Assembly: GCA_017608385.1 (NCBI GenBank)
Contig: JAFCFZ010000004.1
Coordinates: forward strand, 2,253-66,252
DNA length: 64,000 bases
Direction of reading: 5' to 3'
Source: Candidatus Parvarchaeota archaeon
GTDB taxonomy: Archaea > Nanobdellota > Nanobdellia > B33-G15
A program made the translations under genes and the position numbers. This document shows positions 1-64,000 of this stretch, piece after piece (the stretch's first letter is position 1; every line of letters begins with the position of its first letter). The notes under the pieces are model-generated. The model made no database searches, had not been told where the DNA came from, and saw only the letters and a list, made by a program, of their open reading frames with translations.

Positions 1-776
1 ATGGAGTTAATGATGCACCTGCCCTTAAAAGAGCAGATATAGGAATTGCAGTAGGTTCAGGAACAGATGTTACTAAACAAGCAGCAGATATGATCTTGGT
101 TGATGATAATTTTGCAACAATAATAACTGCTGTGGAAGAAGGAAGGAGTATTTTTGATAACATGAAAAAATTCATTAGATTTCTTTTATCAGCTAATTTT
201 GATGAGATTTTCATAGTAACTACTGCTTTTATATTTCGTATGCCTTCTCCATTCATTCCTTTACAACTATTATGGCTTAACATCCTCTCTGATGGTTTGC
301 CTGCTTTAGCTTTAGGAGCAGAACCAAAAGATCCACAAATAATGTTTTCTAAACCAAGAAATCCAAAAGAGAATATCATAAAATCTATTTTAGGTTATAG
401 TATTTTTGCAGGAATAGTGGGGTTCATAATATCTGCATTTCTGTTTTTCAATCTAACTCCTTTAGGTGACATAAGATATATGAGAACTATGATTTTTACA
501 GGAACAGTACTCTTTGAGATGTTTTTAGTGTTTTCAATAAGAACTGAAAAATATTTTTGGCAGATTCCAATTAATAAATACCTTGTTTTAGCAGTTATAT
601 CTTCTATATTCCTCCAATTATTAGCCATATATCTCCCATTCTTCCAAGTAATTCTTGAAACAGTACCTCTATCTGTTAATGACTGGATTTTATTAATTGC
701 TGCTTGTAGTTCTGGTTTTTGTGTAATAGAATTGTTTAAAGGCGTTCATCAAAAAATAATTAAAGCGAATAATTAA
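1..776 (+). CDS. P-type cation-transporting ATPase, C-terminal part (5' end lies outside the window; reading frame begins at nt 3)
   Basis: From nt 3 the translation reads [37 protein letters not shown], the P-type ATPase hinge motif. C-terminal TM helices follow, in the same frame as the 90..776 ORF. Confidence 0.85.
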
Positions 777-785
777 GATTTATTT

Positions 786-1814
786 ATGTTTCAACTAGCA
801 TTAGAAGAAATAATTAGTAAAATAAAAGAAACTTCAGGATTATCTGAGGAAAGAATAAATTCAATGATAGATGAGAAGGTTTCTGAATTAAATGATATGG
901 TTTCAAAAGAAGGAGCCGCGCATATAATTGCAAATCAATTAGGGGTTCAACTATTAAAAACAGCAGAGAGAAAAGAATTACAATTAAAAAATCTTTTACC
1001 GGGATTAAGAAATGTGACTGTTTTTGGAAGAATTATAAGAGTTTTTGACCCTGTTGAGTGGACCAAAGAAGATAGATCGGGTAAGGTAGGATCTATTCTT
1101 ATTTCAGATGGTACCGGAACATCTAGAGTTGTTTTTTGGGATAAGAGAGTCGAGATGTTGAATAAAGACATCAAGGAAGGAGATATAATCAGAGTTTCTT
1201 CAGCATATGTAAAAAAAGGGAATTATGGCCCTGAGATTCATATGAGAGATAAGAGTAATTTAGAAATTAATCCAGAGGGAGTAGACGTACCACCTCTTTC
1301 AAGTTTGAAAGATTTTTCTGAGAGAACCAATATTTCAGACATACAAGAAGGCATGCAAGTTAGCATTAGAGGAGCCGTTGTTGATTTTATTCCAAGAAAT
1401 CCTTTTTTTGAAATATGCCCTGAATGTAATAAAAGAGCAAATGAACAAGATGGAAAGTTCTTTTGTGAAGAACATGGTGAAGTAAAACCAGACCTTTCTA
1501 TGGTTATCAATGTTATTTTTGATGATGGAACAGGAAATATCAGAGGAGTTCTTTTTGGAAAGAGAGCAGAGACCCTATTAGACATTGAAATCAAGAAACT
1601 TCATTCTTTAGGTGAGAAAACAGATAATATACAAGCAGTGAAAGAGCAATTTTCAAAAGTTCTAGGAAAAGAATTTGTTGTTTCAGGGAGAACAAGAACA
1701 AACACATTTACAAATTACTTAGAAGTGTTGATTAATGATATCTCACCAGTTAGTCCTGTAAAAGAAGCAAAGAAGATAATCAAAGAAATAGAAGAAGAAA
1801 CATTTAACCCTTGA
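786..1814 (+). CDS. rpa: Replication protein A (archaeal ssDNA-binding protein with OB folds and a C4 zinc ribbon)
   Basis: Two OB-fold-like segments (VFGRIIRV...SDGTG..RVVFWD) and zinc ribbon CPECNKR...FFCEEHG. The architecture is typical of archaeal RPA. Confidence 0.7.
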   Translation: MFQLALEEIISKIKETSGLSEERINSMIDEKVSELNDMVSKEGAAHIIANQLGVQLLKTAERKELQLKNLLPGLRNVTVFGRIIRVFDPVEWTKEDRSGKVGSILISDGTGTSRVVFWDKRVEMLNKDIKEGDIIRVSSAYVKKGNYGPEIHMRDKSNLEINPEGVDVPPLSSLKDFSERTNISDIQEGMQVSIRGAVVDFIPRNPFFEICPECNKRANEQDGKFFCEEHGEVKPDLSMVINVIFDDGTGNIRGVLFGKRAETLLDIEIKKLHSLGEKTDNIQAVKEQFSKVLGKEFVVSGRTRTNTFTNYLEVLINDISPVSPVKEAKKIIKEIEEETFNP

Positions 1815-2196
1815 CTTGTTTCATCTGCTTTGTCCCCATAATATCCCAATAAAGAATTTGAGAACCTTCTTTTATTTTTGATTTTAGTTCTTCTGGAATA
1901 GATATATCAAATGTTTCATAGGACTTGAGATCCATAACTTGAGAAGAATCTCCAGATATAGAGATAACTTGAGCATCACTTTTTTCGATTAGTGGAACTT
2001 CTACTTTTGCATCTGCAGGTTTTATCATCTCCCTTCTTCTTTTATCAAGAGCCCCTGCTGCAGAAAGTCTTACTTTTGCATGTCCATGTTTTCCTGTTTT
2101 TGAGGTTTTAGTATCTGTAACCTTACAAACAACACCATCAATAATAATAAAATTACCCAGTTTTAATGAACCAATTTCAGTTAATTTACTACTCAT
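1804..2196 (-). CDS. eif5a: Translation initiation factor 5A (aIF5A); start probably at the MSSK Met, 4 codons inside the 1804..2208 ORF
   Basis: Hypusine-site motif TSKTGKHGHAK. The N-terminus MSSKLTEIGSLKLGNFIIIDG matches aIF5A. Confidence 0.9.
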   Translation of the reverse strand: MSSKLTEIGSLKLGNFIIIDGVVCKVTDTKTSKTGKHGHAKVRLSAAGALDKRRREMIKPADAKVEVPLIEKSDAQVISISGDSSQVMDLKSYETFDISIPEELKSKIKEGSQILYWDIMGTKQMKQVKG

Positions 2197-2228
2197 AAAA
2201 ATCTCCACCTCTTACTCCTTTAAAACAT

Positions 2229-3290
2229 TTATGTATCATATCTCAGGAGACCACCATAGCCCCCCATTTCATGAAACTGTTTTCCTTCCATTGTTTCTTC
2301 TGAAATAAATATCATTTTTGTGCCCGATTTTGTTGCCATTTCCTCTAATTCTTCATCTCCGTCTTCTTTCAAAAGTAATATTTCAACAGCACCAGCTTCT
2401 AAATCAGCTTTTACTTGGTCTTTTCCATAGCTTATTTTCTCATTTTTTCCTAGTTGTGAGAAGAATTTAGTTACATATTCTTTTTCTTCAGCAATACTTT
2501 CTTCTTTTAATACATCTAAACTCTTGTCAACTAATTCTTTTAATCCAAAATCACCAGTATAACCCACATCTTTGACAGCAATTATTTTCTCTTGAATTTT
2601 TTTAGGCAAAAATTCTTTGAAAGTTTCTTTGGTAGGACCAGGACCACCCAAAATAATTCCATCAAATTCTTTGATCCCAAATAATTCATCAACTGTTTGA
2701 GCATTTTCTCTATACCAAGACTTAGCCATGTTTTCTCTTACCCTACTAAATCTCGCAGAACTTTGACCACCTGCTCTTATCTTTCCTGGAACTATTGAAT
2801 CTTCATTTTTGATGGTGGTGATGTTCTTTCCCTTTAACATGCCAATTGTGATGTTTTTGTTGTCTACTACAACTAAGCCATACTTTCTTTTTGCTTCTAT
2901 CATATTTTTTAATGGTTCCAATAAAAATTCTTGTTCACATCTATACATTTTGACATTTAATGGCTCAGGAGGTTCTATCATCCATATTCCTATATCTTGT
3001 GAGCCTTCTTTTTCAGAAACATTTCCTGAGAATATAGCAAGACCATGTGGAGGGATCTTTTTATAGAATTTGAATTCCTGACTTATTTTATCAAGTGCAG
3101 AAATTACATTTTGTCTTGTAGATTTTGATCTAATGTTTTTTGCTGTTCCTCTTTCTTGAGATACTAGAGTTTTAATATAATTAATATCATATCCAGCAGG
3201 AACATAGATAGTAACAAGTTCGGTATGCCTACCTCTAACCTTTCCAATTCTCTTTAATAGCTTTTTTAGCTTTCTTTTAGCTTCTTCCAT
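2229..3290 (-). CDS. prf1: Peptide chain release factor aRF1
   Basis: GGQ motif (KIRAGGQSSARFSR), NIKS-like motif TAKNIRSKSTR, and eRF1 N-domain similarity at the N-terminus. It is compact (353 aa). Confidence 0.9.
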   Translation of the reverse strand: MEEAKRKLKKLLKRIGKVRGRHTELVTIYVPAGYDINYIKTLVSQERGTAKNIRSKSTRQNVISALDKISQEFKFYKKIPPHGLAIFSGNVSEKEGSQDIGIWMIEPPEPLNVKMYRCEQEFLLEPLKNMIEAKRKYGLVVVDNKNITIGMLKGKNITTIKNEDSIVPGKIRAGGQSSARFSRVRENMAKSWYRENAQTVDELFGIKEFDGIILGGPGPTKETFKEFLPKKIQEKIIAVKDVGYTGDFGLKELVDKSLDVLKEESIAEEKEYVTKFFSQLGKNEKISYGKDQVKADLEAGAVEILLLKEDGDEELEEMATKSGTKMIFISEETMEGKQFHEMGGYGGLLRYDT

Positions 3291-3308
3291 AAATAATCAA
3301 TCCAAAGC

Positions 3309-4094
3309 TTATGTTTTAAATTTTCTTCCAAAAAGAGAAGTTTGTTCAAGAACATCTTCTAATAAAATCTTCATACCATCCTCAGCGGATCTGCAAGGAA
3401 CTTTAGTTTCAAGAGAAATTCTTCTTGCTTGATTTAAAGGGCCAACTCTTAACATTTTTAGTCCAAAGTGAGTTATTATTACAGATTTTGGCTTTTCTTT
3501 AATTTCATCAAGGATTTTTATGACTTCGTTTGTTGTTAGATGATTTTTCCAATAAGCATTGTTTGGTCTAAGAACATTAATTATGAGTAAATCCACTCCT
3601 TCAAATTGTTTTGACAGAGTTTTGAAGTATCCTGTGTCTCCCATATAACCTATTTTCTTTCCTTCTGTTTCAATAATAAATCCAATACTCTTGTCTCCAT
3701 GGATTGTTTTTGTCCCGGTTATCTTTAAATCACTTAATTCAATCTCCTTTTTTGGAATGATTTCAATTATTTCATTGTAAAATTTTTTGTAAAATTCATT
3801 GATTACTTTATTATCCCCAATTAAACACTCTTTTATAGAAATTAATACTGCTTCATTTACTGCTTCAGAAATACCTTCCATATCTCCAGAATGATCTGTG
3901 TGATAATGAGATAATAAAACAACATTTGTTCTTCTTGGGTCTTGTCTGAGCATCTTCATTTTTAATAAAGCTCCTGGACCTGGATCTATGTGTATTTGAT
4001 GATTGTCTGTTTTGATCAAAATTCCGCCGGTAGATCTGGCCTGTGTGGCTAAAACCATTCTTCCACCTCCAGATCCCAAAAAGACAATTTCCAT
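3309..4094 (-). CDS. Metallo-beta-lactamase fold hydrolase
   Basis: N-terminus MEIVFLGSGGG and HxHxDH motif (LLSHYHTDHSGD). Confidence 0.7.
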   Translation of the reverse strand: MEIVFLGSGGGRMVLATQARSTGGILIKTDNHQIHIDPGPGALLKMKMLRQDPRRTNVVLLSHYHTDHSGDMEGISEAVNEAVLISIKECLIGDNKVINEFYKKFYNEIIEIIPKKEIELSDLKITGTKTIHGDKSIGFIIETEGKKIGYMGDTGYFKTLSKQFEGVDLLIINVLRPNNAYWKNHLTTNEVIKILDEIKEKPKSVIITHFGLKMLRVGPLNQARRISLETKVPCRSAEDGMKILLEDVLEQTSLFGRKFKT

Positions 4095-4133
4095 GAAAAA
4101 AGAACAATATTATAGATTAATAAACCATATGAA

Positions 4134-4146
4134 ACTTTTTTAAAAC
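4134..4146 (+). promoter_or_regulatory. Putative archaeal TATA box (cttttttaaaac) for tRNA-Ile, centred about 30 nt upstream of the tRNA 5' end
   Basis: AT-rich TATA-like element at about -30. This is a positional inference only. Confidence 0.35.
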
Positions 4147-4169
4147 AACGAATCATGGATTTTTTTTAA

Positions 4170-4243
4170 GGACCCGTGGCCTAGTCAGGTGGGGCGCTCG
4201 GCTGATAACCGAGAGGTCTTGGGTTCAAATCCCAGCGGGTCCA
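4170..4243 (+). tRNA. tRNA-Ile (anticodon GAU)
   Basis: Hand-folded cloverleaf. Acceptor GGACCCG/CGGGTCC, anticodon stem CTCGG/CCGAG with loop CTGATAA giving GAT, T-arm TGGGTTCAAATCCCA, discriminator A, no encoded CCA. Total 74 nt. Confidence 0.9.
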
Positions 4244-4264
4244 TTAATGAAAAGAGACTAATTA

Positions 4265-4750
4265 ATGAAAAGAAACTATATATTTAAGGCACAAATAGAA
4301 ATTGCAAAAAAAGAGATTATGAAAGAGTTATCTCATAGAAGAAGAGAGGTTCCTTTCTTAGTTTGGTTCTTTTCAATAATAGGTTTTTATGGAGCAAGAT
4401 TATTTGTTTTAATTTTCCCAGAGGTTAATTTAATAATTTCAGAGTTCCATATACATCACTTTTACTATGGTGTTATTTTGATTGTATTAGCAGGAGCTTT
4501 AGCCTTAACATTCAAAGGAATAAGATTAGCAAGGAGTTCTGCAATACTTTATGGTCTTGGTTTGGGAATTACTTTTGATGAGATAGGTCTTTTTCTTACA
4601 GAAGGGAATTATTGGGCAGATATAACATATGTTATTTTTTACACATTTTTAGCATTAAGTCTTGTTTTGTTCTTTTTATGGGATTTTGGAACCTCCAGTT
4701 ATGGTAAAAATTTAAGAAAGAAAATGAGAAAATACATTTCTAAAAATTAA
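4265..4750 (+). CDS. Hypothetical membrane protein (about 4 TM)
   Basis: ORF with hydrophobic helices; no recognizable motif. Confidence 0.4.
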   Translation: MKRNYIFKAQIEIAKKEIMKELSHRRREVPFLVWFFSIIGFYGARLFVLIFPEVNLIISEFHIHHFYYGVILIVLAGALALTFKGIRLARSSAILYGLGLGITFDEIGLFLTEGNYWADITYVIFYTFLALSLVLFFLWDFGTSSYGKNLRKKMRKYISKN

Positions 4751-5127
4751 GGGTTAATAAACCGCATATGAAATCTTGAGATCTCATTACTAACTAATTC
4801 TCTGAATTTTTGAGATTTTTCATTTTCATAGATCTTTATTTCATTTGGTTTTATGATATAACCTTGATTTTCTGTAACAACATATATCAAGAAACCTCCC
4901 TGTTTTGAAATACCTTGAATCTTTTCTAAATCTTGATGGGAAAGTCCTTCTCCCTTTAGAAAAATACAAAAACCTCCGTCTCTAGCAAGACCAAAAGTAT
5001 ATGGTTTTATTCTCATACCTTCAGCCTTGATGAAGATCTCTCTCATTCCTTTAGAAATCATATTTCTTTTTTTGTTAAAATCATTGATTAAAGCAGAATT
5101 ATCTGATTTTTGAGCCATTTTTAGCAT
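4747..5127 (-). CDS. Hypothetical protein
   Basis: ORF only. It overlaps the 5' end of the downstream tRNA-binding ORF, so the true start may be an internal Met. Confidence 0.3.
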   Translation of the reverse strand: MLKMAQKSDNSALINDFNKKRNMISKGMREIFIKAEGMRIKPYTFGLARDGGFCIFLKGEGLSHQDLEKIQGISKQGGFLIYVVTENQGYIIKPNEIKIYENEKSQKFRELVSNEISRFHMRFINP

Positions 5128-5413
5128 CCTCCATTGTTGTCAATAAGATCATGTCATCCGTTGCTAATAACATGCCATGGCTTTCAATACCTCTAATTTT
5201 CTTTGGTTCAAGATTGGCCACAATTATTATTTTTTTACCTTTTAAATCCTTGCAAGAATATTTTTCAGCAAGCCCAGTTAAAATAACCCTTTTTCCTTTT
5301 TCTCCCAAATCTAGTTCAAGTTTGAGTAGTTTTTCAGTGTTGGGAACTTTTTCACATAAAATTACTTCAGCTGTTCTAAGGTCAACATTTTGAAAGTCTT
5401 CGAATTTTATCAT
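5099..5413 (-). CDS. Stand-alone tRNA-binding domain protein (Trbp111/CsaA/EMAP-like, equivalent to the MetRS C-terminal domain)
   Basis: MIKFEDFQNVDLRTAEVILCEKV...KIRGIESHGMLLA matches the OB-fold tRNA-binding domain. The ATG overlaps the metG stop (ATGA). Confidence 0.75.
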   Translation of the reverse strand: MIKFEDFQNVDLRTAEVILCEKVPNTEKLLKLELDLGEKGKRVILTGLAEKYSCKDLKGKKIIIVANLEPKKIRGIESHGMLLATDDMILLTTMEDAKNGSKIR

Positions 5414-7047
5414 TTTTCACCAAATATCTTTTCCAGAGGTGTTGGATTAGTAACGATTTTTTTAATCTTATTTAATTCCTCTCTTTTTATTTTTGGAAAC
5501 AATAGATCTATTGCTTTTATCTTTTTCCCACCTAACTTTTTATTGATTTGTTCCCATTCTATTTCAAAACTAAAAGCATTTGCAACCTTTTGACATGATT
5601 CTGGAATGAATGGAGATAACATGATTGTGATGTTCTTGATTAGATTAGAACAAACCCATAAAACAGTTTCAACATTTTTTCCACCTTCCCATGGTTTGTT
5701 ATGTTGAAAATATTGATTTGCTTTATCAGATAGTAAGAGAATCTTTTTCAAGGCCTCTCTTAGCTTAATTTCATCCACCAGTTTTTTTATTTCCTCACTT
5801 GTTTTTACCGAACTCTCTATTAATTCCAAATCCTTTTTTGAAGGAGAACCTTTCTTTAATTTTCCACCTCTTTTATCGATAAAGGTAATAATTCTATTGA
5901 TTAGGTTTCCATAATTTCCTAACAATTCCTTGTTTGTTTTTTCCACAAATTCATCCCATTTCCAATCAGTATCCTTTCCTTCAGGTAAAAGAAACGATAA
6001 ATAAAATCTCCAAACATCAGAGGGAATGCCGGTTTCTGCTAATTTTTCACAGAAAATACCCCATTTGTTCGATTTGCTTATTTTTTTACCTTCATAATTT
6101 AAGAATTGGAGACCAGCTACTTTGTAAGGTAGAGTAAATTCTCCATTTGCTAATAACATCCCTCCCCACCACACTGTATGGAAAGGTATATTGTCTTTTC
6201 CAAGGAAATGAACTATTTTTGAGTCTTTTTTTTTCCAAAATGAGGTCCAGTCCTTTCGTAATTCTTTAGTTCCTGAGATATAACCTATTGGAGCATCAAA
6301 CCAGACGTAAAACACCTTATCTTCCCAACCTTTTAGAGGAACTTTTACTCCCCATTCTAAGTCTCTAGTGATGCTTCTTGGTTTCAATCCTCTTTTTAGC
6401 CAACTTAATGCAAGATTTTTTGTCCCAACATTCCAATCTGCTTTTTCTACCCATTTTTTTATTTTTGGAGATAATTTATCTAATTCTAAGAATAAATGTT
6501 TAAATTTTTTGAAAGAAGGAGATTCTCCACAAATTGCACATTTAGGGTTTATCAATTTGTCAGCATCTAATAATTCAGTACATTTTTCACATTGGTCTCC
6601 TCTAGCTCGCTCGTATTTACATTTAGGACATGATCCTTCAATATACCTATCTGGTAAAACTCTTTCACAAGAATTACAATAAGGAAGCCTTACTGTTTTT
6701 TCCTGTATGTATTTGTTTTTCCATATTTTCTTGAAGAAATCTTGAGTTGTTTTGTGATGGATTTCTCTACTTGTTCTCGAGAAATTATCGTAACTAATTT
6801 GGAGCCAGTCATAGATGTTTTTGTGGATAACATAAAAGGTATCACATAATCTTTCAGGAGAAACCCCTAGTTTTTTTGCTTGAACTTCAGAAGGAGTCCC
6901 ATGTTCATCAGTACCCCCTATGAAAATACACTCATTTCCAAATAATCTTTGGAATCTTGAATAAATATCTGCAGGTAAATGTGAACCTACGATGTTCCCT
7001 ACATGAGGAACCTCATTTACATATGGTAGTGCTGATGTTACAATAAT
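5410..7047 (-). CDS. metG: Methionyl-tRNA synthetase (class I). The true N-terminus extends about 490 nt upstream of the ORF-track start at 6555
   Basis: The in-frame minus-strand translation of 6556..7059 reads KIIVTSALPYVNEVPHVGNIVGSHLPADIYSRFQRLFGNECIFIGGTDEHGTP, the PHxGN variant of the HIGH motif as in eukaryotic/archaeal MetRS. A zinc knuckle follows (CNSCERV...CPKCKYERARGDQCEKCTELL). It is contiguous with the track ORF, which itself begins at a TTG. The in-frame stop is at 7060-7062. Confidence 0.85.
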   Translation of the reverse strand: MIVTSALPYVNEVPHVGNIVGSHLPADIYSRFQRLFGNECIFIGGTDEHGTPSEVQAKKLGVSPERLCDTFYVIHKNIYDWLQISYDNFSRTSREIHHKTTQDFFKKIWKNKYIQEKTVRLPYCNSCERVLPDRYIEGSCPKCKYERARGDQCEKCTELLDADKLINPKCAICGESPSFKKFKHLFLELDKLSPKIKKWVEKADWNVGTKNLALSWLKRGLKPRSITRDLEWGVKVPLKGWEDKVFYVWFDAPIGYISGTKELRKDWTSFWKKKDSKIVHFLGKDNIPFHTVWWGGMLLANGEFTLPYKVAGLQFLNYEGKKISKSNKWGIFCEKLAETGIPSDVWRFYLSFLLPEGKDTDWKWDEFVEKTNKELLGNYGNLINRIITFIDKRGGKLKKGSPSKKDLELIESSVKTSEEIKKLVDEIKLREALKKILLLSDKANQYFQHNKPWEGGKNVETVLWVCSNLIKNITIMLSPFIPESCQKVANAFSFEIEWEQINKKLGGKKIKAIDLLFPKIKREELNKIKKIVTNPTPLEKIFGEK

Positions 7048-7142
7048 TTTGAATTCAATTCACCTATCTCTTATGATTTGAAATGTATTTAAAAAAATTC
7101 CCAAAGTAAAGCTTTTTAAATAGTTCTAACAAAGAGTTCGTT

Positions 7143-7484
7143 ATGTTAGCAAATAATCCACCACATCAATTGTTGGCCACCATATTGGGAACCAGTATCT
7201 CTAAATTAACTGAAGAGAATGTGTCAGAATTTGAAAAAAGTCTCACACAAGAGGAAATAGGAAGTGACTCAATTAAGAGGTTTGGAGATTATAAAGGGTA
7301 TAAAATTTTGATGGTATGTAGCGAAGCTTCTTGTTCAGCAATTGGGGGCAGGGGAGGTTCAAATGAAGATAGAATATCATTTCATTATGATTCACAAAAA
7401 GATAAAATGATTTTTATTACAGACAAAAGAAAAATGAAATCAATACCTGGATTTAGCTGCTATGAATGTAACTTCAGAGTTTAA
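7143..7484 (+). CDS. Hypothetical small Cys-rich protein
   Basis: ORF with CSEASCS...CYEC cysteine pairs; no family recognised. Confidence 0.3.
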   Translation: MLANNPPHQLLATILGTSISKLTEENVSEFEKSLTQEEIGSDSIKRFGDYKGYKILMVCSEASCSAIGGRGGSNEDRISFHYDSQKDKMIFITDKRKMKSIPGFSCYECNFRV

Positions 7485-7537
7485 ATCAATTCAATATCTT
7501 TTTAAGAGCAATAAATATCGGACATTTTAAGTGATAA

Positions 7538-7915
7538 ATGATGATGGAAGATAAAAAAATTTCCAAGTTTAAAGAAGAACTAAAAAAAGTCATGGAAAAG
7601 ACCGTTGAAGACCCAGACATGATTCCTATTTTAGAAGAAATGAATGAGGGAGAAGTGAATTTAGAATCACTAAGTTTGACTTCAAAAATAACTGTTCTTG
7701 AACCCATACTTAAAAGAGTAGAAGTCAATAGATATCATGTTCAAGGGAATCTAGATAACTTATCATTCCATGTTTGTGGAAATTCAAATAAAGGAATTAT
7801 TTCAATAGCATCTACTATTGGACAAATTAGTAAAAAAGCGAGAATATCTTTGTTATATACTAATTTCCGTGGGGAGGGCATAGATTTTGAAGCATATGCT
7901 TTACCTTTTAAATAA
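7538..7915 (+). CDS. Hypothetical acidic protein
   Basis: ORF only. Confidence 0.3.
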   Translation: MMMEDKKISKFKEELKKVMEKTVEDPDMIPILEEMNEGEVNLESLSLTSKITVLEPILKRVEVNRYHVQGNLDNLSFHVCGNSNKGIISIASTIGQISKKARISLLYTNFRGEGIDFEAYALPFK

Positions 7916-7916
7916 A

Positions 7917-10481
7917 TTATTCCCAGAATTTACGGGTCCTGAGGAATTTTCTCTCTGCTTTTATTATTCTTTTTATTAATTCTTTCTCGTTATCATAAGG
8001 TATTGAAAGCAGTCTTATTGCTGTTTGAGGACCTATTCCAAACCCAGCCATTGTAAAACAAGCATCTCTTCCATAATACATGTAAAGAGGAGAACTTTTC
8101 CTTAGTTTTTCTTTGGTTACCTTCTCTTTTTGATGTGAAGGAACAAAACCTAACAGTTTAGAACTACATTTATAACATTTTTTCGGGAGATTTTTCAAGC
8201 TGAAGGAACCTTGATTTTCCCAACAATTAGTACACTGAAAAAAGAACCTTTGACCTCTTAATCGGTTCCCTACTTTTTCTAGGATTTCTTTCTCATCGCT
8301 TATTTTGACATAACCTGGGACCCGGATAATTACATTTTCTGTCTCTTCACTCCATTCTCTTGCCTCAATAGGTCTATCAAGTAGTTTATCTAGTGATTTG
8401 ATATCCATTTTATCGAAGAAGATTTCACGGAACGTTTCTTCAACAACAGGACTATTCTTGAAAATTTTGATTAATCTTCTTATTCTGAAATTATTCAACT
8501 CCGCAGCCTTTTTTATAATTCCAAACCTTCTTGCAATGTGCCAAAATCTATAAGCAAAAAGTGAAGAATTGGGTAAAGAAGTCTTCAAAACACCCCCAAT
8601 CCAATTTTTAGACTTTAGAAATTTCCTGATTTTTTCTTTTTTTATTCCCGGACCTTTGAGTACGATTAAATATGGATCTGTTTTAACACCAACAGAAGTT
8701 CCTATGTCTTGTGAAATCAAAGCACCCAGTGCTTCCCCTAATGCTGTGTTGGCTTTTGATCCAAACCAAGTATATAGAACAAGGAACTTTCCTTTCTGTT
8801 CCATATAAATTTTCTTACCTGTTTTCCTGATTCTTGCGAATTCTTGTGCTATTTCAAAAGAAACAGGAATTAATTCTCCTTCCCAAGAAGGAATTGAACC
8901 TTTATCACTCTCGGTTCTTATAACAAGGATATTGTTCTTTTTGATATCAGTTACTCTCCATGTTCTACCATTCATTATGAATTTTGAACTAGGATTGATA
9001 TGTTGAACCACAAAACCTTGATGAAGAATTCCAACTCTTGCTCTATTTTGTTCATCAATAACAAAAAAATTCTTTTCATCTGGAATCATACTTAAGTTAG
9101 CAAAATAATATTCCAAACCCTTTCTAGTTCTGTAGATTTTTTCTTTGGCAAACCCAATATGACCTATTCTATACATTAAATCAATGATCTTTTTGAATTC
9201 AGTTTTTTCCAGGTTTCTAAAAACATATGATTTCTTTATGCTGTTAAATAGAAAATCTTCATCCACTTCTTTTAGATCCATACAAAAACCAACTATTTGA
9301 TGACAGAGAACATCATAAGGAAGCTCTATCATTTGACTATCCTCTAACCAACCTTTTTTTATTTTATTGACTATTGCAGTAGCTTCTGTGTAATCGTTTT
9401 GGTTTGGAGTTATTATAACTCCTTTTGAGACTCTTCCTACCCTATGTCCACTCCTCCCAACTCTTTGAACTATCTTAGTTACTTGTCTTGGAGACCTATA
9501 TTGCACAATGGAGTCAACATGACCAATATCAATTCCTAATTCCAAAGAACTTGTAGCTATTATTCCTTTTAATTCACCTAGCTTCATACGGTCCTCTGCA
9601 GATATTCTTATTTCTTTACTTAAGCTTGAATGATGCACTTCTACATCATTTCTCAAAGACTTAAGTTTTGTTCCTAATAATTCGGCAGCTTCCCTAGTAT
9701 TGGTAAAAATTATTGTACTCTTACTATTATCAAGTATCTCAGAAATTCTTCTTATTGCATGAGCTGTTTGAGAACCAACAAATAGTTGTTGTCCTAAAAT
9801 AATGTCTTCCTTGGTTGGTTTAGCTTTCTCAACATTAATCTCATATTTTTTTAGACTTTTTTCTTCAACAATTATACATTTTTTAGAGAGAAATTTAGAA
9901 ACTTTTTCCTTGTTTCCTACTGTTGCACTTAAACCAACTATTTGAAAATCCTTTGAAAGAACGCGTAATCTTTCCAATCCTAATGACAATTGAGCTCCTC
10001 TTTTGTTATTAACCATTTCATGGATTTCATCAACCACAACTGCCTTCAATTTTTTTAGGTGCTCTCTCAAATTTTTCCCAATTAGTAATGCTTGCAGTGT
10101 TTCAGGAGTTGTAATTAATACATCTGGGGGAATTTTAGATTGAGTAGCTCTAACACTTTTTTTAGTATCTCCATGTCTAATATCTACTTCCATCCAAATT
10201 CTTGAACCTAATTCAGAGATTCTTCTTAGAATATCTCTATTTAATGCTTTGAGTGGACAAATATACAATATTTTTATTCCTCTTTCTTTGATTCCAGAAT
10301 ACTTGTTAAAAAGAGGAAGAACAGCAGCTAAAGTTTTCCCATGACCAGTAGGAGCAGTTATTAAAACATCTTTTCCATTATTAATCTCCTTGAAAACCTT
10401 CTTCTGAATAATCGTTTCTTCTTCAAAACCCTCTATTTTGAGCCAATCCTTTATTTCTTTTTTTAATTCTTTAAATGCCAT
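7917..10481 (-). CDS. lhr: Lhr-type superfamily-2 ATP-dependent helicase (DEAH)
   Basis: Motif I ITAPTGHGKT, motif II VVDEIHEM, SAT motif GLSATVGN, and a long Lhr-like C-terminal domain. 854 aa. Confidence 0.85.
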   Translation of the reverse strand: MAFKELKKEIKDWLKIEGFEEETIIQKKVFKEINNGKDVLITAPTGHGKTLAAVLPLFNKYSGIKERGIKILYICPLKALNRDILRRISELGSRIWMEVDIRHGDTKKSVRATQSKIPPDVLITTPETLQALLIGKNLREHLKKLKAVVVDEIHEMVNNKRGAQLSLGLERLRVLSKDFQIVGLSATVGNKEKVSKFLSKKCIIVEEKSLKKYEINVEKAKPTKEDIILGQQLFVGSQTAHAIRRISEILDNSKSTIIFTNTREAAELLGTKLKSLRNDVEVHHSSLSKEIRISAEDRMKLGELKGIIATSSLELGIDIGHVDSIVQYRSPRQVTKIVQRVGRSGHRVGRVSKGVIITPNQNDYTEATAIVNKIKKGWLEDSQMIELPYDVLCHQIVGFCMDLKEVDEDFLFNSIKKSYVFRNLEKTEFKKIIDLMYRIGHIGFAKEKIYRTRKGLEYYFANLSMIPDEKNFFVIDEQNRARVGILHQGFVVQHINPSSKFIMNGRTWRVTDIKKNNILVIRTESDKGSIPSWEGELIPVSFEIAQEFARIRKTGKKIYMEQKGKFLVLYTWFGSKANTALGEALGALISQDIGTSVGVKTDPYLIVLKGPGIKKEKIRKFLKSKNWIGGVLKTSLPNSSLFAYRFWHIARRFGIIKKAAELNNFRIRRLIKIFKNSPVVEETFREIFFDKMDIKSLDKLLDRPIEAREWSEETENVIIRVPGYVKISDEKEILEKVGNRLRGQRFFFQCTNCWENQGSFSLKNLPKKCYKCSSKLLGFVPSHQKEKVTKEKLRKSSPLYMYYGRDACFTMAGFGIGPQTAIRLLSIPYDNEKELIKRIIKAERKFLRTRKFWE

Positions 10482-10519
10482 GGAAAACTAATATAAGAAA
10501 GAACCTCGTCTTTTAAATT

Positions 10520-11683
10520 ATGATATCTGTGCTCAACAATGTAAAAAAACAACTTCCGAACAAGAAACAGGAAGCTTCTTTGAAAAAAGAGATAGATGGC
10601 TTTGTAAATAAATTAGAGAAGAACATAAAAAAGAATAATTTGAAGGCAGACGTTTTTGTGGGAGGATCTTGGGCTAAAGGAACATGGTTACATAATCCAG
10701 ATGTGGACCTTTTCTTAAGATTTGATAAAGAATCTGACATAAAAAAAGCAATTAAGATATTTGGAACTTCAAAATATGAGACTATTCATGGTTCTAGAGA
10801 TTATTACAAAATAGGTAATTTTGAGATTGTACCAATATTAAAGATAAAAAAATCATCAGAAGCAAAGAATATCACCGACATCTCTCCATTTCACATAGAT
10901 TATGTTGATAAAAACCTCAAATCAAAAGATGATGTTAAATTATTGAAACTTTTTTGTAAATCAGCAGGAGTTTATGGTGCAGAAAGTCATGTAGCTGGTT
11001 TTTCTGGATATGTTTTGGAATTATTAGTAATAAAATATGGAAATATATTGAAACTATTCAAGGCAGTTCAAAAGTGGATTCCTAAAGTTGAGATAGATTT
11101 TGGAAAAAAAGGAATGCTTTCAGAAGCAAAGACAAAATCACCTTTAATTATTCATGATCCTACTCTTCCTGGAAGAAATGCAGCAGCAGGTCTTGATTAT
11201 AGCTCTTTTTCTAAATTTGTATTTAAAGTTAAAGAATTTGTTAGAAAGCCAAGCAAGGAATTTTTTATTATTAAAACCATAACAAAAAAAGAGCTAGCTT
11301 TAAATTCAAAGAAAAGGGGAACTAAGCTTTTTTCAAAAGAATTGGTGATTAAAGGAAATAAAGGAGTTTTTCTTTCAAAACTAAAAAAAGATTTGAAGAG
11401 AGTAAAGAGTAAGATGGAGAAATTAGGTTTTTCAATCTATGATTTTGGATTTTTTGAAAAAGGAAGAAAGGCAATTATCTTTTTTGAGTTACAGACATGG
11501 GAAACTTCCAAAAAAAGAACACATTTTGGACCCCCTGTTTGGGTTTCTAAAAAATATTTAGAAGAGTTTATTTCAAAGTGGAAGAAGATTTATGTTAAGG
11601 ACAATAGATTAGCCACAGATATTAAAAGAGAAAGCAATGGAATTAAAGTACTTAAAAAAATAATGAAAGAGTATAAACTATGA
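10520..11683 (+). CDS. cca: CCA-adding enzyme (archaeal class I tRNA nucleotidyltransferase)
   Basis: VFVGGSWAKGTWLHNPDVDLFLRF matches the archaeal CCA catalytic core (GS..G.WL...D.D). Length about 390 aa. Confidence 0.85.
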   Translation: MISVLNNVKKQLPNKKQEASLKKEIDGFVNKLEKNIKKNNLKADVFVGGSWAKGTWLHNPDVDLFLRFDKESDIKKAIKIFGTSKYETIHGSRDYYKIGNFEIVPILKIKKSSEAKNITDISPFHIDYVDKNLKSKDDVKLLKLFCKSAGVYGAESHVAGFSGYVLELLVIKYGNILKLFKAVQKWIPKVEIDFGKKGMLSEAKTKSPLIIHDPTLPGRNAAAGLDYSSFSKFVFKVKEFVRKPSKEFFIIKTITKKELALNSKKRGTKLFSKELVIKGNKGVFLSKLKKDLKRVKSKMEKLGFSIYDFGFFEKGRKAIIFFELQTWETSKKRTHFGPPVWVSKKYLEEFISKWKKIYVKDNRLATDIKRESNGIKVLKKIMKEYKL

Positions 11684-12543
11684 ATGAATTCCTCACAGAA
11701 AGATATAAAGAACTTCTTGGAAAAGATTTTCGAATTCTCGAAAGAGATATGGAAAAACCTTGTCCCAGATATATCAGGGTTAACACTTTAAGAATAGGAG
11801 AAAGAGAACTAAAAAAAAGACTTGAAGAAAAAGAATATGTTCTAAGGAAAAAAATGAATAATTGTTTTAGAATAATTTCTTCAAGAATTTCTCCAGGAGC
11901 AACAATAGAACATTTATCAGGATATTATATGGTTCAAGATTGGACCTCTTTATTACCTCCTCTTTGTTTGGAGCCAGAAGGACTAGTATGGGATATGTGT
12001 GCTTCTCCAGGAGGGAAAACCTCTCATTTATCTGAGTTGATGAGGAATAAAGGAGTTTTATTGGCAACAGATAAAGGTAGGATGAGAGCACTTTTTTATA
12101 ATACAATGAGAATGTGTTGTTCTAATGTTATCATTTACAAAAGAGATGCAAAATCAATTGATTTTGAATTTGATAAAATTTTATTAGATGCTCCTTGTAC
12201 CGGAACAGGTATGATACGAAAAACCAAACATGTTTCTGATATTAGTCAAGGAGAAATAGATTATTTAAGCAATATTCAGAAGAAACTCATTGAAAAAGCT
12301 ATTTCCTCTTTAAAGGAAGGAGGCACACTTGTTTATTCTACTTGTTCTATGGAGCCGGAAGAGAATGAAATGATAGTTCAACACGCACTTAATAACGGAA
12401 TGAAAATAGAAGAGACAGGATTTGGGAATACAGGAATAGTAGATCCATTTGGATATGAGTTAGATAAAGATATTAAAAAAACAACAAGAATTTGGCCAAA
12501 TGAAAGTACTGGTTTCTTTGTTGCAAAGCTGGTGAAAAAATGA
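11680..12543 (+). CDS. NOL1/NOP2/Sun family RNA (cytosine-C5)-methyltransferase
   Basis: DMCASPGGKTSHL (SAM-binding), LLDAPCTGTG and LVYSTCS catalytic Cys motifs. Confidence 0.85.
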   Translation: MNEFLTERYKELLGKDFRILERDMEKPCPRYIRVNTLRIGERELKKRLEEKEYVLRKKMNNCFRIISSRISPGATIEHLSGYYMVQDWTSLLPPLCLEPEGLVWDMCASPGGKTSHLSELMRNKGVLLATDKGRMRALFYNTMRMCCSNVIIYKRDAKSIDFEFDKILLDAPCTGTGMIRKTKHVSDISQGEIDYLSNIQKKLIEKAISSLKEGGTLVYSTCSMEPEENEMIVQHALNNGMKIEETGFGNTGIVDPFGYELDKDIKKTTRIWPNESTGFFVAKLVKK

Positions 12544-12899
12544 AAATAAAATGCGAAGCAGGAGAATTTGAAATAAATGAAGACATGAAAAAGATTATTG
12601 ATAAGTTTGGAACTCCATTTGCGGCTGGGATATTTTTGAAACAAAAGAATCCCTCTATACAAGAAATAATGATGAAGAAATTAGATATTCCTAAAATAAT
12701 AGTTAATAAGATGGGGGAAAAAAATTTCATATATGGAAAAGATATTCTCAACGAATCAATTATAAAAAAAGAGACAGATTCTGGAAAAGTAATTGTTTGC
12801 AATGAAAAGGGAGATAAATTAGGAATAGGAGAATTTGAGGAAGATATTGTTAAGAATCTTGCAGATATTGGAATTTATCTAAGAAAAGAAAAATCATAA
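12540..12899 (+). CDS. PUA-like RNA-binding domain protein (Nip7-like), translationally coupled to the Nop2/Sun gene
   Basis: ATGA overlap with the upstream methyltransferase. Beta-rich segment KVIVCNEKGDKLGIGEF. A PUA domain is commonly fused or adjacent to archaeal Nop2/Sun proteins. Confidence 0.45.
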   Translation: MKIKCEAGEFEINEDMKKIIDKFGTPFAAGIFLKQKNPSIQEIMMKKLDIPKIIVNKMGEKNFIYGKDILNESIIKKETDSGKVIVCNEKGDKLGIGEFEEDIVKNLADIGIYLRKEKS

Positions 12900-13535
12900 T
12901 AGTTTAGTCATATCCGTTAAGATTATTTCTTCTCTTTTCAGTTCTTTTGAAAAAGGACCTATTAATTCAGAAGACCCATAAAACGATTCATTGAAAACAG
13001 GCACAATAATTACTTTTTTCTCTTTCCATCTACCAATTATCCAGCAGCTTTTACTGTGTCTGTGTCCTAAATGGTCTCTCCATTTGTAACTAGGATGAAT
13101 ATGTGCCATAACAATACATTTAGTTTTTTCCATAAATTCTTTTGATGGAAGAGCATGCCCATGAATAAAACCAACATTATCAAGAACAAATTCCTTTTTC
13201 ACATCAATTTTTACCAAATCTTCTATTCTTCCATCATGATTTCCTTTTATCAAAACCACTTCCTCAAAAAACTCATCCAATTTTCTAACAAAAAATGGGA
13301 TTTCTCTTTTTTCTTGAGAACTCATATTTGGAACAGCATGTTTTAGATCTCCAAGAATAATCAATTTTGTAGATTTTGTTTTTTTAGCCATTTTTTTGAT
13401 GGATTCCAACATTTTTCCTGTTTGACTTGGAACATTATATCCTTTTTCTCCTAATTCATGTTCAAAACCAAGATGTAAATCTCCGATTACTAAATACTCT
13501 TTAAACCGTAAAAATCTGTTTTCAAACATGAACAT
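12894..13535 (-). CDS. Calcineurin-like metallophosphoesterase
   Basis: Motifs VIGDLHLG, ILGDLKH, GNHD and GHAL/HIHP. Confidence 0.75.
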   Translation of the reverse strand: MFMFENRFLRFKEYLVIGDLHLGFEHELGEKGYNVPSQTGKMLESIKKMAKKTKSTKLIILGDLKHAVPNMSSQEKREIPFFVRKLDEFFEEVVLIKGNHDGRIEDLVKIDVKKEFVLDNVGFIHGHALPSKEFMEKTKCIVMAHIHPSYKWRDHLGHRHSKSCWIIGRWKEKKVIIVPVFNESFYGSSELIGPFSKELKREEIILTDMTKLL

Positions 13536-13572
13536 ATTAAGTTTTTTAAAACGAAAAAGAGTTTAATTCTTT

Positions 13573-14073
13573 ATGGATTGTCTATTTTGCAACATTGTTT
13601 CAGGAAAAGTTCCTAGTTTGAAGTTATTTGAAGATGATTTATTTCTAGCAATTTTGGATATAAAGCCTGGAAATCCTGGGCACTTCATTGTTTTTCCTAA
13701 AAAACATATACCCTTTCTTACAGAGATGGAACCAAAACAAAGGGGAGTTCTTTTTAACATAGCAACAGAAATTGGCAAGAGAATGGTTTCAATGGTAGAA
13801 GCTGAAGGATTTAATATTGTTTATTCGGCAGGAACTGTTGCTGGTCAAATAACCCCCCATATGCTTGTTCATGTTATTCCAAGATTCAAAGATGATAAGG
13901 TCGATATAAAATGGGAACCAGTTCAAGTTTCTGAAGAAATGTACAAGAAATTAATATCTGCTTTTTCTGGAACAGAAGAGAAGAAAGAGGAAAAGAAGGA
14001 AGAACCACCAGAGGAAAAAAATGAATTTGATGAGCTTCCTCAGATTAAAAGAAGATCACCAAGATATTGGTAA
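13573..14073 (+). CDS. HIT-family (histidine triad) protein with a degenerate triad and a K/E-rich C-terminal tail
   Basis: N-terminal CLFCNIV zinc motif. The triad region reads PHMLVHVIPR, i.e. H-x-L-x-H rather than H-x-H-x-H. The tail is EEKKEEKKEEPPEE. Confidence 0.7.
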   Translation: MDCLFCNIVSGKVPSLKLFEDDLFLAILDIKPGNPGHFIVFPKKHIPFLTEMEPKQRGVLFNIATEIGKRMVSMVEAEGFNIVYSAGTVAGQITPHMLVHVIPRFKDDKVDIKWEPVQVSEEMYKKLISAFSGTEEKKEEKKEEPPEEKNEFDELPQIKRRSPRYW

Positions 14074-14871
14074 GAAATAAACTCCTGCCCAAGTAACTAT
14101 CAAGCTTATTAGGAATGCAGGAAGAAATGGCACACCTTCTTTTATCTTTACTTTTTTAATTTTCATTTTATTTATTTTTTTGATATCTCCTATAGTTAGT
14201 CCCTCTCCTCTTTTAGGGATGCCTTTGATGTCTTCAATTAACCAATCCCCTTCAGTTAATTTTGAAGGATGCACTCCCTTGGTAAAACAAACTTCTTCCG
14301 CTTGTTTGAAAAATGGAATTCCGAAACCTGCAAGAAAGGTTAAAGGAATTAGAAGGGAAATAGAAGTAGGTAAATCTTTTAATAGAACCATAAAAATAAT
14401 TCCCAAGAAAGCACCAATTATCAGCATCAATTTCCTTATTTTTTCAATTCCGCCCATTACCAATCCCTTTCCAATTGTAAAGAGAACAGTGTAAAGGGTT
14501 CCAAATATGATTAAATTCATGAAAAAATTAATGAAAAAACCCATGCCTAACAAACCCATTTCTCTTGAAGGAAAAAATCCTAATAACCATGCAGCAGCTA
14601 TCATTAGTTTAACATCTCCTCCACCCCACTGGCCTGTTTTATACAGTAAATAGGAGAAAATACCAAATAATAATGAAACAAGTGCAGGAATAGTTAATAC
14701 AGAAATAAAGAGTTCGTCAGGAAATAAGGAAGCAGACCATAGAATTCGATATAAAACACCTAATCCAATTAATGAGTAACTTAAATAGTCAGGAACCTCT
14801 CTTGTTTTTAAGTCAGATATGGATGCAAGTGAAAAACCTATTAATGACACAAAAAATAGCATTTCTTCCAT
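14056..14871 (-). CDS. A24-family prepilin/preflagellin peptidase (PibD/FlaK-like)
   Basis: Polytopic protein with catalytic Asp motifs SDLKTREVPD and GGGDVKLM. It overlaps the HIT gene 3' end convergently by 18 nt. Confidence 0.8.
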   Translation of the reverse strand: MEEMLFFVSLIGFSLASISDLKTREVPDYLSYSLIGLGVLYRILWSASLFPDELFISVLTIPALVSLLFGIFSYLLYKTGQWGGGDVKLMIAAAWLLGFFPSREMGLLGMGFFINFFMNLIIFGTLYTVLFTIGKGLVMGGIEKIRKLMLIIGAFLGIIFMVLLKDLPTSISLLIPLTFLAGFGIPFFKQAEEVCFTKGVHPSKLTEGDWLIEDIKGIPKRGEGLTIGDIKKINKMKIKKVKIKEGVPFLPAFLISLIVTWAGVYFLPISW

Positions 14872-14921
14872 GAGATAACAAAATCAAAAAAGATTAATAA
14901 TGTTTCTTATAAGTCTAAATT

Positions 14922-15626
14922 ATGCTTTACTTAATAGGAACAGGACTTCATGACTTCAAAGATATGAGTTTGAGGGCCTTCGAAATATTAGAAAAATGTG
15001 ATAGAATCTTTCTAGAGAATTATACTTCTCCACAAAATATTGATTTGGCCTCTTTGGAAAAGAGATTAGGGAAGAAAATTCAAAGTCTTTCAAGAGAAGA
15101 GGTGGAAAGTTCTGAATTAATTTATAAAAAAAACACAGCACTTCTTGTTATAGGGGACCCATTAGTAGCAACAACACATCAAGAAATAGTAAACACTGCT
15201 GAAAAAAAAGGAATTTCTGTGAAAATAATTCATTCTTCTTCAATTGTTTCAGCTATTTGTGAAACAGGACTACATATTTACAAATTTGGAAAGATAACAA
15301 GTATCCCATTTACTCAAAAAGATTTCAAGCCAAAGAGCCCATGCAATATTATCAAACAAAACATTTCGATTAATGCACACTCTCTCATTCTTTTAGATAT
15401 TGGAATGAATTTTAAAGAGGCAATAGGTTTTATTCTTGATAATTGTGATTTTATAAATGAAAAGACGAAAGCAATGGTTTGTGCTGATCTTGGAGGAAAA
15501 TCGATTATTATTTCTGGAGATATAGGAGAATTAAAGGATAAGGAAATAAAAGAACAACCACAAGTTTTAATTATCCCTGCAGAAATGCATTTTACAGAGG
15601 AGGACTCCTTTAACAAATTTAGGTGA
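14922..15626 (+). CDS. dphB: Diphthine synthase (Dph5)
   Basis: MLYLIGTGLHDFKDMSLRAFEIL...IFLENYTS and VIGDPLVATTH match the tetrapyrrole-methylase fold diphthine synthase. Confidence 0.9.
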   Translation: MLYLIGTGLHDFKDMSLRAFEILEKCDRIFLENYTSPQNIDLASLEKRLGKKIQSLSREEVESSELIYKKNTALLVIGDPLVATTHQEIVNTAEKKGISVKIIHSSSIVSAICETGLHIYKFGKITSIPFTQKDFKPKSPCNIIKQNISINAHSLILLDIGMNFKEAIGFILDNCDFINEKTKAMVCADLGGKSIIISGDIGELKDKEIKEQPQVLIIPAEMHFTEEDSFNKFR

Positions 15627-15630
15627 TATT

Positions 15631-15825
15631 ATGGGTAAAAGAAGTAGGGGAAAAACAGTATCAGTTTCCTGTGATAAATGTGGTATGAGGGTTTCAAGAG
15701 CAAAAGCACATATAGTCTATAGAAGAACAGGAAAGAACTATTATTGTGTAAGATGTTCTAAAAGAGCTAAATTAACAGGAAAGGGGAGAATTATAGACAG
15801 ATCAGGACCTAGAAGAAAGGAATAA
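15631..15825 (+). CDS. Small C4 zinc-ribbon protein (TRASH/L24e-like), co-transcribed with dphB
   Basis: CDKCG...x21...CVRCSKR with a basic tail. It starts 5 nt after the dphB stop. Confidence 0.35.
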   Translation: MGKRSRGKTVSVSCDKCGMRVSRAKAHIVYRRTGKNYYCVRCSKRAKLTGKGRIIDRSGPRRKE

Positions 15826-16620
15826 ATCTAATACTAAATGTTCAACTCTTGGTCCATATTTTTTAATTCTGTTCTTTTTGAAAGAGTCTAAACTGAATTT
15901 TTTTTGATTAATAATTGACTCAATTAAATCTATTTTATTTTGAAGATCTTTGTCCACATCATGAGTTGTATGATAAAATATTGTTCCATTATCTTTAATG
16001 GAATCAAGTGCAATGTTTAGAAATGATTCTGGGGTTGGTAAGAGTCCCATAATAATATTATCTGCAATTATTTTTTTGCTTTTTAAAACATCTTTACAAT
16101 CTCCTAGGTACGTTTGAATATTTGATTTATTAATTTCAACATTTTTTACAAGAAATTTATATGATTCTGGATTTTTTTCAATTGAATGAACAATCTTGGT
16201 GTTTTTGTTCTTAGAGCAAGGAATGGAAAAATATCCTATCCCTGCAAACATATCTAAAATAACTCCTCCAGCAACCTTTTTCATTCTTAATCTCTCTTTA
16301 GTATTACCTTTAGATAACATAACCGTTGTAACATCAAGAAAATAATCACATCCATTCTCCTTGTGGATTGTTTCAGTCCCATTTCCAGCTAAAACACATA
16401 TATTTGGTTTCCTAAACTCACCAGATATTTTTGATTTGTTAAGACAAACAGTTTTTATCCTTGGAAAAAGATTCATTGTTTCCTTTGCGATCTTCGTCTT
16501 ATTAGGTAATAATTTTTCAGGAAGATTGAGAATAGCAATTTCTCCTATTGTTTGAAACCCTTTTGGAATTTCTTTAATAGGAATATTCAATTTTTTTGAA
16601 ATACTTTTTTGCCATCTCAT
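15802..16620 (-). CDS. Trm5/Taw2-family tRNA methyltransferase (Met-10+ like), paralog A
   Basis: VLAGNGTETIHKENGCDYFLDV and ILDMFAGIGYFSIP (SAM-binding). Confidence 0.8.
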   Translation of the reverse strand: MRWQKSISKKLNIPIKEIPKGFQTIGEIAILNLPEKLLPNKTKIAKETMNLFPRIKTVCLNKSKISGEFRKPNICVLAGNGTETIHKENGCDYFLDVTTVMLSKGNTKERLRMKKVAGGVILDMFAGIGYFSIPCSKNKNTKIVHSIEKNPESYKFLVKNVEINKSNIQTYLGDCKDVLKSKKIIADNIIMGLLPTPESFLNIALDSIKDNGTIFYHTTHDVDKDLQNKIDLIESIINQKKFSLDSFKKNRIKKYGPRVEHLVLDLFLSSRS

Positions 16621-17375
16621 TTTTTCATCAAATCATATGCTACTCTAAAAACCCCAGGAGCAATATCCCCACAAAGATTTCTTGAAATCAGCTTCAATCT
16701 CTTATCTATTTTTATTCTATCCTCTTTTTCAAAACAGTATAAATGGATAATTCCTCCCTTTTTTACAGAATTAATCGCAATATCTAGGAAATTTATGGCT
16801 CCTTTTGGAAAATTCATAATTACTCTATCAAAACTTTTTAGATCTTGTTTTTTGATTATTTTTTTACAATCTCCTACAAAGGAACTTAATTGAACTTTGT
16901 TTAATTTTGCGTTTTCTTTTAGATATTTTATAGCAGGAGGATTGATATCAATAGCATAAACATTTGATTTTTTTGCAGCAGGAATAGCATAAGGTCCTAT
17001 TCCAGCAAACATATCAAGGACCTTTTCATCCTTTTTTATCTGATTAATAACTCTTAACCTTTCATTTTGCATTCTTGGAGTGAAAAATACTTTTTTCACA
17101 TCTAATTTGAAAGAAAAACCATTCTCCTTGTGGATTGTTTCAGTCCCATTTCCTAATACTTTGACAATTTTTGGAATTCTTTCCTCTCCTTCTATTTTTC
17201 CAATCTTTTTACAAACGGTTTTAACATGTTTGTGAATATCCATCAAAACAGAAGCTACTTTTTTTTGTCCCTTAAATTTATCAGGAAACTGAATAATTAT
17301 TACATCTCCAATAATGTCAAAGCTACTACCTATGTCTTGAATTCCTAATTCTTCCAATTTATCTTTGAGTTTCAT
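16617..17375 (-). CDS. Trm5/Taw2-family tRNA methyltransferase (Met-10+ like), paralog B
   Basis: VLGNGTETIHKENGFSFKLDV and VLDMFAGIGPYAIP. It is in tandem with paralog A and shares a 35-nt identical stretch with it. Confidence 0.8.
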   Translation of the reverse strand: MKLKDKLEELGIQDIGSSFDIIGDVIIIQFPDKFKGQKKVASVLMDIHKHVKTVCKKIGKIEGEERIPKIVKVLGNGTETIHKENGFSFKLDVKKVFFTPRMQNERLRVINQIKKDEKVLDMFAGIGPYAIPAAKKSNVYAIDINPPAIKYLKENAKLNKVQLSSFVGDCKKIIKKQDLKSFDRVIMNFPKGAINFLDIAINSVKKGGIIHLYCFEKEDRIKIDKRLKLISRNLCGDIAPGVFRVAYDLMKK

Positions 17376-17404
17376 TAGAAAAATGAAAAGTCATTGAAAT
17401 AAAA

Positions 17405-18631
17405 TCATTTCCAATAACAAGAATTGATCAAATCATCTCTTTTTTTTGATTCTATAATAGGCCAATGAAGCTTTCCACTAATTACTGAATTTTCACTAAC
17501 AGACATAAAAGGCCAAATTTTGGCATCAGAAAATATTTTTGAATGTCTCCCAATTTTGGATTGAAACCCAATAATAACTCCAGGTTCTATTGACGATTCA
17601 TCTCCTATTTTAGCTTCCCCATCAACAACACAACTGGTTAATCTACACATGTTACCTATCTCTGTTTTTTCAAAAATAATGGTGTCTTCAATCATTGTTC
17701 TTTCTCCAATAACAGAATTTTTCATTATATGTACATGAGGCCCAATTACAACATTATCTTTGATTACTGTTCCATTCTCTATGATAACAGGACCTCTTAC
17801 TTTTACATCATTTCCAAAAACAACATCCTTTCCAATTTTAATTCCTTCTCCTTGGATTCTAACTCCTTTAACAGTATCTTTAGACTCGATACTTTCCATT
17901 GCAACTCTATTGATTTTTAGGTAAATTTTGACATCCCCTATATCTCCCCAAAAACCTCTGAAGTCTTTACCCATTATTTTTAAATCTTTAGAATAAGATT
18001 CCCACATATTTCCAATTTGATCTGGTTTTCTCCCCCGACTTATTTCTTTATCAATATACTGTTCTAAATGATTTTCTATAAAATTTGAACTGATTAATTG
18101 AATGAATGTAGAAGCAAGTTTACTCATTGCTTCTTCTGGTTTTGGTTTTTCTTGGAATGAGACTATCCTGTTTTTTTCATCCATTACAGCAATACCATAT
18201 TTTTGAACATCGCTTTTATCCTCTAATTGGTAAAGACCTATTGTTGCCGATGGATTGTTTTTTAGATGATATTCTTTGAATGCTTTTATGTCAAAACCAT
18301 GAAAGAAATTATCTCCTGCAAGAATAAGGTAATCGTCAGTTCCTAAAACACCTTTTAGATATTTTATAGCACCAACAACACCTAGTTTATCCTCATTCGA
18401 ATTAGTCTTTTCCAAAACAAACGTTATTTTTTCATCCGAAATGTAATCTTGGACTTTTTTATTTGTAGTATTAGCAGAAATTATTATATCATCTATTTCA
18501 GCAAGCTTCAACTTTTCAATTAAGTAATCAATATTTGGTTTTCCTCCCACGGGGAGTAGTGCTTTAGGTGTTCTTAGTGTAAGAGGTTCTAATCTTGTAC
18601 CATAACCGCCCATCATGATTATTCCCTTCAT
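17405..18631 (-). CDS. Sugar-1-phosphate nucleotidyltransferase with a C-terminal left-handed beta-helix domain (GlmU-like or mannose-1-P guanylyltransferase-like)
   Basis: N-terminal GIIMMGGYGTRLEPLT..PKALLPV, and C-terminal hexapeptide repeats. Confidence 0.75.
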   Translation of the reverse strand: MKGIIMMGGYGTRLEPLTLRTPKALLPVGGKPNIDYLIEKLKLAEIDDIIISANTTNKKVQDYISDEKITFVLEKTNSNEDKLGVVGAIKYLKGVLGTDDYLILAGDNFFHGFDIKAFKEYHLKNNPSATIGLYQLEDKSDVQKYGIAVMDEKNRIVSFQEKPKPEEAMSKLASTFIQLISSNFIENHLEQYIDKEISRGRKPDQIGNMWESYSKDLKIMGKDFRGFWGDIGDVKIYLKINRVAMESIESKDTVKGVRIQGEGIKIGKDVVFGNDVKVRGPVIIENGTVIKDNVVIGPHVHIMKNSVIGERTMIEDTIIFEKTEIGNMCRLTSCVVDGEAKIGDESSIEPGVIIGFQSKIGRHSKIFSDAKIWPFMSVSENSVISGKLHWPIIESKKRDDLINSCYWK

Positions 18632-19989
18632 TGTATCAACTCCGAAAATTGCTTTTTCAAATTTTCTAGTCTGTCTTTTGTTTCTGCCTCAATAGTTAAC
18701 CTCACTTTAGCTTCTGTTAGACTTTGTCTTATCAAGACCCAAGCATCATCTAGAATAACTTTAACTCCGTCCATTGTATTTACCTCATAGTCTTGCTCCA
18801 TTTTCTCCTTAATTTTTATCATGAGATCCTCCTTTTCTTCATCAGGAACTCTGAAATTGACCTGCTCATAATAATATTTTGGAAGCTTTTTTGTGAAGTT
18901 TGAAAGCTTTCCTTCTAATTCATCAGCTGCTGCAAGACTTGCAATTACTGCATCATCAAAGTAAAAATATTTTCCAACAACAAAATGACCCGAAGATTCA
19001 ACTCCAAAGTCAGCTTTATGGTTCATACATGCTGGAGTCACAAAACCATGACCCACTGGAACAGTGTATATTTTAGCATCTGGAAGATAGTCTTTGATTA
19101 CATTAGAACATTCAACATTTACCACAATTTTGGGCTTGTGAATATCCTTTGATAAGAGAATAACAATATTTTCTGGAAGAACTCTTTGTCCAGTTTCATC
19201 AAAGAAAGTTACTCTATCTCCGTCACCATCATAACCCATACCAATGTCTTTTCCTTGAACCATTTTCCTTAATTCAGTTAAAGTGTGTTCATTTGGTTCT
19301 GGATCCCTTACTTTAAGATAAGGGTCTGTTTTTTCAAACAAGAATTTTGGATTATTAGCAACTTTTCTCCATATATCCGGGATGTGTTTGGATGCAGCAC
19401 CACCACCAAAGTCTATGACAGGATCACACTTTGCCTTAAATTCTTCAGTCATGATATCACAATATTTTTGGGAGAAATCTATGTTTTCGATGTGACTTTC
19501 TCCTGTTTGAAAGTCTCCTTGATTATATACTGCCTCTAATCTCCTGATTTCATCAGGAGTAGCACTAACTCCAGTACCATGATGTAACTTTAAACCATTC
19601 CACTCTGAATTAAGGTGAGAAGCAGTTATATATGCACAAACAGCATTTTTTATATGAGCACTATACCAAACAAGACCCGCACTTCCTTCAGGACCAATAA
19701 ACAAGTCTGAACCCGTTGTTTTGAACCCACTTATGAATGATCCCTTCATTTCTGGACTTGAGTATCTTAAATCCGCACCAACCATCACTCTTTTGTATAA
19801 GGTTCCAACAGCCTTACCTATATTTTCCATTATTTTGGGAGTTAAAGTTTCTCCCAGTTTCCCCCTTAAATCATATGCTCTGAATATTCCTGCCAATTTC
19901 CATCCACTCCTTTGAAGCTTTTTTGTAAGATTTTTTAGATTCGAGGTCATTCCATTGACCCACGAAAACATAACCATAGGAATCCCCAT
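18628..19989 (-). CDS. Phosphohexomutase (phosphoglucosamine mutase/phosphomannomutase family). The start is probably an internal Met near 19950
   Basis: GIFRAYDLRG N-terminal motif, active-site Ser loop TASHLNSEWNG, and metal loop DGDGDR. Confidence 0.8.
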   Translation of the reverse strand: MGIPMVMFSWVNGMTSNLKNLTKKLQRSGWKLAGIFRAYDLRGKLGETLTPKIMENIGKAVGTLYKRVMVGADLRYSSPEMKGSFISGFKTTGSDLFIGPEGSAGLVWYSAHIKNAVCAYITASHLNSEWNGLKLHHGTGVSATPDEIRRLEAVYNQGDFQTGESHIENIDFSQKYCDIMTEEFKAKCDPVIDFGGGAASKHIPDIWRKVANNPKFLFEKTDPYLKVRDPEPNEHTLTELRKMVQGKDIGMGYDGDGDRVTFFDETGQRVLPENIVILLSKDIHKPKIVVNVECSNVIKDYLPDAKIYTVPVGHGFVTPACMNHKADFGVESSGHFVVGKYFYFDDAVIASLAAADELEGKLSNFTKKLPKYYYEQVNFRVPDEEKEDLMIKIKEKMEQDYEVNTMDGVKVILDDAWVLIRQSLTEAKVRLTIEAETKDRLENLKKQFSELIQ

Positions 19990-20710
19990 TGTGAATTATT
20001 CCAGGTACCACCTCTCTTTCAAAACTAAAGGAATCCCTACTCATATCAATAACTTCTGGCTCTAAAATAAAGAAACCAGCACTAACTAAATTTGAAAGCG
20101 TATTTTTTGGCTTTTCTTGAAATCCAACAACTCTGTTACCTTTCATTAAAACATTACCATATTCTTCTGTTTTTGGCAAGAATTTCAAAGCCATTGTCAT
20201 TTTTCCTCTATTATTAAAATGAAACTTTGCCATATCCTCTATATCTAAATCAAATAAATTATCCCCATATAACATAATAAAAGTAGATTTGATCAGATGT
20301 TTTGCCTTTGCAAGAGGTCCTGCAGTTCCTAATGGTTTGTTTTCTTCAATATAACTTATTTTTACTCCCCATTTTGAACCGTCTCCAAAATATTCCTTTA
20401 TTTTGTCTCCCTTGAATCCTATTGAGAAAATTATGTCATCTATCCCATACTTTTTTAGAAGTTCTATCTGCCACTCTAAAACAGGCTTATTTTTTATTTT
20501 AACCATTGGTTTAGGTAGACCATCTGTAACTCCATCAATCTTATTTTTACCTCCAGCAAGGACTAATGCCTTTTTAATTTCAGATCCAAAAGCTTCTTTT
20601 AATAGAGATTGGATTGCTGAACTTCTACTTTCTGTTCCTGATTTTTTTGACCATTGGTCTACTTTTTCCAAAACATTTTTGTCAAGGGTGATTGTTAGGC
20701 GCTTTTTCAT
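19871..20710 (-). CDS. Sugar-phosphate nucleotidyltransferase with an N-terminal ribbon-helix-helix domain. The start is probably MKKRLTITLD at 20710, not 20827
   Basis: The N-terminal KRLTITLDKNVLEKVD...GTESRSSAIQSLLKEAF is RHH-like (CopG/Arc-like). It is followed by KALVLAGGKNK...LGTAGPL, the NTP-transferase core. Confidence 0.65.
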   Translation of the reverse strand: MKKRLTITLDKNVLEKVDQWSKKSGTESRSSAIQSLLKEAFGSEIKKALVLAGGKNKIDGVTDGLPKPMVKIKNKPVLEWQIELLKKYGIDDIIFSIGFKGDKIKEYFGDGSKWGVKISYIEENKPLGTAGPLAKAKHLIKSTFIMLYGDNLFDLDIEDMAKFHFNNRGKMTMALKFLPKTEEYGNVLMKGNRVVGFQEKPKNTLSNLVSAGFFILEPEVIDMSRDSFSFEREVVPGIIHNGDSYGYVFVGQWNDLESKKSYKKASKEWMEIGRNIQSI

Positions 20711-20790
20711 ATCAAGTATGATAAAATCATACTTTTTTAAGCATTTTGGAATACACAAGTTTTTAATTTGTAAGCAATTTAATTGCTCAT

Positions 20791-21642
20791 ATGTTTTTAT
20801 TTCAACTAGTAAAAAGCATGCGACCAAAACAATGGTATAAAAATTTTGTAATTTATGCTGGTTTAGTGTTTTCTCTAAATTTATTCAATTTTGATAAGAT
20901 TTTGATAACTTCTTTAGGTTTTATACTATTTTGTATGATTTCAGGATCAGTTTATGTGATAAATGATATTATTGATTGTGAAAAAGATAAGAAACACCCA
21001 AGAAAGAAAAAAAGACCCATAGCTTCTGGAAAACTTAACAAAAAAATAGCTTTATTTTCATCCATTTTAATATTGATTTTATCATTTTTTATTGCTTATA
21101 CTTACATAAATGTAAATTTCTTTTTAGTAGGTTTAACATATTTGATTTTGATAGTAACATATTCTCTTTTTTTGAAAAAGATTGTTTTTATTGATATTTT
21201 GATTTTGGGGGTTGGCTTTGTATTAAGAGCTTTAGCAGGAACCACTGCGATTGATGTTCCAATGTCAGAATGGCTTTTTCTAACTATTTTTGTCCTAGCT
21301 CTTTTTCTTGCGGCGATTAAAAGAGTAGCCGAATTTAATTCGATGGGTAAAAAAACTAAAGAACATAGAAGTGTTTTTGAAGTCTATGATCAAAACACCT
21401 TGGGATTTTTAATCTCAACAATATCTTCCACAGTGATTATTTGTTACTCTATGTATGTAATCTTAGAAAACACAAATATTCTTTTTATGTTAACAATCCC
21501 TTTTGTTATATTCGGTATATTTAGAGCATATTATTTAGCATATTCAAAAAAAATGGAAAATGCTGAATTATTTTTTAGGGACAAACAATTTGTGATAAAT
21601 ATGTTATTATGGGCTCTTGTTGCGATTTGGGTGATCTACTAA
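20791..21642 (+). CDS. UbiA-family prenyltransferase (DPPR-synthase-like). The start is possibly MRPKQWYKN at 20818
   Basis: NDIIDCEKDKKHPRKKKRPIASG motif and multiple TM helices. Confidence 0.75.
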   Translation: MFLFQLVKSMRPKQWYKNFVIYAGLVFSLNLFNFDKILITSLGFILFCMISGSVYVINDIIDCEKDKKHPRKKKRPIASGKLNKKIALFSSILILILSFFIAYTYINVNFFLVGLTYLILIVTYSLFLKKIVFIDILILGVGFVLRALAGTTAIDVPMSEWLFLTIFVLALFLAAIKRVAEFNSMGKKTKEHRSVFEVYDQNTLGFLISTISSTVIICYSMYVILENTNILFMLTIPFVIFGIFRAYYLAYSKKMENAELFFRDKQFVINMLLWALVAIWVIY

Positions 21643-22275
21643 ATGAAGATAGATATGCATGTCCACACAAGATATTCTAAATGTTCCATGATTTCTATTG
21701 ATAAATTGGCAAAACTCTCAAAAAAAATAGAAATATATCCAACAATAACAGACCACAATACAATTGAAGGTGCTCTTAAACTAAAAAAGAAATTGAAACA
21801 AACAATAGTTGGAGAAGAAATTACTACAAAAGAAGGAGAGATACTTGGTTTATTTTTGACAGAAAAAATAGACAAGAAACTTCCACTTAATGAGACTATT
21901 GATAAAATACACGAGCAAGGAGGGATTGTAGGAGTACCTCATTGTTTTGATAAGGTTAGATTTAGGGGAGCTCTTGGAAAAATCCCTAAAAAAGTAGATT
22001 TTGTAGAAGTGTGTAACTCAAGAACAATTTTTCAACAATTCGATAAAAAAGCAAGAGATTTTGCGATTTTGAATAATTTCCCCATGTCTGCTGGATCCGA
22101 CGCACATTTTTTATTAGAATATGGGAGAGCAGGTGTAGAAATAGAAGAATATTCTTCTCCAAGAGATTTTCTTAAGAAATTAAAAGGGGGAACAATATTC
22201 TGTAAAAGAAGTTTTTTACATTTCCATCCTCTATCTATCTATTCAAAGTTAATAAGAAAAACTCTTAGAATATGA
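21643..22275 (+). CDS. PHP-domain metal-dependent phosphoesterase
   Basis: MKIDMHVHTRYS...ITDHNT...GVPHCFD histidine motifs. Confidence 0.75.
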   Translation: MKIDMHVHTRYSKCSMISIDKLAKLSKKIEIYPTITDHNTIEGALKLKKKLKQTIVGEEITTKEGEILGLFLTEKIDKKLPLNETIDKIHEQGGIVGVPHCFDKVRFRGALGKIPKKVDFVEVCNSRTIFQQFDKKARDFAILNNFPMSAGSDAHFLLEYGRAGVEIEEYSSPRDFLKKLKGGTIFCKRSFLHFHPLSIYSKLIRKTLRI

Positions 22276-22308
22276 TATTTTTATTAAGGAAAGATCTAAC
22301 TAATTATT

Positions 22309-23433
22309 ATGAGTAAAATCTCTGTTTTAAAAACAAGCCCTGGAAAAGTCATTGAAGACTATTCTAGATTGATGGATTTGGCAGAGTATAAAAAATATGT
22401 AAAGAAAAATAAAAAAACAATACTCAAACTGAATTTATCTTGGTCTCTTTATTTCCCATCTTGTTCTACAGAACCATGGCAATTAGAAGGAGTTCTCAAA
22501 AAAATGATTAAGGATAAGTACAAAAATATCATTCCTGTTGAAAACCAAACAGTTGTTACTCATCCATGGAAGGGAGCTTATGGTAACAAATGGCTCCCAG
22601 TATTAAAGAAATACAAACAGGAATTCATTCCATTAACGGATGTTAAATGGAAAGAATATAAACCCAAACAAAAAATGACTGCAATGAATGAAGTTTTTGG
22701 AGATAAAGTCTATATTCCTAAGATCTTTTTTGATTCAAATGTAATCCATTTACCAACAGTGAAGACTCATGGACATACAGTTACTACTGGAGCAATGAAA
22801 AATGCTTTTGGAGGTTTAATTCCAAAATTTAGACACCACGCCCACAAAAAGATCCATGACATATTGGTAGATCTATTAATTATTCAAAAAGAAGTTCATA
22901 AGGGGATTTTTTCAGTCATGGATGGAACAGTTGCAGGAGATGGTGCAGGACCAAGAACAATGAATCCAGTGTTAGCTAATTTAATTCTTGCAGGAGAGGA
23001 TCAGGTAGCAATTGATGCTGTTTCAGCAAAGATTATGGGATTTGATCCAATGAAAATAGACTACATAAAAAAAGCTCATGATTTAGGTTTAGGAATTGGA
23101 GATGTTGACCAGATAGATGTTGTTGGGGGGGATATTAAGAAGATAAATCTCAAGTTTAAGACTACAAAGAGTCCAGTTATATTCTTTGATCAAGTATTGA
23201 GAAGGAGAATAGGAAAAATATTTCCTCCTTTAGAAAAAATACTTTTTCATTCACCGTTATTTAAGATACCTATTTTTCTTTCTGGATTTTATCATGACAG
23301 ATTATGGTACCCTACTATTGGGAAATCAAAAATAAAATCTTTTAATAAAACAAATTGGGGAAAACTCTGGGAAAAATACCAATTTGGAGAAAAAGTTAAC
23401 AAAGAAGTTTCAAATGAATGGGGAGTCTATTAA
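22309..23433 (+). CDS. DUF362-domain protein
   Basis: TVKTHGHTVTTGAMKNAFGGL matches the DUF362 core. Confidence 0.5.
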   Translation: MSKISVLKTSPGKVIEDYSRLMDLAEYKKYVKKNKKTILKLNLSWSLYFPSCSTEPWQLEGVLKKMIKDKYKNIIPVENQTVVTHPWKGAYGNKWLPVLKKYKQEFIPLTDVKWKEYKPKQKMTAMNEVFGDKVYIPKIFFDSNVIHLPTVKTHGHTVTTGAMKNAFGGLIPKFRHHAHKKIHDILVDLLIIQKEVHKGIFSVMDGTVAGDGAGPRTMNPVLANLILAGEDQVAIDAVSAKIMGFDPMKIDYIKKAHDLGLGIGDVDQIDVVGGDIKKINLKFKTTKSPVIFFDQVLRRRIGKIFPPLEKILFHSPLFKIPIFLSGFYHDRLWYPTIGKSKIKSFNKTNWGKLWEKYQFGEKVNKEVSNEWGVY

Positions 23434-24926
23434 TTTTTTGAAATTGCTTTTGATTTGAACCAATTCCATATTTTGTATTTTGCAACATCAATACCAATTG
23501 CCTCACCTATTTCTTCTAAGAGATCGAAATCCCTTTTTTTCACAAGCTTCAGAATAATCAAGGAAAGGATAAATGATAAAGAACCAAAAATAGACCCTAA
23601 AGCAATAGACCACATCATATCAAAATAATTATTGACTATGTTGATTATTGAAAACATCACTAAACCAGCAACTAAACTTTTGAAAACCATTTTAGATGAA
23701 AGATACAATTTATTTTTAGTTTCAAAAATAGAGTACAAAACAGTTAATATTATCTTTGAATAGAGAAAAGTTATTGCTGCTCCCAATAACCCAAAATATT
23801 CTATCAAAAACAAACCTATTATTATGCTTGAAATAGATTGGAAAAGAACAATATTTCTTATTTTCTTTGTTTTTCCAGTACCATAAGCAAAGACAGAAGC
23901 AGAAGCACTAATAGATCCTACAAAAAATGCAAATAACATTATTTGGAGTGGGAAAACAGCTCCAGAATATTCAGGACCATATATTATATTGATTATTTGG
24001 TTTGAAAATGGAATTATTGCAAAAGAAACAAAAGAAGCAAAAATCACAACATATTTTTTTAGATTAGTATAAATCCTTTTTTTATCTTTAGATTTTTTTT
24101 TGCTAGCAATTCGTTGTATTCCAACTTGATTGAATGAGGATGAGATATTATAGAGAGAGGAGACGATTAAGAAAGCAGCAGAAAATAATCCAACTAACTC
24201 ACTACCAAATTTTCCTAAGTAAAGTATTGGAAATCTATTCATAGCCATTACTGAAAATAATGATATGTAAAGAGGAAAACCATACTTTAAAATTTCCTTC
24301 ACAATTTTTTTGTTGAATTTAAAAGAGAGATTTTTTCTAATGAAGAAAAAACCAATTAATACAATAATGAGCCAATCAGTTATCCTCCCTATAATTGCCC
24401 CATTTATACTAAATAATATAGCTAAAGGAAGAACAAGTATGAGTCTTAATGCGTCATATGAAATACTCAATATCGCATTTTTTTTGAAGTTTGAAAGAGC
24501 ATTAAGTGAATAAAGAAAGACTGTTAACAATGCACTTCCAATGATTTCAAAACCGATGATATTAAGATATATACTAAAATTTTCAATAGCGTAAATATTC
24601 TCAAAAAATCCAGATAAACAGAATATGATAAGGTAACCAAATAAACTTAAGGTCAATTTTAATAGAACACCCGTACTTATGATTTCTTTTTTGTTTTCTT
24701 TTTTAGATCCAAGATATAAAATAGCACTATTAATCCCAAAAGAAAGAGCAATACTTACAAACCATACAAGAGAAATGAGTAGTTGCCATGTTCCATACAA
24801 TTCTGGTCCAAAAATTCTAGCGATGAATACTGTAACTATTAATCCAAATATGGTAGATAATACTGAACTGATAAATAAATTGCTAACATCTTCTACTGCC
24901 TTAAGCATGAATCTTATTCTCTTCAT
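23430..24926 (-). CDS. MOP-superfamily polysaccharide/oligosaccharide flippase (Wzx-like)
   Basis: 498 aa with about 14 TM helices and a Wzx-like layout, inside the glycan island. Confidence 0.7.
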   Translation of the reverse strand: MKRIRFMLKAVEDVSNLFISSVLSTIFGLIVTVFIARIFGPELYGTWQLLISLVWFVSIALSFGINSAILYLGSKKENKKEIISTGVLLKLTLSLFGYLIIFCLSGFFENIYAIENFSIYLNIIGFEIIGSALLTVFLYSLNALSNFKKNAILSISYDALRLILVLPLAILFSINGAIIGRITDWLIIVLIGFFFIRKNLSFKFNKKIVKEILKYGFPLYISLFSVMAMNRFPILYLGKFGSELVGLFSAAFLIVSSLYNISSSFNQVGIQRIASKKKSKDKKRIYTNLKKYVVIFASFVSFAIIPFSNQIINIIYGPEYSGAVFPLQIMLFAFFVGSISASASVFAYGTGKTKKIRNIVLFQSISSIIIGLFLIEYFGLLGAAITFLYSKIILTVLYSIFETKNKLYLSSKMVFKSLVAGLVMFSIINIVNNYFDMMWSIALGSIFGSLSFILSLIILKLVKKRDFDLLEEIGEAIGIDVAKYKIWNWFKSKAISKN

Positions 24927-24962
24927 CGGTTTTTATTATTTTTGAAAAGTCAATTAAGTTTA

Positions 24963-25940
24963 TCAAAAAATAATTCCATGAAGTTTTTTTAGATTGTCTA
25001 ATGTTTTTTTGGATTTAGGATAAAATATTATTTTATCTAGGTGCTTTTGAGCTCTTTGTTTCTTATTTCTATTCATCAAACAAATTGCTATTCTTGCATT
25101 TTTTTTAGGATTTTTATTCCAAAATTTTGGTAAGACTCCCTTTAGAGTCATTTTCGCGTTTCTTTTTAGAAAATTATTTTCTTTTTCTTTATGAAAATTA
25201 TAATCAGAAGAACCAGTATATTTTCTCATTGCAAATCCAAATATGTAGTTCAGATAATTAAAAACTCTTTCATACATTTTTTTTGTTTCATTTTCACTCA
25301 ATTTTTTTATTTTACTGAATGAAAAATCATAACACATTTCTAAGTCAGATAAGAATTTTTTGGAAAACCCAAAACCCTTCCACTTTTTCTTGGTAATATT
25401 CTTTCTTTTTATAAAGGAAGGATCATATTGATTAGAAATTATAGAAATTATGTCTGTTACTGTAAACATTGTCTTGCAAATTTCTTTTTTTCCTTTCTTA
25501 GATAATAAATTTATATATAGTCTATTGAAAAACAATAATTTGATATCTTCAAATCCAAAAGACCAATTTTTTGTGTTAGGAAATTTTTTGGAAAGATCTT
25601 TACCCCGTAAAAGAAATTTAGTTTTTATAATGTCATAATTATGAGTATCTTTTGGGATTTTTTTTAGATTTTTTATAGGGATTACTCGCAAATCATGATC
25701 CCTGTTTTTGATGTTTCCCTTTTTAGTTATTACCAACAAATCTATATCAGAGAGTAATTTTGGTTTTCTTCCTTTTTCCCAGAAACCTTCGCCCCTGGAT
25801 AAGCTTCCAAAAAGATAGATCGAAATAATATTTTTGTTTTCTTTTGTTAATCTTTCGACAGTTTTTGATAATTCCTTATCAATTATTTCATTCATTTGTT
25901 TGTTATTTGTATATTTCAAATTATTCACCAAAAATTTCAC
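24963..25940 (-). CDS. Minimal nucleotidyltransferase (MNT) fold protein with a C-terminal extension
   Basis: LFGSLSRGEGF...LSDIDLLVI matches the GS..x..DxD pol-beta-type NTase motif. Confidence 0.55.
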   Translation of the reverse strand: MKFLVNNLKYTNNKQMNEIIDKELSKTVERLTKENKNIISIYLFGSLSRGEGFWEKGRKPKLLSDIDLLVITKKGNIKNRDHDLRVIPIKNLKKIPKDTHNYDIIKTKFLLRGKDLSKKFPNTKNWSFGFEDIKLLFFNRLYINLLSKKGKKEICKTMFTVTDIISIISNQYDPSFIKRKNITKKKWKGFGFSKKFLSDLEMCYDFSFSKIKKLSENETKKMYERVFNYLNYIFGFAMRKYTGSSDYNFHKEKENNFLKRNAKMTLKGVLPKFWNKNPKKNARIAICLMNRNKKQRAQKHLDKIIFYPKSKKTLDNLKKLHGIIF

Positions 25941-27024
25941 CCATCACCTTAATAATATCTCTTGAAAACTTAGGTTTTGTTTTAAATTTTTTATTTGATT
26001 TAATTATTAAAGGCAAATCTGAAAATTTTAAGTAACCATGCATCCCCTTTGTCTTTTCAAGACCCATGTAAAAATCAGGAACAAAACAATAACCGGGTTT
26101 TAACCAAAAGATTAAGTCTCCAAATCTCTTGTTTTTTGTAATTGAGTAGGTAATAAAGTCCTTGTCTTTCATAATTCTCCCAAAACCTTTTTTTTCCATT
26201 TTGGAAAGTATTAATGTTATTTCAGATTCTGCTGACTTCTTTTTGAACCAGAACCTAACAACAGGGGAATTTATGAAAAATAAATAATCTTCAATTAGTT
26301 TACTTTTGATATTGGTTAATTCATTCCAAATATCAATTGTTTTTTTTACTTTGACCATATCATGATCACTGGTTATTATCACTGTTTCTAAAGAATCTTT
26401 ATTTTTTTCAATAATTTTTTTGATAGAAACATCAACTTCTTTCATTTCATTTTTGTATTCATTTGAATCTGGTCCATGAACGTGACCTATTGGATCTGGT
26501 CGAGAATAATGTAAGAAGACAAAATCAGAGTCAATAGATTTTAGCATGAATTCAATATCCTCAACAGAACCAACAATTATTTTTGTGTCTATCCATTTTT
26601 TTTCGAGCATTGAAAAAAAGCTACTGTCACTTCTTTTTCTTTCCATTTCCCTCATTTGGTTGATTTTTTTATCTTCAGAAAAATAAGGTAAAAGAAATCC
26701 AGGAATATTAACTGGATTAAATCTTGTTCTAAAAAGAACCATTGATAGCCATCTAGTTAGGATTTTTCTTTCTGAAAAATTAGTTTTAGGTTTGAATATT
26801 CTTTTTAATTTTTTGTAGGGAGAATCTCCCATTACTATGTCAAAAAGAATATCATTTTCTTTTGAAGTTTTACCCATAGTAATTTCATACCTATTTGTAA
26901 ATGAAGGGTTCATTTTTACCTTGAATTTTTTATTTTGTTTCGAGAATTTTTTTATAAAGTTCATATTACTCTTTTCAAGATAATCATTACTTAACGAATC
27001 TATTATTACAAATAAATGTTTCAT
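25921..27024 (-). CDS. Type I phosphodiesterase / nucleotide pyrophosphatase (ENPP-like; alkaline phosphatase superfamily)
   Basis: VIIDSLSNDYL, DPIGHVHGPDS and TSDHDMV resemble the PF01663-type metal and nucleophile motifs. Confidence 0.6.
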   Translation of the reverse strand: MKHLFVIIDSLSNDYLEKSNMNFIKKFSKQNKKFKVKMNPSFTNRYEITMGKTSKENDILFDIVMGDSPYKKLKRIFKPKTNFSERKILTRWLSMVLFRTRFNPVNIPGFLLPYFSEDKKINQMREMERKRSDSSFFSMLEKKWIDTKIIVGSVEDIEFMLKSIDSDFVFLHYSRPDPIGHVHGPDSNEYKNEMKEVDVSIKKIIEKNKDSLETVIITSDHDMVKVKKTIDIWNELTNIKSKLIEDYLFFINSPVVRFWFKKKSAESEITLILSKMEKKGFGRIMKDKDFITYSITKNKRFGDLIFWLKPGYCFVPDFYMGLEKTKGMHGYLKFSDLPLIIKSNKKFKTKPKFSRDIIKVMGEIFGE

Positions 27025-27054
27025 AATGTTTCAAGATTTTTTATACTTAAATCA

Positions 27055-27948
27055 TTAACTTTCAAAAGAAGATATTAATTTTTTCAGTTTTTTTGTTTGT
27101 AATTCCATCACTTTTTTATCATGTTCTTTATAGGTTTTATAACTAAATAAACAAGCTAAACCATAATCCTCAAGAAGGTCATTAATATCTATTCCACTAT
27201 CTACAATCATTTTTTTCAGTTTTTTATTCTTTAGAGTTTCTGTTAGATCTATTAAATATCTCTTATCTTTTTTGAATTTTAAATATGAAAAATAAGCAGA
27301 GATAAAACCAATCAAAGGAAAATACATAGGTATTACTTTATTTCTTTCCCAATCAACAAATTTTATTTTACCTTTATCAAAGAAACTATTTCCATAACCA
27401 AAGTCTCCAAGAGAGCTAACCCATTTTTTGTTTTTGGACTTATTTATCAAATTCTTTATCCATTCTTTCTCTTTTTTTGATAATTTAGGATTCATTTCAT
27501 TCAGAACAGATTCGAAAACATTTATTAATTCCTTGTTATATCCTTTGACTCCTTTTTTTGAAAGTTCGTTTAAAAATGATAAAAAAGCACTGAAATGTTT
27601 TCCCCAATTTTTGTTAGGGATCAATCTTTTTCCATTTAAACCTTCCTCTAATGAAAATAAAAGGTTATTCATTTTGAAAGTGAAATATGGTTTTGGGAAA
27701 TTCTGTATTTTAAGTAAACTATAAAGTTTTTTATAATCCTTGAATTCTTTAGCAAATTCTTTTTCTTTAGAAGGATATTTGGAAGTTTTAACAACATATT
27801 TTGGATTTTTATCCTCAATATAAACAAACGTTACTTTCTTGTATTGTGATTTAGCCCCTTTAGGGATAGAACAAACAATCATTACTCCTGCTTTATCAAG
27901 ATTTTTTCTTGTTCTTTTTTGAATTTCCTTTCTTAATTTGATTTCCAT
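27055..27948 (-). CDS. Kinase-like protein (APH/choline-kinase fold)
   Basis: FVDWERN resembles the Brenner-type IDxE motif of small-molecule kinases. Otherwise unassigned. Confidence 0.35.
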   Translation of the reverse strand: MEIKLRKEIQKRTRKNLDKAGVMIVCSIPKGAKSQYKKVTFVYIEDKNPKYVVKTSKYPSKEKEFAKEFKDYKKLYSLLKIQNFPKPYFTFKMNNLLFSLEEGLNGKRLIPNKNWGKHFSAFLSFLNELSKKGVKGYNKELINVFESVLNEMNPKLSKKEKEWIKNLINKSKNKKWVSSLGDFGYGNSFFDKGKIKFVDWERNKVIPMYFPLIGFISAYFSYLKFKKDKRYLIDLTETLKNKKLKKMIVDSGIDINDLLEDYGLACLFSYKTYKEHDKKVMELQTKKLKKLISSFES

Positions 27949-27949
27949 G

Positions 27950-28975
27950 TTATTTCCTCGCTACAATGAGAAAATGAGGACTCATATATTTCAAAAAAAT
28001 AGATGGAACGAAATCCACCATCCTTCTCATGTATCTTTCCTTTTTCGATTTTGGCAAAAAAACCTTTTTGATGAAGTATTTTAGAGTATTTCCTGTTTTT
28101 AGATCAAAGATATAACTAGGATATCTATAACTCCTTAAAGGAGAATAAAATCTGATATGCTTAAAACCAGCCTTTTTCAGAAGTTTTTCATACCCTTTGA
28201 TAGTGTATGTGTAAGCCCTATATTTCCCCCTACCTCTCGCTTTGGAATAAGCATTTGCAAGGAATCTTGGCATTAGAGTAGTTCCAATTAAATTATTGTG
28301 GTCAGGCCAACCCATAAAATATTGAAGACCTATTCTATTCTCAATCCCTATAACCACTTCTCCACCAGGAGTTAAAATATCCCTCATTCTTTTCAGAAAC
28401 TCTAATTGGATGTCTTTTGGTTTTCCCTCATTGAATTCTGGAACCCATTCAAGAACGCCAATAATAGTTATTGCATCAAAAGAATCTTTTTTGAAAGGTA
28501 ACTCCATAGCATTAGCTCTTAATGGATAGATATTCTCTGTTTTTAGTTTTTTAGTGAGTTCATTGATTAAGAATAATTTGTCAATCGTTATATCTAAGGA
28601 ATATACTTGTTTGAAAATTCTTGCCAGTTCAAAAGAAACCTTTCCATAACCACAACCTAAATCCAAAACCTTATCATATTTTTTTGGAGAAAGAACATAA
28701 GCTACATTTCCTCTAGTATTATCAGTCATGTATTCAAACCACTTCTTATTCGTTTTTTCAAGATATTTTAGAAAATCATCCATGCTATTCTTTTTCAAAT
28801 TTCTTAAAATTTCATTGAGTTGTTTCTCTTCCATTTCGGCCAAATATGCTTCTTTTTCATAAAAGAAAGGAACACCATCTTTAATTTTATATTTCTTTTT
28901 ACAAAGCATACAGGAGAAGAAATTTTTCTTTTTTTCCACTTCTCCATTACATTCTGGACACGCAAAAACTTCCAT
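27950..28975 (-). CDS. Class I SAM-dependent methyltransferase with an N-terminal Trm112-like zinc ribbon
   Basis: CPECNGE...CMLCKK ribbon followed by VLDLGCGYGKVSFELA (motif I). Confidence 0.7.
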   Translation of the reverse strand: MEVFACPECNGEVEKKKNFFSCMLCKKKYKIKDGVPFFYEKEAYLAEMEEKQLNEILRNLKKNSMDDFLKYLEKTNKKWFEYMTDNTRGNVAYVLSPKKYDKVLDLGCGYGKVSFELARIFKQVYSLDITIDKLFLINELTKKLKTENIYPLRANAMELPFKKDSFDAITIIGVLEWVPEFNEGKPKDIQLEFLKRMRDILTPGGEVVIGIENRIGLQYFMGWPDHNNLIGTTLMPRFLANAYSKARGRGKYRAYTYTIKGYEKLLKKAGFKHIRFYSPLRSYRYPSYIFDLKTGNTLKYFIKKVFLPKSKKERYMRRMVDFVPSIFLKYMSPHFLIVARK

Positions 28976-29013
28976 GTATTTTCATTATTCATTGTTGTTT
29001 TATAATTTTCTCT

Positions 29014-29982
29014 ATGTTTAATCGAAATTTAATTAATAACACGTTTTTTTGGAAAACTATGAGAGTTCTGGTTACATGGGAGATTCATCAAGAATCTTTA
29101 GATATTTTGAAAAAAAGGTTTAAAGTAGATTACAAACCAGGGATTTCAAAAAAAGAATTAGTTAGTATTGTGAAGAGTTATGATGTTTTAGTTATAAGAA
29201 CATATACACCAGTAGATAAGATTGTTTTAGACGCAGGAAAAAGGCTCAAGTACATTGTTAGTTGTAGTGTTGGACTGGATAATATTGATATAGATGAGTG
29301 TGATAAGAAGGGAATATCTGTGATAAATGCACCAGGATCTAATGCTAATGCTGTTGCAGAACACACGGTTTTGTTGATGCTATCTTCTCTTAGAAATATT
29401 AGTTTGGCAACAAAGAAGATAAATAAGGGAGATTGGAACAAAAAAGAATTGATTGGTAAAGAAATTCAAAAGAAAATAATAGGTCTTTTTGGATTTGGAA
29501 AAATAGGGAGACTTGTTGCAGAGAAATTATCTGGTTTTGGAGTAAAACTTATTGCTTATGATCCCTACCCTCCTCAAATAGATGTTTTTAAAGGTTTGAA
29601 TGTGGAAAAAGTTGATAAAGAAGGAATAATCTCAAAATCAGACATTATTTCTGTTCATGTCCCCTTAACTAAGGAAACAAGATATATGTTCAATTCTGAG
29701 ATGTTTTCAAAGATGAAAAAAGGAGTTATTATAATCAATACATCTAGAGGAGGAGTTATCAATGAAAAAGATCTTGAGAAATCTCTTGTTTCTGGGAAAA
29801 TTTATTCTATAGGTCTTGATGTTTTTGAAAATGAACCCCTTCAGAAAGAAAGTTTTCTTTTGAAAAACAAAAAATCGAATATAACTCCTCACATAGCTGC
29901 TTTGACCCAAGAATCATTTAGAAATATGTGTGTTATGTCCGTAAACAATTTTTTAGAAAGAGTAGATATCAAACTTTCTTGA
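29014..29982 (+). CDS. D-isomer-specific 2-hydroxyacid dehydrogenase (PGDH-like)
   Basis: GLFGFGKIGRLVAEKL NAD-binding motif, and a TSRGGVINEKDL catalytic region. Confidence 0.8.
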   Translation: MFNRNLINNTFFWKTMRVLVTWEIHQESLDILKKRFKVDYKPGISKKELVSIVKSYDVLVIRTYTPVDKIVLDAGKRLKYIVSCSVGLDNIDIDECDKKGISVINAPGSNANAVAEHTVLLMLSSLRNISLATKKINKGDWNKKELIGKEIQKKIIGLFGFGKIGRLVAEKLSGFGVKLIAYDPYPPQIDVFKGLNVEKVDKEGIISKSDIISVHVPLTKETRYMFNSEMFSKMKKGVIIINTSRGGVINEKDLEKSLVSGKIYSIGLDVFENEPLQKESFLLKNKKSNITPHIAALTQESFRNMCVMSVNNFLERVDIKLS

Positions 29983-30850
29983 ATCTTGCAAAAAAATCAT
30001 TCATTTCCTTTCTAATTTCAACTCCTTCCTTGTTTTTTACAACAACATTATTGTTTTTGAAATCAAAAATAGAAATTTTGGATTTTTTCATAAAACCTTT
30101 CTCAATTCTATTTAAAACAAGAATCACTTTTATTCCCGCGTCAATCATTCTTTCATAATCCTTTTTTGAAAGATTATTTACAAGAGCATATTCTTTTTTT
30201 CCAATAAAAAAATCCTTGACTAATTTTTCTTTGTCTATTTTCTTTTTGTATTTTGAAACATTACTTATTTTTTTGGCAGGAGAACCAAAATAGAGGGAAT
30301 TCTTGTCAACTTTCTTTGTTACAATAGAACCAGCCCCAATTATTGAGTTCTCAAGAATATCAACTCCTGGTAAAATTATAGAACCAGCCCCAATATACAC
30401 ATTTTTTTTGATATTTACCCTTCTTATTTTATTTAAAGTGAATCCTTGTATCTCTTCTGGCCAGGTAGAATGTGTCCATATCTGAGTATAATATCCTCCA
30501 AGAGCGACATTATCACTTATTTTTACTGGTGCTCTAGCATTAATAATTGAGTTAATCCCAATAAAACAATTATCACCAATTTCAACATTTGAATCTCCTT
30601 CTATTGAAACTTTTCTAGATATTGTTGTGAATTCACCAATTTTTACTTTTTTTAGACCAATTATTAGAACATCTTCACCAATTTCAGAGTGATCTTGTAT
30701 TGAAAAATTTTCAGCAGAAATTCTTGCAGTTCTATGAATTTTGACACCCTTTCCAATTTTATATCCACATCTTTTGTAAAATCCCCTTTTTATGGAAGAA
30801 GGGATGCCTAGATTTCCTATCCTTCTGAAAATTTTTTTTGTGGTTTTCAT
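29969..30850 (-). CDS. Hexapeptide-repeat (LbH) sugar acyl/acetyltransferase with an extra C-terminal domain
   Basis: Repeated [LIV]G..x..[LIV] hexapeptide units across residues about 20-180. Confidence 0.7.
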   Translation of the reverse strand: MKTTKKIFRRIGNLGIPSSIKRGFYKRCGYKIGKGVKIHRTARISAENFSIQDHSEIGEDVLIIGLKKVKIGEFTTISRKVSIEGDSNVEIGDNCFIGINSIINARAPVKISDNVALGGYYTQIWTHSTWPEEIQGFTLNKIRRVNIKKNVYIGAGSIILPGVDILENSIIGAGSIVTKKVDKNSLYFGSPAKKISNVSKYKKKIDKEKLVKDFFIGKKEYALVNNLSKKDYERMIDAGIKVILVLNRIEKGFMKKSKISIFDFKNNNVVVKNKEGVEIRKEMNDFFARFKKV

Positions 30851-32043
30851 TTTCTAAAACGATTAACTATCTTTTTTACAGCCAATATGACTTTTTCAGC
30901 TTCTTTTTCTGTCATTCCATTAAACATAGGTAATGATATTTCTTCCTGATAATTTTTCCATGCAATTGGAAAATCTTCTGGTTTGAATTTATATTTGTTT
31001 TTGTAATAACTAAAAGTATGAACTGGAATAAAATGAACACTAGTTCCTATATTTTCACTAACTAGGGCATCTATGAATTTTTTCCTATCAATACTCAATT
31101 TTTCAGAATCTATCCTTATTGGGTATAAATGATAAACACAGTGATTTCCTTCCTTAACTTTTAAAGTTTTTATCTCGGGTATTTTTAAAAACACTTCATC
31201 ATAAATCTTAGCTAATTTTATTCTATTTTCATTAAAAGAGTCTAAATTATTCAATTGACCTAAACCAATTGCGGATTGAACATCTGTTAAATTACATTTT
31301 TGTCCTGCAGTTTTAACATCATAGTACCACTTTCCTCCTTTGTCATATCTTTTCCAAGCGTCTTTATCCATTCCATGGAGTCTTAGTGATCTTATTTTGC
31401 TAGCCATTTCTTTATTATTTACTGATACACAACCTCCTTCTCCTGTTGCTAGGTTTTTAGTGGCATAAAATGAAAAGCTAGCTGTATCTCCAATAGTCCC
31501 AATCATTTTTTCGTTGTATTTAGCACCGATAGCATGGGCAGCGTCTTCAAAGACATATAAATTATATTTTTTGGCCATTTCCATTATTTCATTCATATCA
31601 CATGATTGACCAGCATAGTGAACAGGAATTATTGCCTTAGTTTTTTTAGTAATGGCATCTTCTATTTTTGAAACATCTATATTGAAAGTATCCTCTTCAA
31701 CATCAACAAAAATAGGTTTAGCACCAACCCACTCAATAACATTAACTGTAGAACAAAAAGTGTAAGGACTAGTAATTACTTCATCACCAGGACCTATGTT
31801 ATTCGCAACTAATGAAAGATGTAATGCTGCAGTACAAGAATTAAGTGTGATTACTTCCTTTGCTCCTAAATATTCCTTTAAATTTTCTTCAAATTTTCTT
31901 GTTTTTGGTCCAGTTGTTAACCAACCGGATTTTAAAGTATCAACAACAGAATCAATTTCTTCTTGGGAAATGAGTGGTTTTGCAAGAGGAATATACTTTT
32001 CACTTGCTGGTTTTCCTCCTTCTATTGCAAGTTTTTCATACAT
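30847..32043 (-). CDS. DegT/DnrJ/EryC1/StrS-family PLP-dependent sugar aminotransferase
   Basis: N-terminus IPLAKPLISQEEIDSVVDTLKSGWLTTGPKTRKFE, and Lys-containing region SFSFYATKNLATGEGG. Confidence 0.85.
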   Translation of the reverse strand: MYEKLAIEGGKPASEKYIPLAKPLISQEEIDSVVDTLKSGWLTTGPKTRKFEENLKEYLGAKEVITLNSCTAALHLSLVANNIGPGDEVITSPYTFCSTVNVIEWVGAKPIFVDVEEDTFNIDVSKIEDAITKKTKAIIPVHYAGQSCDMNEIMEMAKKYNLYVFEDAAHAIGAKYNEKMIGTIGDTASFSFYATKNLATGEGGCVSVNNKEMASKIRSLRLHGMDKDAWKRYDKGGKWYYDVKTAGQKCNLTDVQSAIGLGQLNNLDSFNENRIKLAKIYDEVFLKIPEIKTLKVKEGNHCVYHLYPIRIDSEKLSIDRKKFIDALVSENIGTSVHFIPVHTFSYYKNKYKFKPEDFPIAWKNYQEEISLPMFNGMTEKEAEKVILAVKKIVNRFRK

Positions 32044-32822
32044 AGATCTATTCCCTCCATTAAGTTTATTTTAGGAAACCAATTCAGTAATTCCTTTGCT
32101 TTTTTTGCTTCAACAATAGGTACTTTCGGGACAATTTCATTTGAAGGGTTATGAGTTATTCTTGTTTTTGGAAACTTTTCTTTTATTATCTCAGCAATGT
32201 CATTTATTGAATGATTTTTTCCAAAAGCAATATTGAAAACTTCGTTTTTTGTATTGAGTGCCTTTTTGTAGGAATCAATAACATCATCAATATACACAAA
32301 ATCTTTTTTTTGTTCACCACTTCCATAAATTGCAAGGTCTTGGTTGTTTTTTGCTCTGTTTATATTTATTCCGTAAGTTTTTCCATAGTTTTTTATCAAA
32401 TTTTCAGCAGCCAATTTAGTGGCCCCATATGGTGTTGAAGGATTTGTTGGAGAACTTTCATCTATTCTTTTGAGTCCATCTTCATAAACCATCATTGTTG
32501 AGGCAAAAACAAGGTTTTTTATGTTATTTAATCTACAAGCTTCCAAAATATTGAATGTTCCTTCGGTATTGACCTTAAAATATTTTGATGGTATCTCAAT
32601 TGATTCTTTAGGATAAATAAGAGCTGCGAGATGAATTACAGTATCAAAATCCTTTAAAGAAGATTTTAAACTTTCTAAGTTAGTAATGTCTGCTATGGAA
32701 CAATTAACTCCTTCTATTGATGATTCAAAAATATCCATAGAAGTTATTTGATTATCTTTAGAAAGCGATTTACAAAGAAGCTTTCCTACAAAACCAGACC
32801 CCCCAGTTATGGCGATTTTCAT
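32022..32822 (-). CDS. NAD-dependent epimerase/dehydratase (short form, 266 aa)
   Basis: MKIAITGGSGFVGK Rossmann motif and YGATK (YxxxK). The region after the catalytic Tyr is shorter than in canonical family members. Confidence 0.65.
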   Translation of the reverse strand: MKIAITGGSGFVGKLLCKSLSKDNQITSMDIFESSIEGVNCSIADITNLESLKSSLKDFDTVIHLAALIYPKESIEIPSKYFKVNTEGTFNILEACRLNNIKNLVFASTMMVYEDGLKRIDESSPTNPSTPYGATKLAAENLIKNYGKTYGININRAKNNQDLAIYGSGEQKKDFVYIDDVIDSYKKALNTKNEVFNIAFGKNHSINDIAEIIKEKFPKTRITHNPSNEIVPKVPIVEAKKAKELLNWFPKINLMEGIDLCMKNLQ

Positions 32823-32889
32823 GAGAAAACCTTCTATTTACTGTTTTTTAAGTTTTGAGGATGATGAATGTATAATAAATTAGTTAAAT

Positions 32890-34074
32890 ATGAGTTTGAT
32901 ATTGATTTTTATGAAAGTTTTGTTTGTTTGTAGACATTTTCCTCCAGAAGTTAGTGGAATGGCTACTCAGATGTATGAGATATCTAGACATTTAAGAGAT
33001 AAAGTGGATATTTTTACAGTAAGAGCAAGATACATGGGTTTGGGCGTTAGTGAAGCAGGAGATAGAAAAGCAAATCAAGAGATAAATTTTCCAATATCAA
33101 CAAAGGATGCTCTATTATTCTCAAGAAAATTCAAAAGAATAATATCTGAAACTGCAAAAAAGATCAATGCAAATATAATTCAAACAGATTCTACTTGGCC
33201 TGTTGGCTATGCTTTAGTATTTCCAAGAAAGATTAAGTCAAAATTAATTTCTAATGTAGGTGGTCACGTGTTTTTTGAAATAAAGAAAAACACATTTGAA
33301 TCAAAAAAACCATTCAAAACACCAATTCATTGGCTTATTCATTATTTGAGATATCGTTTCATGAGATATATTGGAAAAAAAGTTCTTTCTAATAGTGATA
33401 TTATTGTTGTTGATGGACATGATATCAAAATAGGACTCATCCAAAATGGAATAGATGGCAATAAAATAGAAGTTATTACAAATGGGATTGATGTAGAATT
33501 ATTTAAGAAATTTAAAATAAGTAAGAAAAAGTTAAAATTACCCTCTAAAAAAATAGTTCTTTTTGTAGGAAGATTAAGTGAAGAAAATGGACCTCATATT
33601 TTTGTTGATATTGTTAAGGATATGAATTGTGTTGGTGTTTTAATAGGAGAAGGAACAATGAGAGCGGATTTGGAGAAGAAAATTAAGGAAGAAAAAATAA
33701 AGAATATAATACTTCTTGGAGCTAAACCTCATACAGATCTCCCTAAATACATCAATGCTTCCGATATCTGTTTCTATCCTTTACAAAAAATAGGTGGGGT
33801 TTCTCAGGTTGTTCCAGAATCTATGGCATGTGAAAAACCAGTTATTACTACAAAAACAGGAGACTTACATTATGTGGTAGATCATGGAAAGGAGGGTTAC
33901 CTAATTGACCCTCAAAATTTTGGAGTCATGAGAGACACATTGAATAAACTTCTAAAGAGCAGCACTTTACAAAAGAAGATTGGTAAGAATGCAAGAAAAA
34001 AAATAGAAACACAATGGTCTTGGGATATTATTATAGAGAAATATGTAGCTCTTTACAATTCTTTAACTAATTAA
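32890..34074 (+). CDS. Glycosyltransferase family 4 (GT-B)
   Basis: GT4-like C-terminal domain (FVGRLSEENG...E..MAC.KPVI). Confidence 0.75.
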   Translation: MSLILIFMKVLFVCRHFPPEVSGMATQMYEISRHLRDKVDIFTVRARYMGLGVSEAGDRKANQEINFPISTKDALLFSRKFKRIISETAKKINANIIQTDSTWPVGYALVFPRKIKSKLISNVGGHVFFEIKKNTFESKKPFKTPIHWLIHYLRYRFMRYIGKKVLSNSDIIVVDGHDIKIGLIQNGIDGNKIEVITNGIDVELFKKFKISKKKLKLPSKKIVLFVGRLSEENGPHIFVDIVKDMNCVGVLIGEGTMRADLEKKIKEEKIKNIILLGAKPHTDLPKYINASDICFYPLQKIGGVSQVVPESMACEKPVITTKTGDLHYVVDHGKEGYLIDPQNFGVMRDTLNKLLKSSTLQKKIGKNARKKIETQWSWDIIIEKYVALYNSLTN

Positions 34075-35193
34075 TTTTTCAATGGTTTTTGCTAGAAATT
34101 CAATATTGTATTCTTTTTCACAAGATTCCCTTGCATTTTTAGACATTTTTGATAGATCTTTCTTCAATAGATTATTAATTGATTTTTTTAGATTCGAATG
34201 ATTATTTTGTTTGAATATTAATCCATTTTTTTTATTAATTATTTCATTTCTTCCTATCACATTGCTAGATATAACTGGAAGACCACTTGCAAGAGCTTCA
34301 TAGATAGCATTAGGAGTTGGATCATATCCAATGGAAGGCATGACAAATACATCTCCTTTTTTGAGAAATTTGTCTTTTTGAGTTTCAGGAAAATCTGTTA
34401 TTATTTCAACTCTTTTGGACAATCCTAAATTATCAATCATTTTTTTGATTTGTTTAAAGTATCCTTTTTTATCAACACATCCAGCAATGATTAACTTTGG
34501 GACATCTGTTTCTGAAAAAGATCTGATTAAAAGATGAATTCCTTTTTCAGGAGAAATTCTCCCCATAAAGATCAAAGAATCTAACTTTTTTCTTTTTTTG
34601 AACATTATATCTGAAAAATTAGCTCCAGAGTTTTGTTGGATTATTTTTTTATTTGGAATTTTATAAGCTCCATATTCTTTTATCATGTACTTGTTAATTG
34701 CAATTACACTATCACAATAATTCCATGTTCTTCTCTCAAGTCTTTGTGAAACCAATTTATCTAAAAACTTTCTTATTCTTGCTTTAACTCCCTTTCCAAG
34801 ATTTTTAGGATTGAACCCTATAGTTCCTCCATGACTGATTCCTATTTTCTTAGCCTTGATTTTTTTCATGAAAAAAGGACTCATTGCATTAATAATTATA
34901 ACATCAAAATCTTGTTTTTTGATGGATTTGTAAGCTTTATACTCATTCCATAAAATCCTGAAAGGACCCAAAGGAAGTCTGAGTTTGTTGTATTTTTTGA
35001 CGGTCATTCCTTTGAATGAATAACTAAAGTCCTTTCTACATGGAGAAACAACAGTGACTTTATTTCCTCTTTTTACAAGAGTTCTTGATAAATGAAAGGG
35101 AATGTAAATTTCGCCACAACAAATACTTTCTTTTTCAGATCCTGGAAATTCTCTGTTTTCCCCCATAATTATTGCTATCTTCATTTTAGACAC
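34063..35193 (-). CDS. Glycosyltransferase family 4
   Basis: FMGRISPEKG...EALASGLPVI GT4 motifs. Confidence 0.75.
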   Translation of the reverse strand: MSKMKIAIIMGENREFPGSEKESICCGEIYIPFHLSRTLVKRGNKVTVVSPCRKDFSYSFKGMTVKKYNKLRLPLGPFRILWNEYKAYKSIKKQDFDVIIINAMSPFFMKKIKAKKIGISHGGTIGFNPKNLGKGVKARIRKFLDKLVSQRLERRTWNYCDSVIAINKYMIKEYGAYKIPNKKIIQQNSGANFSDIMFKKRKKLDSLIFMGRISPEKGIHLLIRSFSETDVPKLIIAGCVDKKGYFKQIKKMIDNLGLSKRVEIITDFPETQKDKFLKKGDVFVMPSIGYDPTPNAIYEALASGLPVISSNVIGRNEIINKKNGLIFKQNNHSNLKKSINNLLKKDLSKMSKNARESCEKEYNIEFLAKTIEKLIS

Positions 35194-36281
35194 TCTTTGT
35201 AAATTCTTAAATATTCATCAGTAATTTTTTTCCAGTCAAGATTTTTTTCAACATATTTCCTTGAATTTCCTTCAATAGAATCTCTAAATTTTTTATTAGA
35301 TATTATTTTGTTTATGCCGTTGGATATTTGACTTTCGTTTCGAGGTTCAACTAAAATTCCTGTTTTTGAATCCATTATTTCTGAAATTCCACCTACATTT
35401 GTGGTGATTATTGCTTTTCCAAAAGACATTGCTTCCAAAAGAGTTAAGGGTAAACCTTCATTAAGACTTGGAAGAACAAAGATATCACAAAGAGCTAATA
35501 ATTCTCTTATCTCTCTATTAGTGACTTTTCCAAGAAAGTAGGTTTTACTTCCTGTTTCTTTATCAATTTCTTTAGCTATTTTTTTTAGATATTTTGTTCT
35601 TGGGCCTTCACTTGGAATGACTAAATTGACTTTTTCATTCAAATGTTTTAAAGATTTAATTAAATATTCTGTTCCTTTTTGTTTTACATGTTTTCCAATT
35701 GTGAGTATTGTTGTTCTGTCTTCAAAACCAAATTTTTTTCTGTAGAATTTTTTACTTTTGAATTTTTTTTGATTGAATTCAGAAGAATCTACACCATTTC
35801 TGACTATTCTAAATTTTCTCATTGTTTTGAAATATCTCATATGATAACTTGTTATCGAAGTCAAAAAGTTAGGAATATTTATTGAAAATTGTTCAATAAA
35901 CCACATGGGAATAACTTTATGCCATTTTTTTAGATCTGAAAAAACCTGAGTACTAGTTCCATGCAAAGTCAATACTTTTTTTATTTTTGAGAAGGACAAA
36001 GGAATAATTGTGGACCAATTGTGAAAATGGAATATATCAATATCTTTCATTTCTAAAAATTGTTTTCTTGAATTAAGTAAATAATCTTTGAAAGAACAGG
36101 ATTTTTTTAGAATTATTACATCATCAAAGAATCTTCCAAATATTTTTGTATTTTGAGGTCTTTGTCTTGTAATCAAAATAACCTTGTGGCCCTTTTCCTT
36201 AAGCCTTTTAGAAACATCTCTAACAACATTTTCAACACCACCTATTTCCATAAATTGTGTTGTAACCATTCCTATTTTCAT
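35181..36281 (-). CDS. Glycosyltransferase family 4
   Basis: MKIGMVTTQF..GGVE N-terminus, and C-terminal IGKHVKQKG...EAMSFGKAII. Confidence 0.75.
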   Translation of the reverse strand: MKIGMVTTQFMEIGGVENVVRDVSKRLKEKGHKVILITRQRPQNTKIFGRFFDDVIILKKSCSFKDYLLNSRKQFLEMKDIDIFHFHNWSTIIPLSFSKIKKVLTLHGTSTQVFSDLKKWHKVIPMWFIEQFSINIPNFLTSITSYHMRYFKTMRKFRIVRNGVDSSEFNQKKFKSKKFYRKKFGFEDRTTILTIGKHVKQKGTEYLIKSLKHLNEKVNLVIPSEGPRTKYLKKIAKEIDKETGSKTYFLGKVTNREIRELLALCDIFVLPSLNEGLPLTLLEAMSFGKAIITTNVGGISEIMDSKTGILVEPRNESQISNGINKIISNKKFRDSIEGNSRKYVEKNLDWKKITDEYLRIYKECLK

Positions 36282-37246
36282 TTTTTAATCCACCTTACGG
36301 TGTCACGTATGGCCTGTTCAATAGTTTTAGAAGGAGTCCATCCTAAACTTTTCAGTTTTTCAATTTCCAATTGGAATATAGGAACATCTCCTTTCCATCC
36401 ACCTCTCCCTCCTGTAAAATTATATTTCACATTTGAGAGACTCATTTCTTCACAAATTATATTTGCAATATCTATAACAGAAATAATTCCTTCTGATCCT
36501 ATATTGAAAATATCATATGGTTTTTTCCCTTTTCCTTCACATAAAACGCTCGATTCCACACAATCTTTTATATGAAGATATGATTTCTTTTGTTTTCCAT
36601 CACCCAATATTTCCAACTTATTAGGATTCTTTTTTAACTTGTTGTAAAAATCATAAATAACTCCATGCGTTAGTTTTGGACCTATAATGTTAGCATATCT
36701 GAATATTGTTCCCTTGATTCCATATAAATGAGAGTAACTCATAATGTGGTTTTCTGATGCAGCTTTTGAAGCAGCGTAATTGCTAATTGGATTTATTGGT
36801 TCACTTTCAGGAGTAGGAATGTTTTGAGTGTCTCCATAAACAGTTGAAGATGATGTGAATGCAAAAGATTTTACATCATTTAGTCTACAAGCTTCCAAAA
36901 CATTGAAAGTTCCTACAACATTAGTTTCAAAATCTTGTTTTGGCTTTGAAAAACTTGCTTTTACATCTGGATTTGCTGCTAAATGATAAACAGTATCGAT
37001 TTCTTCTAATGAGGATTTTACTTTTTCAAAGTCTAAAATACTCCCTTTTATTATTTTAGCATCACTGTTTTTTAGAAATTCTTCATTACCTGAAGAAAAA
37101 TTATCATAAATAATCACTTCATTATCTTTACTAAGAAAATCTACAAAGTTGGAGCCTATAAATCCTGCACCACCAGTAACCATTATCTTTTTCATATCAA
37201 GTCCATAAATGGTAATATTAAAAAACTTATCCAAAAGTTGCACCAA
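36278..37246 (-). CDS. NAD-dependent epimerase/dehydratase (UDP-sugar 4-epimerase-like)
   Basis: IMVTGGAGFIGS and YAASK motifs, 322 aa. A paralog of the 32022..32822 gene. Confidence 0.8.
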   Translation of the reverse strand: MVQLLDKFFNITIYGLDMKKIMVTGGAGFIGSNFVDFLSKDNEVIIYDNFSSGNEEFLKNSDAKIIKGSILDFEKVKSSLEEIDTVYHLAANPDVKASFSKPKQDFETNVVGTFNVLEACRLNDVKSFAFTSSSTVYGDTQNIPTPESEPINPISNYAASKAASENHIMSYSHLYGIKGTIFRYANIIGPKLTHGVIYDFYNKLKKNPNKLEILGDGKQKKSYLHIKDCVESSVLCEGKGKKPYDIFNIGSEGIISVIDIANIICEEMSLSNVKYNFTGGRGGWKGDVPIFQLEIEKLKSLGWTPSKTIEQAIRDTVRWIKK

Positions 37247-38150
37247 AAATATATCCTATCCTTTTTATCATAAGTGCAAAAGCCCCATGAAAGAACATTT
37301 TTAGTCTTTTTGTTTTAGAAAACACCTTCAACCCGCCATATGTGAAGTAAAGGGGAAGTATTGAAAAGATTAATAGACTTTGTAGAGGATTATACAAAAG
37401 AGAGATTCCAGACCCAATAAGTATCCCCCAAAAACCAACAACCATCCCTAAGTTTAATAAACCATTTAACCTAAAATTAATCAAATTCTTTGCTTCTTTG
37501 TCCCCTTTTCCATAAAGATAGAATTGTTTCCAGAATTTTTTGTAGTTTTCTCTCATTTTCCAATAAACCATTGCTTTTTTTTGAATAAAGAATTTACAAT
37601 CCGCTTCTTTTAGATCTAAAACAAAGAGAGTGTCTTCTCCAGTGTATAGATTTTCCCTATAACCTTTGATTTTTTTCCAACATGATTTTTTGAATGCGAT
37701 ATTTCTTGATGAAGGGATAAAACGTTTTTCATCGAAACTAGTGTTTAAATTTAGGTTTAAAACTCTGGCCATTGCTTCTTGCCTGTCACTATGATGGGTT
37801 GCGCTCCAATTTCCACTTACAATATCATATCCTTTTTTGAATGGTTCAACCATATGTTTGAAATTATTTTTGTCCATTTTACAACCAGCATCAACAGCAA
37901 TAATAACCTCGTTTTTTGCTTTTTTTATTGCAATATTCCTTCCTTCTGAAATATTACACCCTTTTTTAGAAAATCCTTTTATCCATTTGTGTTTTTTTGC
38001 AAAATCTCTTATGATGTTTATTGTTTTATCTAATCCGCCATCAACTATTACAAACTCATCTGGCAATAAGGTTTGTTTTGTTATAGATTCAAGGAAAGCT
38101 CTAATATTGTTTTCTTCATTATAAGTAGTACATATTGCTGAAAATTTCAT
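37227..38150 (-). CDS. Glycosyltransferase family 2 with a C-terminal membrane region
   Basis: FSAICTTYNEE...VIVDGGLDKT...VDAGC GT-A motifs. Confidence 0.75.
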   Translation of the reverse strand: MKFSAICTTYNEENNIRAFLESITKQTLLPDEFVIVDGGLDKTINIIRDFAKKHKWIKGFSKKGCNISEGRNIAIKKAKNEVIIAVDAGCKMDKNNFKHMVEPFKKGYDIVSGNWSATHHSDRQEAMARVLNLNLNTSFDEKRFIPSSRNIAFKKSCWKKIKGYRENLYTGEDTLFVLDLKEADCKFFIQKKAMVYWKMRENYKKFWKQFYLYGKGDKEAKNLINFRLNGLLNLGMVVGFWGILIGSGISLLYNPLQSLLIFSILPLYFTYGGLKVFSKTKRLKMFFHGAFALMIKRIGYIFGATFG

Positions 38151-38191
38151 AGAATAAAAGAAATAAAAACGAAATAAAAAACTTTCTAGTT

Positions 38192-39319
38192 TTGAGAAAG
38201 ATTATAAATCTGACATTACATTTTTTCTTCATGATTGTGATAATTTTAGGGACTAGAGCAGAGTTAATAAAAACGTTCCCCGTAATGCTTGAATTGAAAA
38301 GGAGAAAAGTAGATTATACCTTTATTCACTCTGGTCAGCATAATTTAGAAGAGTGGTGTAAAGTATTTGGAGTTAAAGAACCAGATATAACTCTTTCAAA
38401 ACCACCAGAAGGAACAACTAAATTTTGGGTTAGAACTCCTAAAGCAATATCTTGGTTGACAATGTTAATACCAAAGATATGGGTCACTATAAGAAGATTG
38501 AAACCAGATTTTGTGGTTTATCATGGAGATACTATGACTACCACTGGAGCATCAGTAGGAACTAGCAAATTCTTTAATCCAAGAAAGAAATGGAAAAATG
38601 TTCATTTGGAAGCAGGATTAAGGAGTGGATCATTATTTGAACCATATCCTGAAGAAATTTCAAGAAGAATAACAACTCTTTTTTCAGATATTCTCTTTGC
38701 TCCTTCAGAAATTTCAATGAAAAATTTAGGATCAAGAAAGAATAAATTCAATGTTGGTAACACAATAATTGACTCTGTTCTTTTTGCACTTAAAAAATCC
38801 AAGACCAAAACACCAAAAGGATATGTGCTTGTAACTGTACATAGACACGAAAATATTAAATCAAAAGAACGAATGGAGAAGATTGTTGAAATTCTCATAT
38901 CTGTTAAAAAAAATGTTTATTGGCCACTCCACGATAATACTAAAAAGATGATGCAGAAATTTGGACTCTTATCAAAGGTAGAAAAGAAAAAGAATATTCA
39001 TATTATTCCAGTAAAAAAATACATAGAATTCTCAAAATGGTTAAAGAATTGTGATTATATAATAACTGATGGAGGTTCTATTCAAGAAGAATCTATCGCA
39101 CTCAAAAAGCCATGCATACTATTGAGAAAGAAGACAGAGAGAGTTGCTGGTTTAGATACAGGAATTAATTTTTTGACAGGATTGGATGTTGAAAAGACAA
39201 AGACAATAATCAAAAAGTTAGAGAATTTCAAAGTTCCAAAATTCAAAAACCCCTATGGAGATGGGACTTCTTCCAAACAAATTGTAGATATTCTTCAAAA
39301 ATTTAAGAAATTAAAATAA
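38192..39319 (+). CDS. wecB: UDP-N-acetylglucosamine 2-epimerase (non-hydrolysing). The start is probably MIVIILGTRAE near 38231
   Basis: ILGTRAELIK...IHSGQH N-terminal epimerase_2 motif, and C-terminal GGSIQEE. Confidence 0.8.
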   Translation: MRKIINLTLHFFFMIVIILGTRAELIKTFPVMLELKRRKVDYTFIHSGQHNLEEWCKVFGVKEPDITLSKPPEGTTKFWVRTPKAISWLTMLIPKIWVTIRRLKPDFVVYHGDTMTTTGASVGTSKFFNPRKKWKNVHLEAGLRSGSLFEPYPEEISRRITTLFSDILFAPSEISMKNLGSRKNKFNVGNTIIDSVLFALKKSKTKTPKGYVLVTVHRHENIKSKERMEKIVEILISVKKNVYWPLHDNTKKMMQKFGLLSKVEKKKNIHIIPVKKYIEFSKWLKNCDYIITDGGSIQEESIALKKPCILLRKKTERVAGLDTGINFLTGLDVEKTKTIIKKLENFKVPKFKNPYGDGTSSKQIVDILQKFKKLK

Positions 39320-39320
39320 T

Positions 39321-39659
39321 TTATTTTTTTGATCTTTTTATTGCTGTTTCTGTAACAATTTTTTTCTGTCGCTCTTCTAATTTTCTTAAATGAGTGTGGA
39401 TGTAAAATAAAATAGAAAATGTAACCAAGAACCCAACTATTACAAATAAGTCTAAGGCTCTTAATATTCCAAATACCTCAAAAAAGGAGCCAAGATAGAG
39501 TACTTCTGGGAAGAGACTTGCGAATATTGCTGAACTCCATATTAACAACCATAATACAAAATCATTTCTACCTATTTTTTTCTTTTTGAAATTGATAAAA
39601 GCATTATATAACATAAATACACAAAAAATAGCAGCCAATATTTGAATTGGAGTTATCAT
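39321..39659 (-). CDS. DUF2304-like small membrane protein, partner of a GT2 dolichol-phosphate glycosyltransferase
   Basis: 3-TM protein of 112 aa immediately downstream of the GT2 gene, overlapping it by 4 nt. Confidence 0.45.
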   Translation of the reverse strand: MITPIQILAAIFCVFMLYNAFINFKKKKIGRNDFVLWLLIWSSAIFASLFPEVLYLGSFFEVFGILRALDLFVIVGFLVTFSILFYIHTHLRKLEERQKKIVTETAIKRSKK

Positions 39660-40381
39660 ATCATTAACCTCAAGATAAACATTTTTAAACTTATTTCAAT
39701 CCCATCAAATGCAGTTATGCCTTTGTATGTTTCATTGTAAATAGTTTTAATTGGAACCTCATGAATCTTTATTTTTTTTGCAGCAGCTCTAACCAACATT
39801 TCTGTCTCAACAAAATATCCATCTGCAGACCATTTAATTTTGTCATAAATATCTAAACTCATTGCTTTGTATCCAGATTGAGTATCATTTACTTTTACTC
39901 CAAATAAGATCTTGAATAGATTACTTATTGTTGAATTTCCAAACCTTTTGATAAAAGGCATTTTTTTGTCAAACTTTCTTGTACCTTGAATTATCTTTGC
40001 ACCTTGTTTTATTTTATTTTTAAATAAAGGAATTTCAGAAGGATCATGTTGATTGTCTGCATCAACAAAAATAACACTTTTTGCATTCATTTGTTTGGCT
40101 TTTTCAATACCTGTTCTCATTGCGGCGCCTTTACCGAGGTTAACAATATGTTTTAAAACAATAGCTCCATTTTTCTCAGCAATTTTTGATGTTTTATCTT
40201 TAGATCCATCATCCACAACAATTATTTTTTTAACAAAATTTTTTAGACTTTTAATTACATTTTCTATATCCTTTTCTTCATTATGTGCTGGAACTATTGC
40301 AATTAACATAGATCTAGGGAAACAAACTTTTCTTTTATTTTTATCTGGACAATCGAAAGTTATAATAAACTGCATCAACAA
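39656..40381 (-). CDS. GT2 polyprenyl/dolichyl-phosphate hexose synthase-like glycosyltransferase. The start is probably MLIAIVP near 40309
   Basis: IAIVPAHNEE...VVDDGSKDKT...VDADNQHDP (DxD). Confidence 0.75.
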   Translation of the reverse strand: MLMQFIITFDCPDKNKRKVCFPRSMLIAIVPAHNEEKDIENVIKSLKNFVKKIIVVDDGSKDKTSKIAEKNGAIVLKHIVNLGKGAAMRTGIEKAKQMNAKSVIFVDADNQHDPSEIPLFKNKIKQGAKIIQGTRKFDKKMPFIKRFGNSTISNLFKILFGVKVNDTQSGYKAMSLDIYDKIKWSADGYFVETEMLVRAAAKKIKIHEVPIKTIYNETYKGITAFDGIEISLKMFILRLMI

Positions 40382-40398
40382 GTCTAAAAAATTGGGAA

Positions 40399-41880
40399 AT
40401 GGAAAGAAATGGAGTCGATTTACCAGGATTGAAGGAAATTCTTATTCAACATAAGTTTTTGATAATAATAATTCTTTTATCTGTTTTTGTTAGCACATTT
40501 TATTTTCAATTAACAAGTTTTTGGCCAGATGAGAGCCTATATATCTGGTTTGCAGAACACACAGTCCAAGAATTTGATAGAATTGCATACTTTGATACTT
40601 ACTTACCAATATTTTTGATGTCAACTATTTCTTGGATAGTTGGCCCTCAACTTGCTGGAAAATTAATTATTAGTCTTTTTTCTCTTTTAGGTCCTATTTT
40701 TCTTTATTTAATTGCTAAAGAAATGGGATGGAAGGAAATCTATGGTTTTTTTGCAGCTATATTGATGATATTAAATCCATATTATTTGTTTTTGAGCACC
40801 AAAATTCTCCTTGATGTTCCTTTAACAGCTGCAATCGTAATGGCCATTTACTTCTTTATTAGATTTGAAAAGAACAGAAATCAAAAAAATGCAATAATTG
40901 CAGGAATTTTCTCAATAATGCCCTTATTCATTAAAATTGCTGGAATGTTAGTACCAATTATTTTTGCTGTTTATCTATTATTAGAACATAATAAAAAAGT
41001 GCTAGATCTGTTTAAAGACAAAAATTTCTTGATTTTTGGAGGCATTCATATTTTGTTTGTTGTACTCTTCTTCTCAATAAATCTAACTATCTTTGGAAGT
41101 CTTCTTCCAGGGACTCAAGGATTTTATTCTGAGGGACATATATTTACAGGAGAATGGAATTACTATTTATTGAATCTTCCAAATTATTTTATGGTTATCC
41201 CTGTAGTCCTATTGTTTTTTGGGTTGGGTATGTTATTTGTTAATTTTAAAAAATCAGAAAACAAGTTGATATTGATCTCGGGAATTTTTTATTTTATATT
41301 CTTTAGTTTCTTTGTAGGAGAAAAAGTCCCAAGATATATTCTTCCTGCGTTCCCCTTCTTTTTCCTTGCAATTGTTTATGGTATCTCTTTAATCAAATAC
41401 AAAAAATTTAAGGCAGAGTATTTGTTTTTATTGTTAATTCTCCTGTTTTGTTATGATTATCTCTCTGCTGCTAATGCATTAATTGATCAAAATAGCCGCT
41501 CATATACTGGTTTTCCTGAAGCAGGATCCTGGCTGTTTAATTATGCAACTTCAGATGATGTGATTTATGCAGGATCTTGGAGATCTATAAGAACATTTAG
41601 TGGCTTTGATAGGGATAATAATGGAGGGAACATACATATTATTCCAAAAAACTTCACCGAATTTTTAGAAACAGTAACAACTTCAGATAAGAGTATAATA
41701 TTAGTGATAGATGTTTGGGAATATACTCAGCCCGATTGGACATATCCACTTAATGAAGAAAAATTTGGAAATCTTATTTCATTAGGTTTTGAATTAGCCT
41801 ATATTGTTGATGAAAAAGTTTATGCAGGCGATTTAGAAGAATCACCAGTTGTTTTTATTTTAGTAAAACATCCTTCCTAA
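40399..41880 (+). CDS. GT-C fold membrane glycosyltransferase (ArnT/PMT/GT39-like)
   Basis: 493 aa. N-terminal polytopic domain with a D/E loop (FWPDESLY) and a C-terminal soluble domain. Confidence 0.6.
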   Translation: MERNGVDLPGLKEILIQHKFLIIIILLSVFVSTFYFQLTSFWPDESLYIWFAEHTVQEFDRIAYFDTYLPIFLMSTISWIVGPQLAGKLIISLFSLLGPIFLYLIAKEMGWKEIYGFFAAILMILNPYYLFLSTKILLDVPLTAAIVMAIYFFIRFEKNRNQKNAIIAGIFSIMPLFIKIAGMLVPIIFAVYLLLEHNKKVLDLFKDKNFLIFGGIHILFVVLFFSINLTIFGSLLPGTQGFYSEGHIFTGEWNYYLLNLPNYFMVIPVVLLFFGLGMLFVNFKKSENKLILISGIFYFIFFSFFVGEKVPRYILPAFPFFFLAIVYGISLIKYKKFKAEYLFLLLILLFCYDYLSAANALIDQNSRSYTGFPEAGSWLFNYATSDDVIYAGSWRSIRTFSGFDRDNNGGNIHIIPKNFTEFLETVTTSDKSIILVIDVWEYTQPDWTYPLNEEKFGNLISLGFELAYIVDEKVYAGDLEESPVVFILVKHPS

Positions 41881-42806
41881 ATTTTTTTCAGTTCTCTTAG
41901 AGAAATAATATCTACAAACACATTATCAATTCTATCAAGGAAACTCAGTAAGAGAGCGTTTTCTGGTGGAATTCCAAACAATGAAAAACCAATAATAACC
42001 ATTCCTTCAAACAAACCCAAACCCGCTGGAGTTATTGGGATAACTCTTATTGCTGTCAATAAGGGATGCATTAGGAAAAATACTAAGAATGGAAGTTGGA
42101 TATTACAAGCATAGCCTATTAAAGTCCATTCAACCCCCCTTATGATCCACAATCCTACTGCAAATAATATTAATTGAGGTATTTTGTTCTTCATTTTTCT
42201 GAATGGAGCTTTCATATCACTTATCATTTTATGGAGTTTTTCCCCAAAAAAAGGAATCATTAGCATTATTCTATCAAAAATAGGAAAATCTTTCCAAAGA
42301 ACAATGAAAAATGCGAGTGGTAAACTTGCTACAAACACAATACTTAAACTTCCCCAAAAAATCAATTCTCCTCCACCCAAATAAGCTATTATGAAGATAA
42401 TTGCAAGAACAGCACCCATTGCCTTAACTATGAAATCTGTTGATGTTACTAAACCAACAAGACTTAATCCATCAGATACAGGAAGTTTAATTTTCTTTTT
42501 CAAACTGTAAACTACACTCAAGTATCCTGCTCTCCCTGGTGTTATATTACTCCACAACATTCCAAAAACATGGGTCCAAAAAGATTCTTTCATACTTAAT
42601 TTATACCCAATCCATTTGATTGAAAGATAAAGTCTAATAGAAGCAAGACTATCAAGAAGAAAATATGCAAAGATAGCAAGACCAAGATAGAAAATATTTA
42701 TTTTAACAGCTTCCGAAACTAGTTTTCCAGGGTCAACAACCCCAAAAACCAGATAGGTTATTAAAACAATTCCAAATACAAGTTTTAGAATATCCCATTT
42801 ATCCAT
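41877..42806 (-). CDS. UPF0104 / flippase-like (LPG-synthase TM-type) membrane protein
   Basis: 309 aa polytopic protein. Its topology and its position next to a GT2 gene are typical of UPF0104. Confidence 0.5.
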   Translation of the reverse strand: MDKWDILKLVFGIVLITYLVFGVVDPGKLVSEAVKINIFYLGLAIFAYFLLDSLASIRLYLSIKWIGYKLSMKESFWTHVFGMLWSNITPGRAGYLSVVYSLKKKIKLPVSDGLSLVGLVTSTDFIVKAMGAVLAIIFIIAYLGGGELIFWGSLSIVFVASLPLAFFIVLWKDFPIFDRIMLMIPFFGEKLHKMISDMKAPFRKMKNKIPQLILFAVGLWIIRGVEWTLIGYACNIQLPFLVFFLMHPLLTAIRVIPITPAGLGLFEGMVIIGFSLFGIPPENALLLSFLDRIDNVFVDIISLRELKKI

Positions 42807-43458
42807 AGAAAAACTTCAATCTTATTACATCTATAAACATTTTCCCTACTTCAAGAACCCCAAAACTTCTTTTTTTTCTTTGATTCCATTTTCCTTTAAC
42901 CTCTTTGATTTTGTAACCTTCTTTTTTAGCTTTGAAAACAATTTCTGTGTCAAATGACATACTTGAAGTCTCAAAATTAATATTTTTTAGAACCCGTTTA
43001 TTTATTTTTTTGAATCCGCTTTGCACATAATCTAAGTTTAATCCAAAAAAGAGAAGAATAACAGATTTATATAGAAGGCTTAGTGACCCCCTAATATTAA
43101 AACCTCTTTCATAACCTGAGAGAATCACAATGTCTCCCTCAGAATTTAATAATTGTTTGATAAATCCTTTTCCTGCTGCAAGATCAGCATCCATCATTAT
43201 AATATCTCCCTTCGCCTTTTCAAAACAGAATCTAAGACCATATCCCTTACCTCTTCTTTTTTCAAAAGAAAAAGATCTGAGCTTTTTGTCTTTTTTAGAT
43301 AAATTTTCGATGATTTTATCTGTTCCATCTGTGGATCCATCTTGTTCTATAATTATTTCATAATTTACTTTTAGTTTTTCTAATTCTGATTTGACCTGCT
43401 TGTAGGTTTTTTCAATCCAATCAGCTTCATTATAACAGGGAATAACTATTGAAATCAT
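42799..43458 (-). CDS. GT2 glycosyltransferase (GtrB / Dol-P-Glc-synthase-like)
   Basis: ISIVIPCYNE...EQDGSTDGT...MMDADL motifs. Confidence 0.75.
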   Translation of the reverse strand: MISIVIPCYNEADWIEKTYKQVKSELEKLKVNYEIIIEQDGSTDGTDKIIENLSKKDKKLRSFSFEKRRGKGYGLRFCFEKAKGDIIMMDADLAAGKGFIKQLLNSEGDIVILSGYERGFNIRGSLSLLYKSVILLFFGLNLDYVQSGFKKINKRVLKNINFETSSMSFDTEIVFKAKKEGYKIKEVKGKWNQRKKRSFGVLEVGKMFIDVIRLKFFYG

Positions 43459-44468
43459 AGACCAAGACCCAATAATACAAAACCAAGGGAAATAAATCCA
43501 ACTTCAAGAAGAATTATTGAAAGACTAATCTGCCATTCATTCATATTAAATCTCATAAATAAATGATTTAATGAGTAAATCTTTTTTCCATAAGGTGATT
43601 TTAAAATTCCATCTTTCGATATTTTTCCTAGACTCCTTGCACTGAATTTTTTTCTTGCCTTTAAAATCCATTCGATTATATATGGTGCAAATAAAATTAC
43701 TCCAAATTTTTCCATATTTCCTGCAATTATAATTCCAGCAAATAAAGCACCCAATAAATAAGTCAGACTGTCCCCAGGTAAGATTTTAGCAGGATACCAA
43801 TTAAATATCAAAAATCCTAAGCAAGAGATACTTGTGATTATTGCAATTACTGCCACCTCTATTTGATTATTTATCAATGAAAATATTCCCAACGCCATAA
43901 AAGAAACAAAACCTAATCCTGATTCTAAACCATTGGTTCCTGCAAGCATGTTTTGGGCATTTGTTACAAAAATAACTGCTAATGGGATTATGATAAGCGG
44001 GTATAGGATTCCAAAATCAATTGTACCCATAATAGGAAAAGACATTTGGTAACTTCCAAGACCTAAGGCAACAAAAGGAATTGAGATAAGAAGCGTAAGA
44101 ACAGGTTTTTGCCATTGTTTTAAACCCTTTCTTATTTGAATTTCTCCCTTTTGTTCATGTTTTCTATCTGTATGAATATCATCTAATAGTCCTATGAACA
44201 CTCCAATAAATGCAGATACTAGTAAAACAAGAACTATCGAAATATCAATAACATCACCAACCAAAAATTTATTGAAGAATAAGTAGGATAAAACACCAAT
44301 TAATATTCCAAACATCAAACAAACTCCTCCGCTTGTTGGGAGAACTGGCTTTTTTCTTTTTTGTTGATCAATACCAACTATCCCAGAACTTTTGAAAATA
44401 TCTTTCATCCATAAAGTAATAATAATTGTAGACACAAATCCAACAAGGATTGATAATATTAGTATCAT
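43455..44468 (-). CDS. aglH: Polyprenyl-phosphate N-acetylhexosamine-1-phosphate transferase (MraY/WecA/AglH family)
   Basis: NAQNMLAGTNGLESG motif and 10-11 TM helices. It lies immediately upstream of aglB. Confidence 0.8.
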   Translation of the reverse strand: MILILSILVGFVSTIIITLWMKDIFKSSGIVGIDQQKRKKPVLPTSGGVCLMFGILIGVLSYLFFNKFLVGDVIDISIVLVLLVSAFIGVFIGLLDDIHTDRKHEQKGEIQIRKGLKQWQKPVLTLLISIPFVALGLGSYQMSFPIMGTIDFGILYPLIIIPLAVIFVTNAQNMLAGTNGLESGLGFVSFMALGIFSLINNQIEVAVIAIITSISCLGFLIFNWYPAKILPGDSLTYLLGALFAGIIIAGNMEKFGVILFAPYIIEWILKARKKFSARSLGKISKDGILKSPYGKKIYSLNHLFMRFNMNEWQISLSIILLEVGFISLGFVLLGLGL

Positions 44469-46927
44469 TGAGTTTCAATCTCCGTGTAGTTTATTTTCCA
44501 TATTTGAACATGAGTTTGTCCTTGACTTAATATCCCTTGAATATCAAAAGGAACTCCATTTTCATAAATCTTCTCAAATCCAGGAATAGTTTGGTTAAGT
44601 ACATACAACTTTGTAAATAACATATCCTTTGTTTGGTAAGGAACGAATATAATTCCTTGTTCAATTGGCACTACACAGGCGGGGAATCCTTCTTCTCTAA
44701 TAACTGTACAATTCCCATTTCTTTCACAAACACACCCAATTTTAATATTATAATTTCCAAATCTCTGATTAACAAGATAAACATAACTTTCATTTAAGAA
44801 GACTTGATCTCCTACAGTTGGTGTTATCAGATTAACAACAAATGTTTCTCCTGAGGACCATAATCTATTATCAATTCTCAGGTCAGTAAAAGCTGGAGCA
44901 CTTCCTGTTGTTGCAGTCAATACATAAGCAAATTCATACTCCGTATCAAATGGATTTTTTGTTTTTTGATTAAAGTAAAAGGGAGTAAACCAAACATTTC
45001 TCTCTGCGATTCTTTGGATTTGGTAGAATTTTGGAATATCATCATCAATAATTAACAGATAATTTGGATTTCCATAATGATCAAGGATGTTCTTTATTTC
45101 AGTCATATTATCTGAAGTAAAGAAGTGTCTAGCAATTTTAAATGGACTCTCATAATTACCTCCATCTAATACAGTTGCCCTTTCTCCCAAAGTCTGAACC
45201 CAATACCCATAATCCCACCAATGTAAGAAAACAGAATCTGTTTCTGTTTGAGTGCTTATCCAGTCAAATGCAGGGATCCAACCATCAACTATGTTAGTCC
45301 AGAAACCAGTTGAAACAGTAGAATAGGCTTGAGACATTGTTGATAAGATTATTAATGCAGCAACAATAAATATTGGAATTCCATATATTTTGTCTTTTGT
45401 TGCTTTTTTGATCTCATCATATCCCTTTATCACAAACAATCCAGCCATAGCACATATCATTGGTGCTGCAGAGAAGAGATTTCTTACTGCTCCTCTCGCT
45501 GAGAATACAGTGAATATTGTATAGATGAATATAATGAAAAGACCAGGGCTGATTTTTTTGAATTGCTCAGGTTTTCTGAAATAAAATATACCTAATAATA
45601 TTATGAAACCAAATAAAGCATAAACATATGCTGATGAAAATAAACCATTCCAAAAAGTAAATGCAGGATCTGGACTAAATCTACTAAATACAACAAATAT
45701 GAAAAATATGGCTGTGCTTAAGGATAGGAGATATCTTTCTTTGAAATTCTTGAATATAAAGAAACCAAGTAGATAAGTTCCACCAAAAAACAAGAATATT
45801 GTGAATCCAATACTATCCCACCAATTAACTGTCCCTCCATAGAAATAAGGTGGTTGGTTTTCAGCAACAGATTGAGCTACCTTGGAACTACTCAATCCTA
45901 TTGGTTGTAAAAGAGTTGATTGGAACCAATTTGTAACAGTTTGAATATAATCAAATCCTACTATTAATGTTGCAATCAAAGCACCAATAAGACCCCAAAT
46001 AAGTATAGAGAAAACTCCATGTGGAATCATTTTAGAAGGTTTGTACTTCTTTATATGAGGATAAAAGAATACGTGACAAAATGAGATAAATAAGGCAAAA
46101 ATAGGAGGCATTAACATTGCATTTTTGTAAAAATTAATTCCACCATATCTATGACTTATTATAGAAATGAAAGGCACTAAGAAAATGAACCAAACAAGGA
46201 AAGTTGAGAACTTTTTTTTATCAATTCTATCAATTAATACTTCAAATATCATGTAAACTGCGATTGATTCAAAAGCAAAGATAACTGCTCCCCAACTTAA
46301 TCCACACAAACCTGTTGAAATTCCTGCTAAGGCTGCATAAATCAATTTTTTTTTCTGATCCTTTTCTCTTAACGACCTGATAAAAAAGAGTAGTGTTGAA
46401 AAAATTAACAAGACCGCTATAGCTTCTTTATCTGCAAATCCTGCACTTGTTCTAAATAAAAATGAAGGTATGAATGAAAGAAATGCTGTGGCAATTAGAG
46501 CTACTTTCTTATCATCAAATATTTCATCAATTAGGAAAAAGAAGGCAATAAAAGATAAGGCTCCGAAAATAGCTGGATAGAGTTGGAATATTTGCATTAA
46601 TGTTGTTCCAAATAATGCATTAGCAACATAATATATCCCTACATTCACATAAGAATGTAAAATTCCTTCATGAAAAACATCAAAACCAGTTGGCCAATAC
46701 CTCATAGTATCATTAGCGGGAAGATATCCATTGTCAATTATTTGTTGACTATATCTATAGAAAACATAAGGATCCAAACCCATCAATTGATCATAAAGAT
46801 GAGGTAAGTTTGATATTCTTATGAAAAAACCAACAGCAATTAATGCAAAAAGAGCCAGATAAACAGATTTATCTGGATTCTTCTTAATCCAATTAAATAC
46901 TTTGGTTAACTCAATTTCTTCAATCAT
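44465..46927 (-). CDS. aglB: Archaeal oligosaccharyltransferase AglB (STT3 family)
   Basis: WWDYGYW motif. 820 aa with a polytopic N-terminal domain and a soluble C-terminal domain. Confidence 0.9.
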   Translation of the reverse strand: MIEEIELTKVFNWIKKNPDKSVYLALFALIAVGFFIRISNLPHLYDQLMGLDPYVFYRYSQQIIDNGYLPANDTMRYWPTGFDVFHEGILHSYVNVGIYYVANALFGTTLMQIFQLYPAIFGALSFIAFFFLIDEIFDDKKVALIATAFLSFIPSFLFRTSAGFADKEAIAVLLIFSTLLFFIRSLREKDQKKKLIYAALAGISTGLCGLSWGAVIFAFESIAVYMIFEVLIDRIDKKKFSTFLVWFIFLVPFISIISHRYGGINFYKNAMLMPPIFALFISFCHVFFYPHIKKYKPSKMIPHGVFSILIWGLIGALIATLIVGFDYIQTVTNWFQSTLLQPIGLSSSKVAQSVAENQPPYFYGGTVNWWDSIGFTIFLFFGGTYLLGFFIFKNFKERYLLSLSTAIFFIFVVFSRFSPDPAFTFWNGLFSSAYVYALFGFIILLGIFYFRKPEQFKKISPGLFIIFIYTIFTVFSARGAVRNLFSAAPMICAMAGLFVIKGYDEIKKATKDKIYGIPIFIVAALIILSTMSQAYSTVSTGFWTNIVDGWIPAFDWISTQTETDSVFLHWWDYGYWVQTLGERATVLDGGNYESPFKIARHFFTSDNMTEIKNILDHYGNPNYLLIIDDDIPKFYQIQRIAERNVWFTPFYFNQKTKNPFDTEYEFAYVLTATTGSAPAFTDLRIDNRLWSSGETFVVNLITPTVGDQVFLNESYVYLVNQRFGNYNIKIGCVCERNGNCTVIREEGFPACVVPIEQGIIFVPYQTKDMLFTKLYVLNQTIPGFEKIYENGVPFDIQGILSQGQTHVQIWKINYTEIETQ

Positions 46928-47733
46928 ATCACAACTTCCACTATACCTGCTATTATTAAGATTATGCTCGCTAAAATTACCATATCTACTGAATCTAGGA
47001 CTACTTCCATAAATTTCTGGGATTTGTAATCATGTCTTACTACTGCAGCAGAGATTATACCTCCAGCTATTGCTCCGAAAAAATAAGCTACCATTTCCAA
47101 AGTTCCATGAACCATATATGCTCCTAAAGCTAGAGGGACTGCTTGGAAATATGATGAAAAATTACCACCTAGAACAGCTATTTGTTGTCTTATTGTGTTC
47201 CCTATCGCTGTTCCAAGAACACTAGCATTCCATGTAAGAATGAATATTGCTCCTGCCCCATAAATAAATGAAAAAACCATTACAAAGAATAAAACCTTGA
47301 AATTATTGATAAGGATTATTTCAAGAAGATCCGAGGAAACTGCAGAACCAGTTACGCTAGAGATTGATCTTATTGTGTCTATTTGTTTGTCAAAGAATAA
47401 ATTAAAACTTGTTTCAGGAAGTACTGTGGAAAGTATTATGAAAAAAGTAAGCATTCCCATAAACATAAAGAATAAAATTGCCAAAACATCTATGTGAGTT
47501 TTAATAAATGGTTTACCAAAAACTATTTGCTCTCTTTCTTCTACTTTGAGAAGTTTAACTAAAGAAGGAATTGCTGCCATTGTAGTGAATAAAACCATTA
47601 CTAATGAAACGTCTGAAGGAAAAACAAGATATGCTAAAAAAGTTCCTACTGCAGCATAAAATATTGCTAGGAAAAATACATTCCATGGCCTACTTTTCAT
47701 GACCTTCAGATTCAAAATTGACTCTAAAACCAT
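46924..47733 (-). CDS. DUF95/SpoIIM-like membrane protein
   Basis: 269 aa polytopic protein. The family call rests on topology only. Confidence 0.35.
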   Translation of the reverse strand: MVLESILNLKVMKSRPWNVFFLAIFYAAVGTFLAYLVFPSDVSLVMVLFTTMAAIPSLVKLLKVEEREQIVFGKPFIKTHIDVLAILFFMFMGMLTFFIILSTVLPETSFNLFFDKQIDTIRSISSVTGSAVSSDLLEIILINNFKVLFFVMVFSFIYGAGAIFILTWNASVLGTAIGNTIRQQIAVLGGNFSSYFQAVPLALGAYMVHGTLEMVAYFFGAIAGGIISAAVVRHDYKSQKFMEVVLDSVDMVILASIILIIAGIVEVVI

Positions 47734-47736
47734 TTT

Positions 47737-48726
47737 TTATACTCCGTATTTTTTATTTAAAAAAATTCGTCTAGACCTTCCTCTGAACCCTTTTCCTGTT
47801 TCTTCAACATCCAAGACGCTTTTTTCTGATAATTTCTTAATATACATTCTAAATGCTCTTTGAGTTAAACTTCCTTTTTTTGAATAAATATCATATAATT
47901 CCCCTGTTGTTTTTCCTTGGTTACTTTTGATAACACCAACAATTATCTCTTCATTTTCAGTTAAAACAGGCTTTAATTTGAAATCTCCTTGTATTTTTTC
48001 GAAAATATTTATTTCAACTCTGTCTAAACCATCATTCTCCGCCCGTCTTGCAATTTTTTTTAATAAAAATAATCCATTCCTAACATCTCTTTTTAGAAAT
48101 GCTCTTCTTGAAACCTCTGTGATTAATTCAGGACTTAATGCGCTTGGCTTGAAGGCCATCTTAATTCTCCATTTGATTATGTCTTCCATCTGTTCAAAAC
48201 TATATGATTTGAATTCTATGTTTGTTAGGAATAATCTGGAACTAACTCGTGGTTCTAGTCTTAATATCCACTCTCTATTGTTTGTTATGAAGATAAATAT
48301 GGATTTTGTTTTTTCAATTAAAGGGTAAATATCATCAATTCTTTCTGCTTTATCTACTTCATCAAAGACAATTATCATGTTTCCTTTTTTTAGAATGTTA
48401 TTGATGATTTCATCAGTTCCCCTTCCTTTTCTTGGAACAGGAATTCCTACTTGTCTAGCAATTTCACCTAAAAAAGAGTGAGGTGTTTTGTAGAGCCAAC
48501 AATTCAAATAAACTGTTTTTATCCCATCAATTTGTGACAGAACATGTTTTAGTGTTGTGGTTTTTCCAACACCAGGAAGACCATGAATGAATAAATTATC
48601 TCCCTTTCTTTTTTGAAATATTGGTTTTATTGATGATTTTATCTGGTTGATCTCGTTTTCCCTATGAAAAATCTCAGAAGGGAGGAATTCAGAATCCAGA
48701 AATTCTTCTTTTCTTAACACAATCAT
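47737..48726 (-). CDS. orc1: Orc1/Cdc6 AAA+ replication initiator
   Basis: Walker A HGLPGVGKTTT, Walker B IIVFDEVD, and a C-terminal winged helix. Confidence 0.85.
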   Translation of the reverse strand: MIVLRKEEFLDSEFLPSEIFHRENEINQIKSSIKPIFQKRKGDNLFIHGLPGVGKTTTLKHVLSQIDGIKTVYLNCWLYKTPHSFLGEIARQVGIPVPRKGRGTDEIINNILKKGNMIIVFDEVDKAERIDDIYPLIEKTKSIFIFITNNREWILRLEPRVSSRLFLTNIEFKSYSFEQMEDIIKWRIKMAFKPSALSPELITEVSRRAFLKRDVRNGLFLLKKIARRAENDGLDRVEINIFEKIQGDFKLKPVLTENEEIIVGVIKSNQGKTTGELYDIYSKKGSLTQRAFRMYIKKLSEKSVLDVEETGKGFRGRSRRIFLNKKYGV

Positions 48727-48799
48727 TTATGTTAAGGCGTCATTAAAAGATTTTCCAATATCCGATATTCTTTTTAAAACCAATATTTAACTCTTTTTT

Positions 48800-49810
48800 A
48801 TGGGAGTTGATTTAAGAGATTTGGTAAGTCCAGAAGAAATTGATATGGGTATTCTTTCTGGGAAAAAGATAGCTATTGATGCATTTAATACGATTTACCA
48901 GTTTTTATCAATGATAAGACAAAGAGATGGAACTCCTTTGATGAATTCAAAGGGGGAGGTAACATCTCATCTATCAGGAATATTTTATAGAAACATCAAA
49001 CTTCTTGAGAGAGGAATCCAACCAATTTATGTTTTTGATGGAAAACCCCCAACCTTTAAGGCAGTTTCAGATGAGAGAAAAAAAAGAAAGGAACAGGCAC
49101 AAGAAAAGTATGAACAAGCATTGAAGAAAGGTGACTTGGTTTCTGCAAGAAAATATGCACAACAAACCAGTAAACTAACAAAAGAAATGATTGAAACATC
49201 AAAAAAGTTGTTAGATACTATGGGAATTCCATATGTTCAAGCGCCTAGTGAAGGGGAAGCACAAACAGCACATATGTGTAAGAGAGGAGAGGTTTGGACA
49301 ACAGGAAGTCAAGATTACGATGCTCTATTATTTGGTTCTCCTAAAGTTGTTAGAAACCTAAACATATCTGGAAGAAGAAAGGTTCCTGGAAGGGAAGCTT
49401 TCAAGATAGTTAACCCAGAAATCATTGATTTGAATAAAGTTCTATTAAATCTTGGATTAGATCAAGAAAAATTGATTATTTTGGGAATATTGGTTGGAAC
49501 AGATTACAATCCTGGAGGAGTTAAGGGCATAGGACCTAAGAAAGGTCTTGAACTGGTAAGATCTAAGAAAATAAGTGAAATTTTTAAGGAATTTGAGTGG
49601 AATTTTAAAATGGAACCAGAAAGCATCCTTAATTGGTTCAAAAATCCCGATGTGACAGACGAGTATAATATCTCTCGAAAAAAACCAGATGAGGAACAAG
49701 TTATTAAGTTTCTTTGTGATGAAAATGCTTTTTCAGTTGAGAGAGTTAAATCAGGTTTATCTAAATTAGAAAAACCACCCCAATCTAATCTTCAAAGCTT
49801 CTTCAATTAA
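48800..49810 (+). CDS. fen: Flap endonuclease 1
   Basis: MGVDLRDLV...KKIAIDAFNTIYQF...YVFDGKPP N-domain, with a PIN-like I-domain containing GIGPKK. Confidence 0.9.
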   Translation: MGVDLRDLVSPEEIDMGILSGKKIAIDAFNTIYQFLSMIRQRDGTPLMNSKGEVTSHLSGIFYRNIKLLERGIQPIYVFDGKPPTFKAVSDERKKRKEQAQEKYEQALKKGDLVSARKYAQQTSKLTKEMIETSKKLLDTMGIPYVQAPSEGEAQTAHMCKRGEVWTTGSQDYDALLFGSPKVVRNLNISGRRKVPGREAFKIVNPEIIDLNKVLLNLGLDQEKLIILGILVGTDYNPGGVKGIGPKKGLELVRSKKISEIFKEFEWNFKMEPESILNWFKNPDVTDEYNISRKKPDEEQVIKFLCDENAFSVERVKSGLSKLEKPPQSNLQSFFN

Positions 49811-49841
49811 TGTTTTAAACGATGTTTTTCACTTTGAACTA

Positions 49842-50027
49842 ATGGAAATATTGATTCAAGGTAAAAAAAGAAAGGTAAAGAATAGTGTTCTTTCTGAAAT
49901 AATGAATGAAATAAATGTTAATCCTGAAGAATTTTTGGTTGTTAGAGATAATGAATTAATTACATCTGATACTAAAATAAATAATGGAGATTCTTTAGAA
50001 TTACTTTCTATTGTTTCTGGTGGTTAA
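49842..50027 (+). CDS. samp: Small archaeal modifier protein (ThiS/MoaD-fold ubiquitin-like sulfur carrier) with a C-terminal GG
   Basis: 61 aa beta-grasp-like protein ending ...IVSGG. Its stop directly abuts the ncsA ATG. Confidence 0.75.
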   Translation: MEILIQGKKRKVKNSVLSEIMNEINVNPEEFLVVRDNELITSDTKINNGDSLELLSIVSGG

Positions 50028-50954
50028 ATGAAATGCTCTATATGTAAAGAAAAAGCAGTAATTGAATTGAATTATTTGAAAAAGGCATTTTGTAAGGAAC
50101 ATTTTATTGATTCTTTTGAGGAAAGAGTAAAAAAGCATGTAGAAAAAAACAAATTAGTTGATAAGAACGATAAAATAGTTGTAGGGGTTTCTGGAGGAAA
50201 AGATTCTTTGACAATGCTTTATCTTCTGAATAAATGGTATCCTGGTCAAGTCTCTGCATTGACTGTAGATGAAGGAATAAAAAATTATAGGGAACACACA
50301 ATCAAAATTGTTGAGAAATTTGTAAAAGAATGGGGAATTAATTATAAAAAATTAAGTTTCAAAGAAGGAATTGGTTTTTCTTTGGATGAAATATGCAAAA
50401 AATTAGAAGGAATTCCTTGTTCATATTGTGGTGTTTTTAGAAGATATTTGTTGAATAAAGGAGCTAGAGAGATGAAAGCTACAAAAATAGCAATAGGACA
50501 CAATCTTGATGATGAAGCACAATCAATAATGATGAATCTTTTTCAACATGGTCTTCAAAGATTTGTTAGGATGGGTCCCCTTTCAGGAGTCGTAGACAAT
50601 GAGAAATTTATTAGAAGAATAAAACCATTGAGAGAGATCACAGAAAAGGAAACCAGGGCATATTTTTTCATTAAAAAATTTCCACATGATATTTGGGAGT
50701 GTCCATATATGCAATTTGCTTTTAGACACAATATTAGAAAGATGTTGAATGATTATGAAAAGGACAATTCAGGAACAAAGGCAAATATTGTAAAATCATA
50801 TGATAGTTTTATTAAAAAATTCAAAAAAACAAAATATAATATTGTTTTTTGTGAAAAATGTAAAGAACCAACATCCTCAAATATTTGTAGAGCATGTATA
50901 ATAAAGGAGGAATTTTATGAAAGAACTCGCAACAAAGGAAAAACAAAGAACTGA
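50028..50954 (+). CDS. ncsA: NcsA/Ncs6/TtuA-family tRNA 2-thiolation PP-loop ATPase
   Basis: N-terminal zinc finger CSICKE...CKEHF, PP-loop GVSGGKDS, and C-terminal Cys pairs CEKCKEP..CRAC. Confidence 0.85.
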   Translation: MKCSICKEKAVIELNYLKKAFCKEHFIDSFEERVKKHVEKNKLVDKNDKIVVGVSGGKDSLTMLYLLNKWYPGQVSALTVDEGIKNYREHTIKIVEKFVKEWGINYKKLSFKEGIGFSLDEICKKLEGIPCSYCGVFRRYLLNKGAREMKATKIAIGHNLDDEAQSIMMNLFQHGLQRFVRMGPLSGVVDNEKFIRRIKPLREITEKETRAYFFIKKFPHDIWECPYMQFAFRHNIRKMLNDYEKDNSGTKANIVKSYDSFIKKFKKTKYNIVFCEKCKEPTSSNICRACIIKEEFYERTRNKGKTKN

Positions 50955-51177
50955 TTTTGCATTTGATGAATTAAGACTTTTGGATAAGAAAGGAGAGGAA
51001 TTATTAGATTTGGCCAAATCTTATAAGATAGATGGAGATTTTTTCTTTGAAAAAGAAAAATGGTTGGAATCATTTGAACTTTATGTCTATATTTTTGGGA
51101 TATTAGATTCTTTAGCCAACTTAAAATTGGTTGATCCCGGAGAAGCTAGAAAGCACTATAAAATAGACCCATTATAA
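50917..51177 (+). CDS. Hypothetical small protein
   Basis: ORF only. The start overlaps ncsA, so the true start may be downstream. Confidence 0.3.
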   Translation: MKELATKEKQRTDFAFDELRLLDKKGEELLDLAKSYKIDGDFFFEKEKWLESFELYVYIFGILDSLANLKLVDPGEARKHYKIDPL

Positions 51178-51867
51178 TTTTTCATAAACAAGGAACATAA
51201 AAAATGCTGACCATGTTTGGGTAAAAAGCCCAATAAGAAAAGTTCCAATCACAGAGTAAAATAATGACACTAAAAATATAGGGGTGTTAACAATCATAAG
51301 AACAGCCGCAACCTTTAACGTTGTTCCCGGTTTTTTAATGAATAATTTTATACTTCTTTTTATTGAGTAGATAGGGCTTTTATCAGTTGAGATAAGGATA
51401 TATTTAGAATAAAACAACAACAGACTCATAAAAACAATAGAGAATCCAAGATAATACACTCCTGTTATCGAAATAGGGAATAGAGAGAATAAAATAAGGG
51501 AAGGAATCGAAATCAAAATATAAAGAACAATGCTGATTATTGTTGTTTCAAAGATTTTCCACCAAAATTTTCTTCCATAATGCCATCCTGGTTTTTTGTT
51601 TTTGATTATTGCATTAATAGAACCCAAACCAACTGCTTCCATATACGATGAAAAAAGTATCAATAGTAAAAAAGAGGATATGATGAATGGAGAGGAAGAT
51701 AAAACAAGATTTACCATCTCCATATCTATTGTTTGAGTAAATCCTATTGAAACTAATACTGTTGTAAACCCCAATATTGCAAGAGATTGGATAATAAATG
51801 GAACAGTATAACTTAGATTTTTTATCCATTTTTCAAAAGAAGTCTCAATTAATTGGTCTATTTTCAC
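51172..51867 (-). CDS. Hypothetical membrane protein (about 6 TM)
   Basis: Hydrophobic ORF; no motif recognised. Confidence 0.4.
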   Translation of the reverse strand: MKIDQLIETSFEKWIKNLSYTVPFIIQSLAILGFTTVLVSIGFTQTIDMEMVNLVLSSSPFIISSFLLLILFSSYMEAVGLGSINAIIKNKKPGWHYGRKFWWKIFETTIISIVLYILISIPSLILFSLFPISITGVYYLGFSIVFMSLLLFYSKYILISTDKSPIYSIKRSIKLFIKKPGTTLKVAAVLMIVNTPIFLVSLFYSVIGTFLIGLFTQTWSAFFMFLVYEKL

Positions 51868-51943
51868 TTAATAACTATCTAATCTGGTAAATAAAAAATT
51901 TCTTATCAAAATCTATTTATCTATTTGGAGATAAAACACAAGT

Positions 51944-52873
51944 ATGTTACTGGAAATCTTTTTTATGATATGTTCATTTATTGTACTTTACAAATCCAGT
52001 AGTTATTTGGTTGATTCAGCAACAAAACTTGCAGCATATTTTAATTTGCCAGAGTTTGTGATTGGTTTTGTAATAATTGCAATTGGAACTTCTTTACCCG
52101 AATTGTCAGTTTCGTCGGTGTCTTCCCTTTTAGGAGATCCAAACATTTCAATAGGAAACATTTTAGGATCTAACATTGTCAATATTGCTCTTGTTTTGGC
52201 AATAGCAGTTTTGATTTACAAAAAAATTAAGGTTGAATCTGAATTTTTACTCAAGGATATGTTCATCAGTATGGGCTTGTCGATCATTCCTTTAATTTTA
52301 ATCTTAGTTATTCAACCTAACATGTTCCTCGGTTTGATTTTTTTGATAATGTTCGTATATTATATTTCTAGAATGATGACCCAAAAACAATTTAGAAAAG
52401 GAGTTGAAGTAAAACCAAGAGAAGCAGTGATAGCAGGGGCAATAATTATCCCTGCAATTGCTTTGGTAATCTTTTCTTCCTATTTAATTACAATATTTGG
52501 GCAAACAATTGCTTCTTTATTTTCAGTATCTTCATTTTTGGTAGGGATGAGTATAGTTGCTTTGGGAACTTCTTTGCCAGAACTAGCTACAATAATTGTT
52601 TCTTTGAAAAAGGGATATAATTATCTTGCATGGGGAAATATAATGGGATCTTTGGTGGCAAACTCCACTCTTGTTTTAGGAACTACGCTTTTCTTGTCAA
52701 ATAAACAATTTACTGGAATAAATATAATCCCCGCAGTAGGTTTGCTTTTTATGTTACAGATAATCCTCCTTATAATAACTAAAATGGACAAAAAATTGAA
52801 AAGAGTTGATGGTATCTCATTCATTTTAATATATTGTTTCTATGTGATTTTAGAATTCTTAATAAATGCTTAG
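51944..52873 (+). CDS. Na+/Ca2+ (cation/Ca2+) exchanger family protein
   Basis: Two alpha-repeat motifs, GNILGSNIVNIALVLAI and GNIMGSLVANSTLVLG. Confidence 0.85.
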   Translation: MLLEIFFMICSFIVLYKSSSYLVDSATKLAAYFNLPEFVIGFVIIAIGTSLPELSVSSVSSLLGDPNISIGNILGSNIVNIALVLAIAVLIYKKIKVESEFLLKDMFISMGLSIIPLILILVIQPNMFLGLIFLIMFVYYISRMMTQKQFRKGVEVKPREAVIAGAIIIPAIALVIFSSYLITIFGQTIASLFSVSSFLVGMSIVALGTSLPELATIIVSLKKGYNYLAWGNIMGSLVANSTLVLGTTLFLSNKQFTGINIIPAVGLLFMLQIILLIITKMDKKLKRVDGISFILIYCFYVILEFLINA

Positions 52874-52888
52874 AACTATGCTAAGAAA

Positions 52889-53998
52889 ATGGACTTCAAT
52901 ACACTTATTTCTTTTATTGGAGCAACAATAGGTGCTGGCTTTTTTCTTTTGTATGGATATGCTTTTCAAATTGCTGGATCTTCCATTATTTATTCAATTA
53001 TAATAGCCTTTTTGGTATTTCTTGTATCAGCAATTGTCTTTTTGAGAATTTTTTTCAAAGAAGGTAAGAGAAATCTTTCGTTTCTTGAAAAAAGAATTAA
53101 ATTTCCATATCAATGGATAATACTTTTTGCAGAGGCTTCTTGGCTTTCATTGTGTGTTTTAGCAGTAGGATATATTGGTAATCATTTTTTAGGATTTTCA
53201 GTTATGAACATGGCTATTTTTGCTTTGTTTTTGATAATTCTTGTTAATTTCTTGAAAAAAGCAATTAGTTTGGAGAGATTAATGGTTACTTTGATTATTT
53301 TGAGTTCTTTTTTAGTATTACTCTATTATATCCCCACTCCAGAATTAATAGTTCCAGAATTCAGTTATGCTATCTTCCCCACAATTCCTCTTCTCTTTAT
53401 TTTATTTGTAGGATTTGAAAGATTGATATTTTTAATACCCTTTTCTGGAAAGAAAGAAATGCAAAGAGGAACATTATCTACAATTTTTATCGCATTTATC
53501 TTTTACATCGTCATGCTCTTTGTTTTCCCTAACCCTCAACCAAATGTGTATTTTATCAGCGATTATTTCCCTTACCCTTTCAATATTTTCATTATTATTC
53601 CAGTTACTATGATTTTCCTTGCATCTGCTAATTCTTCTATTGAAATAAGTGTAGATATGATAAAGGAGTTAGCAAAGAAAAAGAACCTACCAGAATTTTT
53701 CAATACAAGAAAAGAATATTCAGAAGTTTTGTTAATATTTGTGGCCTTTATCGTTTTAATTTTGAATAAAGGATTATTAATAATGGCTTATTTGACAAAT
53801 ATAGCATACATTTGTTTTTTCCTTCTTGTTTCTCTTTATGCATTTTTAGAAAAAGATTTTGATAAAAAATTACCTCTTCTGTCTATCTTGCTTTTATCAA
53901 TTACACTGTTCTTTATTCCTTCTGATGTGATTTTATTATTTGTATTAATACTCCCTTTAATGATATTTTCCGGAGATATAATAAAAGCATTAGTATAG
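52889..53998 (+). CDS. APC-superfamily-like transporter
   Basis: IGATIGAGFFLLYGYAFQIAGSSII resembles the APC consensus region. The protein is polytopic. Confidence 0.45.
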   Translation: MDFNTLISFIGATIGAGFFLLYGYAFQIAGSSIIYSIIIAFLVFLVSAIVFLRIFFKEGKRNLSFLEKRIKFPYQWIILFAEASWLSLCVLAVGYIGNHFLGFSVMNMAIFALFLIILVNFLKKAISLERLMVTLIILSSFLVLLYYIPTPELIVPEFSYAIFPTIPLLFILFVGFERLIFLIPFSGKKEMQRGTLSTIFIAFIFYIVMLFVFPNPQPNVYFISDYFPYPFNIFIIIPVTMIFLASANSSIEISVDMIKELAKKKNLPEFFNTRKEYSEVLLIFVAFIVLILNKGLLIMAYLTNIAYICFFLLVSLYAFLEKDFDKKLPLLSILLLSITLFFIPSDVILLFVLILPLMIFSGDIIKALV

Positions 53999-54048
53999 TC
54001 AGAAGCTACCCTGCTCATCATTTGTCAGCCGGGATTCACATCATCATC

Positions 54049-54417
54049 CTATTCAAATACAACTAATATTCTATCATTGTCTTTTAAATAATACGAAAAT
54101 GGACTAATTTCATTACCATTGGCATAAAATGTCCAATTTCCTTGATCTAAACAAAGATTTCTCAAACAATAGATTTTATTGTCATATATTACAGGAGAAT
54201 AAGGATTTATGATACTTATTAATGAAGCATTTTCATTAACACTTATTGTTTCTTCAGGAAGTAAGTTTCCCATCTGAAACTGAAGAGTAACTGAAGCTTT
54301 GGTTTCTACAGTTCCAAAGAAGATGAATGCAGGAGCAATCATTAATAGAACTAAGATTAATGGTGTCCATTTTTTCCACGAGTCGTTCTTTTTCTTCTTA
54401 ATTACTGATTTTCTCAT
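54049..54417 (-). CDS. Hypothetical N-terminally anchored or secreted small protein
   Basis: Basic N-terminus plus a TM/signal segment, followed by a beta-rich domain with two Cys. Confidence 0.4.
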   Translation of the reverse strand: MRKSVIKKKKNDSWKKWTPLILVLLMIAPAFIFFGTVETKASVTLQFQMGNLLPEETISVNENASLISIINPYSPVIYDNKIYCLRNLCLDQGNWTFYANGNEISPFSYYLKDNDRILVVFE

Positions 54418-54526
54418 CTATTCTTCTTTGTTATTCACCCTTTAAAAATTTTAAATAGGAACATCTACTTTGAGAATTGAAAATATGTTTTAAGAAACTT
54501 TTAATAAATCACATTTTATTAGTCAA

Positions 54527-57367
54527 GTGATGAAAAAGATTCTTTTTATAGTATCAATTTTATTATTTACAATAGGTACTGCTAGGGCAGATATCTTCAC
54601 TCCATGGATTCAAGGGATATCATCATTTTTTTCAGATTACACCAATATTGCGATTGCATTGGCTTTATCTGTTGTGACAATGGCAGTTGCAAAAAAAGCA
54701 TTTGGATCTAGATATGGGGGTGGAGATAATAAGATACCAATAGCAATTGGAATTGCTGTTTTCATATTTTCAATGATTTATTTTCCCCAAACACCTGTTT
54801 CCGGTTATGTTAATGGGATCCTTTATACCCCAGGAACTGGTGGAATTGGAGTTCTTGGTGGACTTAATCTTGGAACTCTACCAGGATTGATTATATCCAT
54901 TATCTTTGTTATTGCAGTTTTTTGGGCTTGGAAAAATGGAAAATTTGAGAACAAAACTCATTGGCTTGTTTTTGTGGGGATGCTTGCAGCAACACTTATG
55001 GCATTTATATTTTCATATTTTAGAATCTATGTACTTTCAGGGGCTGCAGGTTTAGCGGCTGTTTTACTCTTCATTGCTTTCTTAATCCTTTTCATAAGGA
55101 ATATTGCAATGTCTGGTGTTAATTGGAGTAAGGCAGGTATTGGAAGATCTAAAGGAGGAGAAGATTCAATTGAAAAAGGAGATGGAAAAAGGGTGATGAG
55201 AAGGAATTTGAGGAACATGAGCAAATTGGATAAAAACATAGTAAAGATCATAAACATAAAAGACCAAAAACTCATACCTACTCTCAAAAGTTTAGCAAGT
55301 TTAATGGAATTTGCTAAGAAAGGAGTTCTTCCTGTAAAAGTAACAGGCGATGTTATGAGTGATTTAAAAAAACTAAATCTACTTTATTTAGGAACAACTA
55401 GGATATTTAAGATATTTTCTGAAGAAAAAAGATCTCGATATGCTGCTACTTCTGTAGTGTTAAAGAGAATAGCATTCAAAAGAGGAAATACAAGAAAACA
55501 AATGAAAGAAGGATTTTCAGCGTTGGAAAGATTACTCGATTCTAAAAATGTTGACTCAAAAACTAAAGAATATTTGAGAGCAATAAGAAATATTATGATA
55601 GGTGGAGGAATTAAGTTAAATGTTACCTTTAGTGTTGAAGGGGGAAGTCCAAGAGTAGAAGAGAAATCTATTATTAACTTTTTGAATGATAAGAGAATAA
55701 AGAAGAAGGTAGCTATATTCCCTATTGATGAGGGAGGTCTATCCAATCTTAGAGCGATATGGCATAACGTTGCAAATATGGTAGGTTTTAAACAACATGA
55801 AGAAGAATTGAGATTCCATTTAGATGCAGTTCAATCCAAAGTAGATCTTTCAAAGTTCGGTGTAACAAGTGAAGGACTGAAAAAAATTGCGGCAAAAAGA
55901 CCTACAGGTAAACCAGAAAGTGATTTGATGAGATCTGTTGTTGCTTTGTTCGCTTTGAAAACAAATTATTATGGAATGATAGCATATCCTTTTCACAGTT
56001 CACTTTACAAATATAGAAACAATCTTGTTACTTTAATCAAATTAATCAATGAAACTAAGAAAGCAAGAAAAATAGCTAAGAAATACAATAAGGAAATACC
56101 TGATTCAACTCAAATGGAACAGGCAATTGTTAAAATGGTTGTTCAAGAAGGACTTTACTTAGCTGATATATTCTCAATATTTTCAACTTTGTTTAATGAT
56201 GGAGAACTCAATGGTCTTTCAGTCCAAATGAGACAAGGGATGAATAGACTATATCAACGTTCTTTTAGTGGAGAACCGTTAGGTAGGGATGAGTTATTCA
56301 CTTCACTTAAAGGATTTGGATTATTTAGAAGAAAGTTTAGGGAAATGAGTTTTAAAGAAGTAAGAAAAATGGGATCTCCTAGGAGATATAGAGACACAGC
56401 ATATTACACTCTTTTCAAAAAAATAGAAGAGGGTTCAAAAAGAAAATTAGAAAGTCAAGCTCAAATTTTAGATCAAATTGCTGAAGAATTGAAAGCAAAT
56501 CCTGGAGTAAAATCTACTCCAAATGTTCAAGGTAAATGGGATAATTTGATAGGACAAATAAATAGGGAAGAGCAACTCATGCTAAAGTTAAATGAAGTTT
56601 TAAAACACTTTAAAGAGACTGACAAGAAAGAAGAATACCTTCTCAGAAAAATGTTAGGAGCTATCGAAAAAATTGAAGAACCTATTAAAGAATATTTTGA
56701 AGAGGAGGAAAAAACGGAAGAGGAAGAGAAAAAAATTGAGGAAAAAGAAGAAAAGATTGTTCATAAGATAGATGAATCATTTGCAATTCTAAACAAGAGT
56801 ATGCCGGATGTTAAAAATTTAACATCCCTAACATCATATTATTTATGGCAAGCAGAGAATTATCGTAAAGGATATTCTAATTTTTTGAAAAATGCTCGTG
56901 AGATTGGTAAATTAGTGGGAAAAACATTCATGAAAGGAAATAAGGTAAAGCCAGGAATTAGTGAAGAACTCAAGAAAGCAATTAATGAAGCATTTAATGC
57001 ATTTAATAATTATTTGGAAACACAGAAGACAGTATCAAAGAAAAAGTCAGAATTTGGAAATGGATTAAGACAACTAGTTGAGACTGGTTTGGATCCTGAT
57101 GAACTTAAAGAAATCTCTAAGATTGTTAAGAGAAAAGAAAAGGATGGAAGTAAAACTACAAAAATAATAATTAGTATCCAGAAACTAGCTGAAAGGACTA
57201 GGAAAGAAGATGCTTTAGGTAAGAAAATTAAAAGTATAGTTGATAGGCAATTTCATTCATTACCTCATGCAAAACTCATGGAAAATGTTAAAGAAGCTAA
57301 TTGGACTAATATCATGAAGATGAGAGATTTGAGAAAAGCATTGAAGGAAGAATTGAAATCTAAATAA
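54527..57367 (+). CDS. Large (946 aa) membrane protein. It has a Sec signal peptide, a polytopic N-terminal domain (about 230 aa) and a long K/E-rich predicted coiled-coil tail
   Basis: MMKKILFIVSILLFTIGTARA-DIF signal peptide, then 4-5 TM helices, then about 700 aa of charged helical repeats (EEEEKTEEEEKKIEEKEEK). Confidence 0.55.
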   Translation: MMKKILFIVSILLFTIGTARADIFTPWIQGISSFFSDYTNIAIALALSVVTMAVAKKAFGSRYGGGDNKIPIAIGIAVFIFSMIYFPQTPVSGYVNGILYTPGTGGIGVLGGLNLGTLPGLIISIIFVIAVFWAWKNGKFENKTHWLVFVGMLAATLMAFIFSYFRIYVLSGAAGLAAVLLFIAFLILFIRNIAMSGVNWSKAGIGRSKGGEDSIEKGDGKRVMRRNLRNMSKLDKNIVKIINIKDQKLIPTLKSLASLMEFAKKGVLPVKVTGDVMSDLKKLNLLYLGTTRIFKIFSEEKRSRYAATSVVLKRIAFKRGNTRKQMKEGFSALERLLDSKNVDSKTKEYLRAIRNIMIGGGIKLNVTFSVEGGSPRVEEKSIINFLNDKRIKKKVAIFPIDEGGLSNLRAIWHNVANMVGFKQHEEELRFHLDAVQSKVDLSKFGVTSEGLKKIAAKRPTGKPESDLMRSVVALFALKTNYYGMIAYPFHSSLYKYRNNLVTLIKLINETKKARKIAKKYNKEIPDSTQMEQAIVKMVVQEGLYLADIFSIFSTLFNDGELNGLSVQMRQGMNRLYQRSFSGEPLGRDELFTSLKGFGLFRRKFREMSFKEVRKMGSPRRYRDTAYYTLFKKIEEGSKRKLESQAQILDQIAEELKANPGVKSTPNVQGKWDNLIGQINREEQLMLKLNEVLKHFKETDKKEEYLLRKMLGAIEKIEEPIKEYFEEEEKTEEEEKKIEEKEEKIVHKIDESFAILNKSMPDVKNLTSLTSYYLWQAENYRKGYSNFLKNAREIGKLVGKTFMKGNKVKPGISEELKKAINEAFNAFNNYLETQKTVSKKKSEFGNGLRQLVETGLDPDELKEISKIVKRKEKDGSKTTKIIISIQKLAERTRKEDALGKKIKSIVDRQFHSLPHAKLMENVKEANWTNIMKMRDLRKALKEELKSK

Positions 57368-57418
57368 TTGATTAGTAATCTTTTTAATCTTCATTCTTTT
57401 ATATTAAAGTGATAAAAA

Positions 57419-57952
57419 ATGTCAGATAGTATGTTTGGGGGCGTTGTACAGACACTTCAAAATATGGGGTTTTTTGATGTGATTCTACCTTTTTTACTTA
57501 TATTTGCAGTGATTTATGGAGTTCTAGCAAGAGCTCAAATATTTGAAGATAGAAACGATATCAATGCAGTTATTGCATTTGTTATGGGAATGCTTGTTAT
57601 AGGGTCTTCTTGGGTTGTTGGAGTTTTAACCGGATTCTTACCTATAGTTGGTTTATTGTCTGTTGTTTTTTTAGGTGGGTTTATTCTATTTGCAATGTTT
57701 GCTGGAAATGCTGAAAATATTTATGATGGAAAAGCAAAATATGTTGCAGCTGCAGTTATTCTGGTTGTTTTTCCTTTAATTTTAGTTAATATGATTGCAC
57801 CAACTTTTTGGGGGGATATGACCAATGATTGGGCATTACCTTTTAGTATGGTTGATATGGGTGTGATGGTTGCAATGGTTTTAGTTATTGGAATTATGAT
57901 ATGGATTACTAAACCAAGTGGAGGCGATGGAGGAGGTAGTTCAAGTGATTGA
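57419..57952 (+). CDS. 4-TM membrane protein of an unknown family, tandem paralog 1
   Basis: LPFLLIFAVIYGVLARAQIFEDRNDINAVIAFVMGM is conserved with paralog 3. C-terminal G/S/D tail. Confidence 0.55.
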   Translation: MSDSMFGGVVQTLQNMGFFDVILPFLLIFAVIYGVLARAQIFEDRNDINAVIAFVMGMLVIGSSWVVGVLTGFLPIVGLLSVVFLGGFILFAMFAGNAENIYDGKAKYVAAAVILVVFPLILVNMIAPTFWGDMTNDWALPFSMVDMGVMVAMVLVIGIMIWITKPSGGDGGGSSSD

Positions 57953-58478
57953 AGGAATTTTCACTGCGATATGGCAAGGTTTTGCTTCTTTAACTCCCGC
58001 AGGAGTTTCTCCTGAATATTTTTGGCCAACATTCATACTTGTTTTTGCAATGGTTTACACTATCCTAGAAAAGGTCAAAGTTTTTGGAGATATTCAACAT
58101 GGAAATAAAAGAGGAATTTATCTCATAGTTGCATTGGTTTTTGCATATTTTACAGCGAGCTCTGCATTTGCAACATTAATTATTGCAAAGATGACACCAC
58201 AGTTAGGAATGGTGCTTGTTGCAATATTAGTATTTTTGATCATATTTACTTTCCTTTCCGGAGGAGATGATATGACTGGAGAAAAATATCCAAAATGGTT
58301 GTTGTGGGTGATGGTATTAATTGGTGTCGCTTGGGTATTTGGCTCAACATTTTTTGAAGTTACAGGAACATCATTCAGTACGGGATCGTTTGCTCTTTCA
58401 CAAGCTGATATGGGAATAATATTTGCATTGGGAATCTTTGGATTTGTCCTATGGTTCCTTTTTAAAGATAAGAATTGA
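57918..58478 (+). CDS. 4-TM membrane protein, tandem paralog 2. The start is possibly the GTG at 57945
   Basis: FILVFAMVYTILEKVKVFGD is conserved with paralogs 1 and 3. It overlaps the paralog-1 stop. Confidence 0.5.
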   Translation: MEAMEEVVQVIEGIFTAIWQGFASLTPAGVSPEYFWPTFILVFAMVYTILEKVKVFGDIQHGNKRGIYLIVALVFAYFTASSAFATLIIAKMTPQLGMVLVAILVFLIIFTFLSGGDDMTGEKYPKWLLWVMVLIGVAWVFGSTFFEVTGTSFSTGSFALSQADMGIIFALGIFGFVLWFLFKDKN

Positions 58479-58484
58479 TGAAAA

Positions 58485-59027
58485 ATGGCTGAACAAACAT
58501 TTTTAGAAGCAATTGGAATTTTCCAGTACTTTGGATTACAATATTTGCTAGTTCCCCTGTTAATTTTTGTTATGACTCTTGGAATTCTTCAAAAAACCAA
58601 GATGATAAGTGATAAACCAGATATTAATGCAGCCATAGGATTCTCATTTGCTTTTGTTATTGCTATGGTACCACAATTTGTTGATTTTCTTGCTTTTTTG
58701 ATGCCATTAATGATAGGATTCATTATGATATTGTTTGGAATAGGAATGATTTTTATGTTATTTGGAGCAAAATCAGACAATTTTTTTAATTTTTTCAAGA
58801 GCCCCGGAATAATCATTCTCACTATTGTTATTTTCATGATAATAGTATTCTATTCTATTTCGGATGTTTTTGGAGATCAAATTTCTTCATGGACTTCAGA
58901 TAATAGAACAACAGGAGGAATGGGTTCTGGAGTAGAGAGAATATTTAGTCCAGAAGTATTTGGAACAGTAATCTTCATTTCAGTTGCAGCTGTGGGAGTA
59001 TATATGATTAGTGCGCAGAAATCTTAA
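58485..59027 (+). CDS. 4-TM membrane protein, tandem paralog 3
   Basis: LVPLLIFVMTLGILQKTKMISDKPDINAAIGFSFAFVIA is conserved with paralog 1. Confidence 0.55.
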   Translation: MAEQTFLEAIGIFQYFGLQYLLVPLLIFVMTLGILQKTKMISDKPDINAAIGFSFAFVIAMVPQFVDFLAFLMPLMIGFIMILFGIGMIFMLFGAKSDNFFNFFKSPGIIILTIVIFMIIVFYSISDVFGDQISSWTSDNRTTGGMGSGVERIFSPEVFGTVIFISVAAVGVYMISAQKS

Positions 59028-59672
59028 TTATTCTTTTTTAGTCTTAGTTACTTCTTTTAATTCTTTGATACTATCTGTTAAAGTAGGAACCAATTTACTC
59101 ATAACCTTATCAAGAGCTTGCATTTCAATACTTACTTCTTGCATACTCTTTCCATATTCATCTACCTTAGCTGCCATAGTAGCTTCAATAGCATCAACTC
59201 TTTTTTTGAAGTCTTCAACTTTAGAATCTATTTTATCAATCTGTTTTTCAACCTTAGCTTTCCACTCTTCCATTATCACTAATTTTTCTTCAACATCAAT
59301 CCATTTTTCTTGAATTATTTGTTCAAGAATTCTTTCAATTTCCTCAACACTTCTATCTTTTACTTCCATGCCTGGAGCTGGTGCAAAATCTGGAGAAGCT
59401 CCAAAATCCATTGTTGGCATTGCTTGTTGAGGTTGTTGTGGTAAAGGTGGTAAAGCTGTTTCGGGATTTGGGTTAGAATTTGCAGCAGATTTTAATTCAG
59501 CTTGACTCATTGCATCTTTTATTTGTTGGAATTCATATCCTTCTGCTCTTAATTGATTAATAATTTGATCATTATTCATTCCTTGATTTCTAAGATCTAA
59601 AACCTCTTTTACAGGAACTTTTTTATGAGTTCCTTCATCCTTACCTCTTAGTCTATCTAAAATTCCCATCAA
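59028..59672 (-). CDS. Coiled-coil protein with an N-terminal helical domain and a P/Q-rich low-complexity linker
   Basis: N-terminus MMGILDRLRGK...; linker PNPETALPPLPQQPQQAMP; C-terminal heptad-rich half. Confidence 0.45.
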   Translation of the reverse strand: MMGILDRLRGKDEGTHKKVPVKEVLDLRNQGMNNDQIINQLRAEGYEFQQIKDAMSQAELKSAANSNPNPETALPPLPQQPQQAMPTMDFGASPDFAPAPGMEVKDRSVEEIERILEQIIQEKWIDVEEKLVIMEEWKAKVEKQIDKIDSKVEDFKKRVDAIEATMAAKVDEYGKSMQEVSIEMQALDKVMSKLVPTLTDSIKELKEVTKTKKE

Positions 59673-60040
59673 ACACGACCTATCTCTCTTCTAATCAATT
59701 CGACCGCTTCTTCCTTTGTTAAGAATCTTGTAGGGTCAAACAAGTTAATATATCTTTCTAACACTTTTATATCTTGGTTTCTTGCAACGTTTTGCATGTC
59801 CTTTATTAGGTTTCTTAGAGCACCTTCCATTTCCTTCATATTTCCTTTGAAAGAATTGGTTTCTTCTTGTAAATCAACAATCATTTCTTTTAGTTCTTTA
59901 GTTCTTTTTAATCCACTTTCATCAATTATCTTCATTTTCATAGATAATTGTTCATATCTCTCTTCTACAAGCCTTATCCGGTTAGTTAATTGAGTAACTT
60001 GCTGATATAGAACCTGAATATAGTTTTCCTGTTTTTCCAT
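59669..60040 (-). CDS. Small coiled-coil protein, translationally coupled to the downstream coiled-coil gene by an ATGA overlap
   Basis: 123 aa, helical and heptad-rich. It is divergent from the secretion ATPase. Confidence 0.45.
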   Translation of the reverse strand: MEKQENYIQVLYQQVTQLTNRIRLVEERYEQLSMKMKIIDESGLKRTKELKEMIVDLQEETNSFKGNMKEMEGALRNLIKDMQNVARNQDIKVLERYINLFDPTRFLTKEEAVELIRREIGRV

Positions 60041-60118
60041 TTATAATCCCCACATTTTTTAAATTGGCAGTAATTTATTCATATTAAAGGAGAATTTAAT
60101 ACTTTTCGTTGATGCGAA

Positions 60119-62401
60119 ATGCCCGAAACCAAAAAACCCTGTTCATATACAGTGGAAATTGAAGGAAACCAAAAGAATTTGGTAGTTAATTGTATTGGTT
60201 GTTTTTTATATCCTAGCATAGAGGATAACAAAGCATGTATGGAAAGAGTTGTGGACTATATAATAGCATCAGGTACGCCAACAAATGTTATTCTTTCAAG
60301 TAGCAGAAACATAATTTATCCTGTTGAACAAACAAGGATGTTGGTTGAAATTGCAAACCTCCATAAAAAATTTGTCAAAGAACAAAATGTTTTTGATATA
60401 AATTTAATATCTCCTCATGATAGAGAAGCTTTGCCAGAAAGATTAGCAACAATGAAGGAAATCGTTCTGAACAATTTGAGGGGAGATCCTATTGGTGCAT
60501 ATGTTCAAACTTTAAGAGAATTAAGAGAACAAAAAGCAAAACTGCCTTCTGCAACTCCAAAAGAAAGATCTAGTTTGGAAGCATTTATCAAAGTCTTGGT
60601 GAACATTCTCGAATCTATCGAAGGAACTTCTATCATTAAAAAAGCAATGCCAAAACTTCCTGGACACAAGATAGGAGATAGAGAAGTTTACAGAGATATA
60701 TTCAAGCCCTTGATAAAACCAAATTTTATGCTCACTCGTTTAATGGCTGAACCTCCAATAAAAGCACAAGAAATAGATTCTTACACTATTGGAGGCAAAA
60801 ATAAATCAGATGTTCTTATTTTCAAAGTTCCTGGAAAAATTCAATATCTTTACCATCTAAATCCTCCGGAATTCAAGTTAGATGAAGATGCATATGTTCT
60901 GTTAGATGAAGCAAGAAATGTTTTAGCAAAACATAAACCAGGAGAAAAAGAATTTGTTGACCCAAAAAGAGTCAGGGGTATATTTACAAACATTAGTAAG
61001 GATTTGTTAGAACAATTAGCAAATTCTAGAAGAATGAAGTTGAAGTATGATGAAATAGAAAAATTGGCTGAAATACTTGTTAGATTAACAGTTGGATTCG
61101 GTCTTATTGAAGTTCTTTTAGAAGATGAAAAGATTGAAGATATTTACATAAATGCACCCGTAGGAACTGAGAAAGTTTTCATAAAACATGCAGAATATGG
61201 AGAATGTTTTACTAATATTATTCCTAGTTTCACAGAGGCAGAAGCTTGGGCTTCAAGATTTCGTATGATTTCAGGAAGACCTTTGGATGAAGCTAATCCT
61301 GTTTTAGATGCTGAAATAATTACACCTACTGTTTTTTCAAGAGCCGCGGTTATTCAAAATCCAATAAGTCCAAAAGGACTTTCATTTGCATTTAGAAGAC
61401 ATAGAGCAAAGCCATGGACTCTTCCTTTGTTTATAAAACAAAAATATCTATCTCCCCTTTCTGCAGGATTACTTTCTTTCTTAGTTGATGGATCAAGATC
61501 TATCTTAGTTGCAGGAACAAGAGGAGCAGGTAAAACCAGTCTTTTGACAGCACTAATGGTTGAAATCATGAGAAAGTTCAGGGTGATTACAATAGAAGAT
61601 ACAATGGAATTACCAACTGAGTCATTCAAAGAAATAGGATATAATATATTACCACTGAAGGTTAGAAGTGCAATTGTTGGAAGTAAATCTGAAATGAGCG
61701 CATCAGATGGGATAAGAACTTCTTTACGTTTAGGAGATTCTTCTTTGATTATAGGTGAGGTCAGAAGTAAAGAAGCTGTTGCTCTGTATGAAGCAATGAG
61801 GATAGGAGCGTTGGCTAATGTGGTGGCAGGAACAATTCATGGAGATAGCCCATATGGTGTTTTTGATAGAGTAGTTAATGATTTGGGAGTTCCAAGAACA
61901 AGTTTTAAGGCAACAGATATTATAATTGTAGCTAATAAAATCAGAAGTCCAGATTTGCTTTCAGAGATGAGAAGAGTTATGAGTGTAACCGAAGTAAGAA
62001 AACATTGGGAAGATGATCCCGTTAGAGAAAAGGGATTTGAAAATTTAATGGAATACAATTCAAAAAAAGATATTTTAGAACCTTCCCGTAATTTGATGGA
62101 AGGAGAGAGTGAAGTTCTAAAATCAATTGGTTCTAGGGTAAAAGAGTGGATTGGTGACTGGGATAGGATATGGGATAATATTCAATTAAGAGCAGACATA
62201 AAGAGTATGATAGTGAAATATTCAGATGCAGATCCCTCTATTTTGGAGGCAAACTCTGTGGTCAGTTCCAATGATAAATTTCATATGATATTTGAACAAC
62301 TTTCAAAAGAAACAGGATATCCTGAGAGTGATAGGGTAAAAGCTGATTTTGAAGAATGGTTAAAAGCAAAGATAAAGAAAAAAAATGAAAAAAAGCTATG
62401 A
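60119..62401 (+). CDS. Type II/IV secretion-superfamily ATPase (FlaI/TadA/VirB11-like), atypically long at 760 aa
   Basis: Walker A VAGTRGAGKTSLL, Asp/Walker-B box RVITIEDTMEL, the conserved LRLGDSSLIIGEVRSKEA segment, and His box GTIHGDSP. The N-terminal extension before the ATPase core is about 450 aa. Confidence 0.8.
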   Translation: MPETKKPCSYTVEIEGNQKNLVVNCIGCFLYPSIEDNKACMERVVDYIIASGTPTNVILSSSRNIIYPVEQTRMLVEIANLHKKFVKEQNVFDINLISPHDREALPERLATMKEIVLNNLRGDPIGAYVQTLRELREQKAKLPSATPKERSSLEAFIKVLVNILESIEGTSIIKKAMPKLPGHKIGDREVYRDIFKPLIKPNFMLTRLMAEPPIKAQEIDSYTIGGKNKSDVLIFKVPGKIQYLYHLNPPEFKLDEDAYVLLDEARNVLAKHKPGEKEFVDPKRVRGIFTNISKDLLEQLANSRRMKLKYDEIEKLAEILVRLTVGFGLIEVLLEDEKIEDIYINAPVGTEKVFIKHAEYGECFTNIIPSFTEAEAWASRFRMISGRPLDEANPVLDAEIITPTVFSRAAVIQNPISPKGLSFAFRRHRAKPWTLPLFIKQKYLSPLSAGLLSFLVDGSRSILVAGTRGAGKTSLLTALMVEIMRKFRVITIEDTMELPTESFKEIGYNILPLKVRSAIVGSKSEMSASDGIRTSLRLGDSSLIIGEVRSKEAVALYEAMRIGALANVVAGTIHGDSPYGVFDRVVNDLGVPRTSFKATDIIIVANKIRSPDLLSEMRRVMSVTEVRKHWEDDPVREKGFENLMEYNSKKDILEPSRNLMEGESEVLKSIGSRVKEWIGDWDRIWDNIQLRADIKSMIVKYSDADPSILEANSVVSSNDKFHMIFEQLSKETGYPESDRVKADFEEWLKAKIKKKNEKKL

Positions 62402-64000
62402 TGAGATTTTTAATAAATATATAAAAGAAACTCCTACTAAGAAGCAGACAGTTAGTAGGGATTTTAAGTTATTTCTAAAAGATGAAAGAACTGGATTTAT
62501 GAAAAGATATGAATCTTTATGTAAATCCGCAGGGAAAATATTAATGGTCAGTATACCTGATGAAGAAAAGAAAAGGCTTCAAAATGCAATCAAACTCAAT
62601 GCCATGTCTGTAACTCCTGAAGAAATTGGTTCGTTGTCTCTTCTTGCTCTTTTAATGACAATAATGTTTACTGGAGTTGTTGCTGTTATCTTCTTCATGT
62701 TTAATTTATTAACTGGAGTAATGTCTTTGATTGTTTTGGGCTTAGGTCTAGCGGGTATTTTGATGTATGATAAAATACGTAAATATCCCATTGGTTTGAT
62801 AGAAACAAGAAGAATAAGGTCTTCAAATGAATTGGTCCTGTCTATATTGTACATTGTTTCTTATATGAGACACACTTCCAACTTAGAGGAAGCAATAAGA
62901 TTTGCTGCTTCTAATCTTGAAGGACCTCTCTCTAATGATTTTATCAAAATGATATGGGATATTCAAGCTAGAAAATATTCAGATATCCAAGACGCACTAA
63001 ATAATTATTTAATGAATTGGAAAGAATTCAATCCTGCATTTGTTGATGCAATGTATTTGATAAGAAGCACTCTGTATCAAGGAGATGAAGCAAATAGATT
63101 GGCTCTTTTAGATGAATCAGTCAATAGAATATTAGATGGTACATTTAGAAATATGGTAAATTATGCTTCTTCTTTAAGAAATCCTATTAACACAATTTAC
63201 ATGATGGGTATTGTTTTACCTGTTTTAGGAATGGTAATGTTTCCAATGGTTTCTACTTTTATGGCAGAATCAATAAGTACCGAAATTATGATAGTAGGTT
63301 ATAATATAATCCTCCCTCTCCTTGTTTTCTTGCTTGCAAAAAATATTCTCAAAAATAGACCATCTGGTTTTCCTTATGTTGATATATCTGGACATCCAGA
63401 AATTGCAAAGAGGCATTATTTTTACTTGGGAAAGAAACAATATCCTGCAATAATCCCAGCGATTATAGCTTTCTTAGTTATGGCAGGTCCTTTTATATTC
63501 CTTTTAATGATAACGACTGAAATATCTGAAATACAGATTTATTTGAGCATTCCAATTACTTTTGCTGCTGCTGCTGCAATTTATGTATACACTCGCTTGA
63601 CAACAACAAAACCAATGAGTATTCTCAAAAAAGTCTATTCTGTTGAAAATGATTTTTCTCATGCAATTTTTCAATTAGGAACTATTTTAGTTCAAGAAGT
63701 TCCTGTCGAGCAGGCATTTATTAAAGTAGCTTCATCAATGAAGGGTTCTGAAACATCTGATTTTTTGAGAAGAGTAGTTAATAATATTAGAAGTGTAGGT
63801 TTAAGCGCTTCAGATGCTCTCTTTCACAAAGAATATGGTGCTGTTTTGATGTTCCCTTCTCCAATAATCAAAAGTACAATGAAAGTTTTAGTAGATACAT
63901 CTAAAAAGAGTTTGAAAGATGCAGGAATAGCTCTTATTTTTGTTTCAAAATATCTCAGAAGCTTGAAAGAAATAGATGATAGGGTTAATGATTCTCTTGA
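62385..64000 (+). CDS. FlaJ/TadC/GspF-like membrane platform protein (3' end runs off the window)
   Basis: The ORF is not in the supplied track because it has no stop inside the window. ATG at 62385 (MKKSYDEIF...). The layout is a cytoplasmic N-terminus, a TM pair, a ~150-aa cytoplasmic helical domain, then more TM helices. This is the T2SSF-like arrangement, immediately downstream of the ATPase. Confidence 0.6.
   Translation, partial: MKKSYDEIFNKYIKETPTKKQTVSRDFKLFLKDERTGFMKRYESLCKSAGKILMVSIPDEEKKRLQNAIKLNAMSVTPEEIGSLSLLALLMTIMFTGVVAVIFFMFNLLTGVMSLIVLGLGLAGILMYDKIRKYPIGLIETRRIRSSNELVLSILYIVSYMRHTSNLEEAIRFAASNLEGPLSNDFIKMIWDIQARKYSDIQDALNNYLMNWKEFNPAFVDAMYLIRSTLYQGDEANRLALLDESVNRILDGTFRNMVNYASSLRNPINTIYMMGIVLPVLGMVMFPMVSTFMAESISTEIMIVGYNIILPLLVFLLAKNILKNRPSGFPYVDISGHPEIAKRHYFYLGKKQYPAIIPAIIAFLVMAGPFIFLLMITTEISEIQIYLSIPITFAAAAAIYVYTRLTTTKPMSILKKVYSVENDFSHAIFQLGTILVQEVPVEQAFIKVASSMKGSETSDFLRRVVNNIRSVGLSASDALFHKEYGAVLMFPSPIIKSTMKVLVDTSKKSLKDAGIALIFVSKYLRSLKEIDDRVNDSL

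Follow-up and report, generated by a model that had tools for sequence, protein, structure and literature searches.

DPANN archaea, which live attached to hosts, account for much of archaeal diversity, and the majority of their lineage-specific genes encode unannotated membrane proteins. In the 64,000-nucleotide (nt) stretch of DNA from a Candidatus Parvarchaeota archaeon analyzed here (the window), three genes for small membrane proteins lie in tandem near a gene for a secretion ATPase. What are these three proteins, and do they belong to the same machine as the ATPase?

Three tandem genes

The features of the locus are given in Table 1. The preliminary description had placed three consecutive genes of about 180 amino acids (aa) here, and all three open reading frames (ORFs) are present on the forward strand. 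The conserved motifs that it had quoted are also found and belong to g1, g3, and g2, respectively. It had further proposed that a GTG at 57945 couples g2 to g1. This GTG is in frame and preceded by GGAGGAGGT, and g2 overlaps the g1 stop by 8 nt, as GTGATTGA. Two alternative in-frame starts exist, GTG 57918 and ATG 57927, but the N-termini of the orthologs (MFEEIIPAIWQGF and MIEQFVTAIWQGF) favor GTG 57945. Five spans are predicted for the g1 protein; an amphipathic helix lies at its N-terminus, and its first span contains a G-FFDVILPFLLIF motif. The g3 protein, the most divergent of the three copies, has the C-terminal motif (F)SPEVFG / HPKVLG.

Table 1. Features of the locus, with positions numbered from the first nucleotide of the window.
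Feature	Position	Strand	Basis and remarks
Large upstream protein, 946 aa	54527..57367	+	ORF; only in close relatives of the window; membership in the module uncertain
g1, position-1 paralog	57419..57952	+	ORF, 177 aa
Shine-Dalgarno-like GGAGGAGGT	57930..57938	+	Direct sequence reading; 6 nt 5' of the g2 GTG start
g2, position-2 paralog	57945..58478	+	ORF, 177 aa counted from GTG 57945
g3, position-3 paralog	58485..59027	+	ORF, 180 aa
Coiled-coil protein 1, 214 aa	59028..59672	-	ORF; convergent with g3, zero spacing
Coiled-coil protein 2, 123 aa	59669..60040	-	ORF; soluble; divergent from the ATPase gene
Secretion/assembly ATPase, PilB/GspE/FlaI superfamily, 760 aa	60119..62401	+	Pfam, NCBIfam, and PDB matches
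Polytopic platform protein	62385..64000 (gene cut by the window end)	+	Translation; full length 687 aa (P0269)

The three proteins are ancient paralogs

In pairwise, composition-adjusted BLASTP comparisons, g1 and g3 were 26% identical over 140 residues (E = 4e-10) and g1 and g2 were 23% identical over 147 residues (E = 1e-7); the match between g2 and g3 (E = 0.015) was confined to the N-terminal motif. We also built position-specific hidden Markov models (HMMs) from the genes at each of the three positions in about 80 other loci, excluding the window and its close relatives. These HMMs scored g1 at 50 to 71 bits, g2 at 43 to 57 bits, and g3 at 76 bits. The best score for g1 came from the position-1 HMM (70.6 bits, versus 65.9 for the position-2 HMM) and that for g2 from the position-2 HMM (57.1 bits); g3 was matched by the position-3 HMM only (75.6 bits). 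Because scores for the controls (300 shuffles and the reversal of each protein) stayed at or below 8.9 bits, the similarity among the three proteins reflects homology and not hydrophobic composition. Thus g1, g2, and g3 are homologous to one another, and the paralogy that had been proposed for them is borne out by both the alignments and the HMMs.

The preliminary description had read the three genes as a local triplication. Among 85 non-redundant related loci, 83 contain exactly three copies, arranged in tandem and always in the same order, and the best match of each copy in another locus was the copy at the same position (82 of 82 at each of the three positions). The trio is therefore kept at 1:1:1, with its order fixed, across Woesearchaeota/Nanoarchaeota-type (DPANN) genomes. 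Judged from the position HMMs and the same-position matches, the triplication is not local but ancient, older than the split of the Woesearchaeota-, Pacearchaeota-, and window-type lineages. The three paralogs are best explained as anciently diverged and non-interchangeable; the same-position pattern would be expected of obligate, non-redundant subunits of one complex.

Predicted topology and structure

Each of the three ortholog groups has five hydrophobic segments. In the AlphaFold model of g1 (pLDDT 81, pTM 0.53), a short amphipathic helix at the N-terminus is followed by five long helices. Consequently, the proteins, which had been called four-span, probably have five spans. The good local confidence of the g1 monomer model, combined with its low pTM, would fit a protein whose helices require partner subunits for packing.

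Lysine and arginine are concentrated in loop 1 and in the C-terminal tail of all three ortholog groups. The predicted topology accordingly places the N-terminus outside; loop 1, which is rich in Lys, and the C-terminal tail are inside. An Asp in the first span, followed by Pro, is fully conserved at position 1, present in 84% of position-2 proteins, and absent from position 3; it sits at the predicted outer end of span 1. A near-invariant Gly directly precedes the first hydrophobic helix (G-FFDVILPF).

Are the proteins type IV pilins or archaellins? We rejected this assignment: they have five hydrophobic segments, no globular domain was seen in the g1 model or the ortholog groups, no Lys or Arg is conserved among orthologs at positions -2/-3 before the Gly, and the N-terminus is predicted to be outside. 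The same features agree with the earlier reading that none of the three has a class III signal peptide.

Two cases of joined copies were also considered. For modeling, g2 and g3 could be treated as one chain by reading through the two stop codons; we rejected this because a link of 3 residues cannot connect a C-terminus inside to an N-terminus outside. The sole protein in which position-1 and position-2 copies seem to be naturally fused (P0098, 365 aa) has the same topological conflict and was set aside; it may be a frameshift or gene-calling artifact.

Family size and relation to known families

The family comprises 3,871 representative clusters (50% identity, E ≤ 1e-3), and all 96 word-indexed matches to it are named "hypothetical." There were 541 relatives in species-representative genomes; the genome scan used a 24-sequence subset alignment because the full 95-sequence alignment was too divergent for this purpose. 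Among the 80 best loci, the informative record titles were Woesearchaeota, Nanoarchaeota, Nanoarchaeia, or Nanobdellati, and the records were metagenome-assembled genomes (MAGs). With thousands of sequence clusters, the family is among the more widespread of the DPANN-specific membrane families measured.

Searches of Pfam, NCBIfam, and the PDB agreed with the preliminary description that no family is recognizable. In Pfam, g1 and g3 had no match at E ≤ 1, and the best match of g2 was AzlD (18.2 bits versus a cutoff of 23.7). NCBIfam, PHROGs, and PADLOC gave nothing meaningful for the trio. A profile search of the PDB with the family returned only chance-level similarities to rhodopsin and NuoJ (E ≥ 0.9), and Foldseek searches of the PDB and BFVD with the g1 model gave no match (best E values of 3 and 0.9, probabilities ≤0.2). 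We rejected two further assignments. As T2SSF/PilC/FlaJ/TadBC platform proteins, the trio had an hhalign probability of 0.2% against the profile of the neighboring platform protein and no Pfam T2SSF match; as a FliPQR/SctRST export gate, it gave Foldseek E values of 7.2 and 10, with probabilities of ≤0.08. We found no description of the family in the literature.

The conserved neighborhood

We clustered all neighboring ORFs of the 85 non-redundant loci without bias. The only families conserved around the trio were the trio family itself, the two coiled-coil proteins, the ATPase, and the platform protein, and neither a pilin nor a prepilin peptidase was among them. The trio is thus embedded in a conserved seven-gene neighborhood. 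Of the 70 loci in which the downstream sequence extends at least 2 kb, 66 have the gene for coiled-coil protein 1 directly after the trio. The ATPase gene is present in 42 of the 54 loci with at least 6 kb downstream (12 lack it in that span), at a median distance of 1.5 kb from the trio. The linkage of the trio to the coiled-coil pair is therefore tighter than its linkage to the ATPase. The arrangement is retained in divergent Pacearchaeota-type loci and after local rearrangement (in locus L008).

These counts bear on the earlier suggestion that the three genes form an operon with the secretion genes, a reading that would have failed had homologs consistently lain away from secretion ATPases. 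They do not lie away from them, and the conserved neighborhood stands. The single operon does not: the coiled-coil genes are on the strand opposite the trio, convergent with g3 and divergent from the ATPase gene, so the trio is not cotranscribed with the ATPase gene, nor is it in one operon with the coiled-coil genes.

Coiled-coil protein 1, which has no membrane span, combines a small helical domain (UBA/HTH-like) at the N-terminus with a Pro/Gln-rich linker and a C-terminal coiled coil. The gene for coiled-coil protein 2 overlaps its start by 4 nt, and coiled-coil protein 2 belongs to a conserved cluster present in 56 loci. Profiles of both proteins gave only generic coiled-coil matches in Pfam and the PDB; an assignment to FlaC_arch, matched by 2 of 25 members at E = 0.0065, was not meaningful. 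The coiled-coil genes and the ATPase gene diverge from a common intergenic region of about 80 nt. Some archaeal type IV pilus loci are known to encode cytoplasmic coiled-coil accessory proteins (PMC4858521).

Upstream of the trio, the 946-aa protein has an N-terminus resembling a signal peptide and contains several spans; its C-terminal part is long, charged, and coiled. It matched no Pfam or NCBIfam family, and hhalign showed no relation between its membrane part and the trio family.

The ATPase and platform proteins

The ATPase has an N-terminal extension of about 290 aa containing four Cys residues. It matched T2SSE in Pfam (1.1e-17), TadA (2.8e-36) and FlaI (3.7e-36) in NCBIfam, and, in the PDB, Archaeoglobus fulgidus GspE2 (1.8e-27), CpaF (3.8e-22), and FlaI (1.7e-15). 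The platform gene overlaps the ATPase stop by 17 nt. In sequence, Pfam T2SSF was matched below threshold in 3 of 17 platform orthologs (best E = 0.0014), and one ortholog carries a precomputed PF00482 match. The AlphaFold model of the platform protein (pLDDT 84.5, pTM 0.78) matched PilC (3jc8) in Foldseek with a probability of 0.90 and the cytoplasmic domains of OutF/EpsF with probabilities of 0.97 to 1.0 (TM scores of 0.63 to 0.70, rmsd of 3.3 to 3.6 Å), the global E values being weak (0.08 to 2). Its predicted fold thus shows PilC/GspF-like cytoplasmic domains.

Two features by which the type IV filament (TFF) superfamily is defined are therefore found in the seven-gene module: an assembly ATPase of the PilB/GspE/FlaI family and, beside it, a platform of the GspF/PilC type, matched at the level of fold and below threshold in sequence. 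A crude pattern scan of the window found no protein with a class III signal peptide. Class III-like N-termini occur sporadically among the neighbors in related loci (a Peptidase_M64 protein in L010, a 240-aa protein in L044, and proteins of 506 aa and 52 aa in L001). Pilins may be encoded elsewhere in the genome.

Proposed role of the trio

On the evidence of the gene neighborhood, we judge the chances to be somewhat better than even that the trio is the hetero-oligomeric membrane base or scaffold of a DPANN-specific machine resembling type IV filament systems. The three paralogs would assemble into one hetero-oligomeric membrane complex, which, together with the two cytoplasmic coiled-coil proteins, would form a lineage-specific base or scaffold (an anchor, stator, or conduit). 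The ATPase-platform pair would drive the machine, and the machine would probably assemble or display surface structures that these host-dependent cells use for cell contact. The preliminary description had likewise suggested structural or membrane subunits of the secretion apparatus. Homologs do keep the neighboring ATPase; the subunit role is the part that we infer from gene neighborhood.

Could the trio and the coiled-coil pair instead be a separate five-gene system, for example a membrane-anchored cytoskeletal, division, or envelope-organizing complex, that is a frequent neighbor of the ATPase-platform pair but does not work with it? Such a system would account for the tighter linkage to the coiled-coil genes (66/70 versus 42/54), for the separate transcription units of the two gene groups, and for coiled-coil proteins that have no secretion-system-specific feature. 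We nevertheless consider it unlikely. Apart from the trio and the coiled-coil pair, only the ATPase and platform families are conserved in the neighborhood, they remain adjacent in very divergent lineages and after rearrangement, the short divergent intergenic region is common to the coiled-coil and ATPase genes, and coiled-coil accessory proteins have precedents in archaeal pilus loci (PMC4858521). Distinctly unlikely, in our view, is a module that is not a pilus but a DPANN-specific envelope nanomachine, in which the trio would be a new hetero-oligomeric channel or conduit, the coiled-coil pair would gate or scaffold it, and a repurposed FlaI/CpaF-type ATPase with its platform would supply energy. 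This arrangement would account both for the absence of a conserved pilin or prepilin peptidase from the module and for the near-universal occurrence of the module in cell-dependent lineages; if real, it might serve host attachment or the movement of macromolecules between symbiont and host.

Adjacency due to chance would not last across proteins that are just ~25 to 50% identical between lineages. It is quite improbable that the trio is a homo- or hetero-oligomeric transporter or channel for small molecules or ions that is unrelated to the ATPase and kept nearby only through genome compactness. The proteins are small and polytopic, as transporters may be, and the conserved first-span Asp followed by Pro would suit that function, but position 3 has no conserved Asp. 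Similarities to AzlD, YibE/F, and SMR-type proteins are weak, falling well short of the threshold (E of 0.003 to 3), and are not common to all three paralogs. Highly improbable are atypical pilins, that is, substrates or filament subunits extracted from the membrane by the ATPase-platform motor. Although the module encodes no canonical pilin and the Gly before the first helix superficially resembles a prepilin cleavage site, that site has no conserved Lys or Arg at -2/-3, and five membrane spans with no globular domain do not suit a pilin. The positive-inside pattern places the N-terminus outside, opposite to that of prepilins, and the strict 1:1:1 ratio of three distinct copies is unlike that of major pilins, whose number expands and contracts.

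The strict order and copy number of the trio beside a pilus-type motor provide a concrete, testable context. We regard the trio as a candidate for a new core part of the surface machinery with which these cells may contact their hosts. Its characterization would bring to type IV filament systems a kind of accessory part so far undescribed in them and would let annotators name three genes per genome in hundreds of genomes.

Comparison with known systems

Two systems offer analogies only. FliP-FliQ-FliR (SctR-S-T) are tandem, small, structurally related helical membrane proteins that form distinct subunits of one hetero-oligomeric secretion-machine core; however, they have no detectable relationship to the trio (Foldseek, FliQ 8z5s and SctRST 6r6b), and their associated ATPase is of a different superfamily. 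The MotA/ExbB/TolQ stators are small and polytopic, have conserved Pro and acidic residues in a span, and lie beside a cell-envelope machine. They match the trio in neither sequence nor fold, and the Asp of the trio is at the predicted outer end of span 1 and missing from position 3.

The closest comparison is with the archaeal type IV pilus and filament machines (the A. fulgidus GspE2 clade, Epd, Aap, Ups, the bindosome BasEF, and the archaellum ArlI/ArlJ), each with an ATPase and a platform of the TadC/FlaJ/PilC type. A trio of ~180-aa five-span paralogs is in none of the described systems, and the 2016 census of archaeal type IV pili lists no component like it (PMC4858521). The ATPase of the module is about 250 aa longer than FlaI or GspE2, and, unlike these machines, the module has no conserved pilin or prepilin peptidase; the 2016 census notes that nanoarchaeal ATPases could not be matched with cognate pilins (PMC4858521). 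What the module shares with the archaeal machines is its motor: a FlaI/CpaF/GspE2-like ATPase followed directly by a platform protein with the GspF/PilC fold.

RESULTS

The three tandem membrane-protein genes g1, g2, and g3 (the trio, with positions 1, 2, and 3 given by gene order) are nonredundant paralogs within a conserved seven-gene neighborhood around a type-IV-filament-type motor. Scanning one genome per species from a motif seed yielded 541 relatives; the best 80 loci were fetched, and the total set was 85 nonredundant loci. When all ORFs from these loci were clustered without labels, only five families were conserved around the trio: the trio itself (84 loci), two coiled-coil proteins of 214 amino acids (aa) (74 loci) and 123 aa (56 loci), the ATPase (52 loci), and the polytopic platform protein that follows it (35 loci); the lower counts are due largely to the limits of the fetched sequence. 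The next commonest neighbors were housekeeping families by Pfam label (Translin and aspartyl-tRNA synthetase). Corrected for available sequence, the 214-aa gene followed the trio in 66 of 70 loci, and of the 54 loci with 6 kb or more of downstream sequence, 42 had the ATPase. These frequencies show that the trio is most tightly tied to the coiled-coil pair. Homologs are not consistently found away from secretion ATPases, and the association proposed in the preliminary description survives.

Coordinates of genes and sites in the window and in related loci fetched from other genomes (L001, L003, etc.)
Feature	Locus	Coordinates	Strand	Remarks
946-aa protein gene	Window	54527-57367		Upstream of trio
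Very large upstream proteins	L003	691-8113
TATA-like TTTATATTAA	Window	57397-57406		~13-22 nt 5' of g1 ATG
g1	Window	57419-57952	+	177 aa (ORF table)
g1 alternative start	Window	57431		Second in-frame ATG
g2	Window	End 58478	+	In-frame candidate starts 57918 (GTG), 57927 (ATG), 57945 (GTG)
GGAGGAGGT	Window	57930-57938		Upstream of g2 GTG 57945
g3	Window	58485-59027	+	180 aa (ORF table)
g3/214-aa gene junction	Window	59025-59030		Convergent stop codons
214-aa protein gene	Window	59028-59672	-	Opposite to trio; follows g3
123-aa protein gene	Window	59669-60040	-	Opposite to trio
ATPase gene	Window	60119-62401		760 aa; divergent from coiled-coil pair
ATPase N-terminal extension	Window	60119-60990		Residues 1-290
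Platform protein gene	Window	Start 62385		Follows ATPase; runs off window end
Sole single family member	L034	8001-8609
PRC-barrel gene	L010	9093-9422
PRC-barrel gene	L092	9133-9450
PRC-barrel gene	L093	9653-9958
PRC-barrel gene	L094	8261-8539
Class III-like neighbor	L010	14744-16441
Class III-like neighbor	L044	10458-11180
Class III-like neighbors	L001	11829-13349, 13352-13510
Class III-like neighbor	L032	340-2166	-
Class III-like neighbor	L016	2940-3626	-

The same gene arrangement was found in the window's nearest relatives and in distant Woesearchaeota loci. Pacearchaeota-type loci also have it, but there the family has two to three copies, and a PRC-barrel gene (about 100 aa) consistently lies just 5' of the first one. 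Immediately 5' of the trio, and only in this lineage, are genes for very large proteins (946 to 1387 aa) with signal-like and membrane segments at the N terminus and extended charged, coiled stretches; these proteins matched no family and are not conserved in the Woesearchaeota loci.

The gap between the 946-aa gene and g1 is 51 nt and includes the TATA-like TTTATATTAA, in a window of about 30% G+C. The nearness of this element to the g1 ATG suggests that the trio has its own promoter and a leader that is very short or absent. Among the candidate starts of g2, the GTG at 57945 best fits the N termini of its orthologs (e.g., MFEEIIPAIWQGF and MIEQFVTAIWQGF), and its overlap with the g1 stop, previously noted, was confirmed in the DNA as GTGATTGA. 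At the other end of the trio, g3 and the 214-aa gene converge with zero intergenic bases and their stop codons back to back; with no space left for a terminator, the two transcripts must either overlap or stop within the gene opposite.

Composition-adjusted BLASTP gave E values of 4e-10 (g1-g3) and 1e-7 (g1-g2); g2-g3 reached only 0.015. Because hydrophobic proteins can yield spurious similarity, paralogy was tested independently with HMMs, one per trio position, built from about 80 other loci, with the window and its near relatives left out. Against these position HMMs g1 scored 50 to 71 bits, g2 43 to 57 bits, and g3 76 bits, versus at most 8.9 bits for 300 shuffles plus the reversed sequence of each protein. 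By these comparisons the paralogy of the three genes, as originally proposed, is real.

The local gene triplication also proposed is instead ancient. Exactly three tandem copies were present in 83 of the 85 loci, four in one, and a single copy in one, and the best BLAST hit in another locus was the same-position gene in 82/82 cases for each of the three positions. Since every best cross-locus hit falls at the same position, sequence comparison identifies positions 1 to 3 as three orthologous groups that split before these lineages diverged and have kept their order since. Positions 1 and 2 have a common motif, G-x-[YF]-D-V-[IL]-L-P-F-L-L, in which the Asp is found in 100% of position 1 and 84% of position 2 proteins; for the Pro, the corresponding figures are 100% and 90%. 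Position 3 proteins diverge more and carry a C-terminal HPKVLG-like motif, as g3 does. By the position HMMs, the window lineage is a divergent branch in which g3 is clearly of the position 3 type and g1 and g2 lean to positions 1 and 2 by smaller margins. The sole locus with a single family member, L034, lacks the coiled-coil genes and the ATPase within 8 kb on either side, and that member may be a stray or specialized copy.

Each orthologous group has five hydrophobic segments by averaged hydropathy, not the four previously described. An AlphaFold model of g1 from a 95-sequence alignment (pLDDT 81) likewise has five long helices (18-39, 46-61, 64-95, 106-134, and 144-164) after a short amphipathic helix (5-15); because the pTM is only 0.53, the packing of the helices in the modeled monomer is not confidently predicted. 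Lys and Arg are gathered in the loop after span 1 (5.4 residues in position 1) and in the C-terminal tail (3.7), versus 0.06 to 1.5 in the N-terminal segment and the remaining loops; the positive-inside rule would thus place the N terminus outside and the C terminus inside. One database protein, P0098 (365 aa), is apparently a one-ORF fusion of the position 1 and 2 paralogs. It may be a frameshift or gene-calling artifact rather than a true fusion, since five spans per unit would invert the second unit.

A word-indexed profile search found 96 homologs, every one "hypothetical" or nameless, and exhaustively searching 1.84 billion representative proteins with HMMER gave 3,871 clusters at E ≤ 1e-3, 2,463 of them at E ≤ 1e-10. 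The trio had no match at or near threshold in Pfam, NCBIfam, PHROGs, or PADLOC, only chance-level profile matches among all PDB sequences, and no Foldseek match for the g1 model in the PDB or viral models (best E, 3 and 0.9; FliQ and SctRST, probability ≤0.08), in agreement with the earlier statement that no family is recognizable. Comparison showed no relation of the family to the platform protein or to the membrane part of the 946-aa protein. Informative record titles of related loci named Woesearchaeota, Nanoarchaeota, or Nanoarchaeia archaea, and none were bacterial. Many module-bearing MAG records are titled "uncultured Methanosarcinales archaeon" (binchicken assemblies, including L012, L017, and L019); the taxonomy in these titles looks like a placeholder or an error, because an L012 protein is 100% identical to database protein P0025, which is also encoded on a second metagenome scaffold that carries this module.

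Profile matches (T2SSE, 1e-17; TadA and FlaI models, 3e-36) and solved structures (Archaeoglobus fulgidus GspE2, 1.8e-27; CpaF, 4e-22; FlaI, 1.7e-15) identify the ATPase as a PilB/GspE/FlaI-superfamily enzyme. Its N-terminal extension of ~290 aa, absent from GspE2, FlaI, and CpaF, is kept in the L001 ortholog; four Cys in the first 41 residues (C8, C25, C28, and C40) may form a metal-binding module. Because the platform protein matched Pfam T2SSF only below threshold (3 of 17 orthologs; best E, 0.0014), a full-length copy from the window's own contig, P0269, was modeled with 38 homologs (pLDDT 84.5; pTM 0.78). Its top Foldseek match was PilC of the type IVa pilus machine (probability 0.90), and it matched the OutF/EpsF cytoplasmic-domain crystal structures over about 120 residues (probability 0.97 to 1.0; TM-score 0.63 to 0.70; rmsd 3.3 to 3.6 Å). 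Global E values were weak, and the evidence is the domain-level fold, which in the model, together with the gene's place directly after the ATPase, identifies the protein as the platform.

Neither coiled-coil protein has a membrane span, and database matches were to generic coiled-coil entries only. In the 214-aa protein, a linker rich in Pro and Gln, whose length varies, joins a conserved helical domain at the N terminus (~45 aa) to a conserved coiled coil at the C terminus (~110 aa); in the 123-aa protein, also a coiled coil, a W-x-P-x-x-F-V-T motif is conserved at the C terminus.

Among clustered neighbors in the 85 loci, neither a pilin nor a prepilin peptidase is conserved in the module. 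Class III-like N termini ([KR]-G/A, then Q/I/F and a hydrophobic helix) occur sporadically in module neighbors of related loci; examples are a Peptidase_M64 enzyme, encoded in L010 immediately after the ATPase, and a 52-aa Flp-like miniprotein (MSKG|IVIDQTMLLIIAV...). By their N termini these proteins could be substrates of the motor, but they are not conserved from locus to locus. Their sporadic presence hints, as a lead only, at bindosome-like surface display.

DISCUSSION

Distinct subunits of one complex would be expected to be kept strictly 1:1:1 and in fixed order over deep divergence, as these genes are, and we infer that the three paralogs would form one hetero-oligomer. That the trio has stayed close both to the ATPase-platform pair and to two soluble coiled-coil proteins suggests a role for the five accessory proteins as the membrane and cytoplasmic base of the machine. 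We lean, by a modest degree, toward this combined reading. The main rival, that the trio and coiled-coil proteins are a separate system and merely a frequent neighbor of the motor, draws on the looser tie to the ATPase than to the 214-aa gene, faces the persistence of the ATPase-platform pair nearby, and seems unlikely.

Two further readings are less likely than either the machine base or the separate system. That the trio is a transporter is in keeping with small proteins of five predicted spans, but chance adjacency to the motor genes would not have been kept across such divergent lineages; this reading is improbable. That its members are atypical pilins would supply the module's lacking pilin, but they lack a class III leader, as previously noted, and a globular domain, have five spans, and are predicted to lie in the opposite orientation; we consider this very improbable.

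A 2016 census of archaeal type IV pili lists no components matching the trio or the coiled-coil pair, and it notes that nanoarchaeal ATPases lacked identifiable pilins (PMC4858521). Targeted searches of openly available full-text literature, together with DPANN protein-family and cryo-ET papers, turned up no account of the family. These findings may matter for DPANN cell biology. The trio is an uncharacterized, widespread membrane-protein family; the motor's kind of machine is known, as a member of the type IV filament superfamily.
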